From Escherichia phage AV101, in the sequence record OQ973471.1: a stretch of DNA of 64,000 nucleotides. One strand, written 5' to 3'. This document shows positions 1 to 64,000 of this stretch, in pieces. A program made the position numbers and the translations under genes. How positions within the stretch are numbered: the first letter of the stretch is position 1; each line of letters starts with the position of its first letter. Below the pieces are notes generated by a model. It ran no database searches and was not told the origin of the DNA. It worked only from the letters and a program-made list of their open reading frames with translations.

Positions 1-1102
1 CCCGCGCATTATAGAATATCACAAGACAACCTCCCTTGGTGCTTCTGAAGATGAAGTGTCGTGGTGTGCGGCGTTCGTGGGTTGGGTTATGATACAGGCT
101 GGATACACGTCTACACGCTCCGCTCTTGCCCGATCTTACCTTACATGGGGCACTCCACTGTCAGCACCACAATATGGCGCTATCGTAGTCTTCCGGCGTG
201 GTAACAACCCCACATTTGGACACGTAGCGTTTGTGCAGAAGTTCGATGCAAACTATGTCTGGTGTATTGGTGGCAACCAATCCGATTCAGTGAAGGTTAG
301 TCGTTTCAGACGTTCTTCGGTCTTGGGATATCGTTGGCCTGGTCCTGCTAACACAGCCACAGCCGCGCCTGCGCAGCAGAATGGTAAATGGTCAGAACCT
401 ATCCCAGATCGTACTCCAAAGGAACAACCGACTCCGGCTCCTACTGGGCGAGTACAGGATATTGACAACACTGGAGAAACCATGGTTCCGGCTGCGGGTG
501 GATCTAAATACCCGTACAATAACGTCATGGTGTCCCGAGCTGGGCATATTATGGAAGTGGATGACACCCCTGGCGGTGAACGTCTTCACTGGATGCATAA
601 GTCTGGGTCTTACAAGCAAATGTTGCCGGATGGTGATGTGGTCAACAAGTCCGTCAAAGACCACTATGACCTGACGATGTTCAACAAGCGTTATTATGTC
701 GGCGGGGACCACAACCTGACGGTCAAAGGAACTGAAGTTCAGCGCAAGACAGGTGAGGTCTATCATTTGCATTCCAACAATTACTCCAACGTGGTTGCGG
801 GCACAGCGCTGATGAAATTCAGTGACCTAGCGGAAATGCAAGCGCAGAATATTCTGCGCATTATCTGCGAGACTCTGGAGGTCGGTGGGACATTGAAGGT
901 TCCTAAGATTCTAACGACTGAGATCATCGCTGACAAACTGACGGTTGCTCAGACGATCAATGGTAACATTATATATGCCGAAGGTGCTGGTCGTGCTTCT
1001 TCTCTGTCAGGTGCAACCCCTGCATCCCCTACGGGTCCGGGTGAGATTGACATCAAGGCAGAATTAAAAGACAATGGTGGTAATTTCGGCACCAAAGAGT
1101 AA
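1..1102 (+). CDS. Tail/baseplate-associated peptidoglycan hydrolase, 5' end truncated by window (papain-like Cys/His CHAP/NlpC-P60-type domain; gp5-like role suggested by position upstream of gp25-like gene)
   Basis: Reading frame open from base 2 with no upstream stop; motif SWCAAFVGW ... GHVAFV typical of Cys/His PG hydrolases; immediately precedes gp25-like gene. Confidence 0.5.
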   Translation, partial: PRIIEYHKTTSLGASEDEVSWCAAFVGWVMIQAGYTSTRSALARSYLTWGTPLSAPQYGAIVVFRRGNNPTFGHVAFVQKFDANYVWCIGGNQSDSVKVSRFRRSSVLGYRWPGPANTATAAPAQQNGKWSEPIPDRTPKEQPTPAPTGRVQDIDNTGETMVPAAGGSKYPYNNVMVSRAGHIMEVDDTPGGERLHWMHKSGSYKQMLPDGDVVNKSVKDHYDLTMFNKRYYVGGDHNLTVKGTEVQRKTGEVYHLHSNNYSNVVAGTALMKFSDLAEMQAQNILRIICETLEVGGTLKVPKILTTEIIADKLTVAQTINGNIIYAEGAGRASSLSGATPASPTGPGEIDIKAELKDNGGNFGTKE

Positions 1103-1174
1103 GTTGGTATAAGTTTAGTGGCAGAGGGCAGCACGTCTCTCTGCTCCTTATAGGCATCCTGAGAGGATCGCGAA

Positions 1175-1555
1175 ATGAAAGAGTACAAAGATGTCGATCT
1201 GAAGTTCGGCATGCATCCGGTGACCAAAGATGTCACCATGAAATCAGGTGTATATGCTGTCTTACAATCCGTGCGGAATATCGTCATGTCTTCAGTCGGG
1301 GACTGGCCCACTTATCCTGGGATCGGCGCAGGGTTGTATAATCTCCTCGGAGAGAACACCACCCCAACGATTCAGGTAGATGTGAAGAACAAAGTAGAGG
1401 ACGCTATCGCCCTGTATGAACCCAGAGCAGAGGTAGAAGAAGTCACGGTGAGTCTGTCAGAGGATTACCATTCTCTGGGTGTGACCATCACATTCTATGT
1501 GGTCAACAATCCAGATCCAATAACAGACACCGTGTGGTTGAAAAGGACGAATTAG
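1175..1555 (+). CDS. gp25: Baseplate wedge protein, gp25/GPW family
   Basis: 126 aa; C-terminal pattern ALYEPRAEVEEVTV...ITFYVVNNPDPITD parallels T4 gp25 NYEPRIDKLAVNV...IRFSVIDNPDDIEQ. Confidence 0.8.
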   Translation: MKEYKDVDLKFGMHPVTKDVTMKSGVYAVLQSVRNIVMSSVGDWPTYPGIGAGLYNLLGENTTPTIQVDVKNKVEDAIALYEPRAEVEEVTVSLSEDYHSLGVTITFYVVNNPDPITDTVWLKRTN

Positions 1556-1902
1556 AGTTTCGTCCTGAATGCCGGAGCCACGACTAACATGAAGTGGCTC
1601 AATAACCTGAACATTTCTTTGCCGTTGAAGTAGTAGAGGATAATCATCGGCCTGACGTCAACCACTGATCCCTCCAGCTTCTTGTTCAACATAAATCTGG
1701 AACCGACACTGACCTTCCCGCGCTCTTCGTCTCCTGGTTTGTCGTAGACCACGCAACTGGTGGCATAACCGATCTGAGATCCATCCTCAGACCGCAAGGG
1801 CAGCATATGCCCTTCAGACATCAGATGATGCAGGTTTTGGTATAAACCTTTGTCTGGTATGGGGACTGCCAGCTGCATTCTCAACTCTTTGTAATCTTGC
1901 AT
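1552..1902 (-). CDS. Hypothetical protein
   Basis: 116 aa ORF, convergent 4-bp overlap with gp25 stop. Confidence 0.4.
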   Translation of the reverse strand: MQDYKELRMQLAVPIPDKGLYQNLHHLMSEGHMLPLRSEDGSQIGYATSCVVYDKPGDEERGKVSVGSRFMLNKKLEGSVVDVRPMIILYYFNGKEMFRLLSHFMLVVAPAFRTKL

Positions 1903-1907
1903 GAGGA

Positions 1908-2369
1908 CTACTCCGCCAGGGTGATCACAACCATATTTAAGACTGTGTCGATAGCTCGGCCTGTTTCCTCTTCATGGAGGGTTTCGGCGCGGAGGTGCAC
2001 GTCGGTGATGAAATTGTCGATGTGCATTGAAGTCAGATACGGGCGGTGTTGACTGACCGGGCGGTTGACCAGAACATAATTGCGCAATGTGTTGAAGTCC
2101 TGATGAGAGCACCCCGTTGTATCGATACGAAGGAAGCGTTCGTTGTGGCTTGTCTTCAACTCAGTCACCTTGCCGAGGTAGGCCAGAGGTCCATTGCGAC
2201 CGATACGGAACATGACATCAACAACAGACTTGAAGATTTCGCGTTCAATCAGTGCGGTGGGTGACCAGCAGATCTCTTCTTTGTCGTCGGCGTACAGGGT
2301 GTCGATCACCAGAGGAAGTTGAATGTAACCGAAGTTGTGCAGTGGGTTGGTGAGTACTTTGTTTGTCAT
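1908..2369 (-). CDS. Hypothetical protein (153 aa, start at internal ATG after conserved leader)
   Basis: Conserved AGGAACTATATC-ATG translation initiation region places start at 2369; preceded by terminator-promoter cassette. Confidence 0.45.
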   Translation of the reverse strand: MTNKVLTNPLHNFGYIQLPLVIDTLYADDKEEICWSPTALIEREIFKSVVDVMFRIGRNGPLAYLGKVTELKTSHNERFLRIDTTGCSHQDFNTLRNYVLVNRPVSQHRPYLTSMHIDNFITDVHLRAETLHEEETGRAIDTVLNMVVITLAE

Positions 2370-2467
2370 GATATAGTTCCTGCTTTCAATTTGTGGCGAA
2401 TGCCAATGAATTACTGGGAAGTATAGGGGAGGGCGTTTCAAAAGTAAAGCCCCTCATTGAGGGGCTT
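2370..2467 (-). promoter_or_regulatory. Terminator - early promoter - conserved leader cassette (PeSL-like)
   Basis: Hairpin AAAGCCCCTC-AATG-GAGGGGCTTT, then TTTACT-17nt-TATACT, then TTGAAAGCAGGAACTATATC-ATG. Confidence 0.5.
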
Positions 2468-2474
2468 TGACAGA

Positions 2475-2699
2475 TCAGCGTTTGAGGCTGGCGGCGAGTC
2501 CATTAACGTCGGTCACGGTCTGGTCAGCGAGGACGATTACAGGCATCGACACGCGCGGCTTACCCGTCAACTGCTGAAGTTCTTCCAGCCGGTAATCTTT
2601 GTCCAGCTTGAGGATCTTGTGCTCCAGCCCTTTCATTTTGCACAGATTTTCGGCTGTTACACACTGAGCGCAACCTTGTTTGGAATAGATCGTAATCAT
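2475..2699 (-). CDS. nrdH: Glutaredoxin/thioredoxin-like redoxin (NrdH/NrdC-like)
   Basis: 74 aa, CxxC active-site motif KQGCAQCV, directly downstream of nrdB. Confidence 0.7.
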   Translation of the reverse strand: MITIYSKQGCAQCVTAENLCKMKGLEHKILKLDKDYRLEELQQLTGKPRVSMPVIVLADQTVTDVNGLAASLKR

Positions 2700-2708
2700 T
2701 TCTCACCT

Positions 2709-3812
2709 TTAAGCGAATTTGAGGCCATCGGATACCGAACCAGTCAGTACACCCATTAGATAATCAGGAGCTTCCGCTTCCTGCAACGCGTACTGCATTG
2801 CCTTATTATCTAGCCAGTCATTAATCCATGGGACTGGGTTCTCCTTGCGAGGTTCACCGGGATATGGGTGCCCGATAGCGCCCATCCGGTGGGTTGCCAG
2901 CCAGTCTACCATCTGATGAAGGATCTTGGCGTTCAGCCCCAGGATGGAACCGTCTTTGAATAGGTAGTTCGCCCACTCCTTCTCTTGATGAACCACGTCC
3001 AGGAACATCTGGGTCATCTCACCACGCAGTTCCTCACGGATGATTGCAAAGTCGGGGTCCATACCAGGCAGGCGGTTTAGCAGCGTCTGGGTCAGGATCA
3101 GGTGATCCTGCTCATCACGGGCGATCTGTCGAATGATTTTGGCATTGCCTTCCATTTTCTTCTGGAACTGTGTGAATGCCCAAGAGCATGCAAAGGACAC
3201 GTAGAAGCGGATGCCTTCCAGTGTGTTGGCAGCAAACAGAGCACGCCAGAATGCGCGTTTGGCATTCATCAGATCTTCTCGGGTGAAGATGCGTCCGGCC
3301 ATACGCATGCCACTGTACTGTACCATGTCATCGTAGTACACACTGATCTGGTGAGCGCAGTCCACGATCTCTGCAACATCCAGTACGTGGTCAAACACGA
3401 TACCTGGATCGTTCACAGTGTTGCGCAAAATGTGGGTGTACGATAAAGAGTGAATGGCTTCTTGGCGCGTCCATTCAAGGACAGCAAACTGCATTTCAGG
3501 GGTAGACGCCCATGGACCAAACGCCTCGAACGGAGCCGCACCCTGGATAGAGTCCAGCATGGTCTGGCGCTTCAGGTTGCTGAAGTAGACATGTTTCTCT
3601 GCTTCGTTCAGAGTAGCGAAGTCTGCCTTGTCCTTGGTGATGTCCACCTCTTCAGGACGCCAGAACTGGCTGAGACCTTTCTCATACCACTTCTGTACGA
3701 ATGGCCAGGCCACGACATCGTAACGCTGGATGCTCACTGGGTCACCGAAGAACGGTAGACCAGTGTTGTCCGAGCTTGGGTCGAATACGGAGAATTGTTT
3801 CTGTTCGCTCAT
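2709..3812 (-). CDS. nrdB: Ribonucleotide reductase small (beta) subunit
   Basis: 367 aa, ferritin-like RNR R2 pattern, adjacent to nrdA. Confidence 0.9.
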   Translation of the reverse strand: MSEQKQFSVFDPSSDNTGLPFFGDPVSIQRYDVVAWPFVQKWYEKGLSQFWRPEEVDITKDKADFATLNEAEKHVYFSNLKRQTMLDSIQGAAPFEAFGPWASTPEMQFAVLEWTRQEAIHSLSYTHILRNTVNDPGIVFDHVLDVAEIVDCAHQISVYYDDMVQYSGMRMAGRIFTREDLMNAKRAFWRALFAANTLEGIRFYVSFACSWAFTQFQKKMEGNAKIIRQIARDEQDHLILTQTLLNRLPGMDPDFAIIREELRGEMTQMFLDVVHQEKEWANYLFKDGSILGLNAKILHQMVDWLATHRMGAIGHPYPGEPRKENPVPWINDWLDNKAMQYALQEAEAPDYLMGVLTGSVSDGLKFA

Positions 3813-3882
3813 GTTTCTTTCCTGATTAATAAGGGGTGATCTCTCACCCCTGATGATATAACGGTAGTAGGTTTAGACCAAT

Positions 3883-6165
3883 TTATACAACACAGCTGTC
3901 GCACTGAGTTTCCTCAGCCTGCTTCAGCTCTTCGTCTTCCTTGGCGTCCTTGTTTGTGTTGTAATATAGAGTCTTGCCACCCCACATATAGAACGACAGG
4001 ATATCCTGCATCATCTTGGCGCGAGGGATCTTGCTGTCAGGGTACTTCTCTGGGTCATACCACGTGTTGGTACTAATGGACTGGTCAACCCAGCGCTGGA
4101 TGACAGCAGCGGTCTTCAGGTACTCAATACAGTCCAGATCCCACTTGAGGTCATACATCGGTCCAAGGGTCTCAACGTCCGGGACGACCTGCTTATAAGT
4201 GCCGTCCTTGCTACCCTTGATGCTCACCAAGCCCTTCGGTGGCTCAATGCCGTTCGTTGCGTTGAGGACCTGTGAGGAGCTTTCGGTAGGGGCTACTGCC
4301 AGCAGGGTGGCGTTGCGGATACCATAGGTCTTCAGATTATCCTTCAACTCATCCCAATCCAGCCCATATGCCATCCCTTCCGGCTTCTTGCCATTTGGTA
4401 GGATATCAAGTGGAAGCGGCTGAAGGTCGGCGGTGACCTGCCCATTATTGTGGATGGTTCCGCGTTTACACGCCCCGAACTTCATAGCCAGACGGTTGGA
4501 TGCCTTGACCAGATAGAAGTGCAGGTGTGCCATCCACGCATCCAACATTTCAAGACCAGCTGGTGAGCCATAGCCCGTGAAGTTCTTGGCCAAGAAGTGA
4601 GCCACGTTCACGATACCAACACCCAGAGGACGATAGTCTTCAACAGCTTTACGAGCCTGAATCGCTGGATAGTCCTGATATTCCAACAGCATGTCCAGCG
4701 CAGACACCAACACGAACGCCACGTCTTCCATTTCGGTCGGGTCTTCGAATGCTGTCAGGTTGAAGGAAGCCAGGGTGCACAGAGCCACGCGCCCGTTTTC
4801 ATCGTTGTACTGCTCAAACTCACGGGTCGGCAGGGCGATTTCTAAACAAAGATTTGAAGAATAAATCGTGTCTAGGTTGAACGGGCTGTATTCATTCATG
4901 TGATCGACAAATGCGATGTAGATGCGGCCTGTGTCTGAACGCTGGTCTAACAGCATCTGGAACACCTCTTCTGCCTGCAACTTTTTAGCACGAACCAAAC
5001 CAGCATCAGCGGCCTTGATCATGTTCTCATACAGAGTACGGAACTTGTCAACGTCAGCGAAGTATGCTTCATACATTTCGCGGTTGTCTTTCGGGTCGAA
5101 CAGATACAGAGGCTGCTTGGCAACAAGGCGCTCAAACATCACGCGGTTGATCTGAATGCCATAGTCGATACGGCGTTCGCGGTTTTCTTCAGTACCACGG
5201 TTGTTCTTCAGAACAACGACGTCATCGAACTGGTAATGCCACAGAGGGATGTACGCTGTTGCTGCACCACCACGAATGCCGCCCTGAGAGCACGATTTGA
5301 GTGCCCCAGTGAGATACTTGATGAACGGGATCAGGCCTGTGTGAACCATCTCTCCGCCGCGAATAGGACTACCAATCCCACGGATTGCCCCGACGTCGAA
5401 GCCGATACCCGCACGTTTGGACACATAGTCAACGATGGTCTTGGCTGTTGCGTTGATAGAGTTCAGGGTGTCACCAGTTTTGATCAGAACACAAGAGCTG
5501 AACTGGCGGGTTGGTGTACGAACACCAGCCATGATAGGCGTTGGAAGACTGAACTTGCCTGTGCTGGCGTATTCATAGAACTTCTTGACCATATCCAGGC
5601 GGCTTTCTTTGTCCCAGTTGGAGAACAACGCCATGGCGATTGCCATGTACATGACCTGAGGAGTTTCGTAGAAGATCTTGCTATCCTTCTTGGAACGGTC
5701 ACGCAGCAGATACTTCTCTGTCAACTGGCCCATGGCCGCCCAGGTGAAGTTCTTGTCACGTTTGTGGTTGATGACATCGTTCAGCTCGTTGAACTCTTCA
5801 GTCGTGTAAAGGTCGAGGAACTCACGATCATACACGCGTTGCTTGATGTTCTTGACGAAGATATCCAGCAGGTGAGGTGGCTTGTACTGGCCATAGACAG
5901 CCTTGCGCAGATCATATGACTTCAGGCGAGCAGCCACATACTGGTAATTGGGTTTCTCTACGGAGATCAGTGAAGCCGCAGCCTGGATGAGGATATCCTG
6001 AATGCGATCTGTTCTCATGTTGTCGGTGAACTGAATCTTCGATGCAGCGATCACCTCTGACATTGATACGCCAACCAGTCCGTCACATGCGCGGTCTACG
6101 ACTTCGTGTGGTTTCTCAATATCAAAGGGGACAGAAGATCCGTCCCGCTTAATGACGTTAATCAT
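3883..6165 (-). CDS. nrdA: Ribonucleotide reductase large (alpha) subunit, class Ia with N-terminal ATP-cone
   Basis: 760 aa; N-terminal ATP-cone MINVIKRDGSSVPFDIEK, catalytic core motifs (NLCLEI, CTLAS). Confidence 0.9.
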   Translation of the reverse strand: MINVIKRDGSSVPFDIEKPHEVVDRACDGLVGVSMSEVIAASKIQFTDNMRTDRIQDILIQAAASLISVEKPNYQYVAARLKSYDLRKAVYGQYKPPHLLDIFVKNIKQRVYDREFLDLYTTEEFNELNDVINHKRDKNFTWAAMGQLTEKYLLRDRSKKDSKIFYETPQVMYMAIAMALFSNWDKESRLDMVKKFYEYASTGKFSLPTPIMAGVRTPTRQFSSCVLIKTGDTLNSINATAKTIVDYVSKRAGIGFDVGAIRGIGSPIRGGEMVHTGLIPFIKYLTGALKSCSQGGIRGGAATAYIPLWHYQFDDVVVLKNNRGTEENRERRIDYGIQINRVMFERLVAKQPLYLFDPKDNREMYEAYFADVDKFRTLYENMIKAADAGLVRAKKLQAEEVFQMLLDQRSDTGRIYIAFVDHMNEYSPFNLDTIYSSNLCLEIALPTREFEQYNDENGRVALCTLASFNLTAFEDPTEMEDVAFVLVSALDMLLEYQDYPAIQARKAVEDYRPLGVGIVNVAHFLAKNFTGYGSPAGLEMLDAWMAHLHFYLVKASNRLAMKFGACKRGTIHNNGQVTADLQPLPLDILPNGKKPEGMAYGLDWDELKDNLKTYGIRNATLLAVAPTESSSQVLNATNGIEPPKGLVSIKGSKDGTYKQVVPDVETLGPMYDLKWDLDCIEYLKTAAVIQRWVDQSISTNTWYDPEKYPDSKIPRAKMMQDILSFYMWGGKTLYYNTNKDAKEDEELKQAEETQCDSCVV

Positions 6166-6250
6166 AGCGATCCTCGGTTTGTGTTATAAGCAGGTTTTAT
6201 TATACGCCGCCCTCGTAGATTGAAGGCGGCGGGGAGTGTTGGTGAGTTAC

Positions 6251-7093
6251 TTAAATGTCGTACAGATCGTTGACTTCCAGCATCAGGCGGGTGAAGTCGC
6301 CGCGCCCGTTGCGGTCAGACTTGTCGAACTCGATGACACTGAACGGCTGAACCCATTCAGGGTACTCATCACCGACGCCAACACCATCGATCTTCAGGGT
6401 TCCGGCCTCCAGCTTGGCGTTGAAGTCGCGGAAGGAACTGACGTACTTTTCAAGGGCGCTGTCGCGCAGGCGCTTGTTGGACTGTTTGATGTCACCGTTG
6501 ACAAAGATGTAAGTCGAGTCGGATGCGCGGGTCAGTAGGTTCTTCAGCTGCTCCATATCACATTCCTGCGCTTCTTCAATGATCAGGAAGGTGTCGTCGA
6601 AGGTCATCCCCTTGATGGTCTCCAGATCCTGGATCTCAATGATCCGCTTCTCCCACAGATAGTTGAAGAAACCGTCGCTACCTGTGTCAGTCTTCAGCAC
6701 CTTCTTCAGCGTCTGAATCAGGGGCATCAGATATGGCATCAGCTTTTCGTATGTGTCGCCAGGGCGGAAGCCTGCAGTCTGGCCTGTTGGCAGCGGAGAG
6801 CGCGTGATGACGATCTTGCTGACCACTTTATCGATCAGGAGCTTGGCGGCGGCTGAGGCACCACAGTACGATTTACCTGTGCCTGCCGGACCGATTGCGA
6901 TGGTGAGGTTTTCTTCAAGAGCAGATTGATACGCGAGGTTCTGATTTTCTGAGAGGCCATTGAACGGAGCGATTCTGAAGTCACCTTTAGAGAACTTCAT
7001 CCAGTCATCTTCTTTCTGGATTGTCTCTTTCTTACGTGCTGACTTGGTCTTGCCCGCTGGCTTCTTACTTACAACTTTGGTGGCAGATTGCAT
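6251..7093 (-). CDS. phoH: PhoH-like ATPase
   Basis: 280 aa, Walker A GPAGTGKSY, PhoH family layout. Confidence 0.85.
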   Translation of the reverse strand: MQSATKVVSKKPAGKTKSARKKETIQKEDDWMKFSKGDFRIAPFNGLSENQNLAYQSALEENLTIAIGPAGTGKSYCGASAAAKLLIDKVVSKIVITRSPLPTGQTAGFRPGDTYEKLMPYLMPLIQTLKKVLKTDTGSDGFFNYLWEKRIIEIQDLETIKGMTFDDTFLIIEEAQECDMEQLKNLLTRASDSTYIFVNGDIKQSNKRLRDSALEKYVSSFRDFNAKLEAGTLKIDGVGVGDEYPEWVQPFSVIEFDKSDRNGRGDFTRLMLEVNDLYDI

Positions 7094-7195
7094 GGGAACC
7101 TTCCTATATCTCAGGGTGTCATCACCTCTAATTAAGGTGACAACCCCAGCATACCTGGGGATTGGATAAAGAAAAGGCCGTTTCCGGCCTTTGAG

Positions 7196-7990
7196 TTAAC
7201 TGAAACTCTTGTATGCTGCTGCGAGCTTCGCGTCGTACTGGTTCTTGGCATACGCCGGACCATTATAGCGCCGTGCAAACTCAGCCCAGTTCTTGTCCTT
7301 CAGAGCCTGCCAGAGCTTGGCGTCAGCCTTGATGAACTTCACGAATGCCATCAAATGAGCACGTTCTCCTGTCAGGAAGTCGTTGAACATCTCCTTGGCG
7401 TTGGCATATCCACAGACCTGGCAGTTGAATCCCATGATCTGGAAGAGACCGTAAGAGGCGCTCTCGTACGCACAATCCTCATCGATGTTGATCGCTGCAT
7501 GAAGTCGATCCAACTCCGCGTCGCCTCCCGTGTACCCGCCTGCGGAAGGACTGACCAACGTCGGGTACATATGTCCCATGGCATTCGCCCGAGCCTGTCC
7601 GAACTTCGCCATCAGCTTCTTATACATGATGTGGCGCTCAAACAATGTCTTGATCTTACCTGACTTGGTGAAGCCCGTGCCGCGCGACTCAACCTGATTC
7701 ACCGCCTTGACAGAGGCAAGGTCAACACCCAGATCATTAGCAGCATCAATCAGGTCTGACTCAGTTAGATGATCCTGATGGGCGTCTCCGGCGTTGCGAA
7801 TAGCATAGGAGGTCTTTGGACCCACGATACCATCAATGACAAGTCCCGCACCCGCCTGAACCGTCTTGACGGCGTTCTCTGTTGCCTTACCAAAGATACC
7901 ATCAGCGACGAGGGTGAAGCCGATTTTGTTGAGGCTATTCTGAAGTGCCTTCACTTCAGTGCCACGGTTGCCAAGTTTTAGAATGGCCAT
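7196..7990 (-). CDS. Modular endolysin: N-terminal peptidoglycan-binding domain plus muramidase/transglycosylase-like catalytic domain
   Basis: PG_binding_1-like repeats (DGIFGKATENAVKTVQ...GLVIDGIVGPKT); catalytic region with VESRGTGF and GLFQIMG motifs; GGAGG RBS 9 nt before ATG at 7990. Confidence 0.75.
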   Translation of the reverse strand: MAILKLGNRGTEVKALQNSLNKIGFTLVADGIFGKATENAVKTVQAGAGLVIDGIVGPKTSYAIRNAGDAHQDHLTESDLIDAANDLGVDLASVKAVNQVESRGTGFTKSGKIKTLFERHIMYKKLMAKFGQARANAMGHMYPTLVSPSAGGYTGGDAELDRLHAAINIDEDCAYESASYGLFQIMGFNCQVCGYANAKEMFNDFLTGERAHLMAFVKFIKADAKLWQALKDKNWAEFARRYNGPAYAKNQYDAKLAAAYKSFS

Positions 7991-8175
7991 AAGAAATACC
8001 TCCACAATGAATGCAGAGGTATTTAAAGTGAAAGTGAACTACTCGAGAAACTGAGGGAAAACTTTGTTCGGAATGTGGTCAGCAACCCAGAGAGCGCCTA
8101 AAGAGGATTGAATGGCTGCGATCTCCTCCCAAGACCTGATAGGGGGAGTTGTCTCCCCTATGTTACACGTCGGGA

Positions 8176-8664
8176 TTAGGCCAGTTTGCTCACCAGAGCT
8201 TCAACTGCGTCGGCGCTCAGTTTACCCATTTTGACGTATTGAGCTTTTGCTTCGCCGCCAACTGCTTTCACGATGTCGGTGTTGTCGTACCCCTTCTTAG
8301 GGAAGACCATCACAGAGAAGGAACCGTTGTTCAGCGGGTTCAGCTGGATGCGACCTTTACCGACTACGATGGTGCCGTAAGTTTCGGTGTTTGCTTCGAC
8401 AATGTGGATGTCGTGACCCAGGTTTTTCAGCATACCAACTTTGTCGGCAGTCTTAGCAACCACAGCTTTATCAACCACAACCTGCTCTACCAGGGTGAAG
8501 CCGTTAGTCGCTTTCACTTTACCGTTCAGCAGGTTCATGAAGGAAGTTTTGCCACCAGTGAAGCCAGCTGCCTGAGCGATGCGGAACATTTCAACTTTAG
8601 CAACTTCGGTGTTCAGTTCGAAAGAGATGGTGCCGTTGGTGATCAGAGTTTTGGTAGTAGCCAT
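8176..8664 (-). CDS. Hypothetical protein, probable strongly expressed early gene (162 aa, Lys/Val-rich)
   Basis: Preceded by terminator hairpin, sigma70-like promoter (TTTACT-17-TATTAT) and conserved leader/RBS. Confidence 0.45.
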   Translation of the reverse strand: MATTKTLITNGTISFELNTEVAKVEMFRIAQAAGFTGGKTSFMNLLNGKVKATNGFTLVEQVVVDKAVVAKTADKVGMLKNLGHDIHIVEANTETYGTIVVGKGRIQLNPLNNGSFSVMVFPKKGYDNTDIVKAVGGEAKAQYVKMGKLSADAVEALVSKLA

Positions 8665-8830
8665 GATGTAATTCCTCATAATGTAGTTGGTTCATTTCAC
8701 TTTTCATTCGGCGGTGTGTTACCGCCCTATGTGAACTATAATAGTGTATCATTATTGAAGAGTAAAGTCTTTTTCAATAAATTTTTAAATAATTTTGAAG
8801 TATTTTAAAAGGCCTCATTCGACGAGGCCT
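8665..8830 (-). promoter_or_regulatory. Terminator plus sigma70-like early promoter and structured leader
   Basis: Hairpin AGGCCTC..GAGGCCT with T-run; TTTACT-17nt-TATTAT; leader hairpin GGCGGT..ACCGCC. Confidence 0.45.
8811..8830 (-). terminator. Rho-independent terminator
   Basis: AGGCCTC-GTCGAAT-GAGGCCT followed by TTTTAAAAT. Confidence 0.55.
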
Positions 8831-8858
8831 GGAGGGAGGTGATGTGAAGTAAAAAGTT

Positions 8859-9065
8859 TTAGCTCGGGCGAAATCTTACAAACTCGCGAGCCAATTCGGC
8901 CTGCTCAGCACTGATAGGAACTCCATGGAAGTCCACCTGACCATTCTTCCAGCCGTGGATGAAACTCGGAGACTCTTCCCCAGATAAGACATACCCCTCA
9001 CGAGATTTCAAGTACCCCCGCAAGATCTCTCCGTCGTCCAGTTTGTTCAGTTCTTCTAACGTCAT
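8859..9065 (-). CDS. Hypothetical small protein
   Basis: 68 aa ORF, ATGA overlap with primase stop, followed by terminator hairpin. Confidence 0.3.
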   Translation of the reverse strand: MTLEELNKLDDGEILRGYLKSREGYVLSGEESPSFIHGWKNGQVDFHGVPISAEQAELAREFVRFRPS

Positions 9066-10120
9066 CGCACTTTCCTCAGTTCAGCGAATTGTAATGATGC
9101 GGCCATACCTTGGTAAACGTTCTTGGCGATCAGCTTCAGGAGGTCTTGTATGGACATGTTGCCCTTTGATGGCATGACCATGTCGTTGATATCCTTCCAA
9201 GGAACGTCTGGTGGGAACAGTACAACCTTGACACCTTTATCTATCATCTTCTGAATACCGTCACACACCTGCGGGTTCCGGTACTGATTATCAGGGATAT
9301 AAATGTCGCCCTTCACGCTCAGTAGATCAGCATCGGCCGATGCAAGACAGTTGGGTAGGAACAGGCTGTCAATCGGACCTTCCACAACCAGCTTGGTCTT
9401 GTGAATGTTCACCCGGTCTTCACCATACACCTTAGTGTCTTCATCCTTGGGCTTGACTGTTGCGTAGCGCAGTGTCGCACTCTTGTCGAATGCACGCCCC
9501 TGAACGATCTTCATGCGACCATCCTGAGTCCAGAACGGAATCACCAGCCGCTCATCGTCGGGGATCTTCAGCTGCTTCTCAGGGTTCGTTTCGAACTGGA
9601 GTAGATCCTGGCGGAAGTGCTGTGTGTAATACAGGAGGGTCAAAGTGCTCTCCGGCAGTCCACGCCACTGTACGTACTGTCGAGCCTTATGGTCAGGCGG
9701 TAATAGATCAAGCCGTAGCATATTGCCGAGGAGGCTCTCGTCGCGTTTCGCCGCCACTGAGCCAATACGGGCGGTCTGTGTTAGCTTTGGTAACGGCTTC
9801 AGGGAAGGAAGTGGTCTGCCCGACGTATCACCCAGCAGACGGAACTTCTCCATGTTGTACTCTGTTGAGAGGCGTTCGTCGAACTTCTTCAGCCAGAACT
9901 CAAATGACCAGCCATTCATCTGGTTGCAGTTATGGCACTTGAACCGGAAGCAGTCATGATCCCGATCATAGAAGAAGTATCCACGGCGCTTGTTAGCAGA
10001 CTTCGTGGAGTCACCGCACAGAGGGCAACGGAAGTTCGCAACAGAACCCACGCGCTCCCACTTGAACTTGTCAAGGCGGGGCGACAAGTTGTTGATAAAT
10101 TGCTCGTCAAGAAATTTCAT
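9062..10120 (-). CDS. gp61: DNA primase, T4 gp61-like
   Basis: 352 aa, N-terminal zinc ribbon CPLCGDS...CHNC, length close to T4 gp61. Confidence 0.75.
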   Translation of the reverse strand: MKFLDEQFINNLSPRLDKFKWERVGSVANFRCPLCGDSTKSANKRRGYFFYDRDHDCFRFKCHNCNQMNGWSFEFWLKKFDERLSTEYNMEKFRLLGDTSGRPLPSLKPLPKLTQTARIGSVAAKRDESLLGNMLRLDLLPPDHKARQYVQWRGLPESTLTLLYYTQHFRQDLLQFETNPEKQLKIPDDERLVIPFWTQDGRMKIVQGRAFDKSATLRYATVKPKDEDTKVYGEDRVNIHKTKLVVEGPIDSLFLPNCLASADADLLSVKGDIYIPDNQYRNPQVCDGIQKMIDKGVKVVLFPPDVPWKDINDMVMPSKGNMSIQDLLKLIAKNVYQGMAASLQFAELRKVR

Positions 10121-10391
10121 TTACCCACCCGGTACGGAAAAGGATAGATTTATACTCTTCCACCATGTCCTGGTCGTAATCAGTTTGACGGGAATACGAT
10201 TGGGCTTCAGCACAATCAGCGCCAAGTTCCACAGAAGCCATAGCGGCTTGCATGTTCAATTTATTTTTGTACTCAGAAACCATCCCATGTCTTTCCAAAT
10301 ATTCACTTGCCTGGATAAATCGTTTTTCTCTGGCGAACATTAGACCATAGTTGATTTCTGAAAACTCTCTGTTGTATGCTTTTAATGACAT
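10107..10391 (-). CDS. Hypothetical protein
   Basis: 94 aa ORF upstream of primase. Confidence 0.35.
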   Translation of the reverse strand: MSLKAYNREFSEINYGLMFAREKRFIQASEYLERHGMVSEYKNKLNMQAAMASVELGADCAEAQSYSRQTDYDQDMVEEYKSILFRTGWVNEIS

Positions 10392-10400
10392 AATGACCTC

Positions 10401-11012
10401 TTAAATCGCTGGTCTCTGGAACACTTCGGTCACAGTATAGTCTACACCACGACTTTGAGCTATACACAGTTGACGCCAAGCCCCATACAGGATATTCTGT
10501 TCCCCAGCCATGTTGCGCTCAAAGTGGGCGAAGCCGTCGAGGAGTTCCATGTAGCTGCGCATATGCCGGGTAATGGTTCTTCCTCTCTTGATCTGTTCAT
10601 CAAGGTACTTCTGATAATGCTCTGGTGATGACAATAAAGAGTACTTCATGTCTGGCACATGAACTGGCATCAGGGACTTGCGGGGTGTGAAATAGAACAG
10701 CCCCCACTTCGGCGGTAGGTCTTCAACCCTGATCACGTCCTGAGGGCAGACATAAAAGCGGTATGCGCCCATGCCCGTCGTCGGATCCATGCGATGAGGC
10801 TTCTTCTTGTCGGTAAGGAAATCAGAGCGAGACACCTTCACTTCCATCAGGATAGAGCAACCGCCGGAACGGAACCCGATGGCATCAGGTGATTCTTTGT
10901 TGTCAAACGAATTTGGCTCGATGAAGACAGCGCCGCAGTTCATGCGACCGCGCAGGTAGTTGGCCGCGATCTCACATCCTTCGCGGTGTGACGGGATAAA
11001 GATTTTGCTCAT
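10401..11012 (-). CDS. Putative PD-(D/E)xK nuclease (MmcB-like)
   Basis: D...EVKVSRSDF motif; AAGGAAAGGA RBS before ATG at 11012. Confidence 0.4.
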   Translation of the reverse strand: MSKIFIPSHREGCEIAANYLRGRMNCGAVFIEPNSFDNKESPDAIGFRSGGCSILMEVKVSRSDFLTDKKKPHRMDPTTGMGAYRFYVCPQDVIRVEDLPPKWGLFYFTPRKSLMPVHVPDMKYSLLSSPEHYQKYLDEQIKRGRTITRHMRSYMELLDGFAHFERNMAGEQNILYGAWRQLCIAQSRGVDYTVTEVFQRPAI

Positions 11013-11069
11013 TGTCCTTTCCTTTTGGTGAATAATGAGCAAAATTATATGCCTTTATTTCGTATTGAC

Positions 11070-11423
11070 TTACGACAGCTGCTTCAGTTTGTAGATCGTC
11101 TGATAGCACAGTGTCTTGATTTCATCAAGCGTGTTCTGAAGGTGGGAGTCACACTGCTTGTAGATGCCATCGACGTCTATCACCACACTGTTGACATAGG
11201 CAATTGGGTCTGGGTTGTAGAGCTTGATGTTCTCGAATGATGGAACATACTGACCACCCGCACCGATGTATGCTTCGGTAAACGTGTCCAGCAAGTCCTC
11301 TAGATCCCCGTAGAACTCCCCGAGTGCCTTGTGCTTGGCATAGGATGTTGTAACGAAGTGCAAGGCATGAGAGTGGGCTATAGCAAGCAGTCCACGGTTG
11401 ATGAAAATACTCGCATTGACCAT
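11070..11423 (-). CDS. Hypothetical protein
   Basis: 117 aa ORF with GAGGA RBS; upstream terminator hairpin. Confidence 0.4.
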   Translation of the reverse strand: MVNASIFINRGLLAIAHSHALHFVTTSYAKHKALGEFYGDLEDLLDTFTEAYIGAGGQYVPSFENIKLYNPDPIAYVNSVVIDVDGIYKQCDSHLQNTLDEIKTLCYQTIYKLKQLS

Positions 11424-11516
11424 GATGTTGTCCTCAGAAAAAGAAATCCCCCTGTATTTAGGGGGATCCAGTTACAGACCAAGTTCTTTCGTCGTGGCGT
11501 CGTCTAGTGCAACCTC

Positions 11517-12095
11517 CTAGACAGGCTTAACACCGAGGAACTTGGCAATGTCAGCAGCCAGGTTTTTACCCTTGCTGATGTCGTGTTCTTTACCGCCGAC
11601 AGTAACGATAACATACGGGTCATCTTCACCACCGAAGTTCACGGTGATCGCCTTGCCGATGCCAGGGATGCCAGGGATGCCAGAGTATTCGAACTCAGTA
11701 CGACCACTCTTGCGAGACTTGCCAGCACCCAGTGCTTTACCGATCATCTTGTCCATGTTCGCCAGTTCCTGAGCATAGGATTCGGTCACCTGGCCTTTGT
11801 CGGCAGACTTGCCAAAGAAGAATTCGAAGCCGTCATGGACAGCAACGACTTCCTGACCTTGGGAAATACCGTGAGTCTGGTCTGGGGTCAGCTTCACCTT
11901 GATGGTGTTGCCGTTGGTTAACTCCAGGTTGTAGACATCCGCCTGATTGTCAGGAGTGATCTGGGTCACGGTAGCGCCGGAACACCACTGGGTGCCGTCA
12001 GCTTGCTTGGTGATGGATACGGTCTTACCCTGGACACCAGCATGTGTCTGAGGTTTAGCGGCTTGTTCTTTAAAGTATTGAAGGAACGGTTTCAT
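11517..12095 (-). CDS. Hypothetical late protein (possible virion component) with GIPGIPGIG repeat
   Basis: 192 aa; T4-type late promoter TATAAATA 25-32 nt upstream of the ATG. Confidence 0.45.
   Translation of the reverse strand: MKPFLQYFKEQAAKPQTHAGVQGKTVSITKQADGTQWCSGATVTQITPDNQADVYNLELTNGNTIKVKLTPDQTHGISQGQEVVAVHDGFEFFFGKSADKGQVTESYAQELANMDKMIGKALGAGKSRKSGRTEFEYSGIPGIPGIGKAITVNFGGEDDPYVIVTVGGKEHDISKGKNLAADIAKFLGVKPV
11658..11683 (-). repeat. Short in-frame tandem repeat (3 x GATGCCAGG) encoding GIPGIPGI
   Basis: Direct 9-bp repeats inside CDS 11517-12095. Confidence 0.55.
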
Positions 12096-12119
12096 CTTGA
12101 ATCTCCTCGGGATTTCAGT

Positions 12120-12127
12120 TATTTATA
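12120..12127 (-). promoter_or_regulatory. T4-type late promoter TATAAATA (minus strand)
   Basis: Exact TATAAATA on minus strand 25 nt upstream of ATG 12095, directly after a terminator hairpin. Confidence 0.5.
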
Positions 12128-12144
12128 AGCCCCCGAAGGGGCTT
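12127..12144 (-). terminator. Hairpin terminator after the 906-aa gene, abutting a late promoter
   Basis: AAGCCCC-TTCG-GGGGCTT perfect stem. Confidence 0.5.
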
Positions 12145-12151
12145 TAGATGA

Positions 12152-14872
12152 TCAGATTTTAATCTGCATGTTGCCGCCCAGGGACTGCTCATACTCACTG
12201 TATGCGCTCTCCCCGTTGCTTGCAGCCCATTCGTCCGACTGCTGAGCACGAGCCAGAGTCATCAGGTTTGGTTCAGTCGGGTTGTATCCCTTGGACTTCG
12301 CATCCTGATACACGGTCTGCAGGTACTGGTTGGCACGGTCGATCTGCCCTTTGAACTCGCGGAAAGCCCCTTCGGTTGTGTTGCGGCGGAAGGTGATATC
12401 CCAATCGACGTTCAGGGTTTGCCCATCACGGCTTGCATAGATCTGCCAATCCAGGTCGCGACCTTTTGGAGCATTGTCGCGGATGGATCCGGCGTATGTC
12501 GCAAGGTCAACGCCAGTCTTCTTCGCAGTACTCGACTCTTTCTCCAGTCTCTCGGTTTCTTTGGACAGGATACCCAACATAAATTCATTAGTGCGGCGAT
12601 CCGCCATGTCGTACCCGCGCCAAAGGACTGAACCGTTGTCGTCAACAGAAATGTCGTCCAAGAATACTTGTTTCGGATTATGCGACGTGCTTTTCAGAGT
12701 TTGCATATTCCGAGATATCATTTCCATTTTAGAAGAAATTTCATCGATCACGGCCTGAACAATATCTTTCTTCAAAGTAAGTTCATATGTCTTCGGATTG
12801 TTCAGGGTACGACCTTTATTGGATACCATAGGCGTGATCGCCACTTTGCCTTTGTCGTAGTAATAGGTCACATTCGTGGTCAATACAGCACCATCATACT
12901 TCCCAGTTTTCGGGAAATTGACGCCAGACCAAGTGATGGACATACCGTTGACAGTCTCACCAAACACCATGGCGTTGCGTGGCATCTTCAGGGTTCCAGA
13001 GTTGACCAGATCAGCGCCTTGGGCATTCAGGTCGATAGAACCATAGATGGCCCCGGTAATACGATCTTTCAGCATCAGGGTCTTGTCGCCCTTCTCTGGG
13101 ATGATTTCCAGCGGGTGCTTGCCACGCGGAGGCTCTTTGATGAGTTCCAGCAGAGCAGTGTTCCCAGGCTTCACACGATTCAGGACAGCGTCGGACACTG
13201 TCAGAGTCCAGTTTGCGGTTTCCACATAACCCCAGCCCCGAGAACGGCGAATGGCTTTGATAGGATATGGAGCGCTTGTTGGCACTGCGCTAATTTCCCA
13301 TTTGCCAGTGTACTGGGTCTTGGCAACCTCAAAGATGGACGCAATTACCGCATTGGCGACGTCACGGGCGCTACCTTTGGCCACGTTCTCCTCTTCAGCA
13401 ATTTCGCTGAAAACTGAGTATTGAACGAAACCAGCGAGGACGTTTGTGAAGTTGACAACGATAACCAACCCGCCTGCCGTCGTGTAACGACCAGCGCCCA
13501 CGCGACGGATGTTTTCACCAGGAAGAATAGAAGTGTCCAGCCCAACGTTGGTATCAATGATACCCAGAACACGAGCGATGAAACCGCTGTCACGTAATTG
13601 ATCAACACTGGTTGCACTCTCGGTCGAATCCGATGCGGATTTAGACACTTTGTTCAACTTGATAGAGACAAGGGTTTCCCCGTTGACACCGATGATATCC
13701 CATTCAGTACCCTGCTCGTTCGAGGTGCGGGCAATCTTGCGCTTTGAATTGATGGCACCTTCGTAACGCCCGTTCTTGACCACAACAGAGGCAGTAGCAG
13801 CATCAGTAGCACTTGCTGCATTTGAAAAGTCTGGGTCAGAAATACTGATGTCGACGTCACCGTTTTGAGAACGCATGCGAACACCGTTTTTGAATCGTTC
13901 CACGTTTACTTCTCGAGCACCAAGTCGTTTGGCATCAATAACAGCAGTTCCAGAACCGATAATGTTGGCTGGGTTATTTCTGTCTGAACTGTTTTGAGAA
14001 CCTTTCCAAAATTTTGTGGACGCCGTGGTGAAATCATTCAGGATACTGATAGGGACTTGCGGTAATTTCAACTGACGAGCAATGAAATCAGCACTTTGCC
14101 CACGCACAGGTTTCTCATTCATGTATGCGCCAACATACACGCCCGGCTCATTGTAGTGGGGAGCGATATTTGCCGTGTTCATGCGGCCTCTCTCCTTACC
14201 AGCCCATAACAACATGGGCTGATCCCCGTTTGAAGTTAATTTCCATCCGTTGGAATTATCAACAGAAGATGACACACCCACATCCGGAGTATTGTTCTGA
14301 ACCGGAACGTCACCGACCTTGTCTGGATCATCCCAGGTGATACCCTGCATCTTCGGACCGTCGAATACCTGAGCCGGATCTTTACCCTTGCGGACCAGCC
14401 ACACATAACCACGGTCAGGGACAGGCGCGTAGGTCAGGTCCATGACATTCAGTTTCTGTTTCAGGCCGGACTGGCGGATGATCTTAGGAATCAGGGTCAT
14501 ACCGCGATCCAGCGCTTTCTTAGAGAAGTTGACAGCAAAGCCATCGATGGTCTTACCCAGAGGAGTCGCCATGAATTGTTTGGTCGCTTCGATCATGGAA
14601 GCGATAACGCGCATTGGGTTCTTGAAGCGAGCGATGGCGTCAGGATAGACGGAGCCGCGCTTCTGGCCGATGAAAACCTGACGAACACTCTTACCCAGCC
14701 CCTGAGGGGTATAGAACTGAATACGGTATTCCTTTTCATCTTCGTCGATGAAGGTGAAGAACACATCGCCTGCGTTCTTCTTGCCCATGGTCAGCTCATA
14801 CGGAGCGGAGTTGAACGCTTCGTCCAACTGATCTCTTTCCTGCATGAACTGGAGGAAACTTAGCTTTGACAT
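12152..14872 (-). CDS. Large hypothetical protein (906 aa), function unknown
   Basis: Long ORF; AGGAG RBS before ATG at 14872; no recognisable catalytic motif. Confidence 0.5.
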   Translation of the reverse strand: MSKLSFLQFMQERDQLDEAFNSAPYELTMGKKNAGDVFFTFIDEDEKEYRIQFYTPQGLGKSVRQVFIGQKRGSVYPDAIARFKNPMRVIASMIEATKQFMATPLGKTIDGFAVNFSKKALDRGMTLIPKIIRQSGLKQKLNVMDLTYAPVPDRGYVWLVRKGKDPAQVFDGPKMQGITWDDPDKVGDVPVQNNTPDVGVSSSVDNSNGWKLTSNGDQPMLLWAGKERGRMNTANIAPHYNEPGVYVGAYMNEKPVRGQSADFIARQLKLPQVPISILNDFTTASTKFWKGSQNSSDRNNPANIIGSGTAVIDAKRLGAREVNVERFKNGVRMRSQNGDVDISISDPDFSNAASATDAATASVVVKNGRYEGAINSKRKIARTSNEQGTEWDIIGVNGETLVSIKLNKVSKSASDSTESATSVDQLRDSGFIARVLGIIDTNVGLDTSILPGENIRRVGAGRYTTAGGLVIVVNFTNVLAGFVQYSVFSEIAEEENVAKGSARDVANAVIASIFEVAKTQYTGKWEISAVPTSAPYPIKAIRRSRGWGYVETANWTLTVSDAVLNRVKPGNTALLELIKEPPRGKHPLEIIPEKGDKTLMLKDRITGAIYGSIDLNAQGADLVNSGTLKMPRNAMVFGETVNGMSITWSGVNFPKTGKYDGAVLTTNVTYYYDKGKVAITPMVSNKGRTLNNPKTYELTLKKDIVQAVIDEISSKMEMISRNMQTLKSTSHNPKQVFLDDISVDDNGSVLWRGYDMADRRTNEFMLGILSKETERLEKESSTAKKTGVDLATYAGSIRDNAPKGRDLDWQIYASRDGQTLNVDWDITFRRNTTEGAFREFKGQIDRANQYLQTVYQDAKSKGYNPTEPNLMTLARAQQSDEWAASNGESAYSEYEQSLGGNMQIKI

Positions 14873-14947
14873 TTTATATCTCCTGATGGAATTATGACGG
14901 TTTCTTCTAATTAGCGAAACCAAAAGAGAGCCGAAGCTCCCCTTATC

Positions 14948-15283
14948 TTATTTTTGAACTTGGGCTACAGACATCGCCCAGAGCGGGAGGGTGTGGGGGT
15001 CCAGGGCTTCCAGTAGATATTCGACGCGCTCTGACATGATACCTTCAGGGAAGTTTACTTCTTCTGGTTCGTTGTTGGCCGTCCAACCCAAGGTCAGTCC
15101 TTCAGCGTGATGGATGATATAAACGAAGTCGCCCGATTCGTAGTCCTTTTCCATCAGGTCGAAGAAATGGAAGATTTCTTCGTCGGAGAAGTAGTAGATG
15201 CGAGGTACAGAGCCGTCAGCAAAGTGCTCAGCACCCTGGAAGGCAAACATGTCATCGGCAGTGAAGTTCTTGAGTTGTGTCAT
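14948..15283 (-). CDS. Hypothetical protein (111 aa)
   Basis: Start at conserved leader GCAGGAACTATATC-ATG; upstream promoter cassette. Confidence 0.45.
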   Translation of the reverse strand: MTQLKNFTADDMFAFQGAEHFADGSVPRIYYFSDEEIFHFFDLMEKDYESGDFVYIIHHAEGLTLGWTANNEPEEVNFPEGIMSERVEYLLEALDPHTLPLWAMSVAQVQK

Positions 15284-15378
15284 GATATAGTTCCTGCTTT
15301 TCAAGTTGGTGTCGTACTGCTTATGGAATGAAGTATAGGGAAGGATATTGAAGAAGTAAAGGGGCGTTTGCCCCTTTT
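15284..15378 (-). promoter_or_regulatory. Terminator - early promoter - conserved leader cassette (PeSL-like)
   Basis: Hairpin AAAGGGGC-AAAC-GCCCCTTT, TTTACT-17nt-TATACT, TTGAAAAGCAGGAACTATATC-ATG. Confidence 0.5.
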
Positions 15379-15389
15379 ATTGAATTATT

Positions 15390-16025
15390 TTACGGCGTTG
15401 TAACCACCGGGATATGAGACCGAATTCCAGCGATGATGTCCTTCAGCTGAGGCTTCCATCCATCCACCAAACGGGGTAGAGCGATAGCACCAGGCTGGAC
15501 CAAAATGATGTCGCTGCCTGTGATATTGTGCTGAGGGAACTGGGCAAGGTACTGCTCCATGGTGACACCCTCATCAATCAGAACCGCACCGACGTCAGAC
15601 GATGCGTAGGTCGCACCCAGACCGTCAACGCCCCATGCCAAGATACCCCAGTCAGGGATGTTGGCTTCAGATGTGATGGTGAATCCAAACACAGTGTTCA
15701 GGGAGGTGAAGGAATAGACATCGTGAGTTATGTCATACACCAGATACCCCTTGGCCAGCATATCGGCAAATATCGCGTCCGTATCGCCAGCAGCCGGAGT
15801 CGGTACAGTAAACAACAGCTCACCCTCAGGAGGAGCAGGATACGTGCCGAGGGCATAGAGGCACCACGCATCGATGCACTTCTTGATAAATGCCTCCGGT
15901 GCGACATAATCAGCAAGGCGAACCGTACCTGAGTACTCTGATACGATAATGCCTTCCTTCGCACCCTGTAGAGCAATGAAGACCAAGATATGTTCATATC
16001 CGGCCTGAGATGGAGTGATGTTCAT
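15390..16025 (-). CDS. Hypothetical protein (211 aa)
   Basis: TAATG stop-start overlap with upstream gene indicates coupled start at 16025. Confidence 0.45.
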   Translation of the reverse strand: MNITPSQAGYEHILVFIALQGAKEGIIVSEYSGTVRLADYVAPEAFIKKCIDAWCLYALGTYPAPPEGELLFTVPTPAAGDTDAIFADMLAKGYLVYDITHDVYSFTSLNTVFGFTITSEANIPDWGILAWGVDGLGATYASSDVGAVLIDEGVTMEQYLAQFPQHNITGSDIILVQPGAIALPRLVDGWKPQLKDIIAGIRSHIPVVTTP

Positions 16026-16639
16026 TATCTTGTCCTCTTCAGTTTCTCTATTGTGTGCCTGTTCATGGCGATCACCTGAGGATCTACCTCGGAGATGGTC
16101 CGGCCTTCGAAGGACACACATTTCTGAAGATATTTAGCTTTCTTCACGACGTCGGCAGCATAAGCGTTCGATGCAGGATTACGGGCGAAGCCAGCATTGT
16201 AAGAGGAGAGGGATTTGCGGATATTCTGATTGTGATAGGTCAGCCAGAACTGCATCTCATCGAGGGCGGCTTGCGCGGCATATTCTTGGTCGGTCAGCAA
16301 CTTTATGGCGACATTGGCATAGCACTTGCGATTCTTACAACCTTCGCGATCACCAACTGTCTTCACCTTGTTCTGAAAGGCTCCCATGTTGGCCGCCTTG
16401 AGGCCGTATCGCATTGACACTACATCTTCGCCAGCGCGGCTCTCACGCCAAGATATGGCGGCCAGAGTGTAGCCAAGATCTTGTGTCTTGCCCACGTGAT
16501 AGGCGGTTGCCATCGTATTAAGTTGTTGCTCAGAGAAATTATAAACACATTGACTTGTATTTTGGGAAGCGTGCACATTCCCGCTGGCAATGGTAAAGGT
16601 CACGGACAAGGCCATGGCCTTCAACGTTGTCATCGTCAT
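16025..16639 (-). CDS. Secreted lytic transglycosylase-like protein (SLT-like, signal peptide)
   Basis: N-terminal signal peptide; motifs WRESRAGED, GAFQ, YNAGF resembling the ES / GLMQ / AYNAG motifs of lytic transglycosylases. Confidence 0.45.
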   Translation of the reverse strand: MTMTTLKAMALSVTFTIASGNVHASQNTSQCVYNFSEQQLNTMATAYHVGKTQDLGYTLAAISWRESRAGEDVVSMRYGLKAANMGAFQNKVKTVGDREGCKNRKCYANVAIKLLTDQEYAAQAALDEMQFWLTYHNQNIRKSLSSYNAGFARNPASNAYAADVVKKAKYLQKCVSFEGRTISEVDPQVIAMNRHTIEKLKRTR

Positions 16640-16735
16640 GATGGCGTTCCTTATGTTTGTCGACTTGCAGCTCGATTGAGCCTCCTGACAGGGGTTAAAA
16701 GATAAAGGGCACGTGATATTTAGTGCCCTTCAGCC

Positions 16736-17020
16736 TCATTCGTAGATGAGGTGGTAGGATTCCTCGATGCACTCCAGCCAGCCGTAGACGAACTGTAGAG
16801 GGTCATCCCATGCCGTCTTGGTCGCGACGGTAAAGTTGCCGTCCAGGATCTGCATATCTTGGTACTTGTTGAAAGCGAGTACAGCATCAACCACAATCAG
16901 GCCACCCTGCTCAAGATAACGATTCGGAGTGACGGTCACTTGGTAATGAGGATTCCTGCGATTCCATATCTCCACAGCAATGTCACAGGATTCCTGAATT
17001 TCATCTTTGTTTTCTGACAT
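16736..17020 (-). CDS. Hypothetical protein
   Basis: 94 aa ORF. Confidence 0.4.
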   Translation of the reverse strand: MSENKDEIQESCDIAVEIWNRRNPHYQVTVTPNRYLEQGGLIVVDAVLAFNKYQDMQILDGNFTVATKTAWDDPLQFVYGWLECIEESYHLIYE

Positions 17021-17331
17021 ACGTTTGTCTCAGATGTTCGGTAAAGGATTTACCCAGCTTGCGGAATAGTTTAATACGACCAATGACTTTGACGTAAACA
17101 TCTCCGTGGCAGGGGCGCGGCTTACACCAGCACCCCAATACCTTCCCGTCAAGATCAAGGAGTTCATCCTCAGTGATATCCCCCTTCAATCAGGCGCACA
17201 TACAGGTCGTCCTCAAACAGTTCGATACAGACGCCTCGTCCATGGTCTTTGACCTCAAACGGGTTTCCCCATTTACCAGGCCGACCAATGTAAACGTCAT
17301 ATGGCTCCTTCTTGAAGTGGACGACTTTCAT
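17001..17331 (-). pseudogene. DUF4326-like gene interrupted by +1 frameshift in a G5 run
   Basis: N-terminal ORF 17170..17331 (MKVVHFKKEPYDVYIGRPGKWGNPF) and C-terminal ORF 17001..17189 (..GCWCKPRPCHGD..) join into one ~110 aa protein if one G of the run at 17180-17184 is removed. Confidence 0.5.
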
Positions 17332-17492
17332 TTCAGGATTTGACCTGCAAGTAGATAACAGAACCAGACAGAGAACCCGAGATACCCCAGTGCTTTCAGG
17401 TAGTTTTTCCTTTCGACTTCACGAGAAAACGCAACGATGTCAATGATGCATGCAAAGACCAGGATTGCGAGTTTAATTTGTTCGTAGTTCAT
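17328..17492 (-). CDS. Small two-helix membrane protein (54 aa), below ORF-track cutoff
   Basis: Hand translation MNYEQIKLAILVFACIIDIVAF...LGYLGFSVWFCYLLAG; stop overlaps start of downstream DUF4326 ORF. Confidence 0.35.
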   Translation of the reverse strand: MNYEQIKLAILVFACIIDIVAFSREVERKNYLKALGYLGFSVWFCYLLAGQILK

Positions 17493-17494
17493 GA

Positions 17495-19840
17495 TCAATC
17501 CTTCTTGATAACTTCAGTCAGGCCGTTTCGCAGGCCGTAGCGAATGTTGTGTTGGAAGTATTCCTGGAACTCCTGCTCACGCTGGCTGATGACAAACAGG
17601 TTGTTCCCACCGAACTTATGCTTCAACATCTCAACCGATTCCTGCACCCCGCGCTCGCTCATGTTCTCAAGGATCTCGTCCAACACGAACAGGTTACATT
17701 GTACAGACGCCTTGAGGTTAGCCACATCGCGCAGAGCTAATGTCACAGCCAGGTTCAGACGACTGCGCTGACCAGTAGACAGGGAGAAGATGCTCTGTCC
17801 TTTGCGGCCTGCTGCGCTCATGGTGATCTCAAAGGTATCGTCAACAACGATGTCCAAGAACATGTTGAGGGCTTCAAGATACTCGTTGATCTTGCTATTG
17901 AGGAATGGAAGATACAGGGCGATGATACGCGCCTTGGTCTGGTCATCTTTCAAGAAGAACAGCAGGTGCTGTAAGTCCTGGAGTTCCTGGTCGGCATCCT
18001 CGCGGCGCTGGTATAGATCCTCCAGTTCACCCTCCAACGCAGCGATAGAGTTCTCTAGGTCGGTGGTAGGTGTTGGCTGTACAGCCAGTTTACGCTCCAG
18101 ATCGGCAATAGACGCCACGAGAAGAGCACGACGGGCTTTCAGCTCGGCGATCTTATCATCGACGGCTTTAATCCCGCTGACGGCATTCTCTCGCTTCTGT
18201 TGCAGCGACGCAGTGATGTCTTCAAAACGAACGTTCAGCGCCTTGCGGATGTCAAGGATCTTCTGTTGACATTCACGGTTCAGGGAGTTGCATTCAATCG
18301 TGGCAGCGTCATGGAACCCCTGAATATCACGACGCAGCTGCTTGATGTTGTCAACGATTTCGTCGGCCTTCTTGCGCATTGCATCCAGTTCAGCATCCAA
18401 CACAGCAATGTCAGCAACCAGCTTGTCGTCCTGGGCTTTGTGGTCATCGATCAGGACATTGATATCGGCGGTAACTTTGTCCAGTTGATCTAACTTCGAC
18501 TGTAGTTCCTGGATCTGAGGATTGTACTCACTCTCAATCCGCGCCTTGGTGTCATCAGACACCAGTTGGGTACATGTTGGGCAAGTCCCCATGTCGTGGA
18601 AGCGCTTGATGGCCGACTGATGTCCATCCATTTCGGTCTGGAACTTGATGCGGAAGTTCTCACCCTGCTGGCGGCGCTGAATAGCAGCGTTCAGGGCGTC
18701 CAGGTTTGTGTTGCGCTCGGTGAGCAGGGTGTTCTTGCGTTCGGCCACTGTAAAGGCGCGGTCACGCAAGACCTGAAGATCATGCTCCGCAGTAGACACT
18801 TCGATGCGCTCATAATCATCGGCCTTTTCCTGAGCGACATCCTTCACCGCCTGGATCTTGGCATCAAAGTCTTTCTTGACAGCCTCGATTTCCACCATGG
18901 ATTCATCATGCAGGCGGCTTTCTACCGTCTTCATTTCCTGGCTGGCTTCGAACTCAACCGCAGTGAGGCGGGTGCGCTCTTCGTTCTGGGCGGCGATGTC
19001 AGCATCCAAGGAATTCAGGGCTTCCTGTTGCTGTACAAGGATATCGGCCGATTGCTGTTGGATCAGGGCGTTGGATTGCTCGATCTGCTGAAGCTGCGTC
19101 TTCTTGTTGGTGTGGTCAACAACCTTCAACGCACATTCATTCGCGATCGTGTCCAGCTTTTCGTTCGCTTTCTTGATGGATGCCTTGACATCTTCGTTCA
19201 TCAGGCTGAAGAAGCCCAAGTCCCAGATAGTCTCCACCATGGCGCGGCGGTCGGCTGTGTACATCTCCGTGAACGGAATGAACTTCTCTTTGCCCAGCAC
19301 CAGAGAGTTCTCAAACATCTTCTGGTCCACGCCGATGAGGTTCACGATGTACTTGTTCATGTCGGCTTTGGCTGCTTCGTTATCGATCTGCAACCACTTG
19401 CCGTCCACCATCTGGTAGACTTCAACAAAGTCAGGTTTAATACCACGGCGAACCTTCCATTCGTTACCACGGCAGGCAAACTCCACCTCACCCACACATT
19501 CCTTGCGGCTTTGTGAGTTTACCAGGCCTGCCTTCTTCTCCTTCTTACTGTACGTGTCGTTGTACAGTACGAAAAACAGCAGCCATACCAGCATCGTGGA
19601 TTTACCCGCGCCGTTGTCATCAGACGTAACAAGGGTGGCCGGGTTGCGCTGATAATCAATCTCCATGAACTGATTGCCGATGGAGCGGAAGTTCTTGGCG
19701 CGGCCTTTGCGGAAGGTCAGTTTGTGTGTAACAACGTTACGCACTTCAAATGGGACTTCAACCTCGACCGGGGCGTCGGCTTCCTTCAAAAGATTACCAA
19801 ATTTGGTCAAGATATCTGTGCTCTGAGTCATGTTATGCAT
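17495..19840 (-). CDS. gp46: Recombination endonuclease subunit, Rad50/SbcC-like (T4 gp46)
   Basis: 781 aa; Walker A DDNGAGKST, long coiled coil, zinc hook CPTC, follows gp47. Confidence 0.85.
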   Translation of the reverse strand: MHNMTQSTDILTKFGNLLKEADAPVEVEVPFEVRNVVTHKLTFRKGRAKNFRSIGNQFMEIDYQRNPATLVTSDDNGAGKSTMLVWLLFFVLYNDTYSKKEKKAGLVNSQSRKECVGEVEFACRGNEWKVRRGIKPDFVEVYQMVDGKWLQIDNEAAKADMNKYIVNLIGVDQKMFENSLVLGKEKFIPFTEMYTADRRAMVETIWDLGFFSLMNEDVKASIKKANEKLDTIANECALKVVDHTNKKTQLQQIEQSNALIQQQSADILVQQQEALNSLDADIAAQNEERTRLTAVEFEASQEMKTVESRLHDESMVEIEAVKKDFDAKIQAVKDVAQEKADDYERIEVSTAEHDLQVLRDRAFTVAERKNTLLTERNTNLDALNAAIQRRQQGENFRIKFQTEMDGHQSAIKRFHDMGTCPTCTQLVSDDTKARIESEYNPQIQELQSKLDQLDKVTADINVLIDDHKAQDDKLVADIAVLDAELDAMRKKADEIVDNIKQLRRDIQGFHDAATIECNSLNRECQQKILDIRKALNVRFEDITASLQQKRENAVSGIKAVDDKIAELKARRALLVASIADLERKLAVQPTPTTDLENSIAALEGELEDLYQRREDADQELQDLQHLLFFLKDDQTKARIIALYLPFLNSKINEYLEALNMFLDIVVDDTFEITMSAAGRKGQSIFSLSTGQRSRLNLAVTLALRDVANLKASVQCNLFVLDEILENMSERGVQESVEMLKHKFGGNNLFVISQREQEFQEYFQHNIRYGLRNGLTEVIKKD

Positions 19841-20948
19841 CCAGTTTGTTCAGGCGTTGTTGGGCAGCATTATAGAAGTGCTCTGCTAGTTTACAGACGT
19901 TGTCGGGGCGCTGAATGTTGTTCCCTGCGCGGATATCCTTCTTCAGGACTTCCACCGCATCGGTCGCCACCATCTCTTCGGTGACCTCAACCTTCTCGGC
20001 AGCAACAGTAATCGTCCGGTCGATGAAGTTGTAGTCAATACACTTGCATCGCTTCATCGCATCACAGAACTTTTCATAATGCTTAGCATTGTCACGGTTC
20101 TGTACAATAACCTTAACAATTTGCCCTTCAATACCCAAGCCTGTGTTCAGCCATTCCGGGTCGATCCAATTACCTTCTTCATCAGAGGACAACTTGGTGT
20201 AATCATATTCCACATAGCGGAACAGCGTCTGGTGCTCGGCGTTCGGGATAAAGATCTCACCACCACGCATGTCGTCTACATAGAAACCACGATTGGTGCC
20301 GTCTTTGTAGTCTTCCCAGTTCAGGTGATATGGAGTCCCAATATATTGAATGTTACCTTCCATCGAACGGGTATGGAAATGCCCCGTGTCGACCCTGGTA
20401 AACTTGGAAAGCAGAGCAACGTCGATCTGACCGTGATCACAAGTAGAAGACTGGTACATTTTGAACCCCGCCAGCTCCAGATGCGCAAAACAGTACTCGG
20501 CGTCTGTATCTTGTATCGCTTTAATAGACGCATCATAGTTCTCCTTGTTGATCCAAGGCAGCAGCAGAGTCTTGACACCCTCGATCATCACTTCGGTCGG
20601 TTCGCTGTAATAGCAGTACACATCCGGGTCGAGTTCGTTCAGGTAGGATGGCCAGTTGATGCGGTTGGACTCTTCCAGGGTGATGTCATGGTTGCCCACG
20701 ATGCCATTCCACTTGATACCAGCCGCTTTCAACGCAGGGGTGAGTTCATCCTTCAGCCAGTCTTTGTCGCGCCCGTACATGAATTTGCGGACATCAAACG
20801 TATCACCGAACTGCCAGACCTCTTTGATATCAGAGTCGGCAAGTTCAGGAATGAAATAATTGATGAGATAGTTCTTGATGAAGTCGCGAACGTATCGAGA
20901 ACCATTACGGCTCCCGATATGCAGATCACCAATTTTAGCAATCGCCAT
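19833..20948 (-). CDS. gp47: Recombination nuclease subunit, Mre11/SbcD-like (T4 gp47)
   Basis: 371 aa; calcineurin-like phosphoesterase motifs (GDLHIG, GDTFD, GNHD, GHFH). Confidence 0.85.
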   Translation of the reverse strand: MAIAKIGDLHIGSRNGSRYVRDFIKNYLINYFIPELADSDIKEVWQFGDTFDVRKFMYGRDKDWLKDELTPALKAAGIKWNGIVGNHDITLEESNRINWPSYLNELDPDVYCYYSEPTEVMIEGVKTLLLPWINKENYDASIKAIQDTDAEYCFAHLELAGFKMYQSSTCDHGQIDVALLSKFTRVDTGHFHTRSMEGNIQYIGTPYHLNWEDYKDGTNRGFYVDDMRGGEIFIPNAEHQTLFRYVEYDYTKLSSDEEGNWIDPEWLNTGLGIEGQIVKVIVQNRDNAKHYEKFCDAMKRCKCIDYNFIDRTITVAAEKVEVTEEMVATDAVEVLKKDIRAGNNIQRPDNVCKLAEHFYNAAQQRLNKLDA

Positions 20949-21726
20949 TATTCTGTTTCTCCCGTTCTTCTAATCTTTGTTTGAGGGCTTCCCAATCTGG
21001 TTCCATCGCACAGATATCATCTTCCAGATTGAATTGGGTTTTGCCGAAGTCTTGATCTGAATTGTCTTCGGCCTGCGCTGTTACCGTATTCTTAGCCTGC
21101 GCCATGTATTGAAGTATGCCTTTCGCAATCTTTTTATTCGATTCTGCGAGACGAGCTGCCTCCACCTTCTCTCGCTCCTTCTGCCTTTGAGCGTCCTTTT
21201 TGTTCTCAAAGTTGCCGATACGTTCACGGAAGTCCATGCCAATTCCTGTAGCATCAACAAAGACCTCTTGTTGGAAGTCGGGATCGTCTGCCAGGCCTGC
21301 GAACCCACCCGCCTCTTCAAATGAGCGCAATTTAATGTACGTGTGCTCTTCTTCGATATTCAGTTTACGAGCGAATGATCGATCAGCACACATGGTCACC
21401 CAAGAGAAGAAGTTGATCTTCCCTTTCTTTCCAATGTGTTCGACGTCAAATGTGTGGAGGTAGCGCAAGATGTTGACTATTGCTTCAGAGACCATGTCTT
21501 CACGGAAGGGATAGTCGCGATAGTTGTAGCGGGTGCTCATCTTGGTGATGATGCGCTGGACCTGTAGAGCAACATAGTTGGGGATCTTTGGAAGCCTGGT
21601 GCCTTCAGCCAGAGCCTTCTTACGAGCAGGGATCCAATCACGAAGGATACTGATGACACGCTCGTTATCTTCGTCTGTGAAATATTTGACGACATTCTCC
21701 CCTCTGTCCACGAAGTTCATTCCCAT
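20935..21726 (-). CDS. gp55: Late-transcription sigma factor, T4 gp55-like
   Basis: Pattern RYNYRDY...EDMVSEAIVNILRYLHTFD parallels T4 gp55 RFNFSGY...EMIADGIEASIKGLHNFD; TATAAATA late promoters present in window. Confidence 0.6.
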   Translation of the reverse strand: MGMNFVDRGENVVKYFTDEDNERVISILRDWIPARKKALAEGTRLPKIPNYVALQVQRIITKMSTRYNYRDYPFREDMVSEAIVNILRYLHTFDVEHIGKKGKINFFSWVTMCADRSFARKLNIEEEHTYIKLRSFEEAGGFAGLADDPDFQQEVFVDATGIGMDFRERIGNFENKKDAQRQKEREKVEAARLAESNKKIAKGILQYMAQAKNTVTAQAEDNSDQDFGKTQFNLEDDICAMEPDWEALKQRLEEREKQNNGDC

Positions 21727-21737
21727 TATGAAATCCC

Positions 21738-22265
21738 TCAGATACCGATAAATTCATCAAAAGATCCAACAACCTTCTTCACCGAGATCTTGTCATTCTC
21801 AATCAGGAAGTTGCTGTCGTTTTTGGCTGCTGTGGCCCAGTCATCGGCAAGTTCGTTGCCTTCGTGCCCCGCATGACCCTTAACCCATTTTAGTTCAACA
21901 TCACAAATTGAACAAACGAGATCATAGATTCTGAACAGATCTTTGATGAGTTCAACGTTCTTTTCTGGGAAACCCTGATACTCCCACTTCGCTCGCCATT
22001 CGGTGACGCTCTTGATAGCATATTGGCTGTCAGACCAAATTGTTGCCTTTGGTATTCTGCGCTCACCCTTTCCTGAGAATGCCCACAGTAGCTTCAATGC
22101 GTTGGTCACACCCAACAACTCGGCGATATTGTTAGTGGACGGGGGAGGTAGATGACCGAAGAACACCTTCCATTGCATACCCGTTATTGGCCTGATGACA
22201 AATGCCCATCCTGCGGCCTGGTTGGTCTTCGGGTTAGAACCCCCGTCAGAATAAATTTCTATCAT
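21738..22265 (-). CDS. rnhA: Ribonuclease HI
   Basis: IYSDGGS, DSQY, WVKGHAGHEGNELAD motifs; start at internal ATG 22265. Confidence 0.85.
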   Translation of the reverse strand: MIEIYSDGGSNPKTNQAAGWAFVIRPITGMQWKVFFGHLPPPSTNNIAELLGVTNALKLLWAFSGKGERRIPKATIWSDSQYAIKSVTEWRAKWEYQGFPEKNVELIKDLFRIYDLVCSICDVELKWVKGHAGHEGNELADDWATAAKNDSNFLIENDKISVKKVVGSFDEFIGI

Positions 22266-22267
22266 GA

Positions 22268-22275
22268 TATAAATA
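22268..22275 (+). promoter_or_regulatory. T4-type late promoter TATAAATA
   Basis: Exact TATAAATA 36 nt upstream of ATG 22311. Confidence 0.5.
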
Positions 22276-22310
22276 TCCCAAACTGGTTTTATAGAAAGAG
22301 GAATGAAACT

Positions 22311-23078
22311 ATGGCACCCCGCGCATATCGTTTCAGTCTCACCGCCCCGCAGATTGAGCAATTGCTCCTCTCTATCTATGATGCTATCAAGTCAGAAGAT
22401 ATCATCTATGATTATGCTGCAGGTGGGACTGCTGGACAAGTCGCAGCAGCTTCTGCTGTCAAGAACATGTGGTTGAAGCTCAACGAGATGGTGACAGGCC
22501 AAGGTCTCAAAGATGCCATCAACGATGCAGAAGACAGCAACGTGTTCACCGACTATTATAAGTCTTTACTGGATCGCGAAGGTTGGAAATTTATTGGATC
22601 TCCAGCAGATGAACTTCAGCGAGGCGACATCGATACCTCGAACTTCAAAGGTGGTGAGGTCATTCTACTTCAGAAGAACGCTTCGGGCAACCCAGAATTC
22701 CAATACTGGAAGCGAACCCCTGTTGCTGGGGGTGATCCTACCTTTGCATGGGCTTCGGTCTATGAAGGGAACTCCAATGATTCCAGCATAGAGATTCCCG
22801 TGGTTGGCACCAGCGTACTCAAGGACATCCCCAAGGCACTCTTCCATATGATCGAGTTCAGAGTGCATGTCTACGATGAGACACTGGGTCATTGGCAAGA
22901 CACCGACGGGAAGGTAGGGTATCGTGGCGAGGATCTGATCTACAGTGTCTACAACCATATTCAGACCAAACCTCTCGCCACCATTGACTTCAGCCAAGAT
23001 ACGGACAATATGACGGTTTCTGTGACGTCGTTGGAACCGAATGTCAAGTGCCATCTGTCCTTCGTTGCGGGTTACTAA
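22311..23078 (+). CDS. Hypothetical late protein (255 aa) on plus strand
   Basis: TATAAATA at 22268-22275 and AGGA RBS upstream of ATG at 22311. Confidence 0.5.
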   Translation: MAPRAYRFSLTAPQIEQLLLSIYDAIKSEDIIYDYAAGGTAGQVAAASAVKNMWLKLNEMVTGQGLKDAINDAEDSNVFTDYYKSLLDREGWKFIGSPADELQRGDIDTSNFKGGEVILLQKNASGNPEFQYWKRTPVAGGDPTFAWASVYEGNSNDSSIEIPVVGTSVLKDIPKALFHMIEFRVHVYDETLGHWQDTDGKVGYRGEDLIYSVYNHIQTKPLATIDFSQDTDNMTVSVTSLEPNVKCHLSFVAGY

Positions 23079-24793
23079 ACCTCAAACACGGCATCAGTGA
23101 ACCAAGCGGGGAAGAACTCTGGGTTGCGCATCATCAGTGATTCGAAAGAAGAATCAAGGATGTACGTCGCAGCCCAGTCATTCACGCCCCTGACCGAACG
23201 CCCACACATCTGAACGATACGCAGTACCGCCATCCTGAAGTACGCCGATGGGTCCACACTGTTGACGTGGGCCACCAGAGGATCACCAAGGTAATCGTAT
23301 GGCACCTTGATCAAGATCTGAAATCGACTATAATCGCCTTTGAAGTCATACCCCTCTTCCATGGCCGGACTGGCGATGACACAAGGTGTCTTCGTCCTGA
23401 ACGCGTGTTCCATGATGTCCATCAGAGCCTTACGAGTACGAGGAACGTGAATCATATTCCGGTACTTACTGAACTTTTGTAGAGCCAGGGCGCGGTCATA
23501 ACTGACTGTGTGAATGATGCCAGACTGCCCAGGGTGGAATGCGATGATTTCATCCACGTATTCAGCCAGCTTCTTCATCTCGTAGTCACCCATGTTCGCC
23601 GTCATCTTCATGATGGGCATGTAGTTGACTTTCCGGTTCTCAATCGGGATAGGGTTGCCGATCTGAATCTTGTGGTACTCACCCTCGCGGATACCCAGTG
23701 ACCTGGCGTACGAGTCAATCCCACAAATGGTCGCCGACATGTGGACGTGGTAGTCACCCTTGCGGAAAAGACCGAACTGGGATACATCAGAGGCGATGAC
23801 AGGCTTGAACTGAATCATACCCTTGTCCTTCTCCTGTACGATGAAAGTGCTGGCGTTGGTCTGCCCCATGATACCACAGTAGTCGCTGAGGTTGTGAAGA
23901 GTATCAATAATATCAGACAGCTTCATCACCTGGGCTTCAGTCAGGCGCTCGTCTTCTACCAGTTCCTCAAGAGTTTCCAGCAGAGATTCAACCTTGCCGT
24001 GTAGTTCATCAAATATCGCATGCATCTCACCAGACAGGGAATACAGCTTGCCCAATTCATAGTTCTCTGTGCGGATGATGATATCCTTGATGGTCTCCAC
24101 GATAGGCACTCCCTCGGGGATCGTAAGCAGCCCTTCCACAGCCTTTGTGCTGTATTCCATGATAGTATGCTCTAGGAGCGTAGAGGGCATTTTATGACAC
24201 TCGTCAAGGATCAGCATATCGGCGCGGTTTTCCGGCTTCATACAGATCGTCGTGCACATCTCCACCATCATGGCGGCGTTGGTGCAGCGCAGGGAGGAGA
24301 CGTCGGTCCACTGTCGACGCGCCTGAACATATGGGCAACGATTCTTACTACAGTGGCCATCACGGCATGCCATACGACACTGAATGGCGTTGTAGTATAG
24401 GTCGGGACTGATGTGGCAACGATAGTTCTTCTTGCCCTTCAGGATGTCTATCGCCACGGCTTTCTCTGCTGCATACTGATCCTGTAAACCTTTGGTCGGC
24501 GTCGTGATAGACGTGCGAAACTGACCATACGGGTTGTGCTCAAGAACCAAATGGCGAAGCACGTTATGGATGGTAGTGCCGATGAGGGATTTACCCACAC
24601 CAGTCGGAGCCTCGATGATCACGTGTTTGAATTTCTTATTCACAAGGGCATCAATGGCTTCAACGATGCACTCCATCTGGCCGGGGTTGGCGGTGTCATA
24701 CGGGAAGAACTCAGTGGCAAGAGACTTGATGCGGTCTATGCTGACTGGTCCGACGCCGCCAAGCGCCTTGGTATATTGGTTGAATGCTGTCAC
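23075..24793 (-). CDS. ATP-dependent helicase, DinG/Rad3(XPD)-like with Fe-S cysteine cluster
   Basis: 572 aa; Walker A APTGVGKS, DEAH box LILDECH, four-Cys cluster in helicase domain 1. Confidence 0.65.
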   Translation of the reverse strand: MTAFNQYTKALGGVGPVSIDRIKSLATEFFPYDTANPGQMECIVEAIDALVNKKFKHVIIEAPTGVGKSLIGTTIHNVLRHLVLEHNPYGQFRTSITTPTKGLQDQYAAEKAVAIDILKGKKNYRCHISPDLYYNAIQCRMACRDGHCSKNRCPYVQARRQWTDVSSLRCTNAAMMVEMCTTICMKPENRADMLILDECHKMPSTLLEHTIMEYSTKAVEGLLTIPEGVPIVETIKDIIIRTENYELGKLYSLSGEMHAIFDELHGKVESLLETLEELVEDERLTEAQVMKLSDIIDTLHNLSDYCGIMGQTNASTFIVQEKDKGMIQFKPVIASDVSQFGLFRKGDYHVHMSATICGIDSYARSLGIREGEYHKIQIGNPIPIENRKVNYMPIMKMTANMGDYEMKKLAEYVDEIIAFHPGQSGIIHTVSYDRALALQKFSKYRNMIHVPRTRKALMDIMEHAFRTKTPCVIASPAMEEGYDFKGDYSRFQILIKVPYDYLGDPLVAHVNSVDPSAYFRMAVLRIVQMCGRSVRGVNDWAATYILDSSFESLMMRNPEFFPAWFTDAVFEV

Positions 24794-24922
24794 TTTCTTC
24801 CTCCTATGGGATTCGCCTATAGTTTACCCGATCCCCAAGAACGAAAAAGCCGGAGTACAATGCTCCGGCTTTCTCTTTTGCCATGCCCTGTATTGCAGAG
24901 TCTGGCCGCGCGTCAGATAGAA

Positions 24923-25201
24923 TTACTTGCCGTTGGCAGCGTTCTTCAGACCTTCGCCCACTTTGAATTTCACAACGTTTTTCGCCGCGATCTGAATGGT
25001 CTGGCCGTTCAGAGGGTTGCGGCCTTCACGCGCTTCTTGGTGTTTCACTTCGAACGCACCGAAGCCGACCAGCTGTACAGATGCGCCTGCAGCAACTGCA
25101 GTTTTAACACCGTCGATAAAGGATGCCACTACTTTCTCCGCTTCGCCTTTGGTGATATTCTGGGTCGAAGCAATGTGGGCAACAAATTCAGTACGATTCA
25201 T
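24923..25201 (-). CDS. HU/IHF-family histone-like DNA-binding protein
   Basis: 92 aa; GFGAFEVKHQEAREGRNPLNGQTIQIAAKNVVKFK matches HU arm motif. Confidence 0.85.
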   Translation of the reverse strand: MNRTEFVAHIASTQNITKGEAEKVVASFIDGVKTAVAAGASVQLVGFGAFEVKHQEAREGRNPLNGQTIQIAAKNVVKFKVGEGLKNAANGK

Positions 25202-25326
25202 CTGGATTTCTCCGTTGGGTTAATGTTTACTTTCATGTTCACTACAAGAGGGCTACAGTTTAACTAACAAATTTTATTGAATAAAGCGGAATTAATAGCC
25301 TTTCACCACGATTACAGTCTTTGTGC

Positions 25327-25767
25327 TCATATTTGCTCCGTTTGTTTCTCAACGCCCAGTGCGGCGGCATAGATACCACGAGCCATGCGATCATCACAAA
25401 ATCCATGCGTGAATAATCCAGCAATGGCATCAAGGCGTTCCTGTGTTGGTGTGACAGGCACAGACGCCGTTTGAACTTCAGTCTTTTCGGTGCCTTCCGG
25501 TTTCATCAAGACCTCCATTTCTTGACGGCTAACAATAATGGTTTCTACCTTATCTTCATCGATCAACATTTCGTTCAGAAGATCGTATCCCAACACTTGT
25601 GTATCGCCGATATATGTTTTCGCGTTCAGTTCTGCTTCGATACTTAACACCCTCTGAGCTGTAAGGCCACCAGAGGAGAACGGTACTGGATAGAAGGCGG
25701 AACGCACTTGGGCACACCCATTTACGCTGTAACGAACCAGCAAGACATCACACCATACGCCAGCCAT
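25327..25767 (-). CDS. Hypothetical protein
   Basis: 146 aa ORF. Confidence 0.4.
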   Translation of the reverse strand: MAGVWCDVLLVRYSVNGCAQVRSAFYPVPFSSGGLTAQRVLSIEAELNAKTYIGDTQVLGYDLLNEMLIDEDKVETIIVSRQEMEVLMKPEGTEKTEVQTASVPVTPTQERLDAIAGLFTHGFCDDRMARGIYAAALGVEKQTEQI

Positions 25768-25768
25768 A

Positions 25769-26431
25769 TTACACCTCCACCGCGTGAGACTTCAGGAGTT
25801 CATCAATCTCTTTCTGTCCCATGTATGAGAACGGGGTGCGCTGGTAGAACGCCCAGAGTACTAACTGGACAACAGCACGGGAACGGGTTTCGGCCGTCAT
25901 CACCAGGCCACTGAAATGAGGAGACTCAGCTGTCCATTGTATCTCTTCGCCCAGGTCTTGATTACAGGTCACCGAGATGCGGAACTTGTTGCACAGATTG
26001 TCGACTTCTTTGTACGCATCGGTAGACACACGAAGTTGTTCCGCATGCACCCACGGAGTTGTGATGATTCTTTCACCCATCACTTTATCAGAGATAAACC
26101 AATCAATACATTCGGTAAACTCACTAAAATGGTCGATACGATAAATGCAGTCTCCCCCTTCCATAGAACGCATGGCATGATAGCGAGCGTCAATTTCGTT
26201 GTTATGCATAGCGTTGAAGTCGATGAACACGCGACGCGCCAGCACAACATCTTCTGGTTGAAGTGCCAGGAAATCGTTCAGGCGGCTATAATGGAGGACA
26301 TTGGAACCGTCGTGGCCACGTGTGCAATATGCGTAATGGCTACCGATACGGGCGTGGGCAATATAAGACAACGGGGCGAAGAATAATCCGTCAGGATCAG
26401 GACCGACGATAATAGAATAAAGTTTTTCCAT
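25769..26431 (-). CDS. Hypothetical protein (220 aa)
   Basis: Start set by conserved leader/RBS. Confidence 0.4.
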   Translation of the reverse strand: MEKLYSIIVGPDPDGLFFAPLSYIAHARIGSHYAYCTRGHDGSNVLHYSRLNDFLALQPEDVVLARRVFIDFNAMHNNEIDARYHAMRSMEGGDCIYRIDHFSEFTECIDWFISDKVMGERIITTPWVHAEQLRVSTDAYKEVDNLCNKFRISVTCNQDLGEEIQWTAESPHFSGLVMTAETRSRAVVQLVLWAFYQRTPFSYMGQKEIDELLKSHAVEV

Positions 26432-26487
26432 GATATAGTCTCTCAAATGAAAGGGTAGCTTTATGATAAGCCGCCCGAGGTTATTGA

Positions 26488-27357
26488 TTATTGGAAATCG
26501 CCAACATACATGTTCAGCTTGTCATCCCAATTCAGAACAACACGGATCGTTCCGGTATCTTCTGGGAAGGTCAGTTTGTCACACATGGCGCGATTAACAT
26601 AAGTCCCGCTCTGGTTGACGTTGTAGTCCTTGCCTTGCATGATACCAAAACGCTTGAAGTCGCGAGTGACCATCATGTTCAACGTGGTCCACGGAATGAT
26701 GTCACGCAAGGCTTTGCACAGGATGATCTTGCCATCCGACCTGAACGACACAAACAGCTCGTTGGCGACACGACGGCGAGTAGGCGGTTCAAGTTCACGC
26801 AGGGAAATGAATTGTGAATTCTTTACCTTTTCTGCCAGCGCCTGTACTTCTGCTGGATCCGGCTTGAACGGCTCCACTGAAGAGTCAGACTTCATCACAA
26901 CGTCACCCTTGCGCTTCTCAACCAATTGCTCCACAGCCTTTTGACTCACGGGAGGGAGGTATTTGGACTTAGGAACAACCGCTGGCTTGATGACAGGGCT
27001 TGCATCTGGTTTCGCCTTTGGAGTACTCCGTGCCGCACGCAGCTTTTCCTGGGCTTGTAGAATGCGCTCTTGACGAGAAAGCGGAGCCTTTGGGGTGATC
27101 TTCGTACTGAAGTCAGAAACGCCGACCCAGTCACCCTGGTCATTACGCTTGGCTACCAGAGTCAGTTTGTGGATGATACCCTGAAGTTTGCTCTCACGCA
27201 AGTTGTCAGCATACCAGAACTTCGCGCCCATCTCGAACTTCTCGGCGAAGATCACGCGAGCGTCTTCGTGTACCAACATAACTTTGGCTGCGTTGGGGGC
27301 AAAAGCCTTATTCTTTTCGATAATCGCCGCAGCGATTGTTTTGGTCAGGAGCATCAC
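26488..27357 (-). CDS. Hypothetical protein (289 aa)
   Basis: ORF with Lys/Pro-rich central linker. Confidence 0.4.
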   Translation of the reverse strand: MMLLTKTIAAAIIEKNKAFAPNAAKVMLVHEDARVIFAEKFEMGAKFWYADNLRESKLQGIIHKLTLVAKRNDQGDWVGVSDFSTKITPKAPLSRQERILQAQEKLRAARSTPKAKPDASPVIKPAVVPKSKYLPPVSQKAVEQLVEKRKGDVVMKSDSSVEPFKPDPAEVQALAEKVKNSQFISLRELEPPTRRRVANELFVSFRSDGKIILCKALRDIIPWTTLNMMVTRDFKRFGIMQGKDYNVNQSGTYVNRAMCDKLTFPEDTGTIRVVLNWDDKLNMYVGDFQ

Positions 27358-27393
27358 AGTGTATTCCTTCAGTTCACAATGTAGGGCTAAATT

Positions 27394-27723
27394 TTAACCC
27401 GAAACTTTATTTTGAAATCCGACAAAGTCCTGGGCAATCCCCCGGCAATACATCAGGTCTTTCTTCGTTTGTGGACTGTTGTCAGCCGCAGTCAGCATCA
27501 TGGGAAGATCCAGCGCATTCTCTATCTGATCAACACTGAACAGATCAAGGCGCTTCAGCTCTCCCTCAAAGTCAGACAGGAGGATAGATGTGTCTTTGTC
27601 ATCTGGGTGGAACTGCTGATACGTCTCCATCCATGCCACACATGTGTTCAGTTTGGACGGTGGCGCAGCGTTTACACACCCGGCTATCAGTACCAACAAG
27701 AGCAGGATTTTACATTTCATCAC
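27394..27723 (-). CDS. Putative lipoprotein (109 aa)
   Basis: Signal peptide with lipobox LIAGC; 4-bp overlap with upstream exported-protein gene. Confidence 0.5.
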   Translation of the reverse strand: MMKCKILLLLVLIAGCVNAAPPSKLNTCVAWMETYQQFHPDDKDTSILLSDFEGELKRLDLFSVDQIENALDLPMMLTAADNSPQTKKDLMYCRGIAQDFVGFQNKVSG

Positions 27724-28406
27724 TCGTTCTCCTTCATCATATTGTCGCAGTCAACACGAGTCTGCTGGAGTTCGCGCGACATGCGAGGATCATCAAGGTT
27801 CACGCTCAGATTCGTGGACAGGTCTTTCAGACCGTTCTGAACCCTGTCTTCAAAGTAATAATCGTTCTCAACCAACCAGGCTCTGAGACCGAGAGCGCGA
27901 GTGCGCCATTCCTTCTTCAGGACGCGATCAGAGGTCTGCGTAGCGCTGTATTCGAATACTTTGATGCACTGGTTGCCATCGTTGATGAGGTTCAGGTGAC
28001 GGCGGCCTATCTGCACACCCTTCTGTAATGCCGGAGAAGGGAGCGAACGGCACTGTCTTACGGTCATTCGGCCTTGGGTGCCCATACGCCCAGTCATGAT
28101 TAAATCGCCAGCCTCCATGCCTCCACGGTTAAATTCGTCGTCATTGAGGTAGCCCTTGAGGTTATAGGCTCCCTGTTTGTAACGGTTGAACTCAATTCCG
28201 GCATTGACGACAGCGGTGAAGACGTTGCCTGTGTTCCAGAGTTCAGCGAAGTTCTCTATGGAACCGGACTTGTCGATGGCAACCGCCTGGGAGAACCCAG
28301 CACAATAGGAAAGGTCGGACCACAGTTTATCACCTGTGGAGTTCAGCTTGGCAGCGGCGGGTAATGCCAGACCAGCCAGCACAACCCCGAGGATTAAACG
28401 TTTCAT
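27720..28406 (-). CDS. Exported/periplasmic protein (228 aa) with N-terminal signal peptide or signal anchor
   Basis: MKRLILGVVLAGLALPAAA N-terminus; AAGGAG RBS. Confidence 0.5.
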   Translation of the reverse strand: MKRLILGVVLAGLALPAAAKLNSTGDKLWSDLSYCAGFSQAVAIDKSGSIENFAELWNTGNVFTAVVNAGIEFNRYKQGAYNLKGYLNDDEFNRGGMEAGDLIMTGRMGTQGRMTVRQCRSLPSPALQKGVQIGRRHLNLINDGNQCIKVFEYSATQTSDRVLKKEWRTRALGLRAWLVENDYYFEDRVQNGLKDLSTNLSVNLDDPRMSRELQQTRVDCDNMMKENE

Positions 28407-28485
28407 GGTGATTCTCCTTATTTCATTGGATGAAATGATAGGCGGCTCACCATGTTGAGTAAAGGGATTCAATAAACTATCGTAT

Positions 28486-28935
28486 TCAGAAACGGGTATC
28501 GCTGACCGTTCTGTATCGCACACCCTGAAACTGTTTAGCGAGTTTAACAAATTCCATCGCTGGCAAATCAACTTTGTAGACCTTCATGCGCTGTTTGCCG
28601 TCCATGTTCAACGCAGCGACAAATCGGTGAGAACCGTCAACAACGTAATTGTCAGAAGATACCCAAACTCGACCCATAGGTTTCTTATTTCTGATCTGCT
28701 TCATAATCTTCCAGACCTTCATTTTATTGATTTCGTTCTGGGTAAGACGAAGTATTTTGATGGGCACTTGCACAGCATCTATGGACACGCCGTTGTCTTC
28801 AAGATATTTGTGAAAATCTTCTTGTTTGTCGGCATCGATTTGTGGCATAGAAGAACGCGAAAGCCCGAGGTTCCCAACAGGAATCCTCAGGCCGTTAATG
28901 ATGTTCAACCAGTCAATAAAAGATGTAAGGAACAT
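28486..28935 (-). CDS. Hypothetical protein
   Basis: 149 aa ORF. Confidence 0.4.
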   Translation of the reverse strand: MFLTSFIDWLNIINGLRIPVGNLGLSRSSMPQIDADKQEDFHKYLEDNGVSIDAVQVPIKILRLTQNEINKMKVWKIMKQIRNKKPMGRVWVSSDNYVVDGSHRFVAALNMDGKQRMKVYKVDLPAMEFVKLAKQFQGVRYRTVSDTRF

Positions 28936-28967
28936 GACACACCTCGGGATATAGGGTTATCCCTTAG

Positions 28968-29159
28968 TTAGCGCATCCATCGATCCTTTCTCTCTTTCTC
29001 CTTGCGTTCGCGACGTTTCTGGTCGGATCGGAATAACCAATAGAAGAAGTTCCCACCCAAGATGAAAACCACCGCGATTATTACTAGGACACCCTTCACA
29101 ATTTCCCAAACCAATTCTTTATCCAAATTATACCTCGTCTTCTTCAGGTCCACCGTCAA
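28968..29159 (-). CDS. Small single-TM membrane protein with highly charged C-terminus (holin-like topology)
   Basis: 63 aa; hydrophobic stretch VLVIIAVVFILGGNFFYWLF followed by KRRERKEKERKDR. Confidence 0.4.
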   Translation of the reverse strand: MTVDLKKTRYNLDKELVWEIVKGVLVIIAVVFILGGNFFYWLFRSDQKRRERKEKERKDRWMR

Positions 29160-29415
29160 TCAGGATACGAGCGGTGTCGAAAGTTTCCCCGCCCGTGTTC
29201 AGCAGCTTAGTCAGATCGTCAAGATATCGAACCGTGCCAAGATCAGATGACCGCGATATAAACTCCAGCATACCATACAACGCTGTTTGGAATCGGCTGT
29301 TATCGATATCGTTCTTTATTACCATCAGGCGCAAGATGTTCTCTGACTGAGTATGGCCAACACACGCCTTGTCTCTGATCATCTCCTTGATAGAACTTCT
29401 CTCTGATGGTGTCAT
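29128..29415 (-). CDS. Hypothetical protein
   Basis: 95 aa ORF. Confidence 0.35.
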   Translation of the reverse strand: MTPSERSSIKEMIRDKACVGHTQSENILRLMVIKNDIDNSRFQTALYGMLEFISRSSDLGTVRYLDDLTKLLNTGGETFDTARILIDGGPEEDEV

Positions 29416-29786
29416 AACGTACCCCCGACAGAGATCAAGAACTCTTCTTGCATGGTCTTGACCGGGTGGTGGTTGCGGGTTTCGATCATGAAGCCCCAGC
29501 CGCCGTCGGCGACGTTGCCAAAGGTCTTGACGCCAAAGGACTTCGTCCCGTTGGAGCAGGAATAGATGTCCAGGACGTATGGGCTACCCTGATTGTCGAT
29601 CCCACGATTCACGTCGTCTGATACGCAGCGCTCAATCATCTTCCCGTTCTTATACAGAACGAGGTCTTGGCCATACGCCTTGAAAGCATAAACACCGTTG
29701 GTAGACACTCCGGTGATGACAGGAGGGGCGGAAACAGCAGCAAAGGAAGCGCCTAGCAGGGCAACAGCGAGGATTAACTTTTTCAT
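29412..29786 (-). CDS. Exported protein (124 aa) with signal peptide
   Basis: MKKLILAVALLGASFAAVSA signal peptide; conserved hairpin and leader upstream. Confidence 0.5.
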   Translation of the reverse strand: MKKLILAVALLGASFAAVSAPPVITGVSTNGVYAFKAYGQDLVLYKNGKMIERCVSDDVNRGIDNQGSPYVLDIYSCSNGTKSFGVKTFGNVADGGWGFMIETRNHHPVKTMQEEFLISVGGTL

Positions 29787-29810
29787 GATATAGTCTCTTG
29801 GTTTCAAATG

Positions 29811-29832
29811 GGCGGGGTAATCATACCCCGCC
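29811..29832 (-). repeat. Conserved leader hairpin, copy 1
   Basis: GGCGGGGTA-TGAT-TACCCCGCC immediately upstream of RBS. Confidence 0.6.
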
Positions 29833-29838
29833 GTGGGT

Positions 29839-30345
29839 TTATAGAGTAACAAGTGATACGGTAAAAACCATCGTCCCGTCTGTTGCCATTTTTCTTGAAA
29901 CTGGTATGACGCGAGGCTGGCAGAATATCCATTCTTTCTCCATGGACGCCAAGTCCAGCATATCCATTTCTGATTCATCGCCTTTGTTCACAAATTTTTC
30001 TAGAGAACCATAGACATTAAGCCCCTCCGGGAGTCTGTTTCGATGTTTGTAACAAATGCGGGCAACAGCTTTGGTTCCGTACGATTTAGAAAATTTTTTG
30101 GCCACATGCTTCAGTTCACTGAAGCTAAGACAAGAGTCCCATGTCTGGAACATGTCGCCTCGTTCAAACATTATCTCTAAACGCGCAACGTCCTCTTTAG
30201 GCAACCCACGATAAAGTGTGGTCGTCTGTGGTTCGCGCAATTCTTGCACCAGATCGCGGACGGCAGGGGAAACAGTACCGGGGCGCATGATGTGGGACTT
30301 ATCATGGACGAGGTAAAATAAATCTTGAATTTGTTGATCGGTCAT
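29839..30345 (-). CDS. Hypothetical protein (168 aa)
   Basis: Start at conserved leader; hairpin upstream. Confidence 0.45.
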   Translation of the reverse strand: MTDQQIQDLFYLVHDKSHIMRPGTVSPAVRDLVQELREPQTTTLYRGLPKEDVARLEIMFERGDMFQTWDSCLSFSELKHVAKKFSKSYGTKAVARICYKHRNRLPEGLNVYGSLEKFVNKGDESEMDMLDLASMEKEWIFCQPRVIPVSRKMATDGTMVFTVSLVTL

Positions 30346-30369
30346 GGTATAGTTCCTGCATTTCAAATA

Positions 30370-30391
30370 GACGGGGTAATCATACCCCGCC
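30370..30391 (-). repeat. Conserved leader hairpin, copy 2
   Basis: Same 20-nt core CGGGGTAATCATACCCCGCC about 560 bp from copy 1. Confidence 0.6.
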
Positions 30392-30404
30392 CAAAGTTAT
30401 AGAA

Positions 30405-30644
30405 TTAACTGATGTGCTTCAGAAGAGCGAAGAGGATCGCGGCCTTGGCCTTTACCTTTCCCACGATGCCTGTCTCGACATCAACTTCTTCAGCAACCCA
30501 CTCTTTTCCCTTCTTGCTGATGATAACGTCACGGCGCTGTGCGTAGACTTCTTTGGTCGCATACACACGGCGGAACCCTTTAGCGCGGAGCAATCCCCAA
30601 TTGCGATCAATTTCTACTGAGGTTTCTACCATTTTGTTCTTCAT
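30405..30644 (-). CDS. Hypothetical protein
   Basis: 79 aa ORF. Confidence 0.4.
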   Translation of the reverse strand: MKNKMVETSVEIDRNWGLLRAKGFRRVYATKEVYAQRRDVIISKKGKEWVAEEVDVETGIVGKVKAKAAILFALLKHIS

Positions 30645-30766
30645 GTTATAATCTTACCTTTCAACCCGGTGAACCCATCGTTCGCCAGTTATTGAATAAT
30701 AGGACATTCCTTAGAGGAAGTAAACCCCTAAAAGTAAAAATCCCCAACGTTTGTTGGGGACTTCTG

Positions 30767-31090
30767 TTATTTGCGCAGGGCAACCACGAGTTCAGAGAGT
30801 TCACCCATGGTCGGGTCATCGCCTTTACTACCTAGCCACCCGTCGTCGATTTCGACCTGAAACTCTTCTTCGAGGTCCATTACAATTTCGATAGCGTCCA
30901 GTTCATCACCGCCGAGGTCTTTCTTGGTACGGAGGCCAGCCAGCTTGTCCAGGGCGTCCTCGTTCTGAGATGCCACGTCGTCCAGCAATTTGCGCTTGTC
31001 ATCGTCACGCCACAGATCCATATTCAGATTGTCGGTGGCGTACTGAGCCAGATGACGCATGACTTCAACATATGTTGGTTTACTGCTCAT
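30767..31090 (-). CDS. Acyl-carrier-protein-like acidic protein with Ser-to-Glu substitution at the phosphopantetheine site
   Basis: KKDLGGDELDAIEIVMDLEEEFQVEIDD aligns with E. coli ACP [27 protein letters not shown]; the DSL serine is E here. Confidence 0.55.
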   Translation of the reverse strand: MSSKPTYVEVMRHLAQYATDNLNMDLWRDDDKRKLLDDVASQNEDALDKLAGLRTKKDLGGDELDAIEIVMDLEEEFQVEIDDGWLGSKGDDPTMGELSELVVALRK

Positions 31091-31132
31091 GCTACTTCTC
31101 CCAAAGAAAGGCGGGTTGCCCCGCCCGTTGGA

Positions 31133-33376
31133 TTAGATTTTGATTTCTTTCTCTGTCAGTTCGGCAGTGACCTTGTACTTCACGCCATCCACTTCAACTT
31201 CCATGGTGGACTCTTCCAGGTCGAGGTCGGTGAACCAGCCGTGGCCAGCAACGATACCATACACCACTTTAGACAGTGTCTTGTTCAGGGCACGGACTTC
31301 GGTGATGGCCGCCTTGGCAGCAGCGTCGATCCAGTTTTCGATCAGCTGTTTCTGTAAGGCTTCAGGCACGGCAGTGATCATAGGAGACTTCACGAATGCT
31401 TCGTACTCTTTCAGAGCATTGGCGATGAACAAGTCACCAGCATTGAGTTTCTTGTTCTCGGCAATCTTCTTCTGTACCGCTGCGATAGACGGTAGAGATG
31501 AAGCGCCAGCGATCTTCACGTTCAGCTCACGGCTCATGTAGAAGTCGGTAGACTCTTTGGTCTCAGTCTTCGGTGAGAAGCCGTAATCGCGGATGCCGTA
31601 GGAGGACAGGAACTCGGCCGCCTCAGCGCCGTACTGTACTGCCAGGCCTTTGGCGTTACCCTTACCAACCAGGGCGTCTCGATAGAACTTCAGCACCTTC
31701 TGCTTGCCTTTCAGGGCTTCCAGACGGACATTATCCGCAAAGAACTGAGCAGCACTGATGTTCTTGACCATGGCGCGGTTGACCAGCGGTACGCTTTCCA
31801 GGTTCAGGACAAACACTTCCGGACCACCAAACACGTGGACGCCCATTTCGATCAGCTTTTGTACAACTTCGATATCAGCCTTGAACGGCAGAGTCTTCAC
31901 GTTAATGATACCGTCTTTGACGATGGTGTAGTTGCGCCACTGGAAGGTGTCCAGTTCTTCAGGTAGACCAAACTTCTTCTGTGCGAATTCAGGCACAGCC
32001 ACAGTACCGTGTTGAATTGTACGCACACTGATGTTCGGGCGCTCGGAGTTATAGACCAAATCACTGATTGGCACAACACCCAGATCGTTGGTAGGTTCGA
32101 ACGTCGGGTTCCACTCTTCGTGTTCTGCCAGCTTGAGAGCCAGGGCTTTACGCTCTTCTTTGGACTGAGCATTCGCGATCTGTTCTGCCAGCTTGTCTTC
32201 GGTGTCGTCGGTTTTCTGCACAGTACCGCGCCCGATACTCTTATAGGAGAACATCGGATGCTTGGTAGCAACAGGCACACCAGCTTCAGCCAGGTACGTC
32301 AGCACATCAACGACGGTCGTCGCATCTTCAGCCGGAACCAGGTCATAGTCAATACCGTCAACACCGCGCAGCTGGTCGTCAACGATGGCCTGGGTCAGAT
32401 CGTTCTTGATGTTGGAATAGTCCTGCTTGGTGAAGCAGTTGCTGTACTGTTTGATGAAGCGGACGTCGCCCGTCTTCTTCAGCGCAGCCCAAACCAGATC
32501 TGCGTCCATAGTGTGTACACCGTAGAACGCCAGCACGTATGCCGCCTGGATGTCCGTCAGGCTATCCATCTGGTCGATCATGTTAGGGTTTACAACCCAC
32601 AGCTTGGTGACGCTCTCAGGGATGCTCACATAGCCGACCGGGTGAGAGTCATCGTCCTGTACTGCCAGCACGGTTGCCACACCGTTTTCGACGTAGATGG
32701 CATGGGTGTAGATGACTGGGACATCAACAACCACCTTCGGCACTGAAGACTTCAGTACGTTTTCCAGCTCGGTCTGATATTCGGTCTGGCCTTCGGCAAA
32801 CACGTGAGTCGCGCCAGAGCGCTCGGACATCAGAGCCAGCAGTTCGCGGTTACAGTGCCAGCCGTATTCGATAAATGTAATGTTATCGAAAGCAAATGGC
32901 AGGGTCTCAGCAACCAGTAGAATTTCGTTGGTACGCCAGCAGTTGTCATACCCGTCAGTCATAAATGCCAGGTTGTTGACGTAGCCAGGTTTCTTCAGGT
33001 CACGCGCAGTATCCATCGCCAGTTTCAATGGCTCAACGAAACCAGTACAGCCGGATGGTTGCAGGAAACGGTCGATCAGTTTGTTCAGCTCGCTCAGGTC
33101 AGACGCAGCACTAACCTGGCGGCCAGCGAACACAGTACCAAAGTCGCCTTTGGAGGAGAAATACAGAACGCTCACAGTGTCTTCCGGCTTCACCAGGGAT
33201 GGCAGGTTCTCCTTCAGGTGCTTGCGGACTTCAGGGAGCGCACGGTACATAGAGCCGGAAATGTCTACAACGATTACATGGTTGGACGGAGCAGCAGTCG
33301 CAACCGCATTCTTAAATTCTAATGATTCAATCATTGTTCTCTTCGCCTTGTGCGTAAGGGTTAAGTTCAGACTCAT
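31133..33376 (-). CDS. von Willebrand factor A (vWA) domain protein (about 730-747 aa)
   Basis: N-terminal MIDAS motif VIVVDISGSM; start could be the internal ATG at 33334. Confidence 0.6.
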   Translation of the reverse strand: MSLNLTLTHKAKRTMIESLEFKNAVATAAPSNHVIVVDISGSMYRALPEVRKHLKENLPSLVKPEDTVSVLYFSSKGDFGTVFAGRQVSAASDLSELNKLIDRFLQPSGCTGFVEPLKLAMDTARDLKKPGYVNNLAFMTDGYDNCWRTNEILLVAETLPFAFDNITFIEYGWHCNRELLALMSERSGATHVFAEGQTEYQTELENVLKSSVPKVVVDVPVIYTHAIYVENGVATVLAVQDDDSHPVGYVSIPESVTKLWVVNPNMIDQMDSLTDIQAAYVLAFYGVHTMDADLVWAALKKTGDVRFIKQYSNCFTKQDYSNIKNDLTQAIVDDQLRGVDGIDYDLVPAEDATTVVDVLTYLAEAGVPVATKHPMFSYKSIGRGTVQKTDDTEDKLAEQIANAQSKEERKALALKLAEHEEWNPTFEPTNDLGVVPISDLVYNSERPNISVRTIQHGTVAVPEFAQKKFGLPEELDTFQWRNYTIVKDGIINVKTLPFKADIEVVQKLIEMGVHVFGGPEVFVLNLESVPLVNRAMVKNISAAQFFADNVRLEALKGKQKVLKFYRDALVGKGNAKGLAVQYGAEAAEFLSSYGIRDYGFSPKTETKESTDFYMSRELNVKIAGASSLPSIAAVQKKIAENKKLNAGDLFIANALKEYEAFVKSPMITAVPEALQKQLIENWIDAAAKAAITEVRALNKTLSKVVYGIVAGHGWFTDLDLEESTMEVEVDGVKYKVTAELTEKEIKI

Positions 33377-33644
33377 CAGCGGCTTCGATGCGCGTCTTTA
33401 CAGAGTCCAGCATATTGTTGATAAACTCACGAGACTGCTCCAGCTGAGCCAAGAGCACATCCTTTGGAGCATAGTTCTGAATGCAAGCCGGAATACTTTC
33501 AGACGTCGCCTTCAGGTCGGTAAAACATTCTTTCAGTATCATTTGATCTCACTTAACAGAGACGACGCCCTGTTGGGATTTAATAGCGGTCTTCACAGAC
33601 ATCAGGTTTCCCTCAAAACAGGGGAGTCTCCTCCCCTTCGGTTA

Positions 33645-35309
33645 TCAGATTTGTGAGGCCAGTTCTGTCACCAGAGGAGCGGCACGGACACGCGCATCTT
33701 CCAGCGTTTGGGTGTTGAAGAACTCGCCATCACGATACACCAGCTGGTGCTGGTTGTCGGCGTCTTGCACCTGATCAAAGGTGATACCGTCAACCAACAC
33801 TAGTTTACCCTGAGAGTCTTTAATGACTTTAAGGAAACCACGCGCAGACTTTTTAGTCCCGCCTTTATCGGTCTTCGGCTCTTTGAAGATCTCACGGAAT
33901 TCACCGTTCACTTTACCAGCCGTGGCTTTCACTGCTGTGCCAGTACTGTCACGGGTGTTCATCTGGTAGGTGTAGGAACCGATACCGAACACCACGTTGA
34001 TGGAAGCGAAGTTCCGGTCAGCCAGACGGCTAAAGATCTGGTCTTCACGCGACAGGGTGATAGAATCACCGTAGATCAGGCCGATGTGCTCATCCAACAG
34101 GAAGTGCCCAGTTTCAGTCTGGGTGCCACCAAAGATCTCCCACAGGCGCTGGATAGAGCCGACCGCTTCTGAACGGCTGATGATATTACGGTCATCTGCC
34201 ATCAGAGAGTTGATCGTGCCTTCGCCTGTGATCAGGTGATAGGTGTTCGTCTCTTCGATGTGGATGACTTCGGTGCTGCTGGACACGCCGCTGATGTTCA
34301 GCGTAGCGCGGTCTTTGAACCCCTCGATACGGTAGCCGCCGACGATGTGCACAGGGTCACCAGAGTCAGGGCGGATCACGACTTTACCATTGCGCGCCAT
34401 GATAATGTCTTTCAGGCGAGGCAGATAGTCGTCGATGACCTGCCAGTAATCCCACGCATCAGACACGATGCTGACGATGCCATCAGGATACACGTCCTGC
34501 ACCAGGCGGCGGAAGGTTTCGAATTCGCCATCCTTCGTGCCCATACACATCACGGCGTGTTCGGTAGCCGCAACAGAACCAGCAACGACATAATCTTCGT
34601 CGATGTCTGCGCCATAATACTCTTCTACGAAGTCCAGGGCAGGGTTGGTGTCGGTGCCTTTGAAGAACACCAGATGACCGGAACCGGAAGACGCGGCGTC
34701 ATGCCACCCGCTCATACCACGGAAGGAGAAGTCGTGGCCTTGGTAGTCGATGAACCAATGGTCCGGTGATACTCCCGTAGCGAGGGCAGCTTTCACCATC
34801 AGTGCCTTGTAATGCAGAGCGATGGTGGCGTTCGTCATCGGCTTCCAGATCTCAGAGCTGAACACAGTCTCCAGATAGTTGGTCAGCCAGTAGAACTCCG
34901 GCAGGGTATTGAACATCACATACACCGGAACACCATACGGACACATGGTGCCTTCAGGCAGCGCACGGACTTCGATAGGCAGGTAGCCGAGGTCATGCAG
35001 GGCTTCAATATGCTCTGTGCCGACGCGGCCTGGACCCAGGACTTTGTTCATGCGACGGGCATACTTCTTCAGCACCTTGGTCTTCGGGCGCTGGAAGAAT
35101 GCTTCGTCAAACAGTTCGTGGAACCAGGTCATGAAGCCCTGGATACCCCAGACCACCACGCCGTTCTTCGGCAGGTGAGAGTTGAAAAGTTTGTTAGAGC
35201 GCGGAGTTCCGTTGGAGAACACCAGCTCACTGCCTTCAGGGAACTGATAGATGTGCCCCGATTTGTAGAAGTCGATCGCATGGATTGGGTCTAAGTGGCG
35301 CATGCTCAT
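33645..35309 (-). CDS. nadV: Nicotinamide phosphoribosyltransferase (NAMPT/NadV)-family enzyme; possibly a nicotinamide ADP-ribose transferase of an NAD+ reconstitution pathway
   Basis: 554 aa; N-terminal DFYKSGH motif and overall NAMPT-like layout; 4-bp overlap with Prs-like gene. Confidence 0.8.
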   Translation of the reverse strand: MSMRHLDPIHAIDFYKSGHIYQFPEGSELVFSNGTPRSNKLFNSHLPKNGVVVWGIQGFMTWFHELFDEAFFQRPKTKVLKKYARRMNKVLGPGRVGTEHIEALHDLGYLPIEVRALPEGTMCPYGVPVYVMFNTLPEFYWLTNYLETVFSSEIWKPMTNATIALHYKALMVKAALATGVSPDHWFIDYQGHDFSFRGMSGWHDAASSGSGHLVFFKGTDTNPALDFVEEYYGADIDEDYVVAGSVAATEHAVMCMGTKDGEFETFRRLVQDVYPDGIVSIVSDAWDYWQVIDDYLPRLKDIIMARNGKVVIRPDSGDPVHIVGGYRIEGFKDRATLNISGVSSSTEVIHIEETNTYHLITGEGTINSLMADDRNIISRSEAVGSIQRLWEIFGGTQTETGHFLLDEHIGLIYGDSITLSREDQIFSRLADRNFASINVVFGIGSYTYQMNTRDSTGTAVKATAGKVNGEFREIFKEPKTDKGGTKKSARGFLKVIKDSQGKLVLVDGITFDQVQDADNQHQLVYRDGEFFNTQTLEDARVRAAPLVTELASQI

Positions 35310-36160
35310 TTTACACGTCCTGTATTTTCAGTTTTGAAAGGAAGCCCGTCGGCGGTGATGTTCTCCCACCAGACAGTGTCGGCATACACAGCATCATAGA
35401 TCCCGTCGAAAACAGAGAGACCTTTGCTGAAGATGCCATGGGTAACGAAGAGCGTCATGTGCTTAGGCTTGTGCTTCTGAAGCTCTTTGCCTAACTCAAC
35501 GAACGTGCGCCCACCGTCGCAGATATCATCGACCACCACCAGATAGCGGTCTTTGATCAGTTCAGGGTTTGTAACACTCACCCCAATGATCTCACCAGTC
35601 TTGGTATCGCGGTTCTTATGGCCGTAGACAACAGGAACACCGTCCAACGATAGGCTGAGGGCTTCGGTCTTCTTAGTCGCGCCGCCGTCAGGAGCTACCA
35701 ACACAGCGTTGTTCCCACGGATGAACCAGCCCAGATACTGACGCACGATGTAATCTTGCGGGACAACATGAACGTTGTTGATCAGAGAAGACACAACATG
35801 GCTGTGAGGATCTTTGATTACCACGCGGTCAAAGTTCATGCTATTGATGAATTCAGCCGCCCACTTCACAGACAGAGGCTCACCGAAGTCACAATGGCGG
35901 TCCTGGCGAGCATACGGGAAGTAAGGGATATACGCATGGAATGTCGTCAGACGGTCCACGTTACTCAGACCACGAACGGCGTTTACCAGAAGCGCCAGCT
36001 CAATGAAGTCGGCTGATGATTTGATGTGAGCATCAATCACCACGTTCTGAACGTGGCCGATAGGGATACCAGACTTTTGGATCTTGATATGTTCCTCACC
36101 ACCTGGGAAGGTGAAGTGTTTGTAGAACACATCTTGGTCGTTCAATTTCAAACGAAACAT
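35306..36160 (-). CDS. prs: Ribose-phosphate pyrophosphokinase (Prs)-family enzyme; possibly an ADP-ribose pyrophosphokinase
   Basis: 284 aa; YFPYARQDR, DGGATKKT and VVVDDICDGGRT motifs of the Prs/PRTase fold. Confidence 0.8.
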   Translation of the reverse strand: MFRLKLNDQDVFYKHFTFPGGEEHIKIQKSGIPIGHVQNVVIDAHIKSSADFIELALLVNAVRGLSNVDRLTTFHAYIPYFPYARQDRHCDFGEPLSVKWAAEFINSMNFDRVVIKDPHSHVVSSLINNVHVVPQDYIVRQYLGWFIRGNNAVLVAPDGGATKKTEALSLSLDGVPVVYGHKNRDTKTGEIIGVSVTNPELIKDRYLVVVDDICDGGRTFVELGKELQKHKPKHMTLFVTHGIFSKGLSVFDGIYDAVYADTVWWENITADGLPFKTENTGRVK

Positions 36161-36268
36161 AATGCAGCCTCATGGTGTATTGTACAGCCGTATTATACTG
36201 TGACGCACAAATTGAAACGCCCAGCAAATTCACTGGACGTTATTGATATTGAAAAGGTTTTGACAAAC

Positions 36269-36505
36269 TCAGGATTTGGAGGAAGCACCCTTCCATGTCT
36301 GACGTTTGTAGTGGGAAGCCATGGCCATCGACCCGGCGTATTGCGTTTCACCCCTGACTACCACAGCCACAACCAGCTTATGTCGCAACAGGAAGTCCAG
36401 ACCTGACTTAGACGGGATATCGCCAATGCTCAGTGGACCACGATTGTACAGGGCATACATGGTGTCAAGCGCCGCCCCGGTAAAAATAATCTCTTTAGAC
36501 ATGGT
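36269..36505 (-). CDS. Hypothetical protein (78 aa)
   Basis: Internal-start ORF beginning MSKEI. Confidence 0.35.
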   Translation of the reverse strand, partial: TMSKEIIFTGAALDTMYALYNRGPLSIGDIPSKSGLDFLLRHKLVVAVVVRGETQYAGSMAMASHYKRQTWKGASSKS

Positions 36506-36509
36506 GGTC

Positions 36510-36815
36510 TCACTTAAACGAGTCAACGGTGGATGTAAGAATTTCGGGGGTGGGTTTGGCGTCTTGTGGTTCACGGAAACCCACCTTTGCGATGCGGTCC
36601 AAGACATTGTACACTTCGCGCGGAAGGGTGTCTACGACCGTGTCCGACATGAACACCACGTCTTCTTGGATGGCGTTGTATTCAGCCAGTTTAGCCAGTT
36701 CTGATTCTACCAGGGACTTCAGCTTTTGCAATGGGTCGTTGCAATAGTTGAGACGGTTGCAGTTAGTGAGCGCCTGAGTTAGATTCTCAAACGCTTCTTG
36801 TATTTCCTTTGACAT
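36510..36815 (-). CDS. Hypothetical protein (101 aa)
   Basis: Internal-start ORF beginning MSKEI. Confidence 0.35.
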   Translation of the reverse strand: MSKEIQEAFENLTQALTNCNRLNYCNDPLQKLKSLVESELAKLAEYNAIQEDVVFMSDTVVDTLPREVYNVLDRIAKVGFREPQDAKPTPEILTSTVDSFK

Positions 36816-37197
36816 TGATATGTGCCTCGTATTGTTGACAGACAACAACTACTTTACGGCACATGTCGATATCGAACAAGCCAATATGACACTCACGCTT
36901 CTTTATCCCCAGCTTATGCGCCAGCCAACTGTAAGCGTCGCTCCTGCTCCTCTCTCCGCTTTTCCACAATGGGTCAAACGATCTATGGGCTTCCTGCTTA
37001 GCAGCACGGAGAGCGGCATTCGCCATCCTTCCCAGAGGTTGTCTGCCGTCGCCATGGGCATGGCAACCGACACGGGCATCACATGGAGTGCACACCCAGA
37101 ACTTCAGATTGCGGAGGTCAGGGCGATGAGGGTAGAGAACATCACCACCGACGAATTCGGCTGGGAGGCCACAGTAATCACATATAACAGGTTTCAT
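36787..37197 (-). CDS. Cys4 zinc-ribbon protein
   Basis: CDYC ... CTPC motifs; terminator hairpin immediately upstream. Confidence 0.4.
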   Translation of the reverse strand: MKPVICDYCGLPAEFVGGDVLYPHRPDLRNLKFWVCTPCDARVGCHAHGDGRQPLGRMANAALRAAKQEAHRSFDPLWKSGERSRSDAYSWLAHKLGIKKRECHIGLFDIDMCRKVVVVCQQYEAHINVKGNTRSV

Positions 37198-37214
37198 ATT
37201 CTTTGTCCAAAAGA

Positions 37215-37236
37215 AACCCCGCACATGGCGGGGTTG
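37215..37236 (-). terminator. Rho-independent terminator
   Basis: AACCCCGC-CATGT-GCGGGGTT followed by TCTTTTGG. Confidence 0.55.
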
Positions 37237-37257
37237 CTCAGGCTGAGGTCAGACAGA

Positions 37258-37629
37258 TTATTTCAGGAGTGCTTCCAGTTCTTCAACAGATTTGCTTTCC
37301 AGCTCTTGCTGTTTCTTACGCTGGATCAGCTCCAGGATAACCTGGTTGTTCGCCTTACGCTCTGCCGCTTCTCTGCTGTCGTCACGTTCTTTCAGCTTAA
37401 CGCCGATGATGTGCTTGACAACGTCGAAGCGCAGCTGCAGTTCGGAGTCAACGTTGCTTTTGGTACCAATGAAATCTTCTTCATCGGTTTCTGCTGCTTT
37501 CACCTGACGGCTCAGACCTTTCGCCATTTCGTTCAGGGCAGTCAGGCTCAGGTCCCAGACCTGCTCAATAGACAGCAGACCTTTGTTAGACTCGAAGCGC
37601 AGTTTCATACGGGTTGCTTTATCAAACAT
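37258..37629 (-). CDS. Hypothetical protein
   Basis: 123 aa, charged helical sequence. Confidence 0.4.
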   Translation of the reverse strand: MFDKATRMKLRFESNKGLLSIEQVWDLSLTALNEMAKGLSRQVKAAETDEEDFIGTKSNVDSELQLRFDVVKHIIGVKLKERDDSREAAERKANNQVILELIQRKKQQELESKSVEELEALLK

Positions 37630-37673
37630 TTTACTATCCTCAATGATGAATGGGTTACAATTTCAAATCAGGT

Positions 37674-39692
37674 TTAGAACACAACTTTCACAGTGCGGTT
37701 GAACGAACCGCTCACCTTCACGAACACGTGGTTGCGTTGGGTGGTAGAGAAGCCCAGACCGGACAGCTGCTCAGTGCTTGGCTGTACTTTAATCTTACCA
37801 CCTAACATTTCAAAAACCTTGCGGTGTTTATCAAGTTCCGGCTTCAGATATTCGTTATAGAAACCACGGGTGCCGACAGGGTTAGCACAACCTTCCAGGA
37901 TGAAGAACACGTGCTTGTTGCCAGTCTGCTCGCCGTCCCAATGGTTTGGTGAGTTCAGAACCAGCTGTACCTTCTGGAAGACGGAGGTCTTGATGCCCCA
38001 GATTTCCTGAGAGCGAGCGTCGTCTTTCAGGGTAGAACGGATGTCTACCACTTGTCCAGCGCGGACATCAATCACAACAGCCAGAGTGCGATCTTTGTGC
38101 TTCAGGCCAGGATGCGAAAAACGCTTGGTCTGGCCTTTGTATTCAACTTCGATTTCGAAGCCCATATCACAGGTTTCACGCTGGCTGAAGTTAGTGACAT
38201 AGAACTCGTACAGACCATCACGCAGCTTGCGTTCATCGCTGAAGAAGATGTTCTCCACCGGACGGCGGTTTGGATCAATGCCGTCCATACCGTTCATGTC
38301 GATGTCTAGAGTTGCGCCAGTTGTCGAACGACGGTTGTGATAATACACGTGGTTGTGAAGAGGATCGTTCAGGCTCAGATCCAGGTCGTCGTTGTTATGC
38401 CAAGCCAGTGACACACGGAGGAAGCTGTCGACATTGCCGCCTGCGGTCTTCACGCGCTCTTTGATGGAGTCGGCCACTTCGCCATTGTACGACCAGCTGA
38501 AGCCGTTGTTCCACTTGAACAGGTTAGGAGCGCCTGCGGTGGCCGGAGCGATCAGGGACATCAGGTTGCCAATGTGAGAGTTTTCGACCAGCACTTCCAG
38601 GGAATGCGCCTTTGGCAACACGTTGGTCAGGAAGTCGTCGATCGTGATCTCTTCAACCTTGTCCAGGGACTTGGTCGGAGTCTTCACTTCAGACGCCAGC
38701 TGAGCAAACGGGTCCATCTTCTTCTGAGCTGCTAGGTCGGCGAACAGAACGTTGTTGATGGTCAGATCGTCATACACGGCATAACGGCGACCCAGTGAAT
38801 CAGTCAGACCCAGCGCTTCGACTTCTTTCTGCGCGTTTTCAATCATCGACTTCGTGACCAGCGCGGTTGGGCGCTTGTAGTTCGTCGGAGCGACTTTGGC
38901 TTCAAAGGACTTCACGGCGGTTTCCAGATCCCGACCTTCATTGAGGTCTACCAGCAGAGAGCCAATCACGGTATTACGAATGCCGTGAGGGGTATGACCG
39001 TTTGCACGGTAGCCAGTGCGCCAAGCCCACAGAGCGCGTTTCTCTTCTGCAGTTTGTTCGTACAGGGTCTTGTTCACCACGAACGCCTGCACTGCCGCTT
39101 TGTGCTCTTCACCGCGATACAGAGAATTCTGGTCAATCAATTCAAGAACGATTTCAGCCGATTCCAGAGACAGTTCACGCAGGCCGCGCTCAAACACTTC
39201 AATCGCCTGGCGGATTTCACCCTTCTTAGAAGCGATGGTATCTGCCCGCAGAACATAGCTGCTCAGCAGGTCGGTGTGGAAGTGGTTGTAGGTGCGGACA
39301 ATACCGTCTTTCATTTCGTGATTCGACCCAACACCAACTTTCTTGGTGTCGTTGAAGTACACATCGACGATTGCGTGCTGCTTAACATATGCTGACAGCG
39401 CCGCAGCGACAACGTCGTATTCGTTACCCAGCTGAATGTTATCCCAGATAGAGATCACGTTCAGGTCGGAGTCGATGGTGACCACACCGCCGATATTACG
39501 GATGAATTGTTTACAGCAGGTACAGTCGTGTTCGGTACGCTCACGATAAAGCGGGTTAGTGCCAGCAGGGAAAGAAGACAGATACAGATCCCACAGAGCA
39601 TCTTTATCGATGTTGGTCATGAACAGACCAGTTGCTGACATGGCCAGCACATTATTGTTTACGGCTACTGCGAAGGGCTTAAATTCTGACAT
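37674..39692 (-). CDS. Large hypothetical early protein (672 aa)
   Basis: Long ORF preceded by a hairpin and the conserved leader; no family recognised. Confidence 0.5.
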   Translation of the reverse strand: MSEFKPFAVAVNNNVLAMSATGLFMTNIDKDALWDLYLSSFPAGTNPLYRERTEHDCTCCKQFIRNIGGVVTIDSDLNVISIWDNIQLGNEYDVVAAALSAYVKQHAIVDVYFNDTKKVGVGSNHEMKDGIVRTYNHFHTDLLSSYVLRADTIASKKGEIRQAIEVFERGLRELSLESAEIVLELIDQNSLYRGEEHKAAVQAFVVNKTLYEQTAEEKRALWAWRTGYRANGHTPHGIRNTVIGSLLVDLNEGRDLETAVKSFEAKVAPTNYKRPTALVTKSMIENAQKEVEALGLTDSLGRRYAVYDDLTINNVLFADLAAQKKMDPFAQLASEVKTPTKSLDKVEEITIDDFLTNVLPKAHSLEVLVENSHIGNLMSLIAPATAGAPNLFKWNNGFSWSYNGEVADSIKERVKTAGGNVDSFLRVSLAWHNNDDLDLSLNDPLHNHVYYHNRRSTTGATLDIDMNGMDGIDPNRRPVENIFFSDERKLRDGLYEFYVTNFSQRETCDMGFEIEVEYKGQTKRFSHPGLKHKDRTLAVVIDVRAGQVVDIRSTLKDDARSQEIWGIKTSVFQKVQLVLNSPNHWDGEQTGNKHVFFILEGCANPVGTRGFYNEYLKPELDKHRKVFEMLGGKIKVQPSTEQLSGLGFSTTQRNHVFVKVSGSFNRTVKVVF

Positions 39693-39811
39693 GATGTAGT
39701 CTTCCTGTTTCAGTTCAAATGTGCGCCCCGTTTGCCAGGGCGCTTCGTTTAAGTGAGGTCAATAATACGTTGAAAAAAGTTATTGAAGAATGAAGTAAAG
39801 GGAATCTTTAT
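39693..39811 (-). promoter_or_regulatory. AT-rich upstream region, stem-loop and conserved leader upstream of the 672-aa gene (no clean -35/-10 promoter)
   Basis: TTTACTTCATTCTTCAATAAC block, hairpin GCGCCC..GGGCGC, leader GAAACAGGAAGACTACATC-ATG; -35/-10 spacing does not fit. Confidence 0.4.
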
Positions 39812-40036
39812 TCAGACGATCTTACCACCGTCACAAGGCCGAGTATCACCGGAGTTGTATGCCAGCATCCCCTGCATCAACAAACGTCTTGGCCCAGAAA
39901 CTGATTTCTGTTTCCTCAACGTACTGCAGAACCGAGTAGTGCCTGGGTAAGGAGTGTACACGAGACGACCTTGCATACGAGCTTCCAGTAGGAATTCATC
40001 TGTGGCTTTGCGTAACTTGAATAATTTCCAGCTCAT
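39812..40036 (-). CDS. Hypothetical small protein downstream of HNH endonuclease
   Basis: 74 aa, ATGA overlap with HNH gene stop. Confidence 0.3.
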   Translation of the reverse strand: MSWKLFKLRKATDEFLLEARMQGRLVYTPYPGTTRFCSTLRKQKSVSGPRRLLMQGMLAYNSGDTRPCDGGKIV

Positions 40037-40962
40037 TTTTCACCCTTGTATCTTTTTAACCATTTGACGCATTTTAATGGTTCCCACCCTTTATTGAAAC
40101 GTTCGATAATGCTGTTTGTCGCATTAAAAGCCTTCAAATCCTTTGTTCCGTACACATGCATGAGGGCTTCCGCTCTTTTCATCGTCTTCAAAGATTGCAT
40201 AAGCAAATCAGCTTTTGACCAATACACATCATTTTCGGGGTTCCATTTCGCTTTCTCCCAAGGCAACTTCACTAACATACCTTTCTGGGCGTTTTCTTTC
40301 TGTTTGGCTCGTTGTTCCGGTGTGAAAGAATTGGTTAAGTCCTTCCCATAATTGGGATTGAGTTTCCCGAGTTTTGCTTGTCTAGAACGCTCCGAAAATT
40401 GCTTCAAATCTGTATTGGCGCGACGCCGCTCTAAAACCTGCCTTTTATATTCAGGGTCAGAAGCCATTCTTTCATGGATTTTCATCAATCCTTTGGTAAT
40501 TTTCTTGACTTGCTCTGGAGTTCTCTTATATCCATATTGGGGGTTATTCTTTCCTCTCCTTCCGTACATTGGGTTGTCTTTACCCACAAACCGAGAAACC
40601 CCTTTCCATTGTAAAGATAGTTGTTCGCTGAATTTAATTCTGAAACTTTCATATAAATGAGAATTAAACCGAATCCCCGATTTATTTCTTCTTCCCCCCT
40701 TTCTCATAGCCACCACAGCATACACCATTCTCGTGTTTGGGAAAGCCAATGCCAAGCACAAATGCACAAGATAATGTTGCCTGCCTGTTAATCGAACCAA
40801 ATTGTTCTTATCTTTAAAATATTCAGGGAACATGCTCTTGGGAAGGATGTGGTGTAATTCAGTGTAGTCACCATCAGAATATTTGAAAGATTGAACCATC
40901 CTCAAATACTTCTTGATGAAATGCGGTTTACCGCCTTTAGAAACCAACAATTCATAAAACAT
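40033..40962 (-). CDS. HNH homing endonuclease with NUMOD-like repeats
   Basis: ELHHILPKS...NLVRLTGRQHYLVH HNH motif; basic Lys/Arg-rich repeats; AT-rich relative to neighbours; RBS in hairpin. Confidence 0.75.
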   Translation of the reverse strand: MFYELLVSKGGKPHFIKKYLRMVQSFKYSDGDYTELHHILPKSMFPEYFKDKNNLVRLTGRQHYLVHLCLALAFPNTRMVYAVVAMRKGGRRNKSGIRFNSHLYESFRIKFSEQLSLQWKGVSRFVGKDNPMYGRRGKNNPQYGYKRTPEQVKKITKGLMKIHERMASDPEYKRQVLERRRANTDLKQFSERSRQAKLGKLNPNYGKDLTNSFTPEQRAKQKENAQKGMLVKLPWEKAKWNPENDVYWSKADLLMQSLKTMKRAEALMHVYGTKDLKAFNATNSIIERFNKGWEPLKCVKWLKRYKGEK

Positions 40963-40993
40963 AACAGGAACTCCAAAAATGAAAGTTCCTGTT
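40963..40993 (-). promoter_or_regulatory. Stem-loop partly sequestering the RBS of the HNH endonuclease gene
   Basis: AACAGGAACT-loop-AGTTCCTGTT 10-bp stem with GGAG at loop/stem junction, directly 5' of ATG 40962. Confidence 0.5.
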
Positions 40994-41023
40994 ATAATAT
41001 ACTTTGTTAACTCACAAAGTAAG

Positions 41024-42223
41024 TTACTTTTTAAATAAATTTAGCAGGTTTTTAGAACCAGATGTCGTCGCTTTAGGTTGTCCTTCCCCATCGTAACCAA
41101 CCTTCCCGCGCGGTTTTTTGCCTTGGTTGACGGCTTCTACACAACGGGTATATTTCGACAATTCACAAAAGTGGTTCTCTAATTGTTGAACATTCATACA
41201 CTGATCCCAAGGCTCTTCGGCCGACCAAAATTCTTCCCTGTTATACCCAAGAGGACCATAAACTGCGTCCTGATTATCCCGTAGCCAGAAGATGCATTCT
41301 TCGTGGGTCATACCGTCTTTGTTCAGGAACATCAGGTCGATGCCTGCGCGACAGCCTGGTCCAGCAACCGTGAAGTGGTTCTCGCTGAAAGGATATCCAG
41401 GAATGTACGTGAAATCAACCCAGATCTGATAGGCCAGGAATGGACCAAGCCCTTCGATGTCGTCATACATGCGCTGGTATACTTCCAGAGGAGTACCAAG
41501 GCGCAGCAAGTCATGGAAATAGTTTGGATACTTGTTGACGAATGCCTTCAGAGAACGGATAACACGCATCGGCATGTATGGTTCCCATCCCTCGATGGTA
41601 TATTCACCAGGATTCTCTTCGACCAGCTTTTTGGCGACCTTGTAGTCCATCTCGTCCACAATACCCTGGCCAACGCGATACACTTTCACCATCATCCCAC
41701 CGAAGCACTGCTCCTTGTGGTTGACAACCATCTCAGGGAAAGCCAGGCATTGCTTCAGGCCGCCCGTGTTGAAGGCATTGGTGAATACCTTACCACCGTC
41801 GGCCTCGAACTTCTGAAGTCGTTCGCGGGTTGCATCGAGGTTGATCTCGGCGAATTCTTTGATCGTCATCGCGCCGCCGATAGCCTGGATTGGATCCCAG
41901 AGGTTGAACATGCGGAACATCACGCAGTTGAACATCTTGTCGGCCATACCCAGAGCATCGTTGTTGACGATGTTGTTGATCAGGTTGAGAGACTGTCTGT
42001 CGTGCTCTCTCCGGACGTTACAGAATTTAACCTGGCGTAGTATGGGATTATCAGTCCAAGGAGCAGGAAGGCGCTGGACGTCCTTCTTGACGTGGATCTG
42101 ATAACGATCGCGCATCCATTCGTAAGACAGGCTGGTATGGGTCGGACTGAGAACCGGTTTGGCCGACTTTATCTTTTCTTCACGGACACCGCAGTACGGG
42201 ACGTCCAGGGCTTTATCTTTCAT
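41024..42223 (-). CDS. Hypothetical protein (399 aa), possible nucleotide/DNA-metabolism enzyme
   Basis: Long ORF between HNH gene and MazG-like gene; no motif recognised. Confidence 0.45.
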   Translation of the reverse strand: MKDKALDVPYCGVREEKIKSAKPVLSPTHTSLSYEWMRDRYQIHVKKDVQRLPAPWTDNPILRQVKFCNVRREHDRQSLNLINNIVNNDALGMADKMFNCVMFRMFNLWDPIQAIGGAMTIKEFAEINLDATRERLQKFEADGGKVFTNAFNTGGLKQCLAFPEMVVNHKEQCFGGMMVKVYRVGQGIVDEMDYKVAKKLVEENPGEYTIEGWEPYMPMRVIRSLKAFVNKYPNYFHDLLRLGTPLEVYQRMYDDIEGLGPFLAYQIWVDFTYIPGYPFSENHFTVAGPGCRAGIDLMFLNKDGMTHEECIFWLRDNQDAVYGPLGYNREEFWSAEEPWDQCMNVQQLENHFCELSKYTRCVEAVNQGKKPRGKVGYDGEGQPKATTSGSKNLLNLFKK

Positions 42224-42291
42224 GGTATCCTCTTAGAATACGAAAACAGAGGCCATTATAGCCTCTGTTGTTTAGTGAATAACCGTATATC

Positions 42292-43164
42292 TTAATCGAT
42301 ACGGGTCAGTTGGGTGATAGATGATTGCACTGGGCTGGCCACATAGATACGGACGTTGGCTTTCCATTCACCCCAGATCAACGGCAGAGTTGGGAAGTTG
42401 TCTTCATTGAAAACAAACACGGGAATGTAGCTCTCGACTGTTTCGCCAGAGAACGCCTGAAAGCCCATCTTGGTGTATCCCATGATCTCGTCAATAAAAT
42501 CGAACGGAGCGAAGGCAACACCAGCGTGTTCGTTAGAACCGAGCTGGCCTGGAATGGCCGTGCCCGTCAGAATGATTTCGGTGATCTGGCGCTTAGGCTC
42601 GGTGGTCAACATATCAGAGAAGTCAGGCTCTTTGAAGGTTGCCATGTTCTTCAGGAACTTGCCAGCCGGGTACTCTTTGCCGTCGACAGTGATGGTGTCC
42701 ACCACTTTGATGCACGCCTGAGGGAATTCCCCTTCGATGCGTAGACTTTCGCGTGGGAATCCTTTGTTATAGTAATACTCCAGCGCTGGAACAACTTCAC
42801 CTTCATTGCGAACGAACTTGCTCATGTTAGAGGCATACACGCGTTGTAGGCATTCGTCACCGTCGAAACCAGCAATATGAGCCACACCGTCGTTGACAGT
42901 GGTGATGTCGCCCTGGGCATCCATGATCTGGCGCATAATGTCTTTGATGTCGACAACAACGGGTTCTTTCAGGACTCGCGGAGATGCAGTGAACTCAATT
43001 TTCACCTCGTGGTCGAAATACACCGCTTCCAGCAGTTCACGGGTTTCTTCCAGCACCAGTTTCGCCTGATTGCGGATCTTACCAAAGTCAGGCGATGTGA
43101 CGTCGCCCTTTGCATTACCGAAAGCCAGATTCAGATTCACGTTCTTAGAAAATGTAGTTGTCAT
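42292..43164 (-). CDS. Hypothetical protein with possible MazG-like NTP pyrophosphohydrolase N-terminal domain
   Basis: LEETRELLEA ... AQGDITTV ... DECLQRV pattern resembling MazG/dCTPase fold; weak. Confidence 0.35.
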   Translation of the reverse strand: MTTTFSKNVNLNLAFGNAKGDVTSPDFGKIRNQAKLVLEETRELLEAVYFDHEVKIEFTASPRVLKEPVVVDIKDIMRQIMDAQGDITTVNDGVAHIAGFDGDECLQRVYASNMSKFVRNEGEVVPALEYYYNKGFPRESLRIEGEFPQACIKVVDTITVDGKEYPAGKFLKNMATFKEPDFSDMLTTEPKRQITEIILTGTAIPGQLGSNEHAGVAFAPFDFIDEIMGYTKMGFQAFSGETVESYIPVFVFNEDNFPTLPLIWGEWKANVRIYVASPVQSSITQLTRID

Positions 43165-43180
43165 GATTTAGCGACTCCAG

Positions 43181-43645
43181 TTATTCGCTTTTTGCCTTCG
43201 TAGGCCGGATGATGTATTTTGGAACCAGCTTCCATTCAGGAACCTGATCGTGTTTAACCACTTTAATGCGAGACATATCGGCTGCTTCGGTGACCTGCTC
43301 AGGATGAATGACCTTCACCATGTTCCACTGCTCCAGCAGCTTGATGATTCGGTTCATCCTCAGGACATCTTCGCGGTTAAATCCGTTGTAATGCCCGTCC
43401 AGCATAAATAGATGCTTAAAGTGGACGATATAATACTTGCCGCACTTATGAAGAATATGGCAAGTTTGATACAGAGTATTCGGCTCTTGGCGCGTGTTTA
43501 CCCCAATTCGACTCAGTGTTTCCTTGATCCCCAGGAATATACCTGGCCGATCTTGGTTCAATTGAACTTCAACCATACAATCAACGATGCTGGCCTCATC
43601 GTTGACTGCTGAAATATTCAATATGTCTAGCGTATTACGCGCCAT
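43181..43645 (-). CDS. regA: Translational repressor RegA
   Basis: KETLSRIGV...LYQTCHILHKCGKYYIVHFK...EWKLVPKYIIR matches T4 RegA. Confidence 0.8.
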   Translation of the reverse strand: MARNTLDILNISAVNDEASIVDCMVEVQLNQDRPGIFLGIKETLSRIGVNTRQEPNTLYQTCHILHKCGKYYIVHFKHLFMLDGHYNGFNREDVLRMNRIIKLLEQWNMVKVIHPEQVTEAADMSRIKVVKHDQVPEWKLVPKYIIRPTKAKSE

Positions 43646-43674
43646 GACTCATTCCCCTTTTACAATAGTTTGAA

Positions 43675-44097
43675 CTACTTAGCCTTGCGCGGTTTCGCTT
43701 TGGCGTTCAGCTCAGTGCGTCTCATCTTCTCGCGTATCTCGGCCAGGACTTCCTTCGGCAAGAAACGGACGTACTCCGATGCCTTCTCCATGCTGATGTA
43801 GAAGTACTCTGAGAGTAACTTCACGTCAGGATCAATCGGACCTTTCTTAGACCATTTGTCGTAGCGTTTCCGAGCCGGAATGGTGTAAAAGGCATATGAC
43901 CATTGCATCCATGGAGTGATAGCATGTAGCTTATTCATCTGTTGCGCAGCCACTAGAGTGTCTTTGCTCTGAGCTAAACCACGCCGCGTCATAAACGGGT
44001 CGAATCCTTTCAACACTTCTGGGTCATCAGACCGCAAAAGGTTTTCTTTGCTGCTGTTCAGAGCAGACAGGTAATCGAACAATCCAAGGGCGGCCAT
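43675..44097 (-). CDS. gp62: Clamp-loader small subunit (T4 gp62-like)
   Basis: PARKRYDKWSK resembles T4 gp62 PRGKRYGKWAK; position between gp44 and regA. Confidence 0.6.
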   Translation of the reverse strand: MAALGLFDYLSALNSSKENLLRSDDPEVLKGFDPFMTRRGLAQSKDTLVAAQQMNKLHAITPWMQWSYAFYTIPARKRYDKWSKKGPIDPDVKLLSEYFYISMEKASEYVRFLPKEVLAEIREKMRRTELNAKAKPRKAK

Positions 44098-44101
44098 AAT
44101 A

Positions 44102-45091
44102 TCACTTCCACTTGATGTTGAGCATGACATTGGTCAGGAAAAACACAGCATGCAGCCAGACATCGCCGACTTGACGGTGTTCAATCTGAGACTGACCACA
44201 TACGCATACTAGATCAGGGATAGACTCATTCTGAACCAACATTTGCTTCTCTTTATCCTGTGGTACACAGAACTGGAAGAAGCGGGAATAGAAGTCTTCA
44301 GTGATATAGTTCTGGTTGTCGGTCACCCACTGCTTCATCCCAGCCCAGTCATTATCCTTCAACATATTCACCAACATGCCCATATCGGCCGATTTTAACA
44401 CAGCCAGTGCACGTTCGTCGATCTTGCCGTAAGTGGTGACGTTATCCTGTAGAACACCCATGATGCGGCGGTTATCAGGGAAATGGCGCTTGACAATAGC
44501 AGCCAACACAGGAGGGTCATACTCAACACCTTCGCAGCGAAGGATTTCAGCACAGCGGCGCATGAACTGAAGTTTGACCTCATCAGCCTCGGTCTCATTC
44601 CAGATAAAGTCGATTTCACGGCAACGAGAGCGCAGAGGTTCGTTCACACGTTGCTTGGCGTTGGTGGTCAAGATGAATGAACAGTTCTTGGAGACCTTCT
44701 CCACAATACCCTTCAGCGACTCCTGTGCCGCCATAGACAGACGCTCTACTTCGTCGAGGATAACGACTTTGCGGCCACCGAATACGCTCACACCAGTAGA
44801 GTACTGAATCACGCGGTCACGGATAACGTCGATGCTGTTGTCCAGGGATGCGTTGATCATCAGTGGTTGCTTACAACCGATTTCATTACACACGGCCAGG
44901 GCGGAGGTAGTCTTGCCAGTACCAGGCTGAGGAGAGTAGAACAGCATAGACGGGATGTTGCCGTTGCCGCTGGTGATGTAGCCATGGATTTTAGCGCGGA
45001 CGTCTTGAGGGATGATAATCTCGTCCAGGTTGTCAGGGCGGTACTTGTTTTCCCATGCGTACTGGTCGGAAACGATAGTGATATTAGACAT
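44102..45091 (-). CDS. gp44: Clamp-loader large subunit, AAA+ ATPase (T4 gp44-like)
   Basis: Walker A PQPGTGKTT, DEVERL box, sensor motifs. Confidence 0.8.
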   Translation of the reverse strand: MSNITIVSDQYAWENKYRPDNLDEIIIPQDVRAKIHGYITSGNGNIPSMLFYSPQPGTGKTTSALAVCNEIGCKQPLMINASLDNSIDVIRDRVIQYSTGVSVFGGRKVVILDEVERLSMAAQESLKGIVEKVSKNCSFILTTNAKQRVNEPLRSRCREIDFIWNETEADEVKLQFMRRCAEILRCEGVEYDPPVLAAIVKRHFPDNRRIMGVLQDNVTTYGKIDERALAVLKSADMGMLVNMLKDNDWAGMKQWVTDNQNYITEDFYSRFFQFCVPQDKEKQMLVQNESIPDLVCVCGQSQIEHRQVGDVWLHAVFFLTNVMLNIKWK

Positions 45092-45173
45092 TTTCAGCCT
45101 CGTGTAGAAGAATCATTTCAAATAGGCGGGGAACGCCCCCGCCCACACATTATAGCATCAGGCTGGAGATTGA

Positions 45174-45842
45174 TTACTCAATCTGTGCGCCGACGAAGTA
45201 ATTGATCGTCGCGTCGGATGATTGGAAGTTCACCATTTGTAGATCAGCACATGCACGCAGAGTGTAGTTGCCTTCGATCATTTTCAGGTTGGCAACATCC
45301 AGTGGCATTACGAAGTCCGGCAGCGCGGTTTCGCCCAGCTCAACAGTGTAGTTGTTGGAGTTGTCCAGGGTAGTGGTGGTTGCAACCAGGCGAGTTTTGC
45401 CACCCTGAGCAACCAGGCGCACAGTCTTGTGTCCGAGGGTAGAACAGGCGCGGGTCAGTTCTTTCATCTTCTCTGGAGTGATGATCGCTTCAAAGTCGAC
45501 AGACGGCAGTTCAATAGTATCAGCCGGGACAACCGTGAGTTCTTTAGCAGAACGCCAGAATTGCAGCTGAGAACTTTCGCCTTTCAACAGGATGTAGTCC
45601 TGATGGAATTCGGCTTTGGCACCTTTGAAGGAAGGTAGGCGCTGGATGGCCAGAAGTTTGGTCAGGTCCAGAATCGGGAACTCAAACGGGAAGTCTTCTT
45701 CGATCTGCGCCACGGCGATCACAGTAGAAGAATCATTAATACTGCGCAGCATCTTGCCCGGTGTCAGAACGATAGATGGGTTGATGGTCTCAAAGTTGGC
45801 CAGCAACTGAAGTGTACGTTCGGAGAGAGTGATCTCTTGCAT
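45174..45842 (-). CDS. gp45: Sliding clamp (T4 gp45-like)
   Basis: 222 aa; N-terminus LLANFETINPSI resembles T4 gp45 LLKNFATINSGI; upstream of gp44. Confidence 0.75.
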   Translation of the reverse strand: MQEITLSERTLQLLANFETINPSIVLTPGKMLRSINDSSTVIAVAQIEEDFPFEFPILDLTKLLAIQRLPSFKGAKAEFHQDYILLKGESSQLQFWRSAKELTVVPADTIELPSVDFEAIITPEKMKELTRACSTLGHKTVRLVAQGGKTRLVATTTTLDNSNNYTVELGETALPDFVMPLDVANLKMIEGNYTLRACADLQMVNFQSSDATINYFVGAQIE

Positions 45843-46184
45843 TTGTATGTATCCTCAAAATATAGTGGGGGTTCAAGTCATGTTTGACGCAATCTAGTAT
45901 CGCTGTGTTTTGCTTATAGAACAAGTGGCAAATTGCGCTACGCGTTATTAATAAATGCCTTCGGCATTTATGGACTTTATTAAAGATAATAATCTTTATT
46001 AATCCTATTCGCTTCGCTCATAAAACAAATACTCGTTGTTCGCTAACGCTCACAACTCGTATAATACCACGCCATTGTTCAACAAGAAAGCAGTTTTTAT
46101 TCAACAGCAAAAATAATTTATTTGGTCTAAACATGCACGCGAAATAATATGTATGTCATGTTAACCAACACACGAGAGTAATAT
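45843..46184. promoter_or_regulatory. AT-rich divergent intergenic region with direct and inverted repeats
   Basis: 342 bp between divergent gp45 and plus-strand ORF; TTGTTC-18nt-TATAAT on plus strand; CTTTATTAA direct repeats 20 bp apart; AAATGCC-TTCG-GCATTT hairpin. Confidence 0.4.
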
Positions 46185-46556
46185 ATGAAACAGTTCGTAG
46201 GATTATACGCAGTCGGGTGTAGTAAGCCAGACGCCAACCTCACCACAGATCAATTTACCACAGGCACCCCAGTTTATCTGACACAACTGGCGTCAGACAA
46301 GAACTTACCATCGGAGCCGCGATTTGTCCCTATGGGGTTGATGACAGGTCTGAAAGTTGGTCTGTATGTCGGTGTGGTGACGTTTGAAAATGGCGTCGAA
46401 GCGAAAGTTCTGCCATTCAAATTGGGCAGCGAAGAAATGCTGAAGGATACGATCAGTGAACACCTGAACGCACAATGTCTGGCTTCCCTGGACAAATTGT
46501 TCGGTGTAGTAACTGATGAAGGCGAGGCCACCCCCGCCTATGTGAATCAAGATTAA
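46185..46556 (+). CDS. Hypothetical protein (123 aa) on plus strand
   Basis: ORF downstream of AT-rich divergent intergenic region. Confidence 0.45.
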   Translation: MKQFVGLYAVGCSKPDANLTTDQFTTGTPVYLTQLASDKNLPSEPRFVPMGLMTGLKVGLYVGVVTFENGVEAKVLPFKLGSEEMLKDTISEHLNAQCLASLDKLFGVVTDEGEATPAYVNQD

Positions 46557-48061
46557 TCGTGATTACCCAGCGCCACCTTCATGAATTCCACAGGGTGGCG
46601 CTCTGCCAGGTAAAACTTGTAACGCTCGTGAGAGTGCCTAAGAGCGTGGTTCGTGCTGGCGTTGTACGATGCATCATCCACTAAGTCCCATATCCACGCG
46701 ACGTCCTTAGAGGAGTGCTGACGCATCAGACGACCCAATGTCTGTATGACGCGGATATATGACTTGCTCGGGTGTGCCAGTACAAGGTGGTGTAGCTTCT
46801 TGATCGACACTCCCTGCTGCATTGTCCCGTATGATGCCAACAGGGTGATGTCCTCTCCATCCTCCATCGCTTTCTGTATGCGGCGGCGGTCTTCGATCTT
46901 CACTTCCCCGTTGATGACAAACACGTTGGGCTTGACTGCGCTCAGCATATCATACACGACCATCATGTGACCATCAATACGTTCGAACATGATGGCCACG
47001 TTTCCTTTCAGATTCAGTGCCATCTTGGCGATCAGTTCGTTGCGGGACTGGTGTGTGATAAGGTATTCTATTTCCTTGGAATAATCCCCGTCCAGACCAA
47101 CAGCATCCGCCGGAGTGTGCTTCAGCTGAATCATCTTCACTTTGATGTCAGTGGCGTACCCGAGATTGATAAGATCGCGAGCCGTGATGATCTTATGGTA
47201 CGCCCCGAAGTGAGCCACCACCTGAAGCCCGGCAACTTTGGTATTCGCCAGCGTACCTGTAACCCCCAGGCGCTGGTCGGCATAGATGCAGTTGTTTAGG
47301 ATGTAAGACAGTTTATCAGACTTGGAGGTGTGCACTTCGTCCACCACGACATCACCGAACTGGTGGAACCATTCCTTCGGCTGGTCTTGAATGCCTTGCC
47401 ATGTGCTGATGACGATTGGTTTGCTGATCTCCTTTGTCGCGCCCTCAAAAATCAGTTGGGTGTTAACAACGGGCTTCCAATCACTGCCATGCGCATACTC
47501 TTCGAAGTTGTCGTACAGCTGAGTGACTAGGTGGATTGACGGCACCACGATAAGCGTCTTCAGAGGACTTTCGAGAGCTTCTCTGCGCCGCCTGTAGTAC
47601 CGCGCCATGACATACAGAATAAAGGACTTACCGGCACTCGTAGCCAGTTCACAGACGCATCTGGTTTGACGCATAGCCTTGGCAATGGTGTCGTACTGGT
47701 AGTCACGAGTCTCGGCATCGATATATTCGTGATTTTCGGTGCGGATCTTTGGATGCAGACTGTCGATGAAGTCACGGATTTCTTCATCTGGGATGTCCTG
47801 AATGTACTTCAGTGCCGGATCCAGTTCAATGGTGTATCCGTTGTTCTTACAGAACTTAAATACCTCAAACAGCAGACCGATATCGATTAGACCAGATGAC
47901 TTGGTAAATAGGCGGACAACCCCGTCCCATTTAGAGAAGGGGTTGGGAACGAAGTTCGGGTCTTCGAATTTGAAGTAGTCATTAAGTTCTTCCCTGATAG
48001 AAAGATCTGCGATACAACGCATGCGGACTTCGTTAACCTTAACAATCTGAATGTCTGCCAT
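46553..48061 (-). CDS. uvsW: UvsW-like SF2 DNA helicase
   Basis: Walker A TSAGKS, DEVH box, QTLGRLMR motif; GGGAG RBS before ATG at 48061. Confidence 0.85.
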   Translation of the reverse strand: MADIQIVKVNEVRMRCIADLSIREELNDYFKFEDPNFVPNPFSKWDGVVRLFTKSSGLIDIGLLFEVFKFCKNNGYTIELDPALKYIQDIPDEEIRDFIDSLHPKIRTENHEYIDAETRDYQYDTIAKAMRQTRCVCELATSAGKSFILYVMARYYRRRREALESPLKTLIVVPSIHLVTQLYDNFEEYAHGSDWKPVVNTQLIFEGATKEISKPIVISTWQGIQDQPKEWFHQFGDVVVDEVHTSKSDKLSYILNNCIYADQRLGVTGTLANTKVAGLQVVAHFGAYHKIITARDLINLGYATDIKVKMIQLKHTPADAVGLDGDYSKEIEYLITHQSRNELIAKMALNLKGNVAIMFERIDGHMMVVYDMLSAVKPNVFVINGEVKIEDRRRIQKAMEDGEDITLLASYGTMQQGVSIKKLHHLVLAHPSKSYIRVIQTLGRLMRQHSSKDVAWIWDLVDDASYNASTNHALRHSHERYKFYLAERHPVEFMKVALGNHD

Positions 48062-48089
48062 ACAAAATCTCCCAAGGATTATGGGGTAT

Positions 48090-48836
48090 TTAGTGATCCG
48101 GCCAGACTCCATTTTGTTCTTTGTCCATGCGATGATACAGACGAACACGCTCAAACATCTTAGTCAGAATGTCATCACGGTTGAACTCAATGACGGTTGG
48201 TAGAGGGGAAGACTCGTTGGCGATCACGTTGATGAGGCGGGTGATCTTGACGCCGAACATCTGCTGGAACATGACCGAATATAAACACAGCTGGATACTG
48301 TAATCCTCGATCATGCCCCGCGTCTTCATGGTGTTTGATGTCTTGAAGTCGATGACAGCAGGTTTACCCTCATAAACCCCGATAAGGTCTACACGACCTG
48401 CAAGACCAAGCACCTCGCTATATAATGGGATCTCCTGAGCATAGATCTTTGTCATCTTGTTCAGGTAAGGGAACAGCTGCTTGAACATGAACATGTATTC
48501 GCCAGCCGCTTCCAACACTTCTTTCATTGGGCGGTTCTTTAGATACAGTTCACACGCAAGGTGCAGCTTCTCCCCTCGGTCAGCACAGCGCATGGTCTCA
48601 AGATCAGCGGCCTCTGCGCCCAGCTTCTTCCTCCAAGACTCAAGCCATTCATGATCTCCAGTGCGTCCCAGCATAGTCGTGACGGATGTCAGTTTAACAC
48701 CAGACGGTGAAACGTAATGACGACCATTCTCCGTCGTAACACACTCCAGTTCCTTATGAGGAAGTTCGTATTGCTGGAATGTGTAATGACGGTTTTCGAA
48801 GTCATTCAGCTTGCGTAGATCCTGGAGAGATGCCAT
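48090..48836 (-). CDS. Putative PD-(D/E)xK (RecB/Cas4-like) nuclease
   Basis: GRVDLIGVYEGKPAVIDFKTS and QLCLY motifs. Confidence 0.45.
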   Translation of the reverse strand: MASLQDLRKLNDFENRHYTFQQYELPHKELECVTTENGRHYVSPSGVKLTSVTTMLGRTGDHEWLESWRKKLGAEAADLETMRCADRGEKLHLACELYLKNRPMKEVLEAAGEYMFMFKQLFPYLNKMTKIYAQEIPLYSEVLGLAGRVDLIGVYEGKPAVIDFKTSNTMKTRGMIEDYSIQLCLYSVMFQQMFGVKITRLINVIANESSPLPTVIEFNRDDILTKMFERVRLYHRMDKEQNGVWPDH

Positions 48837-48851
48837 TATGTGCGATCCTCG

Positions 48852-49304
48852 TTATACACCATCAATATATTTTCTCCACTCAATAGCATTTTTCACTTCG
48901 TATCCCAGTTTGTTCAGGCGATCCAAACAAGTCTCTATGAACTTGACTTTTGCTTTTTGTTCTTGTAACAGAACAGACAACTCCACATAGTCATCGTCTG
49001 CTTTGACCCATGTATCTAGGTCAGACTTCAGGGGGCGAACCTTCAGGGGGCGATCTGCGTAGATGTTAGGGGGTAACTCCCCTGCATAGTAGCGGCGCAG
49101 ATAGAGATCGATTTGGCGGAAGCGCCCGTTGAGAAATTCAAGATAACGTCCCTCGCGCAGATAATGCCGCTGTACAGCCATCCAAGAGCGCCCGATTTTC
49201 AGTGAGATCTGGTCAAGGTTCATGTCTTCTGGGTCCACTGTGATCAGCGGCTCCAGTTCGTTCATGATGTCCTCGGTAGCCATTGTCTGTAGTTGTTCTT
49301 TCAT
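48852..49304 (-). CDS. uvsY: UvsY-like recombination mediator
   Basis: 150 aa; RRYYAGE...KVRPLKSDLD...DYVELSVLL pattern resembles T4 UvsY; next to uvsW as in T4. Confidence 0.55.
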   Translation of the reverse strand: MKEQLQTMATEDIMNELEPLITVDPEDMNLDQISLKIGRSWMAVQRHYLREGRYLEFLNGRFRQIDLYLRRYYAGELPPNIYADRPLKVRPLKSDLDTWVKADDDYVELSVLLQEQKAKVKFIETCLDRLNKLGYEVKNAIEWRKYIDGV

Positions 49305-49334
49305 AAAATATCCCAGCTTGTCAATGTCATAGAA

Positions 49335-50120
49335 TTATACCGCATTTCGTGGATTAGAATCAATCGCCTTCCCACCAGATAGTGGAACCAGCTGTTGGAA
49401 CTTGAAGGTCACTGTCGTCACCAGCTGAGGTACAGCCGCGTCTACGTCCACCAGTACGTTGTCCAAAGCAGTCGGGCGGGCTTCCTCCAGCACGAGAGTG
49501 AGGCCAATCGGTCGGTTGAGGTTATCCAGCAATTCAATGGTAATGTCCTTGCTGACAGGCAAATCCTTGCCGACGTTGCTGGTAATCCATTGGTGGATCT
49601 GTAACCATGATTTCCAGTCCTCGTCTATAACGAAAGTAAATACGACGGGATCATAGGTTAAACGCTCTGAAGGTATAGAAACCAACACGTCACCAGGAGA
49701 CGGACCATCGATGCCTTCGGAGTACACCCCTGGTATACTGAAGTCGTGGATGTTACGGGTTAGGAGTACAAGGTCTCCGATAGTCAGACGCCACTTATCG
49801 GACGCCGCGAAATTAGGGTTTTCGTTCTTGAATTGTACGTTGGACATAATAGCACCTTTGCTGTGGAGATATTTTGTGACCCTGATGCGCGGGATCAGTA
49901 GATTGTTGTTGGCATGCTCGATGCTCTTGTTTACGAGCTGTCGCATCTTTGTCACGCCAATAATTTCTGTTTCCGAACTCTGGAACCCAGAAGTGCGCAC
50001 TGTACCTGTGACGTTGTCGGCCAGCGTTCCCACTTGTAACAAGGGTATGCTGGACATCATCGTGCAAGAGTTCCAGCCCTTCCAGAAGCTCGTACCTTTA
50101 GGTTGCTTTGATGAGAACAT
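49335..50120 (-). CDS. Hypothetical protein, possibly structural; start uncertain (ATG 50120, 50060 or 49847)
   Basis: ORF open to 50150; good RBS before ATG 50120 and before ATG 49847. Confidence 0.4.
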   Translation of the reverse strand: MFSSKQPKGTSFWKGWNSCTMMSSIPLLQVGTLADNVTGTVRTSGFQSSETEIIGVTKMRQLVNKSIEHANNNLLIPRIRVTKYLHSKGAIMSNVQFKNENPNFAASDKWRLTIGDLVLLTRNIHDFSIPGVYSEGIDGPSPGDVLVSIPSERLTYDPVVFTFVIDEDWKSWLQIHQWITSNVGKDLPVSKDITIELLDNLNRPIGLTLVLEEARPTALDNVLVDVDAAVPQLVTTVTFKFQQLVPLSGGKAIDSNPRNAV

Positions 50121-50526
50121 GAGCACCCTCAAGCCATACTGGAAGACCACAATTCCTCTCCTGCGGCATGGCGATGAAGGGAAGATTCCATACCTATCAG
50201 CAAGTATTTATTACTCTCAGAATAACAGCATCATTATCACTTTTAATCCATCATTCCATGCCAAGCTGAAGCAACACATGGTTGGGCGACTGGATACAAC
50301 ATCAGATATAATCGTGACGTTCAAGATCATGAATGACTCAGATAAACCAGTACGAATCGCAACTCAGGGTGTGTTCGTTAACAACGACGCGGTTGGAAAT
50401 GGGATGAGTATCTTTGAAGTTAACCCAGGGGGAACGATCTTGATCAGACTGAGTAATGTGGGTGTGAACTCCCTGCTGTTGGATGGCATCGAACCAGTGG
50501 GAGTTCTTCCGGCGCGGGAGCACTGA

Positions 50527-51297
50527 TTACTTCAGCGCGTTCTTCAGATTATCGGAACCAATGCTGTTGATGACACCTCCGGCGCAGATATCTTTCGCCC
50601 ACTCTGATATCACGTTGGCAAAAGAGAAGTTAAGACACTTACCAACCATGTCTTGGATATGGGCTAACTCTGCTGCAATACCGTTCGTGATGTCCTGAGC
50701 AATAGAGGCTACTGATGCGACAGCAGTGTCGATGGCCTGAGTAACTTCAGCAGCCAGTGCCCGAATAGCATCAAGACCAGCACTGACACCCTGAGCTACC
50801 AACTCAGCCAGCTCATTCATCTTGTTTGTGATAGTTGTGAGAACACTTTGCATGGTGTTGATCCACTGTTTGCCGAGGTTCTGAATAACCCCAAATGCAT
50901 TATTGATCAGATCACAGTTGTTCGGTTCTCGACCTATAGACTTCAGGGCGGACTTATATGACACAGATGTACCGATGCGGGAATATGCCTCGTTCACTGA
51001 CTGGTAGCCATAGTTGTTCAAAGTAGTGATGCTGTCGTTGGCTGAGTTAAACATTGCTGTAGATTCGTTGAGTTTGGCTGTAGTCAACCCACCTGCCGTC
51101 AGCGCTTCCTGAATCTGCGTATTTCCGGTGTTAGCCAGTGACGCTGTAGTCGCCTTACCACTGGTGATTAACCCCTGCGAGGCGCTGCTGAGGGACGGGA
51201 GAGGATTGGTAAAGGCGTTGCCCTGCGATAGGGCGTCATAGATCTGTGCGTTCATAAGAAAATACCCCCATGGATGATGGGGGTATTTAGGGATCAT
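50527..51297 (-). CDS. Hypothetical Ser/Thr/Ala-rich protein (256 aa), possible late/structural protein
   Basis: ATGA overlap with a small upstream membrane ORF suggests coupled start at 51297. Confidence 0.4.
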   Translation of the reverse strand: MIPKYPHHPWGYFLMNAQIYDALSQGNAFTNPLPSLSSASQGLITSGKATTASLANTGNTQIQEALTAGGLTTAKLNESTAMFNSANDSITTLNNYGYQSVNEAYSRIGTSVSYKSALKSIGREPNNCDLINNAFGVIQNLGKQWINTMQSVLTTITNKMNELAELVAQGVSAGLDAIRALAAEVTQAIDTAVASVASIAQDITNGIAAELAHIQDMVGKCLNFSFANVISEWAKDICAGGVINSIGSDNLKNALK

Positions 51298-51464
51298 GGT
51301 AGTTTGTAAACGAAGTTGGACCAGAACTTACGAACAAACTTCTTGACATAAACCATTCGGTTGGCGTATTCCCCATCCTTCAGGTCATTGTAGGTCTCGA
51401 TCCCTACCGCGCCCAAGAAGTACGCCGTGAAGATATAGCAGAACAGATTGATGACGACAAACAT
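51294..51464 (-). CDS. Small membrane protein (56 aa), below ORF-track cutoff
   Basis: Hand translation MFVVINLFCYIFTAYFLGAVGI...; GGAG RBS; stop overlaps downstream start. Confidence 0.3.
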   Translation of the reverse strand: MFVVINLFCYIFTAYFLGAVGIETYNDLKDGEYANRMVYVKKFVRKFWSNFVYKLP

Positions 51465-51505
51465 GATGTATCTCCGCTGTGTGTACTCAAATTATTTATG
51501 ATATG

Positions 51506-51928
51506 TTACAAAAGGCGCTTGGTCTTCGGCTTACCCATTAGAGTGATATCCACAGGGAGGCCAGCTTTCTTGCAACGGTTGATCATGTCCAGGGTGCCAG
51601 TGGACGAACCATCCCACATCGCAATCGGATACACTTCCAGCTTGGTCTGCCTGACGAGATCCAATGCCTTGTCTAACATGTCCTGATTGCGTTTGTTGCC
51701 CATCCCTTTCCCATACTTTTCATAATAGCTCGGAGGTATTGGCATAGGAGTGATATGAACATAATTGATTTCAGCCCAATCACGGCAAATCGTGTCGACA
51801 CCCGTGGCCTCACCCTCAATCAGTGTATAGACCTCACGAGGATCCAAGAGTTCGTCCAGCTTGGCGAATACCTTATCCCGCTCGGTGATTGAGCGGGAAC
51901 CCGTAATGAGAACGATATACTTCTTCAT
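51506..51928 (-). CDS. Rossmann-fold SLOG/DprA-like protein (DUF2493-like)
   Basis: IVLITGSRS...IEGEATGVD...MWDGSSTGT pattern. Confidence 0.4.
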   Translation of the reverse strand: MKKYIVLITGSRSITERDKVFAKLDELLDPREVYTLIEGEATGVDTICRDWAEINYVHITPMPIPPSYYEKYGKGMGNKRNQDMLDKALDLVRQTKLEVYPIAMWDGSSTGTLDMINRCKKAGLPVDITLMGKPKTKRLL

Positions 51929-51933
51929 AGAAC

Positions 51934-52278
51934 TCACAGCGCCCCAAGATTGCCGATTACGTACAGGGAGCACAGAGGAGTGCCTGACGAACGCGGTTCG
52001 ATCGTCATCCCGCTCAGGCGGATCAGTTCCAGTAAGCCGTCAGTGGTCCGATACGCGCGTGTCGAACCGTTCGGTCGATATAGCTCCAGCTCAGTTCGCC
52101 CTTCCTTTATTGCATTGCGAATGCGAGTGAACACGCTGTGGTCGCCGAACTTCTGTTTCAGAATATCCAGTTTGGTGGTCAGGCGGCGCGTTTTGCGTGG
52201 CTTGCGCTCACTCGGCTTTTCGAATTTGACGATGTGGGGGATCTCCACGGATTTGTTCAGTTTGGTGTCTGCTGCCAT
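51934..52278 (-). CDS. Hypothetical basic protein
   Basis: 114 aa ORF. Confidence 0.35.
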   Translation of the reverse strand: MAADTKLNKSVEIPHIVKFEKPSERKPRKTRRLTTKLDILKQKFGDHSVFTRIRNAIKEGRTELELYRPNGSTRAYRTTDGLLELIRLSGMTIEPRSSGTPLCSLYVIGNLGAL

Positions 52279-52347
52279 GGTAAAGTCCTCTATTTGTAGG
52301 GGATAGGGTATGCGGTTAACATACCCTGTTCAAAGGTTTAGAACAAA

Positions 52348-52677
52348 TCACAGATCCTGACACTGATCGCAGTATTCATCGTATGTGAAGGACTCATCAC
52401 ACAGGCCGTCCACGATCATAGCCGCTTTTGCTTCAGAGAAGATCGCGAGAGTGATATCATTGTCATCCAAGTCTTGACGGATGAACGGTTCATCTTCAGG
52501 GCGATTGAAGAAGACTTCAGCAGGTTCGATATAGAACTCCGCTTCAAGATCTTTGCGGGTTTGATGGCCAGTGATTCCCATCACCCACTGGCGCATTTCA
52601 GAGATGGTTTCCAGCTGCGGGTTGCTCAGCACGTTGGTTTTGGTTGCGTCGAATGCTACAAAGCCTTTAAAAGTCAT
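52348..52677 (-). CDS. Hypothetical acidic protein (109 aa)
   Basis: Preceded by a promoter cassette nearly identical to the one at 15284-15378. Confidence 0.4.
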   Translation of the reverse strand: MTFKGFVAFDATKTNVLSNPQLETISEMRQWVMGITGHQTRKDLEAEFYIEPAEVFFNRPEDEPFIRQDLDDNDITLAIFSEAKAAMIVDGLCDESFTYDEYCDQCQDL

Positions 52678-52760
52678 GATATATTTCCTTCATTTCAGAG
52701 TCAGTGTTGTGCTGCTTATGGAATGAAGTATACGGGGTTTATTGAAGAAGTAAACCCCGT
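52678..52760 (-). promoter_or_regulatory. Early promoter - stem-loop - conserved leader cassette, near-identical copy of 15284-15378
   Basis: Shares TTTACTTCTTCAATA and TATACTTCATTCCATAAGCAG with the 15284-15378 cassette. Confidence 0.5.
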
Positions 52761-52778
52761 ATTCAACTTTTATTGAAT

Positions 52779-53015
52779 TTATTTAAAACGGTCAGGAAGG
52801 GTGTCGTGAACCTCGGCGCTCAGCACCAGAAACTTACCATCCGTCGTTGGGAAGCAATAGTCTTTCTTGATGTGACGCAAATGTTCAGCTACAGCTGCCA
52901 CGCAGTCATCTGTCACGTCAGTCTTCTCACCAACCCACATGCTGGTTTTGGTGTTCAACCTGCCCTGGAATATAGTACCAGTGAGAGGACTTGTGCCGAT
53001 CTTTTTGATAATCAT
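52779..53015 (-). CDS. Hypothetical protein
   Basis: 78 aa ORF followed by terminator hairpin. Confidence 0.35.
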   Translation of the reverse strand: MIIKKIGTSPLTGTIFQGRLNTKTSMWVGEKTDVTDDCVAAVAEHLRHIKKDYCFPTTDGKFLVLSAEVHDTLPDRFK

Positions 53016-53023
53016 GTTTGACC

Positions 53024-53467
53024 TCAGTTGTTAATGCGGAACAGTTGTGGATAACCACCTGGATGCCCTTCTCCGGTCACGAAGACCTCGTACCGGGCAC
53101 CTTTAACCAAACCGGGCAAATTGCCTGAGTCGAGTAGATATCGGATTTTATCCATAGTACCCATCCAGGACTTAGCAGGTTCAGCTTCAGCCTCTCCACG
53201 ATTGAGGACGAGTTCACCTTCAGAATAATACTTCCCGCTGTCCTTCATGTAGTACAGCTTGATATGGATATACTGAGGGGATGGGACCAAACGCCAGCCG
53301 TCATCAATCAGATCCTGGCGATCATTATCCAGGGACTGGTAATCGATCTCACCAGACGCCAGACCATAGCTGCGCATGTAGCGGAACTTCTCAACACGGT
53401 CTTTCACGTCAGAGATGAAGAACTCCTTCGTGGCTGGACTGATGAAAATGTATTTCTCTTTTGACAT
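53024..53467 (-). CDS. Hypothetical protein (147 aa)
   Basis: Start at conserved leader. Confidence 0.4.
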   Translation of the reverse strand: MSKEKYIFISPATKEFFISDVKDRVEKFRYMRSYGLASGEIDYQSLDNDRQDLIDDGWRLVPSPQYIHIKLYYMKDSGKYYSEGELVLNRGEAEAEPAKSWMGTMDKIRYLLDSGNLPGLVKGARYEVFVTGEGHPGGYPQLFRINN

Positions 53468-53484
53468 GATATAGTTCCTTCCTT

Positions 53485-53808
53485 TCAAAGAATGATGTGT
53501 TCGTCGATATCGGACTGCGTTGCAATCTCCCAGCGGACGATGTTCTCGGTTGTGATGAAATCACGGTTCAGGTGAGAGGCTGGTACATACACCATCGTAT
53601 TGACCATGAAGTAGCGCTGCTCATTGTTCCAGGAGTCAACATAAGCCTCAATAAGGCACACTTCGATCACTTCGCCTTTCGGATTCTTCACAGTCTTTTT
53701 CAGATACATGACACAGCCCTCGGTAGTAGACGGGGCAATAATACCTCTCACCCCGTTATTGAAATGTTCTTTTAGTTCAAGACATATTTGATCAGTCCAC
53801 AATTCCAA
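53485..53808 (-). CDS. Hypothetical protein
   Basis: 107 aa ORF. Confidence 0.4.
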   Translation of the reverse strand: MELWTDQICLELKEHFNNGVRGIIAPSTTEGCVMYLKKTVKNPKGEVIEVCLIEAYVDSWNNEQRYFMVNTMVYVPASHLNRDFITTENIVRWEIATQSDIDEHIIL

Positions 53809-55244
53809 ATCCTGACCAGCCCGGCTTCGGTTGCTAACTGGCTTTCTGTTTTGCCTTCTACGTCATACCCCATGCGAGCAAATGAACCTTTTCTGAAACC
53901 GAATTTGTGCTCACGCATAAATGTGCCAGGCTTGTGATATTTGTAGTCTGGCTTCTGTACTTCCTCTTCTACGAATCCGTGGGATAGGTAAATGTTGGAC
54001 AACCTGCTTGCAACACACCTATCCCCAAAGGAATAGATTTTGGTGTCGGCAAATTTTCTTCTGAAGTGTGAAAGAAGTTTACTGAATGCCCCGTGGCAAT
54101 CATTAGAGGCAAATCTGACTAATTCCAGGCCATCTTTCCTTTTAGTGAATAGCATCACGGCTTGTATGACCCCACTCTTGTCAATTAACGATAAATGGTG
54201 GGTAGAAGAAACGGAACCTTGTATGTGGTGGTTGTCTAAAAACTCCCTCAAGCCGCTTATATTCCCCCAAACGACTTTGTGTTGGCGAGCATATGACGCA
54301 GGCGTTTTAATGCCAAGTTTAGCTTTCAGAAGAGATTTGACCACTTCCTGTTTCTCAACCCATTCATCTTCCCAGATGTGAATCAACTGGATACCCTGAG
54401 ATTCACATATTTCAGTCTTTTCCAGGTGATAATGTTTCTCTTTAAAAACTTCTGAATGCCAGTACAGGCCATTAAATTCAATCGCCAATTTGTGTTCAGG
54501 GCAATAGATATCCAGTTGTTTACCGGATAATATACTGTAATCAGAAACAGTGTTTACAACTCCCATTGAGGTGAGAAACTCGGATATTTCCTTTTCATAA
54601 GAAGATTTCTTGTTCCTGATAGAACCATTGCTGAACAACGCACGTTTTAGTATGTTCGAGTTTTTCATAGGGTTGTCAACACCATAACGTTCTTGTAACG
54701 TTGCCAACGCCTTCTCCCTCACACCAGGTAATTGTAGTGTGGAGCAGCTTCCGTATTTGGATATATTCGAAGTCTCTATGACTTTCCGACCAATCCCACC
54801 TTTACACATAGAAACCTGATAACATTCTTCAGAACAATATGTTCTGTAATCTTTATTATTGATGTAAAAGTTGGTTTCCTTGGAACACACCGGGCATATT
54901 TTCACGGCTCTATTGTACAGCCAAGCTGTGACTTTACAAGCCAAATCTTGTAGGGTGTTGTGGGTATTGGCGAACACTAAAAGGTCTACATTGATGTGCT
55001 TCATAAGCAGTTCAGATTTGCATTTTTGGATATCCAATTTGTTGTTCTTGGTAAACATATATTTGTAGAAAAATTGGCGATATGATTCCTCGTCAGATAA
55101 TTCATTCACTGCTTCAAGGAAACCTTCCGGGAGGTTCTTTAGGGTGTTCGATGCGAAGGTCTTGCAAGCATCTGAACAAAATTTCTTATCTTTCCTGGAT
55201 GCTTTGAACTGTTCATGGCAGACACTACAGATTACCTGATACAT
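53772..55244 (-). CDS. Putative free-standing endonuclease: N-terminal zinc ribbons plus C-terminal Vsr/PD-(D/E)xK-like nuclease domain
   Basis: CSVC...CSDAC and CPVC...CSEEC ribbons; LAIEFNGLYWHSE ... IHIWEDEW nuclease-like motif; GGAGGAG RBS; own promoter after gp23 terminator. Confidence 0.5.
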   Translation of the reverse strand: MYQVICSVCHEQFKASRKDKKFCSDACKTFASNTLKNLPEGFLEAVNELSDEESYRQFFYKYMFTKNNKLDIQKCKSELLMKHINVDLLVFANTHNTLQDLACKVTAWLYNRAVKICPVCSKETNFYINNKDYRTYCSEECYQVSMCKGGIGRKVIETSNISKYGSCSTLQLPGVREKALATLQERYGVDNPMKNSNILKRALFSNGSIRNKKSSYEKEISEFLTSMGVVNTVSDYSILSGKQLDIYCPEHKLAIEFNGLYWHSEVFKEKHYHLEKTEICESQGIQLIHIWEDEWVEKQEVVKSLLKAKLGIKTPASYARQHKVVWGNISGLREFLDNHHIQGSVSSTHHLSLIDKSGVIQAVMLFTKRKDGLELVRFASNDCHGAFSKLLSHFRRKFADTKIYSFGDRCVASRLSNIYLSHGFVEEEVQKPDYKYHKPGTFMREHKFGFRKGSFARMGYDVEGKTESQLATEAGLVRIWNCGLIKYVLN

Positions 55245-55300
55245 AATTATTCTCCTCCATATGGTATCTAGTATAACCTGTTCGATAATATGAACAAATA

Positions 55301-55322
55301 AAAACCCCGCCGAAGCGGGGTT
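55301..55322 (-). terminator. Rho-independent terminator downstream of major capsid gene
   Basis: AAACCCCGC-TTCG-GCGGGGTTT followed by TTTTATTTGTT on minus strand. Confidence 0.7.
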
Positions 55323-55348
55323 TGTCAGGGTTAAGGACAACTGTTCTA

Positions 55349-56683
55349 TTAGAACAGGCCTTTGATCAGCCCTTTACGGAAGTACACGTTGGTGTCCTTG
55401 GCGATACCATCCGCAGTCACATAGACCTGTGGATCCTGGTTCGCTGGGATCTGAACGAATGGGTTAGCACAAATCCCGTAGCGGGTCTTGAACGCCATAC
55501 GTGGTGCGAAGGTGGTTTCACCCTGGGTGCGGTACATTTCCAGCGGCACGTATGGCGCGAAGAAGATACCAGCATCCAGTGCGGTTGCACCTTTGTATGC
55601 CAGGGTGATGTATTCTGCTACTGCATACGGGTCGATGTAGACACGCATACCGTTAGACAGCACACCAGCGAAGGTCTGGCCAGTCGGATCAATCGCCAGC
55701 TTGGTGTTTTCCTGCAGAGCCGGAGCATAATCCAGCATGCCGGACATCGCCAGAGCGGATGCTACGTTCGGGGAGCACAGAACACGGTTGCCTTTACCAC
55801 GACGGGTGTCAACACCGATGCCGTTCGCTTCAACTTCCAGCATGAAAGTCATGTACTTCCATTTTTCCAGCGCCCAACGACCGGAGATGTCAGTGGAGAT
55901 GTCTACGATACCGTTGGTGCCGAATTTTTTGAAGCGTACTGCGCTGAAGTTCATGGTGCGGATAAACTCACGGTTCATCTCTGCCTGAATTTCAGTTACC
56001 ATCACGTCGGACAGGATGCTGTCAACGTCTTCGCCGTGGATCGCCATCATGTCCTGGCGCAGTTCGTGGCTGTAGTCAGCGTACAGGCCGCGAGACTTCG
56101 CAGTCACGGTTGCTTTCTGAACGGTGATACCGACACGTGCCCATGGGTTGGTGGTGGTGCCCAGCAGTTCAGCGTCGGAAGTTGACATGCCTTTACCGAT
56201 GGTGGTGGTAGCAGCGCCGGAACCTTCGATCTCAGTCTGGGTAAAGCCAGATGGGTCGCCAGCCTGAGCAGTGTCGTCACCAGAGTAGCCAGAATCAGCT
56301 TCCTGCATGAACAGTTCTTTACGGGAATGTTGGGTGTTGGAGCCGCCGTCTGAAATGCCCTGGCGAGCACGCAGAGCAAAGATCTGACCGTCAGGACCAG
56401 ACAGCGGCTGAACGCCGAAGAAGTCCATCGCGATGTTGACCGGAGCCAGACGTTTGGCCATGTCGATCAGGACTGGCTGCCATTTGCCCACAGAGGCGTT
56501 CACGGAGCCAGGAGCGTCGGATTCGCCCAGGTTTTTGGCGTTCCACTCAGCCTGGTTTTGCAGCAGACGGACGGCAACGTTTTCGGCAGAAAGCGGCTGG
56601 ATGCTTTCAGATTCTTTCTGAAGAACTGGCAGCCACTGCTCGCGCATTTGTTCGGTAACAAGTTTCTTAGCCATGATGGTCAT
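55349..56683 (-). CDS. gp23: Major capsid protein (T4 gp23-like)
   Basis: FGVQPLSGPDGQIFALRA, DNPWARVG, FAGVLSNGMRVYIDPYA, DAGIFFAPYV, FKTRYGI match T4 gp23 blocks. Confidence 0.9.
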   Translation of the reverse strand: MTIMAKKLVTEQMREQWLPVLQKESESIQPLSAENVAVRLLQNQAEWNAKNLGESDAPGSVNASVGKWQPVLIDMAKRLAPVNIAMDFFGVQPLSGPDGQIFALRARQGISDGGSNTQHSRKELFMQEADSGYSGDDTAQAGDPSGFTQTEIEGSGAATTTIGKGMSTSDAELLGTTTNPWARVGITVQKATVTAKSRGLYADYSHELRQDMMAIHGEDVDSILSDVMVTEIQAEMNREFIRTMNFSAVRFKKFGTNGIVDISTDISGRWALEKWKYMTFMLEVEANGIGVDTRRGKGNRVLCSPNVASALAMSGMLDYAPALQENTKLAIDPTGQTFAGVLSNGMRVYIDPYAVAEYITLAYKGATALDAGIFFAPYVPLEMYRTQGETTFAPRMAFKTRYGICANPFVQIPANQDPQVYVTADGIAKDTNVYFRKGLIKGLF

Positions 56684-56765
56684 TCCTTACATTGATATTC
56701 AGTTAAGTTGAAATTACTTAGTAGTTCAAAATCAAGCCCCCTTTCGAGGGCTGTGGCTGCTAAAA

Positions 56766-57617
56766 TTAGCCGTTGATGCCGAAGCGACGATTATAGTCGG
56801 CCAACTGACGCTTGATAGATTCTTTCAGCTCTTTGTCTGTTTCATCTTCATCGTCATCTTCATCGCCTTCTTTCTTAGGCTTTTTGCCTTCGGCTTTAAC
56901 ATCTTTGTTGTCGTCATCGCCGTCTTTACCGCCGACTTTGTCCTGGAAGTCATCGTCATCGTCATCGCCTTCTTTCTTCACGGACTTACCTTCTACCAGG
57001 TTGCGGAAGGTGTGTACGCGGGAAGCGAATTCGCTTTCGGTGGTGAACTGCACAGCTTCCAGCAGATTGACAACCGTTGCTTTCTTGGTGTCGACCATAC
57101 CTTCACAGATACGGGCGATCACAGAGTCACGCAGAGTCGCATTCGCGGCTTCTTTGATTTGACGGTTTTCGCTTTCGGCAATCGCAGCACGTCGTTCTGC
57201 TTCGGTCAGGCGGGCAGTCAGCGCAGCGATCTGGCCGTTTTCGTCGGTGGCAAAGTTGATACCAGCTTCTTTCAGAACACCAGTCAGGCCAGTCAGCAGA
57301 TTTTCAGCCGCTTCACGTTTGATCTGAGCATCGATTGCAGGAGCGTTCTTGTTAGCCCACTCTTCTACAACAGCATTCAGGAAGCCATCGACTTTCGTCG
57401 CGATTTCCATCAAGTGAGACTCTTTCAGCTGAGCAATCTCAGCCTGATGAGCTTCAACCAGACGCAGGCGCTCAATGTTGGCAGCGTTTTCGGTTTCTTG
57501 AATAGCGGTCAGGCGAGCGGCTTCTACTTTAGATTCCAGCAGACCAGACACTTTATCCAGGAAGTCGGTGCTGAGGCCGTTAACGCCCTCAAACAGTTTT
57601 TGCAATTCAGGTTTCAT
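56766..57617 (-). CDS. gp22: Prohead core scaffold protein (T4 gp22-like)
   Basis: 283 aa helical, acidic C-terminal tail; between gp21 and gp23. Confidence 0.75.
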   Translation of the reverse strand: MKPELQKLFEGVNGLSTDFLDKVSGLLESKVEAARLTAIQETENAANIERLRLVEAHQAEIAQLKESHLMEIATKVDGFLNAVVEEWANKNAPAIDAQIKREAAENLLTGLTGVLKEAGINFATDENGQIAALTARLTEAERRAAIAESENRQIKEAANATLRDSVIARICEGMVDTKKATVVNLLEAVQFTTESEFASRVHTFRNLVEGKSVKKEGDDDDDDFQDKVGGKDGDDDNKDVKAEGKKPKKEGDEDDDEDETDKELKESIKRQLADYNRRFGING

Positions 57618-57662
57618 GATTGTTTCCTTCTGAACGATTTTCAGTATTTAGTGAGGCTGAAT

Positions 57663-58331
57663 TCAGCCCAGATGTTTCAATGCGATATCGAGGCGGCGCA
57701 GGAAGTCGTCTTCTAACTGAATATTGGTTTTCACCAATGAATCGACCACATGCCCCTTAATGTCCTTAGGAACCCAAATTCCTGAAGATTCATCAAGCTG
57801 CCATTCCACAGATTCGCTCACAGCCTTTACATAACAAACTTGTCCAGAAGGACGGTCGACTGCATCAACAGCAGTGAGCATAAAGCCGGGTTGAACGTCA
57901 TCATAGCCGTTCACTGACTTGGTCTCACCAAGGCCACGTGTAGACACGGCCAGGTTGAAGTCTGCTTCAGCCAGAGCACGAATGATCTGACCTTTCGGTG
58001 TATTCAGGATCCGCGCTCGACCGATAGCGTTGGTGCCTTCCCAGCGCAAAGATTCGGTTTTGAGTGCAGCGTGTTCGATATCGGGGAAAGGATAATCCGG
58101 ATGCTTGAGTTCACCGATTGCACGACGATCCTGGATATACTCTTTGTCGTATGCTTCGACAGCAGGGATACCCACCTTTTGGAGATCGTAGTTGCGACCA
58201 TTACGGTTCACCTGGTTACACATCACGAATGGACCTTCGATGTACATGGCTTTGCCGCCAGTAGCCGTGGCCGCTTCACCAATCTGAAGGTCTTTCCCTA
58301 TCGCAGTGATCTCACGCAACAGTTTCATCAT
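57663..58331 (-). CDS. gp21: Prohead core protease (T4 gp21-like)
   Basis: MYIEGPFVM, GELKHP, IGRARI, VSTRGLG match T4 gp21 blocks. Confidence 0.85.
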   Translation of the reverse strand: MMKLLREITAIGKDLQIGEAATATGGKAMYIEGPFVMCNQVNRNGRNYDLQKVGIPAVEAYDKEYIQDRRAIGELKHPDYPFPDIEHAALKTESLRWEGTNAIGRARILNTPKGQIIRALAEADFNLAVSTRGLGETKSVNGYDDVQPGFMLTAVDAVDRPSGQVCYVKAVSESVEWQLDESSGIWVPKDIKGHVVDSLVKTNIQLEDDFLRRLDIALKHLG

Positions 58332-58338
58332 TCGCTCC

Positions 58339-58644
58339 TTAACTCAGTCCCATCATACGACGGAACTTCATTGCTTTTTTCTTACGACGCTCGATTTTGC
58401 GCTGGTATCCCATACCCATGCGTTTCTTGGCTCGGATCGCCTTGCGGTTGCCCAGCTTGCGAGTACGGCGCTCACTGGCGACCATCACCTCACAACGGGA
58501 ACCATCCGCAGACAGTTTGAAACCAGGAGCACACTGCAGACGGCGACGGCGTTTGCCTTTTGCGTTCACCTTGTCAATGACTTTCTGCTCATCCATGCGG
58601 GAAGCCAGGAAATCAGCGAACGTTGCAACTTCTTCGATTTCCAT
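58339..58644 (-). CDS. gp68: Prohead core protein (gp68-like by position), highly basic
   Basis: 101 aa Arg/Lys-rich; located between gp67-like and gp21. Confidence 0.5.
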   Translation of the reverse strand: MEIEEVATFADFLASRMDEQKVIDKVNAKGKRRRRLQCAPGFKLSADGSRCEVMVASERRTRKLGNRKAIRAKKRMGMGYQRKIERRKKKAMKFRRMMGLS

Positions 58645-58656
58645 GATACATTCCTC

Positions 58657-58827
58657 TTACTGGTCGTCGCCGAAAGGACCCATGTCTTGGCTCAGGGAGT
58701 TCAAGACATATTCAGTGCCCTGCTGGACCAGTTCTTGGGCGCGAGCGGACAGTTCCATTTCGCATTCAGCAGCAGCGGCATCAGTATCACCAGCGATGAT
58801 TGCTTTTACCAGATCGATAGCGGCCAT
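58657..58827 (-). CDS. gp67: Prohead core protein (gp67-like by position), acidic
   Basis: Small acidic ORF directly after portal gene; GAGGA RBS favours ATG at 58827. Confidence 0.45.
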   Translation of the reverse strand: MAAIDLVKAIIAGDTDAAAAECEMELSARAQELVQQGTEYVLNSLSQDMGPFGDDQ

Positions 58828-58864
58828 GTTCATATCCTCTAAATGTTTTCTATACTTAGTCGAA

Positions 58865-60559
58865 TTATTCTTCACCACCAGGAGGGTTAGTCGCTGGGAT
58901 GACGTTAGGTCTGAATTTCAGTGGACTGACTTCCCCGCTGCCGAAGCCGCCGGACTCATCTGCCTGCACTTCAGGGTATTTGCCTTCTTTCTTCTCTTTC
59001 TCGATCTTCTCTTGCTGGTCTTTGATGTCTTCATCGGACATACGCAGCAAATTGCGTTGAGCAAAATCGATAGAGAAGAGAGTGCCGATATATGGTTCGA
59101 TCTGACCGAGAGCCGCCATACGCTGTGACAAGATTTCGTTCTCTTGTTGTTCACGGATGAAGCTGTCAGAAGTGAATTCGAACTTGACGAACGGCTTGAT
59201 CTTCTCATTCCAGTCAGCCTGATCTGTAATGCCTTTCAATATCAGCTGACGGCGCAGAAGTTCCAGGAAGATACCAGAAGAATAACGACGGCGCAGGCTC
59301 GCACAGAACTTGTTGAAGCGCAATTCTTCCTGTGTGATTTCAGCAAGATTGGAACCACCGATGTTGATGGAACCTTCCTCTTGCAAGCGGCTCTTAGGGA
59401 TCATCAGAGCCTCGTAGAGCTTCTCGCGGAAGTACACCACATGATCCATTTGACCCAGTTGATCGCCACCGCCTACGTTGGAGATCTCGGTTGCGTTCTG
59501 CCCTTCGCGACGTGGTAGCCAGTAGTCCTCAGCGATACCCATCAAATGAGTGTTACCAGCCACCTTACCAGTGGTGCGATCATACGCCAGACGGTTCTTG
59601 AATTTGCCCATCATGGCTTGCATGTATTCTTCGGCCGACTTCTTACCCAGCGTACCCACGTCGAGATAGAACGCTCGCTTCTCAGGAGCACGTGTGATCG
59701 CATAGATCACCGTTGCATCTTCAGTTGTAACAAGGTTGTTCAGGGGACGGATAGCTGGGTTCAGCAGGCTTGGTACAACCCCATTCGCCAGAGGCTCTTC
59801 ACCACTGTCCAGATACACTATGCTCTCATCATCAAACACCAGCTCTTGCTGTGACGGTTGGAAGTTCTGAGACGTTCCGGACTGGCCAGTGAATTGGTTG
59901 CGGTTGTAGTTCGGGTTGTAGTAGTATTGAAGTTTTACGTCATTGATGACTTCGATACCGTCGCGCATCGCCTTTTGAACGATGTACACTGGGCGGATAC
60001 AGCGTGAGTCCATCATGATGAGTTTGGCGATACCCGCTTTCTTGTTCTTCGGGTCCACTACAACGTGGAATGCCTGACGGCCTTCAATATACCATTTGCG
60101 GATCTTCTGATACGCCGTGTTGTCAAAGTCAAGGAGATGCATGATCTCTTTGAATGCGTCAGTGATCTTCTCTTTGACTTCGTTTGTGATGCCATCTACC
60201 TTTTCCAGGTTGATGGTTACAGGAGTCTCTTCCTCTTCACAGGTGACGATGTCGTTGACAATGATATCCACAGCCTTACGAATCTCAGGCTGCTGAGCCA
60301 TAGACTGGTACTCTTCGACCAGCTGTTTGACGTTGAGCAACTCATTCTCAACACCAACGAAATTGAATGTGTTCGCGCCGCCCTGGAGGATGATGGAACC
60401 ATCCTGAGAATCGTCCAGCGCAACAACAGTCGCTTTTGAAAGCAACTTCTCTTCTTGGTTCGTGACCATCTTGTCGGTATCAATCGGCGCTTCTACTTTG
60501 CCGCCTCTGCCGAACAAGCCGAAGAACCCATTTCCGAATGCACCATTACCGAATGCCAT
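58865..60559 (-). CDS. gp20: Portal vertex protein (T4 gp20-like)
   Basis: 564 aa; size and position between gp19 and gp67/68/21. Confidence 0.85.
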   Translation of the reverse strand: MAFGNGAFGNGFFGLFGRGGKVEAPIDTDKMVTNQEEKLLSKATVVALDDSQDGSIILQGGANTFNFVGVENELLNVKQLVEEYQSMAQQPEIRKAVDIIVNDIVTCEEEETPVTINLEKVDGITNEVKEKITDAFKEIMHLLDFDNTAYQKIRKWYIEGRQAFHVVVDPKNKKAGIAKLIMMDSRCIRPVYIVQKAMRDGIEVINDVKLQYYYNPNYNRNQFTGQSGTSQNFQPSQQELVFDDESIVYLDSGEEPLANGVVPSLLNPAIRPLNNLVTTEDATVIYAITRAPEKRAFYLDVGTLGKKSAEEYMQAMMGKFKNRLAYDRTTGKVAGNTHLMGIAEDYWLPRREGQNATEISNVGGGDQLGQMDHVVYFREKLYEALMIPKSRLQEEGSINIGGSNLAEITQEELRFNKFCASLRRRYSSGIFLELLRRQLILKGITDQADWNEKIKPFVKFEFTSDSFIREQQENEILSQRMAALGQIEPYIGTLFSIDFAQRNLLRMSDEDIKDQQEKIEKEKKEGKYPEVQADESGGFGSGEVSPLKFRPNVIPATNPPGGEE

Positions 60560-60591
60560 GATTAAGTCCTCAACATTTTCTTGTAATTAGT

Positions 60592-60613
60592 GAGGGGGAA
60601 TAAGATCCCCCAG
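60592..60613 (-). terminator. Hairpin terminator between gp19 and gp20
   Basis: GGGGGA-TCTTAT-TCCCCC stem-loop. Confidence 0.45.
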
Positions 60614-60624
60614 CACTGAGGACA

Positions 60625-61158
60625 TTAGAGAGACTTGTCTGAGATGGCCTGGAAGTAACGCAGGTCAACAGTGAACTGAGTATAAGAGTCCATTGCAGAC
60701 ATGTCCAGTTCCAGCTGACCGAGGTTCTGAGGCCAGGTGCCCTGAAGGGTCCAGGTCTTGGTGACGTTGTCATTCGCATCCAGTAGTTCCATGATTACAT
60801 CACGGAAATAATCATCTGGGTTAGCAGACGCACGGTTGTTGTTGCTGCCGTTGATATACTGCTGCCAGACTTCGAATGCGTTGTACGGGGCGTTGTCCAC
60901 AACGTTGATAAACGTTACAGGCAGAGCCTCGAAGCGGCGGTCACCTGGGAATGGAAGTTCACGGCCACCCCATGGGACAAGTATTTCCCCGAGCTGGCCT
61001 GTTGGGGTATTTGTGGTAACCGCCAACAGCGAAACATCACGGATAGTATCGCTTCCAGCCACGAAGGAAGGGAAGTTAACAGTCACACGCCAACGGTGTT
61101 GGCGCTGAACGCCACCCCCGCGTGACATAGCTGCTCTGAATTCATTAACTGTAGCCAT
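60625..61158 (-). CDS. gp19: Tail tube protein (T4 gp19-like)
   Basis: 177 aa; C-terminus QLELDMSAMDSYTQFTVDLRYFQ resembles T4 gp19 QLDWDSNNEIQTFEVTLALDYWE. Confidence 0.8.
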   Translation of the reverse strand: MATVNEFRAAMSRGGGVQRQHRWRVTVNFPSFVAGSDTIRDVSLLAVTTNTPTGQLGEILVPWGGRELPFPGDRRFEALPVTFINVVDNAPYNAFEVWQQYINGSNNNRASANPDDYFRDVIMELLDANDNVTKTWTLQGTWPQNLGQLELDMSAMDSYTQFTVDLRYFQAISDKSL

Positions 61159-61178
61159 TATAGATTCTCCAGAAAGAG

Positions 61179-61877
61179 TTACACAATTCTAATTAGCTGC
61201 CAACCCGTCGTATTCAAACGCTCTGCGGTCGCAGTTTTCCTATGATACACAGACGGTGGTGGAACTGGAATACCCTTGTCGATGTAATCATAGAGTGCTG
61301 AATATTTAAGTCCCAACCTCTCCACATATTCACGACAGTTCCCGTGGATTTCGTGTTCTTCGCCGGAAGGAGATACCAATTTGAATCGCTTGGCATTGGA
61401 GTTCTTGGATCCGGTTCTTGCTTTGGCGAATTCAGACAGGCTCTTTGAGAAAGAACGCTTGACCCCGACCTTGCAGTGTATTATCTCTCCTGTCGACCAT
61501 CTAGGGTCATCACAGTCTACGAGGCCGATACGCTCTCCGGTCGATGCATCAATAGCGCCGGTCTTGCCAGTGAATGTTGCACCATCACCGCCCCAAGTTT
61601 TGTTGTACCCTTTCTGAGTTGACATGTGGGTGCCATGCTGCTTGATCAGGATGATCTCTAATTCTTTAAGATCTTTTATGGACTTGGTCTGGGCAATCAC
61701 TTGGAACGAGAATGATTCTTCACCGTGCTTGCGAATAGCTTGATGGATACCGTAGTCGGAACCATTTCGAGCGCTGTTACAATGTTCCCACCACCTATGG
61801 CTTGGGTCTCTTGTGGTGATACCGATATACGCTTTCCGATTGGCGAGATTTGCAATTTTATAAACACTTCCGATCAT
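61179..61877 (-). CDS. GIY-YIG homing endonuclease (Seg-like)
   Basis: VYKIANLANRKAYIGITTRDPSHRWWEH GIY-YIG motif; inserted between gp18 terminator and gp19. Confidence 0.75.
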   Translation of the reverse strand: MIGSVYKIANLANRKAYIGITTRDPSHRWWEHCNSARNGSDYGIHQAIRKHGEESFSFQVIAQTKSIKDLKELEIILIKQHGTHMSTQKGYNKTWGGDGATFTGKTGAIDASTGERIGLVDCDDPRWSTGEIIHCKVGVKRSFSKSLSEFAKARTGSKNSNAKRFKLVSPSGEEHEIHGNCREYVERLGLKYSALYDYIDKGIPVPPPSVYHRKTATAERLNTTGWQLIRIV

Positions 61878-61928
61878 TTCGATGCTCTCTTAACAAAAAC
61901 GATCTATTTTAACCTGTAGAGATCATTG

Positions 61929-61951
61929 AAATGCCCTCCGAAGAGGGCATT
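61929..61951 (-). terminator. Rho-independent terminator downstream of tail sheath gene
   Basis: AATGCCCTC-TTCG-GAGGGCATT perfect 9-bp stem with TTCG loop. Confidence 0.6.
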
Positions 61952-61960
61952 GTGTCATAT

Positions 61961-63856
61961 TTAAGACGCCGCGACGATACCACCGCCAGATTCGATCTCG
62001 GAGAACTCCATGTCTGGTCGAACGGAAGCAAAATCCAAAAATATCCAATTTATTGAGTATTCCGGCTTGAGCCAGATACCCGCGACCATGGTGTTGGCTG
62101 CGATAACATCAGCGGTGTTGTTGTCCTCGTCACACTTCACCATCCCGTCATAGATCGCGCCCATGTTGGCCAACTGGCGGATATATGGGCGGACAGCGTT
62201 GCTGAACAACCCACGAGTGAATGCATCGTTGTTCTCACCAAGGTAGTATTTGGCGATGGCTGCGATGTTCTGCTCTGCCATAATGAACAGACCACGAACG
62301 TTGATGCGGTCGAACGCAGATGGGCGGGTCAGGCCAGTCTTGTCGCCGTACAACACGATGCCTTCGTTGGAGAAGGTGACGATGCTGTTGATCTGGTTGC
62401 GATACAGCACAGCACGCTCATCAGAAGACGCAGACCACGCCATTCGATTATAGTTGTTGTATTTACCACGGTTGTGGAACGCCGGAGATTTGTAGATACC
62501 CGCGATTTCAATGCTTCGCGCCCAAACACCTGCGGTGCCGCCACAAGCCGGAATCCAACGCATTTTGTCGTTGTACTTGTCGTACACATACGCCCAGTTG
62601 TCATCCATGAAGAAGTAGGAGGAGTCGCGAACAAGGCTTTCACGCCAGGCCACAACATCATCCATCTCACGGCCACGGTTTCCGACGACCGTATCGCGAA
62701 GAGGAGACACGAAGGACACTGTGTCTTTACGCTCAGTGGACAGGTCGATCAGTGCCTGCTGCTCAATCAGTTCTTCACAGAAACCGAACACTGGCTTGGC
62801 ATCATACGCTTCGGCGTTGTTCAGTGCCTGGATAGCCGCAACACGGTTCCCAGTGTAATCGTCTACACCACCTTCGAGTTCAATGACACCAGCAGCCAGG
62901 GTAGTGGCGAAGGTGTACACCCAATTTGAGGTGCCGTTGATCACGTCTTTGAAGTACGCATTGGATCCATCAGATTTCTTAGAACCCTGAGCGGTCTGCA
63001 CCAGTTCATACTTCTCGATGATCGTACCGGAAGCACCAACAGTGGTGACGGCAGCGGTAGCAGTCAGACCATTCGCGTCTGGAACAATCGCAGTCGCAGC
63101 CTGAGGACCGATTGCTTTGTGAGTGACGGTGACGGTGTTGGACTTCACGACAACAGAAGAATACACGTCAGACAGGGACGTCAGCGCGGTTCCGATCTTT
63201 GTCGCCAGAGTCGCCGGGGTGTCAGCGTCAGTGTACGCCACGGCTTCACCAGCAACAGAGATGGAACCAGCAGCGGTGGCAGTACCGGATACAGAGATAC
63301 GATCAACCTGACTAACAGCGCCAGAAGAGTCGGTGATGCGACCTACTTTGTCAACGATGGCGATATGGTACTCGCCATCCTGCGGAGCATATGCGAAGTT
63401 GTTACGGAATTCCCAGGTCGGGAACAGCGCAGCGTCACAGATGTTCACAGCAATGTCGTTACCCAGAGAGCCAGCATAGCGGCCTGTCCAGGTAATAGAC
63501 GCAGATGGAGACGCAGTTTCGAAGTCTAGTTTGTTGCGGATAAGGATTGCAGTCTGACCTTTGGTTACAGCGTTGCGTGCCGCCGGACCGACCACACGGG
63601 TCACCCATGCAACAGAGCTGTAAGACAGGAAGTCGGCAATCACCAAGAAGTCGGTCGCAGTTGCATCGTTTGGCTTGAAGAATTTCTTCACCAGACCAGT
63701 TTCACCACCAGTGACCAACACAGGGAGTTCTGCCTCACCCCATTGGAATTTGCCGACAGTCGCACCCTGAACAACAACGGATGGAGACGTCTGAAGCGTG
63801 GCATCACGCTCAGTCCACTGTACGGACGGCGCAACGCTGAAGCTTTGAGTTGCCAT
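61961..63856 (-). CDS. gp18: Tail sheath protein (T4 gp18-like)
   Basis: 631 aa from ATG 63856; N-terminal KFQWGE motif as in T4 gp18; upstream of gp19. Confidence 0.85.
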   Translation of the reverse strand: MATQSFSVAPSVQWTERDATLQTSPSVVVQGATVGKFQWGEAELPVLVTGGETGLVKKFFKPNDATATDFLVIADFLSYSSVAWVTRVVGPAARNAVTKGQTAILIRNKLDFETASPSASITWTGRYAGSLGNDIAVNICDAALFPTWEFRNNFAYAPQDGEYHIAIVDKVGRITDSSGAVSQVDRISVSGTATAAGSISVAGEAVAYTDADTPATLATKIGTALTSLSDVYSSVVVKSNTVTVTHKAIGPQAATAIVPDANGLTATAAVTTVGASGTIIEKYELVQTAQGSKKSDGSNAYFKDVINGTSNWVYTFATTLAAGVIELEGGVDDYTGNRVAAIQALNNAEAYDAKPVFGFCEELIEQQALIDLSTERKDTVSFVSPLRDTVVGNRGREMDDVVAWRESLVRDSSYFFMDDNWAYVYDKYNDKMRWIPACGGTAGVWARSIEIAGIYKSPAFHNRGKYNNYNRMAWSASSDERAVLYRNQINSIVTFSNEGIVLYGDKTGLTRPSAFDRINVRGLFIMAEQNIAAIAKYYLGENNDAFTRGLFSNAVRPYIRQLANMGAIYDGMVKCDEDNNTADVIAANTMVAGIWLKPEYSINWIFLDFASVRPDMEFSEIESGGGIVAAS

Positions 63857-63908
63857 AATCTTATTCCTTCTCTGTAGAGTTTCGCTCAATTTGAAAGATA
63901 TTTAGTGA

Positions 63909-64000
63909 TCACCGTCTCAGCCATTCTTCCATAGACATACCAGAGCGTTCATCATAAACCTGAATTCCACCGAACCCTGGGATGTTCTCCACAGAGTGAG
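63909..64000 (-). CDS. 3' end of upstream gene, probably terminase large subunit (gp17-like) by synteny; truncated by window
   Basis: Open frame running into window end with stop at 63909-63911; T4 order 17-18-19-20. Confidence 0.3.
   Translation of the reverse strand, partial: HSVENIPGFGGIQVYDERSGMSMEEWLRR

Follow-up and report, generated by a model that had tools for sequence, protein, structure and literature searches.

In Plasmodium, a mitochondrial acyl carrier protein (mACP) without the phosphopantetheine group stabilizes Isd11-Nfs1, acting purely by protein binding (PMC8547962). In Escherichia coli, apo-ACP inhibits glycerol-3-phosphate acyltransferase (PlsB) more than holo-ACP does, and overproduction of the unmodified host protein blocks this ACP-dependent enzyme and arrests growth (review PMC3896788). 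Furthermore, the ATPase of MukB is stimulated equally by apo- and holo-AcpP (PMC8602292). Phages too encode small ACP-fold proteins: those of PHROG 5934 and their relatives include some that are serine-less, while others keep the Ser (Manatee Spring siphovirus, D-S-F).

Here we analyzed a stretch of 64,000 nucleotides from Escherichia phage AV101 (OQ973471.1; hereafter the window), in which a minus-strand gene encodes an ACP-like protein of 107 residues. Like E. coli AcpP (PF00550; TIGR00517), this protein has an ACP-type helix II (DLGGDELDAIEIVMDLEEEF, residues 58-77, identical at 15 of 20 positions to E. coli ACP 31-50, as the preliminary description of the locus had aligned it), keeps all of the acidic docking residues and is similar in charge and pI. 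It differs from AcpP in four respects: i) the phage family has Glu or Asp for Ser36 throughout, i.e., no canonical attachment site; ii) it carries ~28 extra N-terminal residues and a W-G...DDPT loop that is three residues longer; iii) it fails the AcpP equivalog test (TIGR00517/PRK00982; 33.6 bits versus a cut-off of 70.45, with residues 54-83 alone matching); iv) it is encoded by a virulent phage, in whose complete relative MK-13 no FAS or PPTase genes are annotated.

The phage protein shares with the Plasmodium/apicomplexan mACP the ACP fold, the absence of the attachment serine and retention under selection (dN/dS 0.17 for the phage gene). However, mACP is a eukaryotic organellar protein whose partner carries an LYR motif, these phages are not known to have such a partner, and there is no sign of common descent past the ACP superfamily, so that the analogy is one of mechanism only. 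To our knowledge, the residue that replaces the serine in Plasmodium mACP is not acidic. The block exerted by E. coli apo-ACP is the behavior that we propose for the phage protein, but there it results from overproduced host ACP, and PlsB is only a candidate in our case. Similarly, because MukB binds apo- and holo-AcpP equally, a serine-less mimic could in principle fill that site, and MukBEF is a known target of another phage protein; the phage protein carries extra elements, however, and MukB too is only a candidate target. The PHROG 5934 proteins and their relatives, unlike the phage protein, are without the N-terminal helix, and they are distant from it (E about 1e-9 to the Ackermannviridae family profile).

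By analogy, the AV101 protein would come closest in its working to ACPs that do without the cofactor and serve as protein ligands. The reading that we favor, with a probability of about 0.4, is that it is a non-acylatable pseudo-ACP that occupies an ACP docking site on a host protein.

Gene, fold and distribution

The gene and its immediate surroundings comprise the following features:

30767..31090, minus strand: coding sequence of the ACP-like protein, stop codon included (from the ORF list; full-length match to PHROG 4154, Pfam PP-binding score above the gathering cut-off, median dN/dS 0.17)
31095..31126, minus strand: hairpin (31109-31126) and its U-rich tail, then the Shine-Dalgarno sequence GGGAGAAG (31095-31102); a terminator-like site in the scan
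30731..30765, minus strand: hairpin and U-run 3' of the stop codon, likely an intrinsic terminator (from fold energy)
31133..33376, minus strand: the vWA gene, whose product of 747 aa has a vWA domain at its N-terminus and the DxSxS motif VVDISGSM (Pfam VWA, 26.3 bits; PHROG 2426)

The ORF runs from an ATG at 31090 to a TAA at 30769-30767, with a GGGAG Shine-Dalgarno sequence 7 nt 5' of the start codon, and begins 42 nt downstream of the vWA gene, just where the preliminary description had placed it. The hairpin 5' of the gene is weak (-18.3 kcal/mol; z = -1.8 versus shuffles); that 3' of the gene is at -20.8 kcal/mol (z = -4.1), with none of 200 shuffles equally stable. The window is that of an Ackermannviridae phage: the 3.6 kb that span the gene share 96% identity with Escherichia phage vB_EcoM-ZQ1 and 91% with Shigella phage MK-13 (genus Agtrevirus). 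The genes around the ACP-like gene are those of replication and metabolism, not structural ones.

Several of these neighboring genes deserve mention in their own right. At 33645-36160 (minus strand), overlapping genes for a nicotinamide phosphoribosyltransferase (NAMPT; 554 aa) and a ribose-phosphate pyrophosphokinase (Prs; 284 aa) form an NAD+ salvage pair that is located two genes upstream of the gene for the vWA protein; according to a review, NAD+ salvage genes of this sort may counter NAD-depleting defences. At 29839-30366 (minus strand), a 175-aa protein matches PHROG 832 'RNA polymerase ADP-ribosylase' (E = 2.5e-15), and its RefSeq relatives bear the same name; the match spans ~160 positions near the C-terminal end of the profile (1265-1425 of 1480), and as the protein is far shorter than the profile the label may over-reach. 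At 27394-27723 (minus strand), a 109-aa ORF opens with a lipoprotein-type signal (MMKCKILLLLVLIAGC) and, judged from gene order, appears to be the counterpart of the 'Rz-like spanin' gene of MK-13.

The likeness to ACP that had been noticed for this ORF was upheld by each of several comparisons. The protein passes the Pfam PP-binding model PF00550 (23.8 bits; gathering cut-off 20.8) and remains below threshold for PF14573 (25.6 versus 32 bits); every phmmer match in the PDB is an ACP (best E = 2e-5). At the profile level, hhalign of a 28-member family profile against 31 true ACPs gave a probability of 98.1% (E = 7e-14), with residues 30-103 aligned to ACP 8-76. Moreover, PHROG 4154 'acyl carrier protein' matches over its whole length (E = 1.1e-56; residues 1-107 on profile positions 1-108 of 108).

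Structure prediction points the same way. As AF2 on the single sequence was unusable (pLDDT 48), we used a model built on a 56-sequence alignment (pLDDT 86.8, pTM 0.77), which has helices at residues 7-21, 29-40, 44-51, 63-77, 83-88 and 95-105. The best 50 Foldseek matches of this model in the PDB are all ACPs or PCPs, and the BFVD entry for the phage ViI homologue, an independent model, is in accord with it (TM 0.88-0.90). The core of the protein is thus, by these models, a four-helix acyl-carrier fold, and the preliminary description, for which a missing ACP fold would have been fatal, stands on this point.

The family is widely kept. With the ACP-like protein as query, tblastn returned 271 phage records, and in 270 of these the match is full length. 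The phages belong to several genera, have genomes of 150-160 kb and infect Salmonella, Klebsiella, Escherichia, Dickeya, Shigella, Enterobacter and Serratia. Going by their names and lengths, which resemble those of Ackermannviridae, about 270 genomes of this family carry the gene. Two remote members (P0060 and P0063), searched by tblastn against isolates, led to the same Ackermannviridae-type record set. Context scans of the remote members (P0057-P0063) brought up one unrelated phage ACP-like protein (viral contigs) and two exported bacterial ones (metagenome contigs).

The gene is under purifying selection and is not decaying: the pairwise median dN/dS, for lineages among which synonymous sites are saturated, is 0.17 over the whole gene; it falls to 0.12 in residues 54-107 and rises to 0.35 in residues 23-53, which are variable. 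These values bear on the idea of a host acpP, once captured, that has lost its function and is now decaying. Loss of the catalytic serine is what one would expect of a pseudogenized carrier, yet dN/dS stays at 0.12-0.17 across lineages with saturated synonymous sites, the gene is kept in about 270 genomes of several genera, its Shine-Dalgarno sequence and terminator are intact, and it has gained conserved new elements. We consider such a remnant highly improbable.

The phosphopantetheine site in the family and elsewhere

The attachment-site position is a single codon:

30902..30904, minus strand: GAA, encoding Glu63, which aligns with Ser36, the residue of E. coli ACP that bears the phosphopantetheine (read from the sequence)

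The D-S-L motif of ACPs accordingly reads D-E-L in the AV101 protein, as had been noted at the outset. Across 57 family sequences, which reach down to about 35% identity and comprise 51 close members and six remote representatives from an exhaustive profile search (E = 1e-25 to 1e-11), position 63 is Glu in 49, Asp in eight and Ser in none; the earlier proposal would have failed had the relatives kept the serine, and none does. The Asp variant is that of the ViI/Kuttervirus type (reading GGDDLD), and the codon in the relatives is GAA, GAG or GAT. Nor does the protein offer an evident substitute: residues 42-87 are without any Ser, the whole protein is without Cys, Ser3 and Ser88 vary in the family alignment, and most of the 57 sequences have other residues in place of Ser41, Ser88 and Ser99. 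The loss of the serine is, as judged from this alignment, an ancient and fixed trait of the family, and the host AcpS should be unable to phosphopantetheinylate the protein at the canonical position. Since the defining serine was looked for and is absent, the protein is not a member of the functional ACPs; with the ACP fold and an acidic residue at the canonical site in 57 of 57 sequences, the description of it as an unmodifiable ACP look-alike has held up.

The gene is named "acyl carrier protein" (in hundreds of genomes) or "hypothetical protein" in the records, PHROGs files the PHROG 4154 family under auxiliary metabolic genes, and genome papers as well as a 2024 family review either give it as "acyl carrier protein" or pass over it; no paper that we found in the published literature remarks on the serine loss or gives the gene a function. 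A link to thymidine hypermodification, for which the PhiW-14/SP-15 paper was considered, was rejected, as the mention there concerns another gene.

Could the protein nevertheless be a true carrier that is loaded at a non-canonical residue or by non-canonical chemistry? The public records and PHROG 4154 do call it an acyl carrier protein, and it does pass the Pfam PP-binding threshold. On the other hand, a canonical Ser is found in 0 of 57 sequences, there is no Ser near the N-terminus of helix II, the other Ser residues vary and Cys is lacking, and the scores are far under the NCBIfam ACP cut-offs. Moreover, in the complete genome of MK-13 (211 features, many of them hypothetical) no phosphopantetheinyl transferase, ketosynthase, acyltransferase or other acyl-ACP enzyme is annotated, although host enzymes could in principle serve in their place. 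We regard a true carrier as very unlikely. The label "acyl carrier protein / auxiliary metabolic gene" implies a role of the phage in fatty-acid or polyketide chemistry, which is untenable with the serine absent; the label is functionally wrong.

Serine-less ACP-like proteins were also seen outside the family. Short ones that read D-E-L are encoded in three unrelated phage-like contigs (L020 6001-6297; L022 1825-2085; L029 about 5905-6192), and no neighbor gene common to the three was found. Those of L020 and L029, the two that were tested, fall in PHROG 5934 'acyl carrier protein'; L020 also has ThyX and an HNH gene, and L029 is a high-GC contig. In Vibrio phage 277E43-1 (L032 2480-3013, P0098), a 177-aa protein annotated as hypothetical has an N-terminal ACP-like domain with D-N-L and a C-terminal extension of ~100 aa. 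Many bacterial ACP-like proteins with an N-terminal signal peptide, a lipobox or a membrane anchor read D-E-L or D-D-L (P0054, P0110, P0111, P0132, P0136, P0137, P0148, P0155, P0162, P0190, P0279 and P0282, and in contigs L030 5659-6153 and L031 3-899). P0282 is a Streptomyces protein with a signal peptide, and one exported protein of this kind is annotated 'acyl carrier protein' in Streptomyces bacillaris. From its sequences, the signal-peptide/lipobox set looks like a group of exported ACP-like proteins that do without the cofactor. As the query profile and the patterns favored an acidic residue at the site, counts outside the family show recurrence, not frequency.

What the acidic residue does may be read in more than one way. 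The carboxylate of Glu63 would sit at the place of the phosphodiester of holo-ACP and may add affinity for a basic patch; alternatively, it may just cap helix II. Glu and Asp are structurally conservative at the N-terminus of a helix, so the acidic residue need not mimic a phosphate, and the recurrence of the substitution in exported bacterial ACP-like proteins favors, at least partly, a generic structural explanation. The substitution may also be a generic outcome once carrier function is lost.

Docking surface, added elements and the vWA neighbor

Three parts of the protein are singled out by conservation and by the model:

30860..30907, minus strand: residues 62-77, corresponding to ACP helix II, the recognition helix (AF2 helix 63-77; conservation)
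31007..31090, minus strand: residues 1-28, N-terminal extension with the conserved helix 7-21 (hhalign; model)
30809..30838, minus strand: residues 85-94 (W-x-G-x-x-x-D-D-P-T), family-specific loop in place of the ACP helix II-IV connection (conservation)

Helix II presents D62, L64, D65, I67, E68, M71, E74, E75, E76 and F77. Seven of these (D62, L64, D65, I67, E68, M71 and E74), together with D83 just beyond the helix, are each kept in 56-57 of the 57 sequences (D83 in all 57), and they correspond to D35, L37, D38, V40, E41, M44, E47 and D56 of E. coli ACP, i.e., to its helix-II recognition surface. In E. coli, D35 and D38 are required experimentally for the binding of IscS (PMC13343975). The invariance of the docking residues, as read from the alignment, is consistent with a decoy without proving one.

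The acidity of the protein invites a second explanation, in which it would be a general mimic of DNA or another polyanion that sequesters a host nucleic-acid-binding protein, such as a restriction or defence nuclease or an SMC complex. Acidic mimics of similar size are well known in phages (compare Ocr and T7 gp5.9), and the ACP-like protein is likewise small and encoded among replication and metabolism genes. DNA mimics of the Ocr, gp5.9 and Arn type copy the phosphate backbone through the placement of their surface carboxylates and bind a DNA-binding protein. In a preprint, a viral DNA mimic is described as an inhibitor of MukBEF (bioRxiv 10.1101/2024.10.02.616235). The protein has 27 Asp+Glu and 13 Lys+Arg (net charge -14, pI 4.24), but this charge is not above that of E. 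coli ACP (-15, pI 4.05), so that it would be inherited from the fold and speaks for no special adaptation. Furthermore, conservation lies on the ACP docking residues and on the hydrophobic L64, I67 and M71 rather than on a phosphate-like spacing of charges, and the protein had no meaningful match among the PADLOC models. A general acidic mimic is thus improbable.

Outside helix II, the family has added elements of its own. The N-terminal extension, for which 40 residues had been given, is shorter than that: about 28 residues by hhalign, including helix 7-21. This helix, which canonical ACPs are without, is modeled with a pLDDT of about 90, and its neighborhood carries residues (Y7, V10, L14, A18, N21 and L22) that are invariant in the 28-sequence family alignment. 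The extra ~28 residues may be placed in either of two ways: hhalign and phmmer make them an N-terminal extension, while MAFFT makes them a loop-I insertion, with helix 7-21 as helix I. The loop at residues 85-94 is nearly invariant among the 57 sequences (W85 in 56, G87 in 55/56, D91 in 57, D92 in 55, P93 in 57 and T94 in 55); in the alignment, E. coli ACP has nothing that corresponds to it.

These additions speak for the main rival reading, in which the protein serves a phage-encoded protein as a structural or regulatory subunit, comparable to the ACP-fold subunits of mitochondrial complexes: the invariant helix 7-21 and W85, G87 and D91-T94 suggest a dedicated partner that has co-evolved. 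A subunit would also avoid competition with the abundant host ACP, and in Plasmodium the cofactor-free mACP serves as such a subunit of Isd11-Nfs1 (PMC8547962). Against it, a newly evolved interface is not expected to keep exactly the docking residues of the AcpP type. We judge a subunit role rather unlikely.

The adjacent vWA protein is one candidate partner for such a subunit: acidic residue 63 could be coordinated by its metal-ion-dependent adhesion site (DxSxS). The vWA protein does have the DxSxS motif, sites of this type bind ligand carboxylates, and even the most divergent contig found, at 49% identity, has Prs, NAMPT, a small ORF, vWA and the ACP-like gene in this order. However, adjacency within one syntenic family carries little weight, and the vWA gene has a wider distribution: its homologues occur in 503 phage records, from Ackermannviridae, T4-like Slopekvirus, Bacillus Takahashivirus and Rhizobium phages, versus about 270 with the ACP-like gene, so the vWA protein does not need the ACP-like protein. 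The homologue of Slopekvirus (KP27) is 49% identical, and those of Bacillus and Rhizobium phages are more distant. Homologues in the KP27, Bacillus and Rhizobium phages are without an ACP-like neighbor (an HMM scan of the flanks in KP27 and in Bacillus phage Internexus found none), and the two genes are thus not an obligate pair. In addition, the other serine-less ACP-like proteins of phages are not beside vWA genes and share no common neighbor, and a terminator-like hairpin lies between the vWA and ACP-like genes. This particular partnership therefore has a low probability.

As to the vWA protein itself, a phmmer search of the PDB returned a weak vWA match only, and the ~550 residues C-terminal of the vWA domain have no match in Pfam or the PDB. 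It belongs to PHROG 2426 (unknown function) and is named 'minor tail protein' in some records.

Candidate host targets and what a pseudo-ACP would mean

The pseudo-ACP that we favor combines a Ser36 equivalent that is permanently Glu or Asp, a retained acidic docking surface on helix II, and the added N-terminal helix and W-G...DDPT loop. Without canonical phosphopantetheinylation there should be no acylation, and the protein would work purely via protein-protein binding. During infection, it would enter the ACP site of a host protein as a non-turnover, apo-ACP-like ligand and block or hijack that target; as the ligand is permanently apo-like, the host would be unable to convert it into a substrate. 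The N-terminal helix and the DDPT loop would give target specificity.

The prime candidate targets would be those host proteins that take ACP without its prosthetic group, namely PlsB, AcpS and MukB. AcpS binds apo-ACP by definition; for PlsB and MukB, the candidacy rests on the responses to apo-ACP described above. On the other hand, SpoT does not bind apo-ACP (review PMC3896788), and IscS binding is lost with the S36T variant of ACP (PMC13343975). Several ACP partners thus need the prosthetic group, and a serine-less protein could therefore address only part of the ACP interactome.

Host abundance sets a further constraint. AcpP is present at 86-358 x 10^3 copies per cell (PMC8602292), and some 10^5 copies of host ACP count against a simple competitive decoy: very high expression or a much higher affinity would be needed. 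Such affinity might come from the N-terminal helix and the DDPT loop, although the same elements could equally indicate a dedicated phage-encoded partner.

A broader proposal, possible but doubtful in our estimation, is that serine-less pseudo-ACPs form a recurrent and unrecognized class of phage host-takeover proteins that lock a host machine which accepts apo-ACP, such as the MukBEF condensin or the PlsB step. Proteins of this class would display the recognition helix in unreactive form, a carboxylate standing where ACP has the phosphate of phosphopantetheine. If this holds, the Ackermannviridae family would be its first cultivable and genetically tractable example.

Many of the Ackermannviridae that carry the gene are in development for biocontrol of Salmonella, E. 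coli O157, Klebsiella and Dickeya. If the protein is indeed an ACP mimic, it would represent a new viral way to disturb a central hub protein of bacterial physiology, and it would provide a natural probe for those ACP partners that are independent of the prosthetic group.

Follow-up and report, generated by a model that had tools for sequence, protein, structure and literature searches.

Two minus-strand open reading frames lie next to each other in the 64,000-nucleotide stretch of Escherichia phage AV101 that we analyzed (OQ973471.1; hereafter the window), which derives from an enterobacterial, Agtrevirus-like phage of the Ackermannviridae. The first-pass annotation had described a Prs-like and a NAMPT-like gene, co-directional and overlapping by 4 bp. 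Both ORFs and their ATGA junction are indeed present in the sequence, and the family matches lie far beyond chance. The Prs-like protein matched phrog_619 (305 bits, E = 1e-90 in a profile search), and the NAMPT-like protein matched phrog_448 (E = 1e-193), NF006629 (E = 1e-141) and PF04095 (E = 3e-32). The following features define the pair:

35306–36160, minus strand: adps, putative ADP-ribose pyrophosphate synthetase (Prs family), module gene 1; ORF of 284 aa with an ATG start
33645–35309, minus strand: namat, putative nicotinamide ADP-ribose transferase (NAMPT family), module gene 2; ORF of 554 aa with an ATG start
35306–35309, minus strand: ATGA, the 4-bp overlap between the stop codon of adps (TGA) and the start codon of namat (ATG), read from the bases as gta aaA TGA gca tg
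36168–36171, minus strand: GAGG, read from the bases, a putative Shine-Dalgarno sequence preceding the adps ATG by 7 nt

The ATGA overlap, through which translation of the two genes may be coupled, is likewise annotated in LHE287 (the closest relative, with a complete genome of 149 kb), May and allotria. NARP1 systems are recognized by a Namat homologue no more than ten genes from adps, typically in the same operon. Here namat directly follows adps on the same strand, which is the gene order of the reference NARP1 operons. A scan for promoters and terminators between 33000 and 37800 returned counts no higher than in shuffled sequence. One perfect TATAAT (36192–36197) has no −35 partner, and we do not claim it as a promoter.

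The Prs-like protein and the Adps clade

Cellular Prs (E. coli b1207) and NAMPT (human, Xanthomonas) share their superfamilies with the window pair, as well as the underlying chemistry: pyrophosphoryl transfer from ATP in one case, and displacement of pyrophosphate by nicotinamide in the other. To separate Prs from Adps within this common framework, we relied on calibrated profile scores. Against TIGR01251 the window protein scored 108.3 bits (E = 3e-31), short of the cutoff of 113. Four reference Adps proteins (SPbetaL1, FADO, a Felix-O1-like relative of Bas63, and ICP1) scored 96–119 bits on the same model, whereas E. coli Prs scored 423. All 11 of the curated NCBIfam/TIGRFAM Prs models returned sub-cutoff scores for the window protein, so it does not qualify as a canonical Prs. 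Its scores on the Prs equivalog models were 51–94 bits against cutoffs of 296–536, while E. coli Prs passed the curated models with 423–533 bits. The match of the window protein to the Prs model also stops at model position 252 of 309.

Pairwise similarity is a weaker point for the Adps reading. With phmmer, the window protein scored 79 bits against SPbetaL1 Adps (32% identity) and 60 against E. coli Prs, a narrow margin. It is 35% identical to Bas63 Adps (129 bits), with which it has the motifs DDICDGGRTF and THGIFSKG in common, and identity to the characterized Adps proteins as a group is only 32–35%. The catalytic lysine of SPbetaL1 Adps is conserved:

35615–35617, minus strand: codon of Adps Lys182, equivalent to SPbetaL1 Adps catalytic Lys162 by alignment mapping; within GHKNRDTKTGEI

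The K162A mutant of SPbetaL1 Adps is inactive (Osterman et al., bioRxiv 10.1101/2024.02.11.579819). A search of the PDB recovered no Adps structure, the top match being a cellular Prs at 68.6 bits, and a literature search found no account of Adps specificity determinants. Our neighbor-joining tree of Adps contained one E. coli Prs outgroup on a long branch and is unable to test Adps monophyly; we therefore used the calibrated profile scores together with the published tree, on which that monophyly rests. By these measures the window protein belongs to the phage Adps clade, apart from cellular Prs.

Clade, selectivity clamp and insertion of the NAMPT-like protein

The second protein is more clearly resolved. 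It scored 394–493 bits against NARP1 Namats (FADO, 470; Felix-O1/Bas63 type, 428; Vequintavirinae, 492; ICP1, 394), but only 129–148 bits, at 25–30% identity, against the Nampts of NARP2, which we represented by Yersinia phage fHe-Yen9-04, Klebsiella phage KP1 and Aeromonas phage Aes508. The same split is seen among structures: SPbetaL1 Namat (PDB 9W5X/9W5W) matched with 456.5 bits and human and rodent NAMPT with about 174. The second-best structural match, 9KE8/9KEO, scored 355 bits and carries the motif GAQTYQRNTRD; a literature search found no paper citing these entries. A neighbor-joining tree places the window protein among the Namats. One candidate discriminator failed: the window protein passes the NF006629 cutoff with 473 bits, but validated Namats pass it equally, and the model is uninformative because Namats and Nampts score alike on it (424–594 bits). 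On sequence grounds, then, we assign the protein to the Adps-associated (Namat) clade and not to the Nmnat-associated Nampt clade.

Three segments of the protein were compared with SPbetaL1 Namat and published consensus sequences:

35172–35207, minus strand: selectivity-clamp loop (SCL) of Namat, aa 35–46, TPRSNKLFNSHL, by alignment, with Lys40 where SPbetaL1 has Arg40
34161–34334, minus strand: insertion in Namat, approximately aa 326–383, directly after the ribose-binding RPDSGDP, by HMMER/MAFFT alignment
33948–33980, minus strand: selectivity-clamp helix (SCH) of Namat, G444-SYTYQMNTR-D454, by alignment and published consensus

The catalytic core is intact in the alignment: F194, R197, D220, H251, R313 and D315 correspond to F189, R192, D215, the catalytic His, R306 and D308 of SPbetaL1 Namat. 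The SCH of the window protein, GSYTYQMNTRD (GSFTYQYNTRD in SPbetaL1), fits the Namat consensus GS-X-Phi-X-Phi-X-Phi-TRD with an aromatic at position 3 (PMC12774641), and Tyr446 occupies that adenine-stacking position. Nampts instead carry GGGLLQxVxRD there. The first-pass annotation had held that sequence alone cannot separate NARP1 from ordinary PRPP/NMN synthesis. It largely can: the Namat and Nampt clades lie about 250–350 bits apart, and the motifs GS[YF]TYQ..TRD (Namat) and GGGLLQ..RD (Nampt) also tell them apart.

The sole deviation of the pair is at SCH position 7, where the window protein has Met450 in place of the Tyr or Phe found in most Namats. The equivalent residue in SPbetaL1, Y396, contacts adenine, but an aromatic is found there "most often" and is not strictly defining. 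In the SCL, the published rule permits R, K or Y as the third residue, with a stacking residue there or beside it. Lys40 conforms at the third residue; it is followed by the non-aromatic Leu41 and then Phe42, an arrangement resembling the K-N-F of the Vequintavirinae phage Antha. Met450 and Lys40-Leu41 are invariant in the Agtrevirus-like, Kuttervirus and Taipeivirus proteins, that is, across three Ackermannviridae genera.

The NAMPT-like protein had also been flagged as unusually long. At 554 aa it is normal for its clade, in which Gram-negative myovirus Namats reach 577 aa (Vequintavirinae) and 593 aa (Felix-O1/Bas63 type). The length is explained by an insertion of about 50–58 aa: HMMER left residues 326–383 unaligned to SPbetaL1 Namat, and MAFFT placed a gap at 326–371. 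A homologous insertion occurs in Antha and a longer one in the Felix-O1/Bas63-type Namat. Half of the amino acid differences between the window and Kuttervirus Namats fall in residues 330–341. A single-sequence AlphaFold2 model of the 554-aa protein was unusable (mean pLDDT 34.9, pTM 0.25).

Among the characterized systems, Bas63/JohannRWettstein (Felixounavirus) offers a close parallel, as it is also a Gram-negative myovirus and encodes NARP1 in the same order, adps then namat, as genes 79–80 (bioRxiv 10.1101/2024.02.11.579819). Its type of Namat, with about 45% identity to the window protein, has the same SYTYQ..TRD clamp, and there too RPDSGDPVHIV-GY is followed by the insertion. It differs in its length (593 aa), its larger insertion, the Tyr at SCH position 7, the Trp after the SCL Lys, and a short spacer between the genes where the window genes overlap. 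For Bas63 NARP1 a phenotype has been observed in vivo. The Bacillus phage SPbetaL1 system (Adps WIT26982, Namat WIT26983) has the same core F, R, D, H, R and D, the same Adps catalytic Lys and genes that abut or overlap like the window pair, but its Namat is 491 aa long, lacks the insertion and has Arg40 as a stacking residue.

Alternative readings

If the pair were instead a true PRPP synthetase and a true nicotinamide phosphoribosyltransferase, it would boost canonical salvage by producing NMN, which host NadR (or PncC, NadD and NadE) would convert to NAD+. The database names and the Pfam and NCBIfam matches, including the NF006629 hit passed equally by validated Namats, are those of Prs and NAMPT/NAPRTase, and Met450 replaces an adenine-stacking aromatic. 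The E. coli host possesses NadR, NadD and PncC. Since Namats still form NMN from PRPP in vitro (bioRxiv 10.1101/2024.02.11.579819; PMC12774641), some canonical flux through these host enzymes may occur. Against this reading, the Prs-like protein falls under every curated Prs cutoff with an Adps-like score, and the NAMPT-like protein groups with the Namats and has their clamp motif. In 94% of cases, moreover, a phage Nmnat occurs alongside PRPP-preferring phage Nampts, and none was detected here: when the window and LHE287 were searched by tblastn with a phage NadM-Nudix NMNAT and with NadD and NadR of E. coli, the best E was 1.4, although remote homologues could escape such a search. The LHE287 annotation lists no NMNAT. 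These searches agree with the earlier statement that the window has no NMNAT/Nudix gene. We consider canonical salvage quite unlikely as the role of the pair.

The Nampt + Nmnat (NadV-NatV) route can be set aside on similar grounds, as the first-pass annotation had already judged. NARP2 (KVP40-type Nampt plus NadM/Nudix Nmnat) has the NAMPT fold, the catalytic residues and the NAD+-restoring purpose in common with the window module, but its Nampts score low against the window protein, have no adjoining Prs-like gene, and require a phage Nmnat, which in Yen9-04 lies beside the Nampt. No phage is reported to carry both NARP1 and NARP2, and the lack of a detectable NMNAT in the window and LHE287 is in line with that mutual absence.

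Could the Ackermannviridae Namat have shifted in function? Met450, Lys40-Leu41 and the insertion near RPDSGD might change donor selectivity, for example towards efficient use of PRPP as well as ADPR-PP, or add a docking or regulatory function undescribed for SPbetaL1 Namat; we regard such a shift as improbable. More specifically, the clamp residues and insertion might make a dual-donor Namat that accepts both ADPR-PP and PRPP, or the insertion might serve in Adps docking or regulation, and this we regard as highly improbable. The invariance of these residues across three genera and the maintenance of the insertion under purifying selection speak for such a variant, and SPbetaL1 double clamp mutants lose NAD+ synthesis while keeping NMN synthesis (PMC12774641). 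However, single mutations in either clamp element of SPbetaL1 Namat (SCL or SCH) lower activity only 1.3–1.7-fold (PMC12774641), Tyr446 at position 3 and the TRD triad are intact in the window protein, and the insertion is also present in the Bas63 Namat, a normal NARP1 enzyme in vivo.

Finally, the genes might be decaying remnants. The module has been lost in some relatives: LIMEstone1 retains no more than a C-terminal remnant of 111 aa, RPN242 lacks nearly the whole of the two genes, and a fused ORF stands in the Ag3 record. In the window, however, both ORFs are full length with every catalytic residue present, and strong purifying selection acts on both genes, with dN/dS of 0.03–0.07 against three relatives across three genera. 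The codon-aligned value for Namat against phage May is 0.063; an ungapped estimate of 0.256 for the same comparison was spurious because of two compensating indels. We give decay almost no weight.

A probable NARP1 module in Ackermannviridae

We conclude that the pair is very probably a two-gene NARP1 anti-defence module of an Ackermannviridae phage. This was the leading candidate of the first-pass annotation, and the clade scores, the clamp motif, the sub-threshold Prs scores, gene adjacency, the lack of an NMNAT and existing catalogue entries all support it.

By analogy with the homologues of SPbetaL1, Bas63, FADO and ICP1, the module would act when a host NADase defence with SIR2, TIR or SEFIR effectors, such as Thoeris I, DSR1/2 or SIR2-HerA/Nezha, cleaves NAD+ to ADP-ribose and nicotinamide. 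Adps would use ATP to pyrophosphorylate ADP-ribose to ADPR-PP, and Namat would exchange the pyrophosphate of ADPR-PP for nicotinamide. As this step would regenerate NAD+ directly, an NMN adenylyltransferase would not be needed. The extended versions of the system, NARP1-AP (with the Macro-domain phosphatase Adpp) and RyDEP-containing NARP1, have the same Adps + Namat core. In the five ORFs on each side of the window pair, a Pfam search detected no Macro (Adpp), RyR (RyDEP) or other ADPR-handling domain, its only matches being DUF3268, VWA and a weak acyl-carrier hit. The window module is therefore a minimal two-gene NARP1, and by the published logic it should not counter aRES.

NARP1 has been known since 2024, and about 4% of sequenced phages are reported to carry it. 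The window copy is a typical one, and the published catalogue already covers the module in this phage family. Osterman Table S1 gives the Prs-like proteins of SKML-39, P46FS4, 0507-KN2-1 and Ag3 the entry "Namat within 10 genes: Yes", and in Table S2 the NAMPT-like proteins of the same four phages appear as "Adps-associated". Orthologues from SKML-39 and P46FS4 with 97% identity to the window proteins are among these entries; for the window Adps, identity to the Table S1 proteins of these two phages is 97.2–97.5%, and the N-terminal 75 aa of the window Namat are identical to the SKML-39 entry of Table S2. Our literature search for Ackermannviridae and NARP1 returned an unrelated result only, and no paper linking the two.

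The finding is accordingly of value for annotation and of little as discovery. The current database labels, "ribose-phosphate pyrophosphokinase" and "nicotinamide phosphoribosyltransferase", imply PRPP and NMN synthesis; in public records of this phage family, Adps and Namat, identified as an anti-defence module, would be better labels. RPN242 and LIMEstone1, which have lost the module, permit a natural comparison in host-range studies that use strains with NADase defences.

The gene pair and its genomic setting

At the nucleotide level, Escherichia phages YX22 and LHE287 matched the 4-kb region around the pair at 98% identity, and the Salmonella/Shigella Agtrevirus phages SKML-39, P46FS4, and MK-13 at ~94%; Kuttervirus, Taipeivirus, and Limestonevirus contain further relatives. 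These matches place the window in an Ackermannviridae (Vi1-like) myovirus. In LHE287, the closest complete relative (149 kb), its counterpart spans approximately 61.8–123.7 kb. An ORF listing and a base-level reading of the junction recovered both genes, and their 4-bp overlap, where the first-pass annotation had placed them:

35306..36160, minus strand: Adps (ADPR-pyrophosphate synthetase, Prs-like), 284 aa, ATG start
33645..35309, minus strand: Namat (nicotinamide ADPR-transferase, NAMPT-like), 554 aa, ATG start

At the junction (...gta aaA TGA gca tg...), the adps stop and the namat start share four bases, which suggests that both proteins are made together; a GAGG Shine-Dalgarno sequence lies 7 nt 5' of the adps ATG. 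The family assignments are unambiguous: Adps matched Pribosyltran, Pribosyltran_N, TIGR01251 (E=3e-31), and phrog_619 (E=1e-90), and Namat matched PF04095, NF006629 (E=1e-141), and phrog_448 (E=1e-193). Because the five genes on either side encode neither a Macro domain (as in Adpp of NARP1-AP) nor an RyR domain (as in RyDEP), the AV101 pair is the minimal two-gene form of NARP1, the Adps + Namat pathway that rebuilds NAD+. By the published logic, this form should not counter aRES.

Directly downstream, the region 30767-31090 / 31133-33376 (minus strand) encodes a 747-aa protein with a von Willebrand A domain, which the annotation of Dickeya phage LIMEstone1 gives as confirmed structural, and a small acyl-carrier-protein-like ORF (PF00550, 23.8 bits); the arrangement is kept across Kuttervirus, Taipeivirus, and Limestonevirus. 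Elsewhere in the window, a 309-aa homing-endonuclease-like ORF with a NUMOD3 motif (40033-40962, minus) sits in a 1.4-kb low-GC segment (39815-41189, 44% GC) that is absent from LHE287 and is probably a mobile endonuclease insertion. The helical domain of 5-hmdU DNA kinase (PF18723, E=3e-79) is recognised in a 399-aa protein (41024-42223, minus); Vi1-like phages are known to hypermodify thymidine by a pathway to which this kinase belongs. The ~4.2 kb at 10121-14293 lacks a nucleotide match in LHE287 and is a variable genome region; a DUF5856 protein is encoded there (11070-11423), as is a portion of a 923-aa ORF without a Pfam match (12152-14923).

Comparison of Namat with Nampt

The best PDB matches of AV101 Namat were 9W5X and 9W5W (456.5 bits, E=1e-135), which their source paper confirms to be SPbetaL1 Namat, versus only ~174 bits for human and rodent NAMPT. 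Phmmer scores fell into two groups, and a neighbor-joining tree gave the same Namat/Nampt division. Across 50,697 phage records, identity to AV101 Namat was likewise bimodal, at 37–46% for Namat-type proteins versus 25–30% for T4-like phage proteins.

Table. Phmmer scores against AV101 Namat
Antha (Vequintavirinae), NARP1 Namat: 492 bits
FADO, NARP1 Namat: 470 bits
SPbetaL1, NARP1 Namat: 456 bits
allfine (Felix-O1/Bas63-type), NARP1 Namat: 428 bits
ICP1, NARP1 Namat: 394 bits
Yen9-04, NARP2-type Nampt: 148 bits
KP1, NARP2-type Nampt: 138 bits
Aes508, NARP2-type Nampt: 129 bits

All core residues are kept (F194, R197, D220, H251, R313, D315, and D415). The Namat selectivity clamp combines a helix with the consensus GS-X-Phi-X-Phi-X-Phi-TRD (PMC12774641) and a variable loop between beta1 and beta2; by the published rule, R, K or Y occupies the third position of the loop. 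In AV101 the helix reads G444-SYTYQMNTR-D454, in contrast to the GGGLLQxVxRD of NARP2-type enzymes, and the loop reads TPRSNKLF, with Lys40. AV101 Namat departs from the pattern at only two sites: residue 450 is Met rather than the Tyr or Phe usual among Namats (Y396 in SPbetaL1), and Leu41 follows Lys40 in the loop. Its orthologues from Kuttervirus and Taipeivirus all share these two residues. Because single clamp mutations in loop or helix lower SPbetaL1 Namat activity only 1.3–1.7-fold (PMC12774641), we treat the two differences as probable lineage variation rather than failed Namat membership. The second-best solved structure, 9KE8/9KEO (495 aa, 355 bits), is named 'nicotinamide phosphoribosyltransferase' and carries a clamp-like motif, GAQTYQRNTRD, that falls between those of Namats and Nampts.

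The 554-aa length, at first considered unusual, proved normal for this sub-clade: lengths of 550–590 aa are found among many Gram-negative phage homologues. A single insertion accounts for the extra residues; it lies at approximately residues 326-383, directly after the RPDSGDP ribose-binding motif; relative to SPbetaL1 Namat, HMMER left 326-383 unaligned and MAFFT placed a gap at 326-371. Vequintavirinae Namat (577 aa) has a recognisably homologous insertion, and Felix-O1/Bas63-type Namat (593 aa) a longer one with the same ...RPDSGDPVHIV-GY... junction; Bas63 Namat, of the same long sub-clade, has been validated in vivo. Half of the substitutions between AV101 and Kuttervirus Namat fall within residues 330-341, as would be expected of a surface element.

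Adps and the choice between pathways

The case is weaker for Adps, given how strongly Adps proteins diverge among themselves: AV101 Adps is 35% identical to that of Bas63 (129 bits) and 32% identical to that of SPbetaL1 (92 bits). By phmmer, it scored 193 bits with Antha, 125 with ICP1, 120 with the Felix-O1-type protein, 79 with SPbetaL1, 69 with FADO, and 60 with E. coli Prs; the best solved cellular Prs reached 68.6 bits. Against TIGR01251, the curated Prs model (cutoff 113 bits), it scored within the range of other Adps proteins, and it passed none of the 11 NCBIfam Prs models.

Table. TIGR01251 scores
E. coli Prs: 422.7 bits
allfine (Felix-O1-type) Adps: 118.8 bits
AV101 Adps: 108.3 bits
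SPbetaL1 Adps: 106 bits
ICP1 Adps: 98.2 bits
FADO Adps: 96.5 bits

The catalytic lysine (K162 in SPbetaL1) is kept as K182, as is K-x-R-[DN]-x-x-TG-[EAD]-I, common to all Adps aligned. Monophyly of Adps relative to many cellular Prs comes from the published tree, which takes in 97%-identical orthologues.

Osterman et al. (bioRxiv 10.1101/2024.02.11.579819) have shown that a phage operon of the Prs-like/NAMPT-like type does something other than make PRPP and NMN: Adps adds pyrophosphate to ADP-ribose, yielding ADPR-PP, which Namat combines with nicotinamide to form NAD+. In the same study, SPbetaL1 Adps formed no product from the substrate of Prs, and the two enzymes together rescued phages facing SIR2-HerA, Thoeris I, DSR1/2, and SEFIR. 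The ICP1 pair, NrsA/NrsB, counters Nezha. By analogy with SPbetaL1, Bas63, FADO, and ICP1, from which its chemistry and phenotype are drawn, the AV101 pair very probably functions as NARP1: once an NADase effector of the host had cleaved NAD+, Adps would convert ADPR and ATP to ADPR-PP, from which Namat would, with nicotinamide, regenerate NAD+. The main alternative, ordinary PRPP/NMN synthesis finished by host NadR, is disfavoured by every comparative test, and we regard it as quite improbable. Sequence and profile scores put the two proteins on the Namat and Adps side rather than with Nampt and Prs (394–492 bits with Namats versus 129–148 with Nampts; an Adps-like 108.3 bits against TIGR01251), as do the clamp residues for Namat, which supports the NAD+-reconstitution reading of the first-pass annotation. 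Equally hard to credit is a shifted donor selectivity of Ackermannviridae Namat, or an extra role for its insertion.

The window had also been read as lacking an NMN adenylyltransferase/Nudix gene. Tblastn agreed: with the NadM-Nudix NMNAT that Yersinia phage fHe-Yen9-04 carries in a NARP2-type locus, and with NadD and NadR of E. coli, it found nothing better than E=1.4 in the window or, extending the search, in the complete LHE287 genome, whose annotation lists no adenylyltransferase of this kind. This absence agrees with the published observation that no phage carries NARP1 together with NARP2, the Nampt + Nmnat pathway.

Distribution, selection and loss of the module

NARP1 has been reported in 859 phage genomes (Osterman et al.). 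Among 50,697 phage records, we found Adps homologues in 1,571 and Namat/Nampt homologues in 2,046, frequencies that agree with the published ones. In the supplementary tables of Osterman et al., SKML-39, P46FS4, 0507-KN2-1, and Ag3 have their Prs-like proteins marked 'Namat within 10 genes: Yes' and their NAMPT-like proteins marked 'Adps-associated'. AV101 Adps is 97.2–97.5% identical to the tabulated SKML-39 and P46FS4 proteins, and over residues 1-75 its Namat does not differ from the SKML-39 entry. The module of this phage family is thus already catalogued as NARP1, and the AV101 pair is a known system with near-identical catalogued orthologues.

In Shigella phage Ag3 (FJ373894_00125), a single ORF fuses Adps(1-222) to Namat(226-554), with ...DDICDGGRTFVE running directly into EYYGADIDEDY..., reflecting an in-frame deletion that spans the two genes or else an error of assembly. 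Phrog_12872 (547 positions) is therefore a chimera of Adps 1-222 and Namat 226-554; both AV101 proteins match it strongly, which could mislead automated annotation.

Relative to LHE287, a Kuttervirus, and a Taipeivirus, dN/dS was 0.04–0.07 for adps and 0.03–0.06 for namat. Despite these low values, the module is accessory. Besides Ag3, whose record has the fused ORF, two relatives illustrate this: in LIMEstone1 (NC_019925; locus L018, 4998-5330) all that is left is a 111-aa C-terminal 'nadV' remnant, near the homing endonuclease F-LimVI, and Escherichia phage RPN242 (OL656110; locus L019, 4864-5134) has lost the equivalents of window positions 36010-34184 and 34040-33596 while its flanking genes are conserved. 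The affected region corresponds to window positions 33596-36140. These two phages are natural knock-outs usable for testing the anti-defence role of the module.

Follow-up and report, generated by a model that had tools for sequence, protein, structure and literature searches.

A candidate homing endonuclease cassette with a predicted start-codon hairpin, adjoining the 5-hmdU DNA kinase gene of an Ackermannviridae phage

Genes and domains at the locus

The window analysed here is a 64,000-nucleotide stretch of Escherichia phage AV101 (OQ973471.1), and all features of the locus described below lie on its minus strand. In this Ackermannviridae phage, a free-standing HNH/NUMOD3 endonuclease gene (40033..40962; 309 aa) is flanked by a 5-hmdU DNA kinase gene (41024..42223; PF18723, 2.6e-79) and a gene encoding a 672-aa protein (DUF8224 / phrog_1735). 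A small gene, orf74 (39812..40036; 74 aa; phrog_19743), overlaps the HNH stop codon by ATGA. An earlier note on this DNA had placed the HNH gene at these positions, with a coupled 74-aa ORF, and had called the flanking genes conserved; both descriptions stand. All locus configurations found among related phages converge downstream on a shared junction, CTGAATAAAGAT (39804..39815), which holds alternative stop codons: TGA for orf74 and, in other genomes, TAA for the kinase or the HNH gene. Comparison of the whole window revealed no HNH paralog.

The HNH ORF matches phrog_655 ('homing endonuclease', 7e-61) and phrog_12434 ('HNH endonuclease', 3e-17), and its protein has 5187 relatives at E<=1e-3. 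The catalytic motif spans residues 35-67 (40762..40860; E35-x-H37-H38-ILP41 ... N54 ... H63 ... H67). The invariant H37, H38, N54, H63 and H67 are all intact, and the catalytic His, the conserved Asn and the metal-ligand His that define the beta-beta-alpha-metal site of HNH (His-Me finger) endonucleases are present. A NUMOD3 DNA-binding motif (PF07460) lies at residues 136-155 (40498..40557) and scores 21.9 bits against a Pfam cut-off of 20.4. NUMOD3 and a helical C-terminal domain are the DNA-binding modules found in homing enzymes, and the protein has both. Among 58 homologs, Pfam HNH is matched by 15 and NUMOD3 (PF07460) by 45. A profile built on the HNH family matches 1i3j, the DNA-binding domain of I-TevI (E 0.0012), and also the HNH domain of McrA; a PDB search with the single sequence returned chance matches only.

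The GC content of the HNH gene (39.8%) is the lowest among the 64 ORFs of the window (ORF mean 49.6%, sd 2.9; window 49.7%), which suggests a foreign origin. The PHROG and Pfam matches and this atypical composition bear out the earlier description of an AT-rich gene of the HNH/NUMOD type.

The spacer and the hairpin over the endonuclease start

A spacer of 61 nt separates the kinase stop codon from the HNH start codon, and its conservation exceeds that of the flanking coding DNA in all four divergent loci compared. The spacer and the start codon contribute to an RNA hairpin (40961..40995) with a 5' arm at 40984-40995 (AUAACAGGAACU), a loop at 40973-40983 and a 3' arm at 40961-40972 (AGUUCCUGUUAU). 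The arms pair perfectly over 12 bp, and the minimum free energy fold lengthens the stem to about 15 pairs (-17.8 kcal/mol for the full hairpin). The GGAG Shine-Dalgarno (SD) sequence of the HNH gene (40971-40974) falls wholly inside the sequestered region. In the predicted ensemble, the probability of being unpaired is at most 0.02 for all four SD bases and 0.07-0.11 for the A and U of the AUG. The 10-bp stem partly occluding the GGAG that had been described earlier is thus real as a stem, but its size and extent were underestimated: it comprises 12-15 bp and takes in all of the SD together with the first two bases of the AUG. Because the SD and the AU of the AUG are paired, translation would be strongly repressed, as judged from the predicted structure and its comparative conservation.

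The structure is exceptional in the window. The 101-nt hairpin region has a z of -5.1, and none of 200 shuffles folds as well. Among the 64 ORF starts, that of the HNH gene is the least accessible (0.13) and has the lowest local folding energy (-19.0; mean -7.65, sd 4.5). The window has a second endonuclease gene (53772-55340), at whose start no significant structure was found. The only Rfam match is a chance, sub-threshold match to a miRNA hairpin.

The hairpin is kept in nine distinct upstream sequences, down to an HNH protein identity of 59-60%. Changes in the stem include two double changes (A-U to G-C and A-U to U-A), both compensatory and both in L031 alone, plus two G.U transitions. Across the aligned hairpins, which represent only four distinct arm variants, pairing is preserved in 95.8% of cells vs 35-50% with a slid register; the observed covariation is reached by 31 of 500 shuffles. 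Much of the conservation could come from recent spread. No comparable hairpin was found on inspection of the sequences upstream of a GIY-YIG chimera in Dickeya phages and of more distant HNH homologs located elsewhere (Croc_ER14, A221, selz); these genes start one or two bases past the upstream stop codon or overlap it. The hairpin therefore characterises this cassette rather than the protein family. Another hairpin, with a stem of 8 bp just past the kinase stop codon (UACUUUGU/ACAAAGUA) is specific to the window; it was rejected as a conserved element because a C>G/T change breaks its pairing in relatives.

Directly past the kinase stop codon lies a 17-mer, CTTACTTTGTGAGTTAA (41007..41023), which is identical in seven of the nine distinct upstream sequences and differs by one base in L031 and in the L036-type sequence. 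It is a candidate -35/UP region or protein-binding site. A candidate promoter (40996..41023) begins in it, with a -35 box CTTACT (41018-41023), a 16-nt spacer and a -10 box TATATT (40996-41001); its predicted start, at about 40988-40990, lies within the 5' arm of the hairpin. This promoter is a one-base variant of a recurrent motif, TTTACT-N15-18-TAnnnT, which has six matches, all on the minus strand, vs 0.71 expected. Its -35 box matches TTGACA at three of six positions, its -10 box differs among relatives (TATAAA, TATAGT, TATATC), and a generic sigma-70 scan flagged neither this candidate nor any other minus-strand promoter in the spacer. RNAs starting there would retain a hairpin of -8.8 kcal/mol vs -17.8, and the probability that their SD is unpaired is still about 0.02. 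Since the SD remains paired in such transcripts, relief of repression would be partial. The T4 late promoter TATAAATA has two matches in the whole window, both elsewhere and none near the HNH gene. The late-promoter consensus for this phage family was not known as of 2011 (PMC3184105). A comparison of the spacer with the empty site, in search of the operator/homing-site likeness seen with I-TevI, gave nothing above shuffles and hence no hint of an operator for autoregulation.

Distribution of the cassette and its linked kinase allele

The flanks of the locus match 281 GenBank phage records, and the 5' region of the cassette (kinase tail plus spacer as query) is found in 42 of these, always at the same site. 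The insertion site is identical in Kuttervirus, Aglimvirinae and uncultured relatives. Empty sites occur in L006-L009, L012 and L019, and the junctions never vary. This sporadic presence at one fixed site, in a free-standing and AT-rich gene, is consistent with the mobile endonuclease proposed in the earlier note, which had named presence or absence among related genomes as a check. The 5' region of the cassette is 90-98% identical where flanking genes are only about 72-88% identical, and each of the 42 GenBank records has a full-length HNH ORF, with catalytic residues intact in every copy.

Presence of the HNH gene is associated with the type of kinase C-terminus in every locus read. A cassette-linked tail, ...GEGQPKATTSGSKNLLNLFKK* (41024..41087), forms the upstream edge of the variable segment and occurs in all HNH loci whose tail was read (L001, L002, L004, L005, L031, L033). 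The six empty loci have the tail ...EYKKRCDEVVLKRGSVNLLDRLKKPE* instead, and their alignments end at 41087/41088. This empty-type tail is found, at a query coverage of at least 80%, in 68 records. That the cassette carries its own last ~20 kinase codons had been missed by the earlier note.

The nearly identical, HNH-less locus L019 delimits the exchanged DNA. Its flanks are 96-100% identical to those of the window, and the difference is confined to exactly 42211-39815. Mismatches start at 42211, the kinase gene is 70-76% identical, and the divergent patch of 2.4 kb comprises the kinase gene and the insert. Among relatives, the kinase gene is a mosaic of blocks with 66-99% identity. A patch of this kind is the footprint expected of homing with co-conversion, and the kinase gene is probably the region of both the endonuclease target and co-conversion. 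A candidate target is the ~90 nt of the empty alleles that encode their kinase tail and that are replaced in HNH+ genomes; the target region is deduced only from the sequence that differs between HNH+ and HNH- genomes.

The distribution of orf74 follows other rules. In all searches made, it matches only Ackermannviridae proteins. No Pfam match was obtained, only four clusters were found among 5.8 billion proteins, and the AF2 model (pLDDT 52.8) is unusable. The module extends from about 39816 to 40048, and an ATGA overlap couples translation of orf74 to that of its upstream neighbour, whatever gene this is. The earlier note had counted the 74-aa ORF as part of the cassette, and one could suppose that the two genes form a single two-gene mobile element in which orf74 is an accessory factor. 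The coupling of their translation by the ATGA overlap and their joint presence in about 30 Salmonella phage records and the closest metagenomic relatives would fit such an arrangement. We consider it very improbable, as each gene occurs without the other: 30 Klebsiella (Taipeivirus) records and Yersinia phage CAU_YEP3 have orf74 coupled to the kinase gene and no HNH gene, and HNH occurs without orf74 in RPN242, SS3 and L033. Moreover, an orf74 homolog in Serratia phage phiMAM1 resides at another locus, between the ligase and gp59 genes, the indel boundaries at 40048/39819 are clean, and the GC content of orf74 is genome-like (48.9%) vs 39.8% for HNH. By these comparisons, orf74 is a separate resident module that was merely re-coupled to the HNH stop codon. 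Its annotation as 'homing endonuclease' in some records (e.g. CAU_YEP3) is to be corrected to that of a separate orphan gene.

A model for the cassette and its relation to known systems

It is likely that 40033-41087 is a homing endonuclease cassette at the 3' end of the kinase gene of an Aglimvirinae-like phage, ahead of the stretch that leads to the next gene, and that it is spread by homing and repressed by the hairpin. The HNH gene itself, as a candidate identified by sequence, appears to be an ordinary selfish homing endonuclease gene. The cassette would consist of its own last ~20 kinase codons, the 61-nt regulatory spacer and the 309-aa enzyme, in which an HNH nuclease is predicted at the N-terminus, a DNA-binding module at the C-terminus and a NUMOD3 linker between them. 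In a mixed infection, the enzyme would cut the kinase gene of a relative that lacks HNH, within or close to its 3' end. The HNH-carrying genome would then be the template for recombinational repair, by which the cassette and kinase gene stretches of variable length are copied. We propose that this homing with co-conversion accounts for the unusual mosaicism of the kinase gene among phages that are otherwise nearly identical. In kinase read-through RNA, the 12-15 bp hairpin would pair the whole SD and the AU of the AUG. The candidate promoter, whose -10 box lies over the base of the hairpin, would give transcripts without about half of the 5' arm; these would free the AUG and partly relieve repression. 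Past the stem, UUUUAU may add weak termination.

This last element allows a different reading of the hairpin, namely that it is mainly an intrinsic terminator of the kinase transcription unit and that occlusion of the ribosome binding site is a by-product. The run UUUUAU (40954..40959; HNH codons 2-3) follows directly 3' of the stem and is the reason why the hairpin also scores as terminator-like (40996..40960 plus tail; 15 pairs followed by UUUUAUGAAU in the scan). T4 mobE and segF have terminators in their 5' coding ends (PMC2988022), and orf74 and HNH are at the 3' end of a transcription unit. The details of the stem make this reading quite improbable. Only four of 15 pairs are G-C and the base of the stem is all A-U, whereas terminators at other places in the window are GC-rich; the U-run is short and interrupted; L031 lacks the U-run and yet keeps the hairpin, compensatory changes included; and the start codon is always exactly where the 3' arm ends. 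The hairpin and UUUUAU may nevertheless form a weak terminator-like configuration.

The locus could also be a recombination hot spot between two conserved blocks, with an HNH protein that is inactive or serves a purpose other than homing, such as exclusion of co-infecting relatives. Exchange is indeed bounded by conserved sequence on both sides: in the kinase gene by the codons for KPRGKVGYDG, and at the other end by the CTGAATAAAGAT...TTTACTTC junction. The inserts found in this gap are unrelated to one another (orf74, a zinc-ribbon ORF of 135 aa, small ORFs that together make up 1.35 kb, and an ORF of 120 aa), and each insert type has its own kinase tail. We regard this explanation as unlikely. 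An inactive protein does not sit well with full-length ORFs and intact catalytic residues throughout, the cassette is conserved across genera more than its flanks, and the divergence between near-identical genomes is centred on the HNH gene. As for exclusion, phage endonucleases can combine it with homing.

A homing cassette as described here resembles T4 mobE, segB and I-TevI. According to published accounts (PMC2988022; PMC2790892), mobE of Aeh1 and T4 is likewise a free-standing HNH gene between conserved nucleotide-metabolism genes (nrdA and nrdB) and is expressed at least partly from upstream transcription. [quoted passage not shown] Unlike mobE, the present gene resides in Ackermannviridae with 5-hmdU-derived hypermodified DNA and next to the 5-hmdU DNA kinase gene as host gene, and a single predicted hairpin joins sequestration of the SD and AUG with a U-run. 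The HNH domain is about 30-40% identical to homologs of T4-like phages, a likeness at the level of the family only.

Hairpins over the ribosome binding site are known for T4 I-TevI, I-TevII, I-TevIII and segB and for Aeh1 mobE (PMC2988022), and the predicted hairpin fits this type, as the earlier note had suggested in ascribing to the gene control of the T4 homing endonuclease kind. In long read-through transcripts of I-TevI, I-TevII, I-TevIII and segB, the consensus SD, ~8 nt from the AUG, is masked by a stable hairpin, and a promoter at the hairpin gives shorter RNAs that cannot form the full structure (PMC2988022); the candidate promoter here would be similarly placed. The T4 internal promoter is a defined late promoter, TATAAATA, whereas the one here is a sigma-70-like candidate only and, unlike in T4, its transcripts would have lost about half of the 5' arm and still have a paired SD. 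The T4 I-Tev and SegB enzymes are GIY-YIG or intron-encoded, unlike the HNH gene here. The HNH protein shares the layout of the I-HmuI type (Pfam HNH, HNH_3, NUMOD3, I-HmuI_NUMOD-like), i.e. a beta-beta-alpha-metal nuclease, NUMOD3 repeats and a helical DNA-binding tail. I-HmuI is intron-encoded, unlike the free-standing gene here, and nicks one strand; its NUMOD-like domain is matched by three of 58 HNH family members, and no direct sequence match of the HNH protein to the solved I-HmuI structure was obtained.

Ackermannviridae are widely used as therapeutic and biocontrol phages and have hypermodified DNA. A limited keyword search of papers and reviews found apparently no earlier description of such a cassette in this family. 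The findings leave current concepts unchanged; the predicted control would bring Ackermannviridae into the scheme of tight repression known from free-standing homing endonucleases of T4. The configurations of the locus (empty, orf74 only, HNH only, HNH plus orf74, and the GIY-YIG chimera) provide a natural series for tests of homing and co-conversion.

The chimera is related to the HNH gene through a C-terminal DNA-binding module (40048..40388) common to the HNH protein and to GIY-YIG F-LimVI of Dickeya phages. F-LimVI is ORF114 of Dickeya phage LIMEstone1, an I-TevI-like GIY-YIG free-standing endonuclease (PMC3296691). It occupies the same locus, directly past the kinase gene, and shares the module of ~115 residues at about 93% amino acid identity (HNH residues 194-305 vs P0009) and 95% nucleotide identity (40388-40048 vs L010, LIMEstone-type). 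The nuclease heads differ: P0009 and P0008 have a SegE-type GIY-YIG N-terminus (Pfam 20.0 and 22.2 bits, below the gathering cut-off of 25), in contrast to the HNH head here. The F-LimVI gene also has no spacer or hairpin, and its ATG lies one base past the kinase stop codon. It is possible, though on present evidence doubtful, that the locus reflects very recent modular evolution, in which phages of Salmonella and Escherichia have an HNH head and those of Dickeya a GIY-YIG head, together with endonuclease-driven exchange of kinase alleles. With one DNA-binding module under either head, both enzymes would home to the same site in the kinase gene. If so, the same site would be attacked by different cleavage chemistry, under control of a hairpin with embedded promoter in one case and direct translational coupling in the other. 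Thymidine hypermodification is initiated by the enzyme whose alleles the endonuclease would then exchange, and through this exchange a selfish element would shape the anti-restriction DNA chemistry of the phage.

The HNH/NUMOD3 protein and its neighbourhood

The window is from a phage of the family Ackermannviridae, and every gene near the locus is read from the minus strand. In order, these genes encode a regA-like translational repressor (43181-43645), a MazG-like pyrophosphatase (42292-43164), the 5-hmdU DNA kinase (41024-42223; PF18723, 2.6e-79), a 309-aa ORF (40033-40962), a 74-aa ORF (orf74, 39812-40036), and a 672-aa DUF8224 protein (37674-39692). The ORFs and coordinates of the earlier note match these exactly. 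A 4-kb query around the locus finds matches in 281 GenBank records of phages with Salmonella, Klebsiella, Escherichia, Dickeya, or other hosts; Escherichia phage vB_EcoM-RPN242 (Aglimvirinae) is the best overall match.

The 309-aa protein matches PHROG 655 ('homing endonuclease', 7e-61), while PHROG 12434 ('HNH endonuclease') covers residues 16-90 and the Pfam NUMOD3 match is slightly over the cut-off. An exhaustive HMMER search found 5187 relatives at E <= 1e-3. Across an alignment of 58 relatives, H37, H38, P41, H63, and H67 never vary and E35 and N54 hardly do; these residues make up the HNH motif, which is intact in the window protein. The family profile finds the HNH domain of McrA and, in the DNA-binding domain of I-TevI, its NUMOD3 part; Pfam HNH is reached by 15 and NUMOD3 by 45 of the 58 family members. 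A strand-strand-helix core is present in the AF2 model (pLDDT 88.5). The assignment of the product as an HNH/NUMOD3 endonuclease is accepted, its activity being predicted. The gene is AT-rich, as had been noticed from the sequence: its GC content of 39.8% is the lowest among the 64 window ORFs (mean 49.6%, sd 2.9).

The window has a second AT-rich endonuclease gene (53772-55340, minus strand; 522 aa, 40.7% GC), which matches phrog_3339 'homing endonuclease' and phrog_559 'HNH endonuclease' and has no significant structure at its start (z -1.0). ORF 10107-10391 (minus strand, phrog_22447) has 40.4% GC, and a divergent intergenic region at 45843-46184, between genes of opposite orientation, has 34-40%. 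A GC-rich hairpin, GCGCCC...GGGCGC in the minus-strand RNA (39723-39743), lies in the leader of the 672-aa gene about 30 nt 5' of its start codon, and is kept in relatives though stem and loop sequences differ; it may be a terminator, an RNA processing site, or a leader structure. A terminator-like hairpin in the MazG/kinase intergenic region (42245-42269, minus strand) carries TATAAT in its loop (AACAGAGGCTATAATGGCCTCTGTT and TTCGTATTCT); the equivalent site in Klebsiella phage Menlow has a terminator annotation, and such 'hairpin plus TATAAT' layouts recur in further intergenic regions.

A hairpin over the HNH start

In the RNA of the spacer between the kinase and HNH genes (41023-40963), AUAACAGGAACU (40995-40984) forms 12 perfect pairs with AGUUCCUGUUAU (40972-40961), taking in the last two bases of GGAG (40974-40971) and the first two of AUG. 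Loop bases add further pairing, so that all four SD bases have an ensemble P(unpaired) <= 0.02. The hairpin proposed in the earlier note is thus real, but larger than the 10-bp stem described there, and the SD is paired throughout rather than partly hidden. The 101-nt hairpin region has z = -5.1 against shuffles. Of all 64 window ORF starts, the HNH start has the most stable fold (-19.0 kcal/mol; mean -7.65, sd 4.5) and the lowest accessibility, an extreme reached despite its AT-richness.

Nine distinct versions of the spacer were recovered, and the stem is identical in most of them. Phages Se-J and SS3 have U-A changed to U.G; in relative L034 (59% HNH protein identity) C-G and U-A are both changed to U.G. 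Relative L031 (60% HNH identity) retains the 12-position register; it has the double changes A-U to G-C and A-U to U-A, a single G.U pair, and a tandem G.A/A.G mismatch. Across versions, 95.8% of cells are paired in register versus 35-50% with the register slid. Comparative support for the pairing is moderate, because both compensatory events fall in one lineage and the covariation score is reached by 31 of 500 shuffles. In all four divergent loci the spacer shows higher conservation than either stretch of adjoining coding DNA; its initial 17 nt, CTTACTTTGTGAGTTAA, are identical in seven of nine versions and differ by one base in L031 and in the L036-type contigs. For HNH homologs that are more distant and lie at other loci, the upstream sequences inspected showed no comparable hairpin.

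RBS-sequestering hairpins form on read-through transcripts of T4 I-TevI, I-TevII, I-TevIII, and segB and of Aeh1 mobE; in T4-type elements, promoter placement gives shorter RNAs unable to form the hairpin, and mobE and segF have weak intrinsic terminators within their 5' ends (PMC2988022, review). By analogy, the hairpin in RNA from the kinase gene would silence HNH translation. We argue against a role mainly in transcription termination: the hairpin scores terminator-like and is followed directly by UUUUAU, but its stem base is all A-U, the U-run is lost in L031, and the position of the 3' arm is fixed on the start codon.

Few recognisable promoters are reported in CBA120-type phages, and the late-promoter consensus of the family was undefined as of 2011 (PMC3184105). 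The motif TTTACT-N15-18-TAnnnT, frequently TTTACTTCTTCAATA...TATACT, occurs six times in the window (2420-2448, 8738-8766, 15332-15360, 28435-28463, 30696-30724, and 52727-52754; all on the minus, coding strand) against 0.71 expected by shuffling, and none of 100 shuffles reaches six. This motif may represent a class of phage promoters. The T4 late promoter sequence TATAAATA is absent at the spacer/HNH locus. A one-base variant of the motif, CTTACT-N16-TATATT, lies in the spacer with its -10 box overlapping the stem base. A start about 7 nt past this box (40988-40990) would remove stem pairs 1-6. The computed effect of that loss is to weaken the hairpin from -17.8 to -8.8 kcal/mol, freeing the AUG with the SD still paired. 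Partial relief of repression on such transcripts is plausible but unproven.

Distribution, junctions, and a probable conversion footprint

Among 40 relatives sampled, the kinase-DUF8224 gap has at least seven configurations. It is empty (112-115 nt) in L006-L009, L012, and L019, and holds HNH plus orf74 in the window, PMBT18, Se-J, 'barely', CRW-SP2, and L036-L041, HNH only in RPN242, SS3, and L033, and orf74 only in Menlow and Yersinia CAU_YEP3. Dickeya phages have a GIY-YIG chimera, L011/L013 a 135-aa zinc-ribbon ORF (CxxC...CxxC; ~5206-5708), and L016 other small ORFs in a 1.35-kb block (5236-6585). The last two are unrelated inserts, as are a 120-aa ORF after HNH in L031 (4926-5288) and, in L035 (3927-4220), a long version of orf74 (97 aa). 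Each type of insert comes with its own kinase C-terminal tail. Some relatives have another HNH gene, distinct from this one, between MazG and the kinase (L009 ~3427-3576; L026 423-1052, annotated 'HNH homing endonuclease'; L035 1120-1749, PF01844), which places endonuclease genes on either side of the kinase.

The mobile cassette proposed earlier was checked for presence or absence in related genomes, and it is patchy at one fixed site. The HNH-type kinase tail, spacer, and gene 5' end occur in 42 GenBank records at 90-98% identity throughout, and the empty-type tail in 68 records with >= 80% query coverage. Since backbone genes have about 72-88% nucleotide identity among relatives, the cassette 5' region exceeds them in cross-genus conservation. 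All configurations converge downstream at CTGAATAAAGAT (39815-39804), which supplies the stop codon of the last ORF, whichever is present. Upstream, alignments to empty genomes end at 41087/41088 within the kinase, just 3' of the conserved KPRGKVGYDG codons. The kinase ends in ...GEGQPKATTSGSKNLLNLFKK and a stop in HNH loci whose tail was read, and in ...EYKKRCDEVVLKRGSVNLLDRLKKPE and a stop in every empty locus; therefore the cassette carries its own kinase C-terminus.

L019, an uncultured insert-less relative, matches the window at 96-100% identity on either side of one contiguous divergent patch, from 42211 (fourth kinase codon) to 39815, within which the kinase has just 70-76% identity. 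In other relatives the kinase is a mosaic of blocks of 66-99% identity. Contigs L036-L040 have flanks at 97-100% and an HNH gene at 83-94%, with the minimum at 40050-40400. From these alignments we infer that the patchy divergence is the expected trace of repeated double-strand-break repair with different donors.

By homing logic, a carrier genome must be without the target site. The ~90-nt kinase tail upstream of CTGAATAAAGAT, highly conserved across empty genomes, is the sole sequence of empty alleles replaced in carriers; it, or the adjacent kinase codons, is the candidate target. No operator-like copy of this tail was found in the spacer. Of the features that define homing endonucleases, sequence analysis shows the motif and the modules, a sporadic distribution at one fixed site, linkage to the flanks, and atypical composition. 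In architecture and predicted function, the element belongs with the mob-type free-standing HNH homing endonucleases, with predicted cleavage activity and predicted translational masking of the T4 kind. No description of the element or hairpin was found in the Ackermannviridae papers examined, which note only varying homing nuclease numbers.

A head swap with F-LimVI, and orf74 as a separate gene

The Dickeya phage endonuclease F-LimVI (PMC3296691) is located at the same site (LIMEstone-type L010, 5192-5966; L026, 2234-3019). Its N-terminus, MRQPYVYRV...GRFYYG, gives a below-threshold match to SegE GIY-YIG, and over its last ~115 residues F-LimVI shares about 93% identity with the window protein. 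The nucleotide identity of 40388-40048 is 95% with the Dickeya gene and only 83-85% with the HNH alleles carried by the nearest relatives of the window; thus the window gene is an HNH-type/F-LimVI-type recombinant. One DNA-binding module thus appears combined with two nuclease chemistries, HNH and GIY-YIG, which points to a recent exchange of nuclease domains between families of homing endonucleases. Unlike the window gene, F-LimVI has no spacer and no hairpin, and its ATG lies one base past the kinase stop. This head swap and the linkage to a hypermodification kinase gene are modest additions to a known kind of element.

The 74-aa ORF had been taken as part of the cassette, which is not borne out: each gene occurs without the other, and orf74 has a genome-like GC content of 48.9%. 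It is present in 64 records, 30 of them Klebsiella phages, and absent from the HNH carriers RPN242, SS3, and L033. In Menlow, the one Klebsiella phage examined, orf74 lies directly 3' of the kinase with the same ATGA overlap and no HNH gene; in the window its translation is coupled to the HNH stop codon. Its indel boundaries are clean (40048/39819), and the HNH gene was evidently inserted or exchanged upstream of a resident orf74. Identity to Menlow (93% aa, 83% nt) exceeds that of its flanks, and by this comparison orf74 is under coding constraint. Serratia phiMAM1 has a 49%-identical homolog between its ligase and gp59 genes. No family was detectable outside four clusters, and the structure model (pLDDT 52.8) is unusable. 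The CAU_YEP3 record labels its orf74 homolog (L027 2501-2719) 'homing endonuclease' and names the homolog of the 5-hmdU DNA kinase 'aGPT-Pplase clade 1'; a 'homing endonuclease' feature also covers the orf74 match in Salmonella phage 'barely'. These labels are probably annotation carry-overs worth correcting.
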